A stretch of 22,095 nucleotides of DNA from Fonticula alba ATCC 38817 (GCA_000388065.2 KB932203.1); one strand, 5' to 3'; positions 1 to 22,095 are shown, counted from the first letter of the stretch. Notes: generated from the letters alone by a model not told the origin. Numbers and translations: made by a program.

Positions 1-1815
1 GTTGCGCCAGCCCTTGCCCCCGCAGCTTTCCCCCAGCCCCGAAGAACAGTCAGCCTTCCCCCGCCACCGCCCTCCGGGTCCGCGCCGCCGGGCGCCCTGT
101 GCCGGCGCCTGCCCCGGCCCGTCGCTCCCCCCGCCCCCCCGCCCCCCCCCCCCCCCCCCTCCACCCCCGCGCGTCGACCAAGAGAGGGCGCGGGGGGGCG
201 AGCTGGCCCATGGACCGGGGAGGACCGGGGGCCGGGGCTGCGCGCGCGCGCCTTCGGCCGAAGGCGCGCACTGTGTTTGCCGCCGTCGCACATTCCCACC
301 CGCAGCACGCGCATGCCATGCCCGGAGAGCCTTGCACCGGTGCCCCGGCAGCCGCCGTGTCCCCCCGGGCCAGGTGGGGGATGCCAGCCGGCCGGCGCCA
401 ATCTTGCCAGCCGGCCCCCGGAGCGGACGCGCGGCCCCCTTCTGCCCGGGGCCGCGCGCGCGGGGGGATCAAAAAATAATAATCCCCCCCCCCCCTCCCC
501 CCTTGCCGCAGAGCGTCCTCGACGGGCCCGGCGGCGAGGCGCGGGCCGAGGCCCGCTGTCGTCACGCCCCGGCGGGGCGGCACACCCTCAGGGGGCGAGG
601 GCGCGCCTCCGTCCCTGCCTCCCTCCCCGAGACCGTGGCGCACTCAATGCCACCATGCGCCGGCCAAAGGGGCGTGGGGGGGAGGAGCAAACGAGGGCCG
701 GTCCCCCACCCCGCGGCCGGCTGTCTCTCCCCACTCCGCGGGGAAGACACAGGGGCCGGGGCACTCCACCGCCCGGCCGCCGCCCCCCGCCGGCCGCGCC
801 CGCGCGAGCAAGCACCAACACCGAGCGCCATGCGTGCGCGTGGTCCCGGCCACCGGCCTGCTCGGCCGCCTTCTTGCATTTTGGGGCGTGTCTCGGGCTG
901 CGGGCCGGTCCACACCGGCGACCCGGCCGCCGGAGCCGGCCGACGGCCGGGAACGGGCGCACCCGGCACGCTCCCCCCCGCGCAGCCGGCCCCACCCCAC
1001 GCACGGGCCATTGTGTTCGGTGCGCATGATATTGCTGGTGTGCGTCCCGCGCCGGACCCGACCGAGACAAGCATTGGTAGTTGTGGCGGCGCGTAGCCCC
1101 CCCCCCCTCTGCCCGCCCTCTCCTGGCCGGGCGTCGGGGCTCGTGCACGGGCGCATGGCGTACCGATGCCCGGGAGACCGGGGGGGAAGGGGGCGCCGGT
1201 TCGGGCAGCGGCCGGGCCGCACGCCCGGCTGACCTCCACCCCGGGCGCCCGGCGCCCGGGGCCTAGCGGGCCGCGCGGCCGCCAGAAGAAGACTAGTCTC
1301 CCGGCCGGTGCGGCCCGCGCGGCCCGTGCCCGTATATGCCGCGGCATGACACTGGACCAGGCGTTCTGCCCCGTCTGAGCGCGCACGCATGGCCGGGGGA
1401 CCCCCGAGCGCGCCCCGGTCCCAGCCACTGGACCATCAGGCCGCGCCGGCCCGGGCCACTGTCCCCGAGTCATGGGCATGGGGACTCTTGGGCTTTTTTG
1501 TTCTTTTTATTTTATTATTATAAGTGCCCCGGCCCCTTCCCCTCGCCCGGAGGAGCGGCCCTGAGCGGGGCCAGCCCCGGGGGTGCGACGGCCGACGGTC
1601 CCCGCGGAGGGGCCCCAGGCCGGGTCGGCCGGGCGGGCGGGGGGGGGGGAGATGCCCCCGGGGGCCGCCGGCGTCGCCACCTCTGGCCAATATTTAAATC
1701 CTCCCTCCCGGGGGGGGGGGGGGGGATGGCTGCCCGGGCGCGCATGCGCATCCCCGGCCCAGGGGGGAGGGCGGACCGCGACACCACGTATTTGGGGGGG
1801 CGCCCCCTCGAGGTG

Positions 1816-1951
<136 letters not shown>

Positions 1952-2988
1952 GCATGGCCAGCGCGGCTCGCCCCCGGAGGAGCAGTCGCGTGGGCCCGGC
2001 AGGTCATCCTGAGCCCCCCGCCGGCTGGCCGCCACCCGCCCGCCCGGGAGCGGTGGAAGGGGGTGCCCCCCCCCCCCCACACCCAGGGACGTCGTCGTGT
2101 GAGAGCGGGCGGCGGGCGGCGGGCGGCGGGGGGGCCACACAGGGGCAGAGAATGGCCACGCCTGCAGGTAAATATTTGCCCTGCCCGCCTTGCCCGCCCG
2201 CTCGCCACCGCACCACCACGCGCTCTGGCCCATCTCACCGAAGCCCCCCCCCCGCTCCGGAGGAAAGGGGCCGGGGGCGCCAGGGGGCGGCCGGCGCGCC
2301 TGGCCCGAAGTTCGCGGCAGCCGCAGGGGCGCTGGGGGGGGGGGGGGGTCCAGATCGCGCTCCCTGGCGCTTTTTCCCTTTTTTTCTTGCTCCGGCGGGG
2401 GCGTGGCCGGAGGGGCAGACCGCCTGCCCATGCCACGCCCCCCGGCCTGCCCCGCCCCCGCCAGGGGGGCGCGCCCGGAGAGCGTGGGCCTGCCAGATGG
2501 GCGAATGCGCAATCTCCCGGCCGGCTCGCAGCCTCGGCCGGCGCTCGGGCGTGCTTGTGTGCGCCGGGAGCCGGGAATTCCTCGGCCCGCCGCCCGGGCC
2601 ACCCCCGCCCCCCCGGCCGACAGCCCGGCACCCGCTGGTCAAACTCCCTCGCGCCCGCTCTCGAGGGCGCCTGGGCTGCTCCCCCCCCTCCCCCCCCCCC
2701 CGCTCGGGTCTCGGCCGCGCCCCCCTGGCGGGCGACCGAAGCTGACGAAGCACATACTCCGGCACACAAGCACGCGCGAGCTTATTTACACACATGCTCA
2801 CCCGCGGCCCGACACACCGAGGCAGACCGCGAGACGGACACGCATTCACCCCGCCCCCCTGCATCCACTCCTTTTACCGCCAGCCCCCGCCGCCCCCCCC
2901 CGGGCATTGGTTGGTAGTTGGAGCCCGAGGCCCTTTTCAGGCTCCCCGGCGCACGCGCGGAGGGCCGTGCACACGGCCGGCGCGTCAA

Positions 2989-3066
2989 TCAGCCCCCCTC
3001 CTCCTCCAGCCCCTCCCCCCTCNNNNNNNNNNTCAGCCCCCCTCCTCCTCCAGCCCCTCCCCCCTC
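2989..3066 (+). repeat. 34-bp exact duplication across a 10-N gap (unmerged contig overlap)
   Basis: TCAGCCCCCCTCCTCCTCCAGCCCCTCCCCCCTC occurs at 2989-3022 and 3033-3066, separated only by 10 Ns. Confidence 0.9.
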
Positions 3067-3244
3067 TCCCCTTCCCCACCGCCGCCCACGCAAACGCACA
3101 ACCACACTCGCACACCAGCACCCCCCCTCCACTTGCCTTCCCCCCCGCCCGCCCGCCCGCCCGCCCGCCCGCCCGCCTCCCCTTTCCCGGAGACACGCGC
3201 TGCACACCGGCCCCCGTTGCCAATGCCGAGCACCAGGCACTTTG

Positions 3245-3887
3245 ATGTGTAACGGATCCTCCCCTTGCGCCCGGGCCCTCTCCCGGCGGGAGGTAGCCCG
3301 GTGCCGGCGAGCGCCGGCGGGCGCCCGGCGCCCGGCGCTGCCGGGCCTCCTGCCGGCCGCCCTGCTGGGCCTCCCGCTGGCCGCCCTGCTGGCGGTCGCC
3401 ACCGCCTCCCGCCCGGGCGCCTCGTCGCCCTTGCTCGAGCCCGAGCAGCCGGCCAGCAACAGCGACCTGCTGACCATCCGCGTGGCGGTCCTGGCCTCCG
3501 AGCATTCCGGCTTCGATGAGCAGACCGCCATCGCCACCGAGCGCCACCTGGGCATTGTCCTCCGCCGCCCGGTGCAGATCCTCTACGATGAGCTGCCGCT
3601 GACCAGCTCGGCCGCGCCCTTCCTCTCCTTCGACTCGTCCTCCGCCCGGGCCGGGCTCGACATCGGCAGTTACAACTGGTCCCCGGACCCGGTGCAGCTC
3701 ATCCGCGACATCTTCCTCCCCCGCGCCGCGTACGACCTCTACCTGATCGGCGCCTCGTGGACCCCCTCGCTGGCCGACTGGTTTGTCGACATCGAGGAGG
3801 ACCCCCAGGACCCGTCCCACCGGGGGGACCCCTTCGTCTGGCCGGAGTTCTGTGCCGTCGGCAGCAAGCCCGGTGCGTGTCCCCTCT

Positions 3888-3926
<39 letters not shown>

Positions 3927-4756
3927 CCCCGCGCCTCCCCCGCGACTGACCTGCCTGGACATCCCCGCCCCGCCGATCCCCCTCGCCGTGCCCCAGGCTG
4001 CGACTTCGACCCGCAGTTCCTGCGCCTGTACGAGCGCCCACCCAACTCCTCCGCATCCACTCCCAGCCCCCGGCATGCCATGCTCTCGGAGCGTGGCGAT
4101 GGTCGGCGGGCCGGGATCCGCGGGGCTGCCCGCAGTGCCGCCCGCGCGGCCGCGGCCGCTGCCTCCGCCGTTGCCAGCGGCGACACGTCGGCCNNNNNNN
4201 NNNGGGGGTGCGTGCATACGTGCGTGCGTGCATGCGCACATACATGCATATGCATTGCACAGGGGCGTGCATGTGTCCGCCCATGCGCAGGAGCATCCAC
4301 CGGCGGAGCGACATGCCAAGCCCCAGGGAGCAGGTGTCAGAATGGGCGGCAACACCTTGGGCGCGGGGGGGGGGGGCGGGGGAGGGGCGAGCAAGGGCAT
4401 GAGCACGGACCAATGCCACCGGTGGCCAGGCGGACGCCATCAAAGTGCAAGTCCGTCGAGAGGAGCTCGCGTCGGCGGCCGTCTACAGGGGACACACATC
4501 AAGCAGGAAGGTGTTAGAGAGAGAGAGAGAGAACCCAAGCGCCCAATGGGGCACAGGGACAAGGGAAGAGGCTCAAGGCGCGGCCCGGGCAAAGCGCACC
4601 CTTCATGTGGTAGATGCAATCCAGGGATTCGAAGATCACCTCCGACGGCGGGGCCGATGGGGCAGGCGCGGCCGCCGGCCGGGACGTCGCCGGCGGGGCG
4701 GCCATGGCGGCGGTCGGAACGGCCCCGGTCACAGCCGCCGGAGCAGCAGCAGCAGC

Positions 4757-4793
<37 letters not shown>

Positions 4794-5983
4794 GCCGCCG
4801 CCGATGTGGCGACGGCCGTGGGGGCGATGCCAACAGCGCCTGCCTCGGCGGCGCCCGGCCCCGGGGGCTTGGACGCCGTCTCGGCCATGGGCAGAGGGGG
4901 GCCCTCAACAGGCGCCAGGGGGAGGGGAACGGGGACGGCCGTAGGCGCGGCGGCCGCCTCCGGCGGGTGAGCCAGCGGCCCGGTGGTCATGGCGGCTCGC
5001 GGGGAGGAGCGGGAGTCCAGAGGGGAAGGAAGGGGAGGGAGGGCGGAAGGGGGCAGGCAGGCGCGCACGCGCGCGGGGGGGGGAACCAGTCACCGTGGGC
5101 GAAGAGAAGGAGGAAGGGGCGCAGGAGGGGAGGTGGCGAGAGGGGAATGGCCAGCAACGGGAGAGCCAGCTCCCGGCGCCGGCGTGCCCCTTTGGCGCGT
5201 CGGAACCCCGGCCCCCGGGCCGAGGAAGGGCGGCCCGGGCCGCGCACACACTCCACAACCGGGGCCGCCCGGGCCGACCCAACGGCCAACCGTCGGGCCG
5301 GGCACCGGGGGGCGATAAGCGCATGCACATCTCCCCGGCAGTGCCTTGTCTGCCCCCCCTGGCCCGCGGCCACCTTCAGCTCCCCGGCGCCGGCCCCGCA
5401 GTCCGTGCGTCCCCCCCCCCCCCCCCCCCCCCCCCTGAACGGACGGCCAGCACCCGGGGGTCCCTGCTGTCGCACGCGCCAGGGGCCGGGGGCCGGCCGA
5501 AAACACTACCCACCCCGGCCGGAGGAGGGCCTCCCCAAGTCGTGTCGCCGCCGCCGCCGCCGCCCACAACCGGCTCACCGGCCCGCGGCCCCGGCATGCG
5601 ACGCACCTGCACGCAGATCGGTCCGCACACGGCTAGCATGCGCGGCCGGACAACAGCCCCCGCCCCCCCCCCGCCCATACAACAACGGGAAGCATCTCTC
5701 CCCCGTCGTAGCGTGGCCCTCCAGCCGGCTCTCGGAGGGGCGTGCGCGCGATGGCCGGCGCGGTGGCAGCTGCCCACGAATGGGCGGCGCGCGCGCCGAC
5801 GCTTCCGGTTATTTTGGAGAGTTTAAATATGGTCCCGCGCGTGATCCCGCCCGCGCGTGACCGCCCCATGATGCCGCGGTGGGCCGTTGCCCGCGTCCGG
5901 TGTTCCAGTTTACTCTTAACAGAAATGCCCGCGTCGCGTTCTTGGGTGTGTGTGTGTGTGTAGTGGTCGTCCGACCGAACCCG

Positions 5984-6031
<48 letters not shown>

Positions 6032-9000
6032 CCCCCCCCCCGGCCCCGCCGGGCACTCCCCCGGAGCGACGTCNNNNNNNNNNTCGGCGGGCCGGGATCC
6101 GCGGGGCTGCCCGCAGTGCCGCCCGCGCGGCCGCGGCCGCTGCCTCCGCCGTTGCCAGCGGCGACACGTCGGCCTCCGGCGGTGAGGAGCTCCTCTCCGC
6201 CGGCACCATGCATGGCCTCTTCTCGGCCGCCAACACCAGCCACATCGGCGGCCCCTTCAACTTCTCGTCGATCGCGCGCATGCGCCGCGCCGAGGCCTCC
6301 TCCCCCCGGCACATCGCGGCCCCCTGGTTCTCGGACATCGGCGTGCTTTTCTTCCGCCGGGACCTGCTCGAGCGGCACTCCTCCCAGCCCGGCGTGCGCC
6401 TCCCCCCGTACGAGTCGTATGAGCAGCTAATGGTGCGTGCCCCTCGTGGGCCTGGCTTCCCCCTCCCCCTTTTCGTTTTTTTTTTGCTCTCCTGTCTCTG
6501 CTCGCTTCCCCTCCTGTGATCCCTTCTCGGTCCATCTACCGATCCCCCCCCCCCCCACTTTCCCTCACACTCATACTCATACTCATACTCATCTTCATCA
6601 AANNNNNNNNNNNNNNNNNNNNNNNNNNNNNNNNNNNNNNNNNNNNNNNNNNNNNNNNNNNNNNNNNNNNNNNNNNNNNNNNNNNNNNNNNNNNNNNNNN
6701 NNNNNNNNNNNNNNNNNNNNNNNNNNNNNNNNNNNNNNNNNNNCCCCCTTCCCCCCGCCCATCCACTCACTCGCCCTTGGTGGCGACGCCACAGAACGCC
6801 GCGGCCGCCGTTCAACTGGCCGAGTCACTCCCTTCGGGGACCGGGTCCTCGCGGCCGGCCTCCGGCCAGGCCCCCACCACCGCCCATCCGGCCGGGCACC
6901 ACGGCCTCTCGGGGCTCCTCTTCTCGGCGGCCGTCAGCGAGTCGCTCACCTCCTTCACAGTGGAGCTGATGAATGCCCATGGGGCCAGTCCCCTCATCGA
7001 GCCCAAAACCCAGCGGTCGGCCATCAGCTCCCCGCGCAACACCCTGGCCCTTTACCAGGCCCTGTCCTTCCTCCAGCGCGCGCCCTCTCACGAGGCCGCC
7101 GTCGCCTCCATCACTTCCTCCCTCAGCAGCGATGACGAAAATGCCGTGGCCAAGTTCCGTGGCTGTCGGTCGGTCTTCCTCCGGTCCTGGCCCTCGCAGT
7201 ACCGGAAACTCCGGTCCGGCATGATGCGCTGCAACAATCTCTCCGACACGGCCGACGTCGGGGTCACCGCTCTGCCGGGTGGTGGGTCCATCGGCGGCTG
7301 GGGCTGGGCGTGCGTTTTTTCCTCCTCTCCTCCCTCTCTCTCTCTCTCCACTCTCTCTTTTCTTTCTTTCTCTCTCTCTCCACTCTCTCTTTTCTTTCTT
7401 TCTCTCTCTCCACTCTCTCTTTTCTTTCTCTCTGCTCCCTCTCTCCACTCTCTCCACTCTCTCCACTCTCTCTCCACTCTCTCCACTCTCTCCACTCTCT
7501 CCACTCTCTCCACTCTCTCCACTCTCTCCACTCTCTCCACTCTCTCTCCACTCTCTCTCCACTCTCTCTCTCTCTCCACACACGCACTCTCTCTCCACTC
7601 TCTCCACTCTCTCTCTCTCTCTCCACTCCCTCTTTCTGTCTGATCACCGCTCCTTATCATGCTCACCCCCTCCCCTCCTCCAATGCACAGGATCTCCAAG
7701 GACGCCGTTGACCTGCGGGCATGCCGCGAGGCTGTCAAGTTCCTCTCCAGCCCGGATCTCCTGCGCGATCGCGCCGAACGCCTCAGCTTCATCCCCCCCC
7801 GGGTGTCGGTCGGCCGGGAGATCTGCGCCCGGCAGGCCGCCGACGCTGGGCCCACCTGCTCCAATGCCGCGGCCGGTGACCAGACCTCGGTCTTCGAGAC
7901 CGGCGACATGGACTCCGCCCATCCGGACCTGGGCCCGGGATTCTCCCTGCTCCCGGGCAACCCGCCGCCCTTCGCCTTTTGCGAGATCCTCGGCCTGTCG
8001 CCCAATTCCCCGGGGCTGGCGACCGACCCGGCCGCCTCCAACGCCCCGGCCCGGCCGAAGCACACCCTCGGCAGTGGCATCCGCAGTGTGGTTCTCGACG
8101 CGGCGGCCGCCGTGGCCGCCCACTGGAAGCAGGCCCGCTCGGCGGTTCACTCCCTGGCCCCCTCCCCGGCGGCCCCGCTCTTCGCCCCCGACACCACGGT
8201 CTCCCTCGCGGACCTGGACCTGTCCTTCCACGCGGCCGGCGGCCACTTCCCCCTGGTCCGGCCCTATCAGCCGGCCGGCTACCAGCCCGGGCTGGCCTCC
8301 TCCGGTGCCATCACCAGCAGCGCCGGCGGCACGCACAACCGCTCGGCCCCGGCCCCGGCCCCGGCCCCGGCCCCGGTGCCGGCCTCAAGCGGCGGCCCTG
8401 ACACCACCCCCCCGGAGCTGGCCCCCCACCCGGAGCCGGCCGCGCCGCTGGTCAACAGCTCCAACCAGTCCCCCGCGCCGCACATCATCATCCCGGACGC
8501 CGCGGCCGAGGGGTTCTCCCTGCCGGAAACCGGCCCCTACCAATTCCGCAGCGTGGTCCGGCCCTTTGCCCTGTCGAACACCAGCTACCGGGAGGTGTCC
8601 CACCTGGTGTCGGTCTGGTTCTACCGGCAGTTGTCGCGCTCGTCCGACCTGCCGCCGCTGCCCGACAGCCTGGCCGAAACCCCGGCCACCGGGGTCTTCG
8701 ACCTGTCCTCCCTGTCCGGGCCGTCGGCCGCCGCCGCCCGGCGCCTGTCTCTCTCGCTGTCCGAGCTGGAGACCGACATCAACTCCCTGCTGCATGGTGC
8801 CTCGTATGGGGACTTCTGCGGCATGAAGTCCGGCATCTCCATCCCCTGTCGCACGAGCCTCTTCTGCCTGGGCAATGCCTGTCGCAGCTTCTTCCTCATT
8901 GCCTTCTTCATCTCGATCCCCTTCGTGGCCCTGCTTGGCGGGGTGATGTTCCTGGTTTTCTCCGATCGCCGGCCCGAGGCGGTCAACAGTGCGCCCGATC

Positions 9001-9106
9001 GCCCCTCTCTCCTGCCTCGCTCCAGCCTCGGGCCTCCTCCCGATCCTCGGGCCATGCCTGCTCTCAGTCACTGACATGTCGTTCTGCTGTGCCCCGCCCC
9101 CCCCCC

Positions 9107-9140
<34 letters not shown>

Positions 9141-9565
9141 CGCCCTGCCCTTTCGTAGGCTGGAAAGTCTGGAACGCCTACTCGCTCTCCTGGTCGGACC
9201 TATCGCTTGATAGTGAGCCCCTCGGCCGCGGGCACTTTGGCATTGTCTATCGAGGCCGGTACCGCGGCACCGAGGTGGCCGTCAAGCGCCTGCTCTCCTC
9301 CAATGAGATCATGGAGTCCAGCACCGCCCTCCGCGAGTTCAAGGACGAGGCCCGTATCCTCGGATCCCTCCGGCACCCGAACATCATCCTCTTCATGGGC
9401 GCCTGCTTCGAGCCCGGCAACTATGCCCTGGTGACGGAGTACATGCCGCTCGGCACCCTGTATCGGGTGCTGCACAATGGCGATGTCCGTCTTGACTGGT
9501 CCCTGCGCATGCGCATGCTTCGGGACATCTGCTGCGGCATGGGTGCGGCCTACCTCTCTCCCTCT

Positions 9566-9610
<45 letters not shown>

Positions 9611-12600
9611 CACCGCCCTCTGCCTTCCTCCCCCGAAGCCCGCTAATATCCCCCCTCTCAGCCTTCCTCCACAGCTCCAAGCCCCCAATCCTCCATCGAG
9701 ACCTCAAGAGCCCCAATATCCTGGTTGACAAGGAGTTCCGCCTGAAGGTGGCGGATTTCGGCCTCACCGTTCTCAAGAACACGGACAGTGCGCTTCTCTC
9801 GACCTCCTGTCCTTGTCATGCTCCCCGCCTCTCCCTTGCCCAACCACACGCTTACCTCCCNNNNNNNNNNNNNNNNNNNNNNNNNNNNNNNNNNNNNNNN
9901 NNNNNNNNNNNNNNNNNNNNNNNNNNNNNNNNNNNNNNNNNNNNNNNNNNNNNNNNNNNNNNNNNNNNNNNNNNNNNNNNNNNNNNNNNNNNNNNNNNNN
10001 NNNNNNNNNNNNNNNNNNNNNNNNNNNNNNNNNNNNNNNNNNNNNNNNNNNNNNNNNNNNNNNNNNNNNNNNNNNNNNNNNNNNNNNNNNNNNNNNNNNN
10101 NNNNNNNNNNNNNNNNNNNNNNNNNNNNNNNNNNNNNNNNNNNNNNNNNNNNNNNNNNNNNNNNNNNNNNCCCCCCCCCCCTGCGCACACAGCCGAGGAC
10201 GTCAAGAAGAAGGCTCGCCGGTCCCGGCGTCGGAAGCACTCCGGCCTTCTGGAGCGCTCGATGTCCTACATCAACGGCTTCCGGACCGACATTCGCCGGG
10301 CCTTCACCGAGCCGCCCAGCCAGCACCCGCCGCACTTCTACCAGCAGCATCCTCCCGGCCACGGCCCGCCAGGAGCCCCGGACCCCTCCCACAGCCAGAG
10401 TCGCGTCCGGTCCTTCCTGTCCAGTGCTTCCGGCATGGCCAGCTACTTTGGCCGGTCGCTCGGCCGGCTGACCGCCTACCAGCTTCTGTCGCTGGGTCGT
10501 GTGATCGGCGAGGCGGCCGCCCACCCGGCCGATGGCCATCACGGCGGCTACCAGAGCGATCCGTACCTGTCGGACTTCGACGAGTCGGACACCGGCGCCG
10601 GAGCCCGACGCGACTATGCCTGGGCATCGCACGTTGCCCACTCGCTCGGGGGCCGTATCACCCGCCTGGGCCGGTCCCTCAGCATGTCGCTCGGTGATGC
10701 GGCCCAGGCGGATGACAGCCTGGCCGGCGGCGGCACCCGCTTCCACACCACCGGCAATGCGCACTTCTCCGACGACTTCTATGGCGACGACGAGGACGAC
10801 TATGACAGTGACTACGATGATGACGGCCTGATGTCCGACAACCAGCCCATGTTCCAGGGCACGGTGCGTGCTCGGTCCTTTCCCCCTCCTCCTCTCGCCC
10901 CCATGTGCCTTCGCCCACCATTAACCATCTGCTTTCTCTCTTGCTCTCTTCCTCTCTTTCTCTCTTGCTCTCTTCCTCTCTTCCTCTCTTGCNNNNNNNN
11001 NNNNNNNNNNNNNNNNNNNNNNNNNNNNNNNNNNNNNNNNNNNNNNNCCCCCCCCCCGCTCTCTCCCCGGCACAGCTCTTCTGGACCGCACCCGAGGTCC
11101 TCCAGCAGCACCCTTACACCGAGGCTTGCGATGTCTACTCCTTCGCCATCATCTGCTGGGAGGTGATGACGCGCGAGCAGCTGTACCCCGACCAGCACCC
11201 GATGTCGGTCGGCTACCGGGTCCTGATGGAGGACATGCGGCCACCCATCCCGGAAGCCTTCCCCGAGCACCTGGCCAGCACCATCACCACCTGCTGGTCC
11301 AAGGACCCGGAGGAGCGCACCCCCTTCAAGGACCTGCTGCCGATGTTCGAGAACCTGGCCTCGCCGCATCTCAGCGACTTCATCAACCGGCTGGGGGAGT
11401 TCCGCGCGCTCAATCGCTTTGACGATGGCCATGTGGACTTGTCGGCCCTGCTGGACAGCATTTCCCCGGAGATCGCCCCGCCGGATGGCGACCGGGTGGT
11501 CTTCACCCACACGGATGTCGAGCGCTGGACGCACATGTGGAATTGCAGCCCCACGGCCATGGCCAGCGCCATGCGCGGGTATCATCTGCTCCTGCGGCAG
11601 CTCCTGCGCGGGTCCGGCGGCTTCGAGGTGTCCATCGACGGGCGCATTTGCGTGGCCGCCTTCCGCGACGTGTCGAAGGCCGTGTACTTCGGCCTGAAGC
11701 TGCAGCACATGCTGCTGGAGCATCAGTGGCCGGCGGAAATCGAGGACCTCTGCCCGCGCGTGGTGGCCCCGGGCCCCAATGGCCGGGTGCTCTTCGCCGG
11801 GTTCCGCACCCGCATGGCCATCCACATCGGCAAGCCGACCCTCGGCTCGCACCCGATCACCCACCGGGTCACATACACCGGGCCCACCCTCAACCATGTG
11901 TACATGCTGTCCTCCACGGCCAAGGGCGGGCAGATTCTCCTGTCGCGCGAGGCGTCGCGCCAATTCCAGGAGGTCCTCGATGCCTCGGAGTGGCCCTTCG
12001 CCGATATCACCCCCAAGTTGGAGTACGCCGGCGAGGTGAAGCTGCACAAGGAATTCTTCGAGTGCATGCACGTGGTGTCGGATGCCCTGCGCGAGCGGGT
12101 CTTCGACAACCGGGCCGACGCGGTCCTCAGCGGCGGCGGCGTCAGCGGCGTCAGCAGCACCCCCAGCTCCAGTGGCGGGGCCCTCAGTGGCGGCAGCGGC
12201 GGCGGCGGCGGCGGCGGCGACGACAGCGAGATGTCGGTCTTCGGCTCGTACATGGAGAGCCACCGGTGGCACATCCCCCCGGGGGAGATCGAATTCGACC
12301 AGCCCTCCAGCAGTGTCCTCATGAGCCAGTCGTCGGGCAACTTGCTGGACCTGCCCTCGACCGCGTCGGCGGCCCCCTCGCGCACGTCGCGCATTGCCTA
12401 CTGCTCCGAGGGCGAGGTCTTCCGCGGGACCTGGCGCAATATGCCGATCGCGGCCAAGCGCCTGGAGCTCCGGCGCATCCGCTCCGGCGCGCCCTTCTCC
12501 AGCATCGCCCACTCGGTGTCCAGCAGCCCGAGCTCCTCCTTCCCGGACTCGGCCTCGCATCCGACCATGCGTCGTCGGGCCGGTGCCGCGCTCGGCACCC

Positions 12601-15354
12601 GCGCCGCGCACCATGCCCTGCTGGAGCTGTCCACCGAGCTGTCCACCGTCCTGTCGCTGCGCCATCCGAATCTCCTGCTATACATGGGGGCTGGCGCCGA
12701 TGATCGCCACATCTACCTGGTGTCGGAGCTGATGGAGCGCGGCAACCTGCTGGACCTCATTCGGCGCAATGTCAAGTGCGTCCTGTGTTCTTCCCGCTTC
12801 CCTTGTCCCTCCCTTCGGGCCTCCTTCCGCCATCCTCCCGTGGTCTCTCTCTCTCTCTACGTCGCTCTGACCATCATGTTCCTCGCTCTTCCTCGCTCTT
12901 CCTCGCTCTTCCTCGCTCTTCCTCGCTCTTCCTCGCTCTTCCTCNNNNNNNNNNNNNNNNNNNNNNNNNNNNNNNNNNNNNNNNNNNNNNNNNNNNNNNN
13001 NNNNNNNNNNNNNNNNNNNNNNNNNNCTCTTCCTCCTTCTCCCTCTCCCTCTCCCTCTCCCTCTTCTCCCCATGGCGCCACCACACCCTAGCCTCGAGAT
13101 GGGCTTCCGCCTGCGCATCATCCTCGACGTGGCCAACGCCTTCAACTATCTTCACCAGTTCCAGCCGTCCATTGTCCACGGTCGCTTCAAGACCCCCAAC
13201 GTCCTGATCGGCAACTCGTGGCAAATCAAGATCTCCGGTTACGGCATGGACCGGATCTTCGGTCGGCCGGACTCCGTGTCGGTGGTGGACTACTGGGCCT
13301 CGCCGGAGGTCCTGCGCGGGTCCCCGGCCGATGTCAAGAGCGATGTCTTCTCCTTCGGCTTGATGATGTTCGAGGCGCTGACCATGAGCCAGGCCTTCAT
13401 CGACCAGCGCAAGGACATCAAGTGGATCAATGATGTGGTGGAGAACAACCTCCGCCCGGTGATTCCCTCGACGCTGGCCCCCTTCGAGCGCCTGCTGACC
13501 GAGTGCTGGCACCGGGACCCGGAGCTTCGCCCCTCCTTCGTCCAGATTACTCGCAGCTTGCGGACCATCTGCGACCAGCAGGAGGCCCGGGCGCCGAATG
13601 GGCGCCGGGCCGTGGTCGACCGGCCGTCCTTCGGCGGGGACCTGTCCCCGGGGGCCGGACCCCTGGGGGCCTTCCCCGAGGCACGCACCAGTGCCGGTGG
13701 CCAGCTTTCCCATCAGCAGCACCCGCATGGCGGCCCGTCGCAGCGCCAGCGCCCGAGCCTGCCCGTGCCCCCGGGCCGGCAGTCTTCCCGCACCGGCGGT
13801 GGTGCCCATGGGCCGCGGTCCCCCTCGGCCGGGCCGCCCAGCCGCACGCCATCCTCCAGTGGCGGGGGGTCGGCCCTTCGCGATCCCCTGGCGGCCGGTT
13901 CTCGGGCCGATGCCGGGCCCGGTGCCCACGAGGCCGCCGGCCCGACAGCAGCCCACCATCCGAAGCGCTCCTCGCGCGATGACACCACCCGGTCCTCCCA
14001 GTCGGACATGCATCACACCCATGTAACCGGGGCCCACCTGTACCACCAGCTCCTGAGCCGCACCCGCTCGGCCAACCTCACCCGGACCAACAGCATGCCG
14101 AACATCTACCGGCCGGGTGGCGGGTCGGCCCTCTCCTCGCCGATCCCCTCGCCGGCGGTGCCCTCTTCGCCGGCCGAGCGCAGCCCGGCCCCATCGCCCT
14201 CCCCACCCCCGGAGGCCGCTTCCCTCGCTGCCGGCTCTTCAGACGCGACTCCGGTCCATGGGACGCGCTTTTCCGCGTACCTCGACTCGGATGATGCCCC
14301 CCCGGCGGCGGCGGTCTCGGCGGCGGCGGCGGCGGCGGGGCCGCCCTCCCGGCGCGCCGGCCACACCGCCGCCCACGCCGGCGAGGAGCAGGCCCACGCC
14401 GGCGGGGACAGCCCCGGGCTGTCTTCCCCCCCGGCTGCCAGTGTGTCCCCCCTGCTGGGGCACATGAATCCGGACTTTTCGCTGGAGGCTTCCATGCCCC
14501 CCCTGGCCGGCAGGTCGATCTCCTCCTCCTCCTCCTCCTCCTCTATCTCGGCCTCGGCCTCCCCCAGTCCTTGTGCAGCCACCGCCCCGCCGGCGGTGGG
14601 TTCCGTGGTCGCGAGCGCCGCCGAGCCGCCCGGCCAGCTGCCTGACCCGGCCGCGCCCGCCTCCGCCAGCCCCACCTCCACCACCGCCGGCGGTGGCCGC
14701 TCAGCAGCCCCCCGGATGGTGGTCAACACTGCCGCTCCCGCTGGCAGTGGGCTTGCCCTGCTGCAGGTGGCTGCCTCCGGGCAGAGTGCCGAGGCGGGCG
14801 AGGCGTCCCCCTCGCACGCGCCGGCCCCCAGCCCAGACATGCTGCTCGATGGCCCGGCGGCGTCTGAGGACCCGGTGCCGGGGGCGGCCCCGGCCGGCAC
14901 TCCGTCGCCGACCGCCGCGGCGCCGGCGGCGGCGGCGGCGGTGGCCATGCCGGCCTCCGTGGCCGTGATCGCCCCGGCCAGTCCGCCGCCAGCCGCCCCG
15001 CTGGTCAAGACCGGGCCGACCGGCACCTCCTCCCTGCCGCCCCTCCCTCGGCCCGGGCCCGGGCCCGGGCCCGGGGCCATCGGGGTTCCCAGCATCGCGT
15101 CCTCGGGTGGTGGCCCCGCGCGCCGGGCCCTCTTTGCCGCCCGGCCGCACGTCGCCAGCACCCTCAGCCAGGTGAGCTTCCCATCGGACGAGAGCTCCTG
15201 CGAGAACCTCGGGGTCTATTCCTCGGACCTGCTGGCCTTCGACACGTCTCTCGAGGCGGAGGACCTTCTCCTGTCGTCGGGCTCGCCTCCCGAGGAGAAG
15301 GCGCCGGTCGCGGTCGAGTCGCCCGCCTCCCCGGTGGAGCTGGCCCAGGACTAG
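3245..15354 (+). CDS. Multidomain receptor kinase, ~2,679 aa: signal peptide / solute-binding (PBP2) ectodomain / TM / TKL kinase / cyclase-like / pseudokinase / disordered tail
   Basis: Exons: 3245-3872, 3997-4193 continuing at 6175-6432 (91-bp duplication counted once), 6795-7309, 7691-8988, 9159-9542, 9662-9787, 10193-10863, 11076-12775, 13092-15354 (TAG). All introns are GT..AG with matching phases, and the exon sum is 8040 nt (divisible by 3). Motifs join across junctions: GGWGW-A-ISKD, CCGM-A-FLHS, FQGT-LFWTAPE. The start ATG is uncertain, and N-gaps inside introns could hide small exons. Confidence 0.9.
3338..3406 (+). other. Signal-peptide hydrophobic core of the receptor
   Basis: [23 protein letters not shown] follows an Arg-rich N-region and precedes a polar domain. 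Confidence 0.7.
4411..4990 (-). CDS. HIRA: HIRA/Hir1-like histone chaperone WD40 protein, 5' fragment only (2 exons, then truncated by a gap)
   Basis: Exon 1 is 4990-4600 (GCCGCCATG start) and exon 2 is 4482-4411. The intron runs GTGCGC..CTAAC..TGTAG with matching phase 1. The spliced peptide [30 protein letters not shown] resembles the Hir1/HIRA N-terminus (H...EIY(T/S)VD...DG.R(L/F)ATGG) as recalled. The next intron runs into Ns at 4203. Confidence 0.7.
4742..4801 (-). repeat. Coding (GCT/GCG)n trinucleotide repeat, ~20-residue poly-Ala
   Basis: (GCA)n on + lies in frame within HIRA-like exon 1. Confidence 0.9.
7325..7630 (+). repeat. Intronic CT-rich tandem repeat, unit ~CCACTCTCT with (CT)n variants
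   Basis: Fills most of receptor intron 7310-7690. Confidence 0.9.
8345..8374 (+). repeat. Coding (GGCCCC)5 hexamer encoding a Pro-Ala repeat
   Basis: Seen directly, within an ectodomain insertion. Confidence 0.85.
8889..8960 (+). other. Single transmembrane helix
   Basis: [24 protein letters not shown] (24 uncharged residues), followed by SDRR and then the kinase. Confidence 0.85.
9200..11360 (+). other. Kinase domain 1, TKL-type, catalytic motifs intact
   Basis: [69 protein letters not shown]. Confidence 0.95.
11475..11960 (+). other. Class III adenylyl/guanylyl cyclase-like domain, degenerate
   Basis: [54 protein letters not shown] and AKGGQILLS occur in canonical cyclase order. Confidence 0.85.
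12267..13560 (+). other. Kinase domain 2, predicted pseudokinase
   Basis: [52 protein letters not shown]. The Gly loop, HRD and DFG are replaced. Confidence 0.85.
12881..12944 (+). repeat. Intronic 10-mer tandem repeat (CCTCGCTCTT)n running into an N-gap
   Basis: About six copies before the Ns at 12945. Confidence 0.9.
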
Positions 15355-16229
15355 TGTGTCCGCGCCGCTCGACCATCTGCTTTCCCTTTGTTTCCCCGCC
15401 CTCCAGCCCTTCCTCCTTGTGTCCTTCCCCCCCCCCTTTCCCTCTTTCCTTTCCCCCCCCCCTCTCTCTCTCTCTCGTTTGCTTCCCTGCTGCGTGTGTA
15501 GACACATGCGCACATTGGCATCTGCGGCGCCGACGTGCGTTCGCGCGTGCCACAATATACTCCCCCTTTTCCCTTTCCCTCCACCCGGGGTCTGTTGTTC
15601 TCCTTGCTCCGCCCCTGTTCCGGGCGAGGGGGGGGGGGGGGGGCAAGGGGTTCATCCGGCGCAGGGCAGGGCCGAGCGGGTGCTCTCACATGCGAATCCC
15701 GCGAGGTGGAGCGGGCGGTCGGCAGGAAATACCCAGACAAGCCAAAAGGGCACACGGGCGGACACCGAGAGAGGGGCCACAGCTCCGGCCCGGGGGACGA
15801 AAAAGGTTGGCACCGACTACCAACGCATGCGCCGATGGTTGCGTCCTGCCCGGTGCCCGGTGCTCTCTCCAGCCCCAAGGGGCGTCCCCCTCGGGGCCTC
15901 TGCCTGTGAATATGTGGCCCCGCCCCCCGCCTTCCCCTGGATGCGACCGGCGCCCTGGTGCCGGTCCCGGGCCCGACACGCCCCGAAGCGAGTGGCCCAC
16001 CGCGCCCCGGGGTGTGGGGCAGATCTCTCCCCGGCGCGGCCTTCCGGTTGCCACAGCGAAGAGCCCGCGTCCCCGGGCGACCGAGGATCCCGCGGCCAGC
16101 ATCCGCCCTCCCCCCCGCCCCCTCTCGCCCTCCCCCTGCCCCTCTTTCTCTCCCCCTCCCTGTCTCTCTCTCTCTCTCTCTCTCTCCTTCTCCCTGTCTC
16201 CCTCCCTCTCCCGCTCCAGCCCCTTGCCG

Positions 16230-19832
<3,603 letters not shown>

Positions 19833-20125
19833 GCTCCCGGCGCGCCTCCCCCCCCCCCCCCCCGCCGCCGCCCTCGGCCCTGCCCGATGGATGGTCGGTC
19901 ACCGTGGGGCATATGTGCACAGACAGTTGACGCCGTGCTCCTCCGCCCCCCCCTTCCCTCCCCGACCCCCCGTCCGTGTGCCCGCAATAGAAATGCATGA
20001 GTCTACACGCGCGGCGCCCAGGTCATGTGCCAAAAAAAAACCCGAGAAGAGGGGGGTTGGCCAGGAAGGGGCCTCAAGCTTGCGGCCGCCAGGGGCAAAG
20101 GGGAATGTGTTCATGTTTGCGGGGG

Positions 20126-20161
<36 letters not shown>

Positions 20162-20331
20162 AGAAGATGTGAGGAAGAGGGACCTCGTTCGCCCCTGCCC
20201 TCCCTCGTTCCCCTGCCCCCTGGGCTGGAGGCCTCCTCGCATGAAGGGCAGGAACGGACAGGGCCCAGGGGGGGGGAGAGGGGGCAGCGAAGCACACGAT
20301 GTCGGACGCATCGCAGCGCATGGCCCAGCCC

Positions 20332-22064
20332 TCAGAGGACCGTCAAAAGGGCGAAGGACGCGTAGAACAGGAAGATGGGGTAGAAAACCAGGACCAGCTG
20401 CTCGCGCAGGCCGTAGGCCTTGACGAAGAGCGACGACCCGGCGATGGTACACCAGCTCACCGTCAGCAGGGCCAGGAAGAGGGAAACACCACCCCTGTGC
20501 CGGAGGGAGGGGGACGGGGCACGTGTGTCAGCGGGCGGGAGGAGCAGCAGTCGGGGCAGCCGCCGGCACCTTGTCAACCGGCGGCGCACAGGGCGAAGAG
20601 GAACGCACTGCAAAGTTACCAGGGCCGTGATGAAGGAGAGCCCCACCATCGGCAGGAGCCCGTAGCCCAGGATGGAGGCCGTCTTGGAGACCGAAACGCT
20701 GGGGGGGCGGATTCCGCGCCGAGCCCGGCCGGCCAGTCCCACAGGAGGGCACGAACGGGCGCACCATGCGAAGGCGGCTTGCGCGTCAGAAGAAGCGAAG
20801 GAGGCGGATGGCCACGGAGGAGAGGAGGGGGGGGGGGCGCGCGCGCGCGGAAGCGGGAGGCGGCAGGAGGAAGGACAGGGACGCCACAGGGGAGGCACGG
20901 CCATCGGCCAACGCACGAGATGGTCCCCATGAGGTTGAAGAGCATGCACAGACCAAGACACCCGACGACCGCCACGCCGTAGATGTAGCTGAAGTGGACC
21001 TTGCCACTCTGTGTCGATGAGGTCAGTGACCCGGGGACAAAGGATGCCAGGAAGGGGGGAGTGGGGCAGGGGGAGCGACGGAGGGGCAAGCAGCGCAAGG
21101 GCCCGAGGGCGGGGCGACCGGAGAAGGCAGGGCCCCGAGACCCAGGACAAGGAAGAGGGCGAGGGAGGCACAAGCCCCAGGGACCCACGCACAAACAGCA
21201 AGAAGGCCCCGAGCAGGAGGCAGAAGAGCAGCGGCCCGGCCAGGTCGTCGCCATCCTCATCGGCATCGGCAGCAACTTCGGCCGAGCCACGCAGGGATGA
21301 CAGCTGCTTCGAGGGGTTCAGGACATGGAGGGACTGCGGGATGTTGCATCGGACGAGGGGCAGGCCAGGAACCAGCCAAGTCAGTGGCAGGGCGCGCGCA
21401 CAGGCACAAGCACAAGCACATGGGGCCCGGGCTTTTCCGCGGGCACGCACCTTGGACTTGATCCTTCCGAAGTTGATGCCGAGCTCTGCCGGGGACGCAT
21501 TGCCAGGGGAGGCCCGGGGGGGGGGGGCCGAGCATGTCAGAGCCACAATCGCCATGAGAAGAGGGGAGGAGGATGGAAAAAAAAGAAAAAAGAAGAGGCG
21601 CGGCGCGGGGAAGGACAAGAAAGGCGGGGGCAGGTGAGGAGGGATCTCGGCCCGGGGCCTGGCCGGCAGGGCGCACCCTCCAGCAGCGGCGGCTCGCCCT
21701 CGAAGCCCCCGGTGCCGAAGGCCGCCGAGTAGGAGATGGTGATCGGCCCGGAGCCCGGGAGCTGGCCGCCAATGGCATCGCCGGAGAACATGGCCCCGGG
21801 ATTTTGGCCGGAAGTGGACACCCGGCCGCCGATGTTGGTCGGGAAGCTGTACGCATGGCCGGCCGGCGCGTGCGCTGTTGGCAGCGATCCGCTGGACGCC
21901 GAGCCGATGGACCCCATCGCCGGGCCGGCCGGCATGCCGGGGACGCCGACGCCAAAGTGCCCGGCCGGGGCCTCTCCCCCGGGCGGCATCTCGAGCATCT
22001 CGAAGTTCGGGTGGAACCACGGCTCGCTGGCGGCCTGCGACGGATCGACGCCGGGCTGGGACAT
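20332..22064 (-). CDS. YIP1: Yip1-domain Golgi/ER membrane protein (YIPF5/7, Yip1-like), ~302 aa
   Basis: Exons: 22064-21677, 21485-21451, 21333-21193, 21008-20917, 20698-20609, 20494-20332. The sum is 909 nt and phases match. Motifs: FEGEPPLLEELGINF, DLAGPLLFCL, GKVHFSYIYG, ASILGYGLLPMV, LVFYPIFLFYASFALL. Confidence 0.93.
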
Positions 22065-22095
22065 GGCGTTCTCGGAGGGGGGGAGGGGGGGGGGG

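Follow-up and report, generated by a model that had tools for sequence, protein, structure and literature searches.

Receptors composed of an extracellular periplasmic-binding-protein domain, a transmembrane (TM) segment and a kinase-cyclase-kinase cassette are encoded by 66–67 genes of Acanthamoeba (Clarke et al. 2013, PMC4053784), and the same architecture was reported for 43 genes of Physarum (Schaap et al. 2015, PMC4758236). Such receptors also occur in giant viruses that infect amoebae. A signal peptide, a periplasmic-binding-protein-type head, possibly a Cys-rich juxtamembrane piece, a single TM helix and the order kinase-cyclase-kinase are shared by a protein predicted from Fonticula alba ATCC 38817, whose gene lies in the 22,095-nucleotide window examined here (GCA_000388065.2 KB932203.1). 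Its head, however, appears to be of the SBP_bac_1/8 type, whereas that of the Acanthamoeba/Physarum type is PBP_like_2. Unlike the latter, it also possesses a cyclase and a second kinase (kinase 2) that are predicted to be dead, an activation-loop insert of 217 aa within the first kinase (kinase 1) and a 590-aa tail. The tie to Acanthamoeba and giant viruses, which had been noted in the preliminary description of this DNA, is supported by the 2013 paper and by a Pandoravirus match. We consider it likely that a single expressed gene at this locus encodes a type I membrane receptor belonging to the receptor domain-TM-kinase-cyclase-kinase family, which would operate by the mechanism proposed below.

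The gene occupies positions 3245–15354 on the + strand, and its ATG (3245) and stop codon (15352–15354) lie exactly where they had been placed before. This ATG is the earliest one downstream of an in-frame stop. The spliced model consists of nine exons (Table 1) with 8,040 nt and 2,679 codons, has no internal stop, and shows a GTGCG donor and a YAG acceptor at all eight introns. The exon 1 donor (ccg/GTGCGT) agrees in phase with the acceptor of exon 2 (CCCCAG/gct). RNA evidence was taken from contigs of four 2012 runs. The splice joint 7309>7691 (GT..AG) was present in contigs of three runs, and the joint 8988>9159, by which the exon with the TM helix is spliced onto that of the kinase, was seen in two contig records. 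A further contig (9661–9787) covers exon 6, with both its flanks mapping elsewhere, and RNA depth is approximately 0 across the introns. For 10171–10992, the word content is 0.83 in the X2 run and 0.80 in the X3 run, where 0.82 is expected if exon 10193–10863 alone is present in the RNA, and both runs contain 0.87 of the words of 11049–13000. None of the RNA contigs listed crosses 4193/6175 singly or covers the whole mRNA; contigs 4031–4184 and 6165/6167–6370 meet at the identical place within a 91-nt duplicate. The stop-free reading frame, the uniform introns and the two RNA-backed joints uphold the earlier observation of one spliced gene.

Table 1. Exons and domains of the Fonticula alba receptor gene, with the segment assigned to probable assembly error.
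Feature	Position	Strand	Evidence
Exon 1: signal peptide and start of SBP ectodomain	3245..3872	+	ATG, hydrophobic peak, donor
Exon 2, first part	3997..4193	+	Phase-matched acceptor, RNA contig 4031–4184
Probable artefact: 10-N gap, 1,870-nt contig, 10-N gap, second 91-nt copy	4194..6174		Duplicate, skew, frame, RNA depth
Exon 2, second part	6175..6432	+	SBP match to 6DTQ and 6J9W family, RNA contigs 6165/6167–6370
Exon 3: middle of SBP fold, GGW at end	6795..7309	+	6J9W-family match, RNA joint
Exon 4: SBP C-terminal part, stalk, TM	7691..8988	+	Hydrophobicity, sequons, RNA contigs 7691–8988
Exon 5: kinase 1 N-lobe	9159..9542	+	Pfam, PDB 3P86, RNA joint 8988>9159
Exon 6: kinase 1 catalytic loop and DFG	9662..9787	+	Pfam, RNA contig
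Exon 7: kinase 1 activation-loop insert, QGT at end	10193..10863	+	Phase-matched GT-AG, RNA words
Exon 8, part 1: kinase 1 C-lobe, from LFWTAPEV	11076..11363	+	Pfam positions 167–255 of 258
Exon 8, part 2: domain homologous to class III cyclases, with predicted loss of activity	11436..12098	+	1FX2 alignment, AF2, Foldseek
Exon 8, part 3: pseudokinase N-lobe	12381..12775	+	Pfam, alignment
Exon 9, part 1: pseudokinase C-lobe	13092..13584	+	Pfam E 1.7e-24
Exon 9, part 2: tail and stop codon	13585..15354	+	ORF shared with pseudokinase C-lobe, composition

Six assembly gaps, comprising four larger N-gaps and two 10-N gaps, lie inside the locus. The larger ones (6603–6743, 9861–10170, 10993–11047 and 12945–13026) all fall within predicted introns, and each is flanked by the halves of one domain, namely the solute-binding protein (SBP) fold, kinase 1, kinase 1 again and the pseudokinase, with splice phases that agree across all four. 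The N-gaps had been named as the first place to look for a split into separate genes, and the predicted domains continue across them. The 10-N gaps (4194–4203 and 6074–6083) enclose a 1,870-nt piece (4204–6073) and are flush with an exact 91-nt duplicate (4103–4193 = 6084–6174). The frame is open when one copy of this duplicate is retained, and a stop appears at codon 309 when both are. The enclosed piece has a positive GC skew while that of the gene is negative, and RNA depth is approximately 0 over most of it, the exceptions being two low-complexity patches with loose ends. The segment from 4194 to 6174 is hence probably an assembly artefact outside the gene, containing a contig foreign to the mRNA. 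A real intron or insertion at 4204–6073 was rejected because of the doubled 91-nt exon segment and the broken frame that it would entail. The misplaced contig, the number of gaps and the death of two of the three enzyme domains could suggest that the model is decaying or chimeric, that is, a head and a kinase cassette of different genes scaffolded across gaps, or a transcribed pseudogene. This is scarcely credible, and it is already largely refuted: the RNA contigs connect the TM exon with the kinase exon over a gap-free interval, all gaps lie between halves of one domain with matching phases, chance would hardly yield 2,679 stop-free codons, even with a GC content of 70%, and the domain order is shared by relatives.

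The receptor starts with a signal peptide (aa 1–57) whose hydrophobic core spans aa 30–56 (KD peak 2.18). A single hydrophobic peak, the TM helix at 8889–8960 (aa 933–956; KD 2.51), separates the head from the cytoplasmic region, and N-X-S/T glycosylation sequons number 9 in the 874-aa ectodomain versus 2 in the 1,724 cytoplasmic residues. Four Cys residues are located in the juxtamembrane stalk (8817–8882; aa 909–930), which has no Pfam EGF match; at this position the relatives exhibit a C.C.....G..C pattern and EGF Pfam matches. The head sequence is spread over four exons. Since Pfam applied to stop-to-stop ORFs and single exons returned no SBP family even at E 10, the head was identified by phmmer against the PDB and by means of P0124, a metagenomic SBP-TM-TKL receptor kinase (ENA ERZ19032725 scaffold_38002, L001). 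A 17-residue SBP motif in exon 2 (6322–6372) matches MalE3 (6DTQ; E 3.5e-4) and also the 6J9W family at positions 112–133, and exon 3 matches the same family at positions 157–256 (E 0.0028), so that the two exons point to one SBP family in colinear order. The structure 6J9W is that of a Thermus alpha-glycoside binder (PMC7949145). A local profile built from the heads of relatives scores the Fonticula head at 24 bits. Within the local set, the ectodomain matches P0124, its closest head, at E 9e-16, and P0124 in turn is recognized by Pfam as SBP_bac_8/1 and aligns with 6J9W (E 5.7e-22). Exon 1 gave no PDB match by phmmer and its Atlas feature search was uninformative; its aa 158–184 weakly match aa 77–103 of P0124. 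A homologue search with P0124 was dominated by kinase words and returned nothing for the head. The colinear matches and the link through P0124 support the sugar-type bacterial solute-binding ectodomain described earlier, and they point to a relation with the CUT1-type sugar-binding proteins of bacterial ABC importers (alpha-glycoside, maltose, trehalose kind). The ligand is possibly a sugar, which is a guess at the family level.

The head may alternatively be past binding small ligands, as a structural relic or a module for contact with proteins or cell walls, in which case the receptor would be regulated otherwise than by a sugar or nutrient. It is indeed very divergent, the Pfam SBP models miss its exons, its identity to solved SBPs is confined to short blocks, and three low-complexity inserts, including one of 250 aa rich in Ala, Pro and Ser in exon 4, add up to approximately 370 aa. 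We regard this as unlikely, because the SBP core blocks are conserved in order (PWF.D.G.L.YR.DLL, an aromatic-rich middle, GGWG and a C-terminal RP...Y.EVS), and the head of the closest relative, P0124, is an uninterrupted SBP.

The cytoplasmic part of the receptor begins with kinase 1, a domain split over exons that matches Pfam PK_Tyr_Ser-Thr (E 1.2e-20). Its nearest solved kinase is CTR1 (PDB 3P86; E 6.5e-23), and the best solved matches are CTR1, TNNI3K, KSR, Raf, ROCO4 and MLK. The N-lobe contains GRGHFG (9224–9241) and VAVK (9275–9286), followed by HRDLKSPN (9694–9717) and DFG (9754–9762). The G-loop, VAIK Lys, alphaC Glu, HRD Asp, catalytic Asn, DFG Asp and APE were all present (four-site pattern KDND), which shows kinase 1, as judged from these motifs, to be a TKL kinase with every catalytic residue intact, in agreement with the earlier claim. 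Owing to the 217-aa insert, the DFG..APE segment extends to 242 aa versus a median of 27 in the relatives.

The cyclase-homology domain matched Pfam Guanylate_cyc with 21.7 bits, below the cut-off of 21.9, and PDB 1FX2 at E 4.7e-11. Its AF2 model (pLDDT 91.1) retrieved 1FX4/1FX2 by Foldseek (E 2e-14, TM 0.75), and the modeled structure thus shows a confidently retained class III cyclase fold. At the six canonical sites its residues are D S R T N M, in place of D K D D N R. Two of the six are kept (the first metal-binding Asp and the Asn), whereas the other metal-binding Asp has disappeared along with the substrate-specifying pair and the transition-state Arg, on which basis the domain is predicted to have no activity, as had been proposed. 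It is nevertheless conceivable that the domain is still active, at least conditionally, through an Asp located two residues ahead of the lost metal-binding one (IDGR vs EGD) or by pairing with a different cyclase subunit, in which case cAMP or cGMP would carry the receptor's signal, in keeping with the name of the family. The fully kept fold and the two retained residues are compatible with such activity; all six residues are intact in 11 of the 53 relatives found among the best 150 matches, and the literature counts every family member as a nucleotidyl cyclase. Against this, substitutions have occurred at four of the six sites (K→S, D→R, D→T and R→M), and the domain therefore suits neither the metal-donating nor the substrate/transition-state half of a heterodimer. 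Furthermore, only one of the six sites is intact in a Chromosphaera relative, whose substrate-specifying pair likewise reads S and T. A working cyclase is hence very improbable.

Kinase 2 was matched by a Pfam kinase family (E 1.7e-24) and is also split over exons. Its G-loop is AxCxxG instead of GxGxxG, with two glycines gone, and it is accompanied by IAAK and a 48-aa Ser-rich insert. HGRFKTPN (13177–13200) stands in place of HRDLKxxN, and GYG (13237–13245) in place of DFG. The resulting four-site pattern, K R N G, keeps the VAIK Lys and the catalytic Asn and lacks the HRD and DFG Asp residues, which are present in 45 and 51, respectively, of the same 53 relatives. By these motifs kinase 2 is a pseudokinase, and the earlier claim of a dead second kinase holds with the loss of both catalytic Asp residues. 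With kinase 1 intact and two of six cyclase sites kept, the predicted pattern of one live enzyme out of three was reproduced. The tail of 590 aa is rich in Ala, Ser, Pro and Gly, of low complexity, and matched no Pfam family. The order that had been read from the DNA, namely signal peptide, solute-binding fold, TM, TKL kinase, cyclase, second kinase and a tail of ~590 aa, was upheld.

Class III cyclase domains function only as dimers, and the predicted dead cyclase domain may therefore serve as a module for dimerization and coupling. We propose that the two-lobed head would close on a small ligand, perhaps a sugar, and that the signal would pass the single TM helix by an altered dimer geometry. 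The sensing of nutrients or prey, suggested in the preliminary description, would be a putative role. Kinase 1 would be the sole output enzyme, with its own long activation loop and the tail as probable targets of trans-phosphorylation. The pseudokinase may act as an allosteric partner or a docking surface for kinase 1, and the disordered tail may recruit downstream proteins. No cyclic nucleotide would be produced by the receptor. The practical yield is a gene model corrected over six assembly gaps and a testable candidate receptor kinase built on two pseudo-enzymes.

Regarding novelty, 53 kinase-cyclase-kinase relatives were found among the best 150 matches, 46 of which possess the exact domain string. 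The best E among these relatives was 5.8e-83, the cassette is homologous to the Acanthamoeba/Physarum type at E values down to 1e-83, and the best protein-library match of the receptor was 34% identical. Of the features typical of the family, a signal peptide with a periplasmic-binding-protein-type head, a single TM helix and a homologous kinase-class III cyclase-kinase order were found in the Fonticula protein. In public proteomes, members that combine an SBP_bac_1/8 ectodomain with the kinase-cyclase-kinase order occur in Pelomyxa schiedti (KAH3765580.1, KAH3767572.1), Fabomonas tropica and Thecamoeba quadrilineata (P0015, P0019, P0025 and P0058 from these species). Their cassettes are ~30–36% identical to that of Fonticula, and their heads show no phmmer-detectable similarity to it. 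Unlike the Fonticula receptor, P0015, P0019 and P0025 have complete catalytic residues in all three domains, while all three are degenerate in P0058 (Thecamoeba). Within the 53 relatives drawn from the best 150 matches, a degenerate cyclase alone was found in 20, and one live enzyme of three in 6. The preliminary description had proposed an undescribed signaling system, to be abandoned if many characterized homologues showed the same architecture and degenerations. Given the architecture published in 2013 and 2015, the SBP_bac_1/8 versions and the recurrent degenerations, this is therefore largely what was found, the homologues being known from sequence. The receptor is a divergent member of an already described family, and the proposal of a new system does not stand. 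What is new is the opisthokont host Fonticula alba, a possible sister in Chromosphaera and the 217-aa activation-loop insert. An architecture formerly regarded as a peculiarity of Acanthamoeba, Physarum and their giant viruses now extends to a relative of fungi, and together with matches in Thecamonas, Chromosphaera, Diphylleia, Fabomonas and Archamoebae, this suggests an old design with a wide distribution in amoeboid and flagellate protists. About half of the family's counted "nucleotidyl cyclases" are probably unable to make cyclic nucleotides, which affects the reading of gene counts.

P0124 provides the closest head as well as the closest kinase 1, the latter with 60% and 53% identity. 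It shares the 4-Cys stalk with the Fonticula receptor, and its activation loop carries a small insert at the position of the 217-aa one. Its complete single-exon gene ends 35 aa past the kinase, and lacks the cyclase, the second kinase and the low-complexity inserts. The Chromosphaera perkinsii protein Nk52_evm44s2152 (P0049; Ichthyosporea) shares the order TM-kinase-degenerate cyclase-degenerate kinase, and has Ser and Thr at both substrate-specifying cyclase positions as in Fonticula. Its DFG..APE segment is 60 aa long, its gene model begins at the TM helix without a head, and its kinase 2 substitutions differ (HCN, DFA). A search with the P0049 cyclase region returned only a Chromosphaera paralogue. 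P0049 was placed as sister to the Fonticula receptor in an ML tree (SH-aLRT 94), but when either was left out, the other fell alone on an unresolved backbone; the pairing may be long-branch attraction. The two could tentatively be seen as remnants of an opisthokont kinase-cyclase-kinase branch, in which the cyclase and kinase 2 became pseudo-enzymes before the Holomycota/Holozoa split, though we find this doubtful. If true, the dead cyclase/kinase cassette would have been maintained over about a billion years in a non-catalytic role, as a dimerizing and allosteric scaffold around one TKL kinase; no such regulatory design is known from receptor kinases.

Metazoan receptor guanylyl cyclases and trypanosome receptor adenylyl cyclases (GRESAG4/ESAG4) also combine a periplasmic-binding-protein-like head, one TM helix and a class III cyclase, and the metazoan ones share a pseudokinase with the Fonticula receptor. 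Their heads are of type I (ANF or LIVBP-like), whereas that of Fonticula is SBP_bac_1-like. The live output of these receptors is their cyclase, and those with a kinase-like domain have it as a dead regulator; this arrangement appears inverted in Fonticula. Identity with the metazoan receptor guanylyl cyclases was rejected on the basis of the SBP_bac_1-like head, the intact first kinase and the degenerate cyclase. The nearest solved cyclase domains to that of Fonticula are those of GRESAG4.1 and 4.3.

The G+C content of the window is 70–80%, and all frames contain long ORFs. Pfam detected two protein-kinase domains on the + strand, each spread across several ORFs; the Guanylate_cyc match that separates the two is borderline, at 21.7 bits for a cut-off of 21.9. 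The receptor gene was modeled with nine exons by reading the frames by eye and fixing the junctions afterwards, and its start and stop are identical to those of the preliminary description. The spliced ORF of 8,040 nt (2,679 codons) is free of internal stops; GTGCG stands at each of the eight donors, every acceptor is YAG, and the phases agree at all joints.

Coordinates of the receptor gene model, its gaps, and neighboring features
Feature	Position	Strand	Basis or remark
Exon 1	3245-3872	+	gene model
Exon 2	3997-4193 continuing at 6175-6432	+	gene model
Exon 3	6795-7309	+	gene model
Exon 4	7691-8988	+	gene model
Exon 5	9159-9542	+	gene model
Exon 6	9662-9787	+	gene model
Exon 7	10193-10863	+	gene model
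Exon 8	11076-12775	+	gene model
Exon 9	13092-15354	+	gene model
Introns	3873-3996, 6433-6794, 7310-7690, 8989-9158, 9543-9661, 9788-10192, 10864-11075, 12776-13091	+	poly-C or (CT)n-rich
Gaps within predicted introns	6603-6743, 9861-10170, 10993-11047, 12945-13026		adjoin CT- or C-rich low-complexity sequence
RabGAP-TBC domain fragment	18346-18484	+	E 2.1e-6
Yip1-domain membrane protein, continues past window end	20347-20694	-	E 1.4e-5, below Pfam cut-off

Four small RNA runs of 2012, stored as contigs, contain this locus and were mapped on 3900–9899. The joint 7309>7691 (GT..AG) is present in three of them. Two contigs (8839–8988 + 9159–9326 and 8652–8988 + 9159–9256) run from exon 4, which encodes the end of the ectodomain and the transmembrane (TM) helix, directly into exon 5, the first with kinase sequence. 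This joint, 8988>9159, is the sole link not forced by domain continuity, and is thus shown directly. The exon 9661–9787 corresponds to an RNA contig whose two flanks map elsewhere. The proportion of sequence words of 10171–10992 found in two of the runs was 0.83 (X2) and 0.80 (X3), where 0.82 is expected if 10193–10863 alone is present; this activation-loop exon is transcribed. For 11049–13000, the value was 0.87 in both runs. The preliminary description had considered that separate genes might meet at the N-gaps. Four gaps proved intronic, each flanked by the two halves of one domain, and since all large gaps sit in poly-C/(CT)n introns, they represent low-complexity intron rather than lost coding sequence. 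Position 8844 is A in all four runs and C in the assembly, which turns aa 918, within the Cys-rich stalk next to the membrane, from Pro (CCC) into Thr (ACC); either the assembly is wrong here or the strains differ.

Exon 2 is interrupted by a different kind of break. An exact 91-nt repeat places 4103–4193, before the first 10-N gap, again at 6084–6174, after the second, and the receptor frame is open with one copy and meets a stop at codon 309 with two. The 1,870 nt between these gaps (4204–6073) have a GC skew opposite to that of the surrounding gene, resemble no other part of it, and match no Pfam family on either strand. RNA depth is approximately zero there and in the introns, except for two low-complexity patches with loose ends. 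RNA contigs 4031–4184 and 6165/6167–6370 meet at the same point of the duplicate, and none of those listed bridges it. We read 4194–6174 as a scaffolding artefact, composed of unmerged overlapping contig ends with a small foreign contig between them. The segment 4204–6073 is outside the receptor mRNA and was probably misplaced by the scaffolder.

The receptor has hydrophobic segments at the N-terminus (aa 30–56) and in a single TM helix (aa 933–956), and N-X-S/T sequons number 9 in the 874-aa ectodomain versus 2 in the 1,724 cytoplasmic residues. Two head exons match one family of solved solute-binding proteins (SBPs) in a colinear manner: 6175–6432 matches MalE3 (6DTQ, E 3.5e-4) and positions 112–133 of the 6J9W group, and 6795–7309 matches positions 157–256 of that group (E 0.0028). 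6J9W is a Thermus alpha-glycoside binder accepting several sugars (PMC7949145). The head fold is enlarged by three Ala/Pro/Ser-rich inserts, and exon 1 might tentatively be assigned to the first SBP lobe.

In the cytoplasm, kinase 1, nearest to CTR1 and other TKL kinases, retains the G-loop, VAVK, the alphaC Glu, the catalytic loop HRDLKSPN, DFG, and APE. Its DFG..APE segment spans 242 aa, as compared with a median of 27 in relatives; the insert (10193–10863) has a basic cluster (12 residues) at its beginning and an acidic cluster (19 residues) at its end. The cyclase-like domain aligns with the trypanosome GRESAG4.1 cyclase (1FX2, E 4.7e-11), and its predicted structure (pLDDT 91.1) retrieved 1FX4/1FX2 (E 2e-14, TM 0.75) and then many other class III cyclases with Foldseek. 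The residues at its six canonical sites are D S R T N M, against a canonical D K D D N R. Kinase 2 has HGRFKTPN where 45 of 53 relatives have HRD, GYG where 51 have DFG, and AxCxxG as the G-loop. Judged from these residues, the cyclase and second kinase appear dead, as previously proposed; these states and the rest of the preliminary observation are borne out in detail. The last 590 residues form an Ala/Ser/Pro/Gly-rich tail that matched no family. By analogy, ligand would drive closure of the head, the dead cyclase domain may serve as a dimerising coupler, kinase 1 would provide the only output, and regulatory and docking roles may fall to the pseudokinase and tail; the four-part mechanism as a whole is inferred from such comparison.

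The receptor is a divergent member of the published kinase–cyclase–kinase family (Clarke et al. 2013, PMC4053784), which numbers 66–67 genes in Acanthamoeba, with an extracellular domain of periplasmic-binding-protein type ahead of the TM helix, and whose layout is also carried by giant viruses (same reference). Physarum has 43 such genes (PMC4758236), and their traffic with viruses was discussed by Maumus and Blanc (2016). A literature search found no mention of this family for Fonticula, in whose genome the receptor is apparently solitary. Base composition, the RNA runs of 2012, and the affinity to a homologue from another opisthokont agree with Fonticula alba as the source. When exon 8 served as query in an exhaustive search without profiles, no protein exceeded 34% identity. 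Among the best 150 matches, 53 have the kinase–cyclase–kinase order (the exact domain string in 46), from sources including Mastigamoeba, Pelomyxa, Thecamoeba, Fabomonas, Diphylleia, Thecamonas, Chromosphaera, and Pandoravirus. Their heads are diverse (Kelch, ANF receptor, Peripla_BP_6, PBP_like_2, 5'-nucleotidase, and SBP_bac_1/8), the last type occurring in Pelomyxa, Fabomonas, Thecamoeba, and one further contig. When four sites per kinase and six in the cyclase were scored, all three domains were intact in 11 of the 53, the cyclase only was degenerate in 20, and the live/dead/dead pattern of the Fonticula alba gene recurred in 6. Each single cyclase site is canonical in 20–31 relatives, and all six are retained in 12 (under a quarter), although genome papers tally all such proteins as nucleotidyl cyclases. 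The proposal of an undescribed signalling system was hence not sustained, as the family is already published and both the head type and the degenerations are paralleled in public proteomes.

The closest relative of both the head (E 9e-16) and kinase 1 (60% and 53% identity) is P0124, a metagenomic SBP–TM–TKL receptor kinase whose own head contains Pfam SBP_bac_8/1 and matches 6J9W with E 5.7e-22. Unlike the Fonticula alba gene, it is a complete single-exon gene ending 35 aa past the kinase, without a cyclase or second kinase. Next for kinase 1 is Chromosphaera P0049 (53% and 49%), which has a TM helix, kinase, degenerate cyclase, and degenerate second kinase, the cyclase sharing Ser and Thr at two sites with the Fonticula alba gene. 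A maximum-likelihood tree paired these two (SH-aLRT 94), with long-branch attraction flagged, and in leave-one-out trees each was unplaced when alone. The DFG..APE segment measures 34 aa in P0124 and 60 aa in P0049 at the same site, so that the activation-loop insert looks like a stepwise expansion. The P0124 locus (L001:278-2797; ENA ERZ19032725 scaffold_38002) is intron-less with 51% GC, and a further ATG with a signal peptide lies immediately upstream of its called start.
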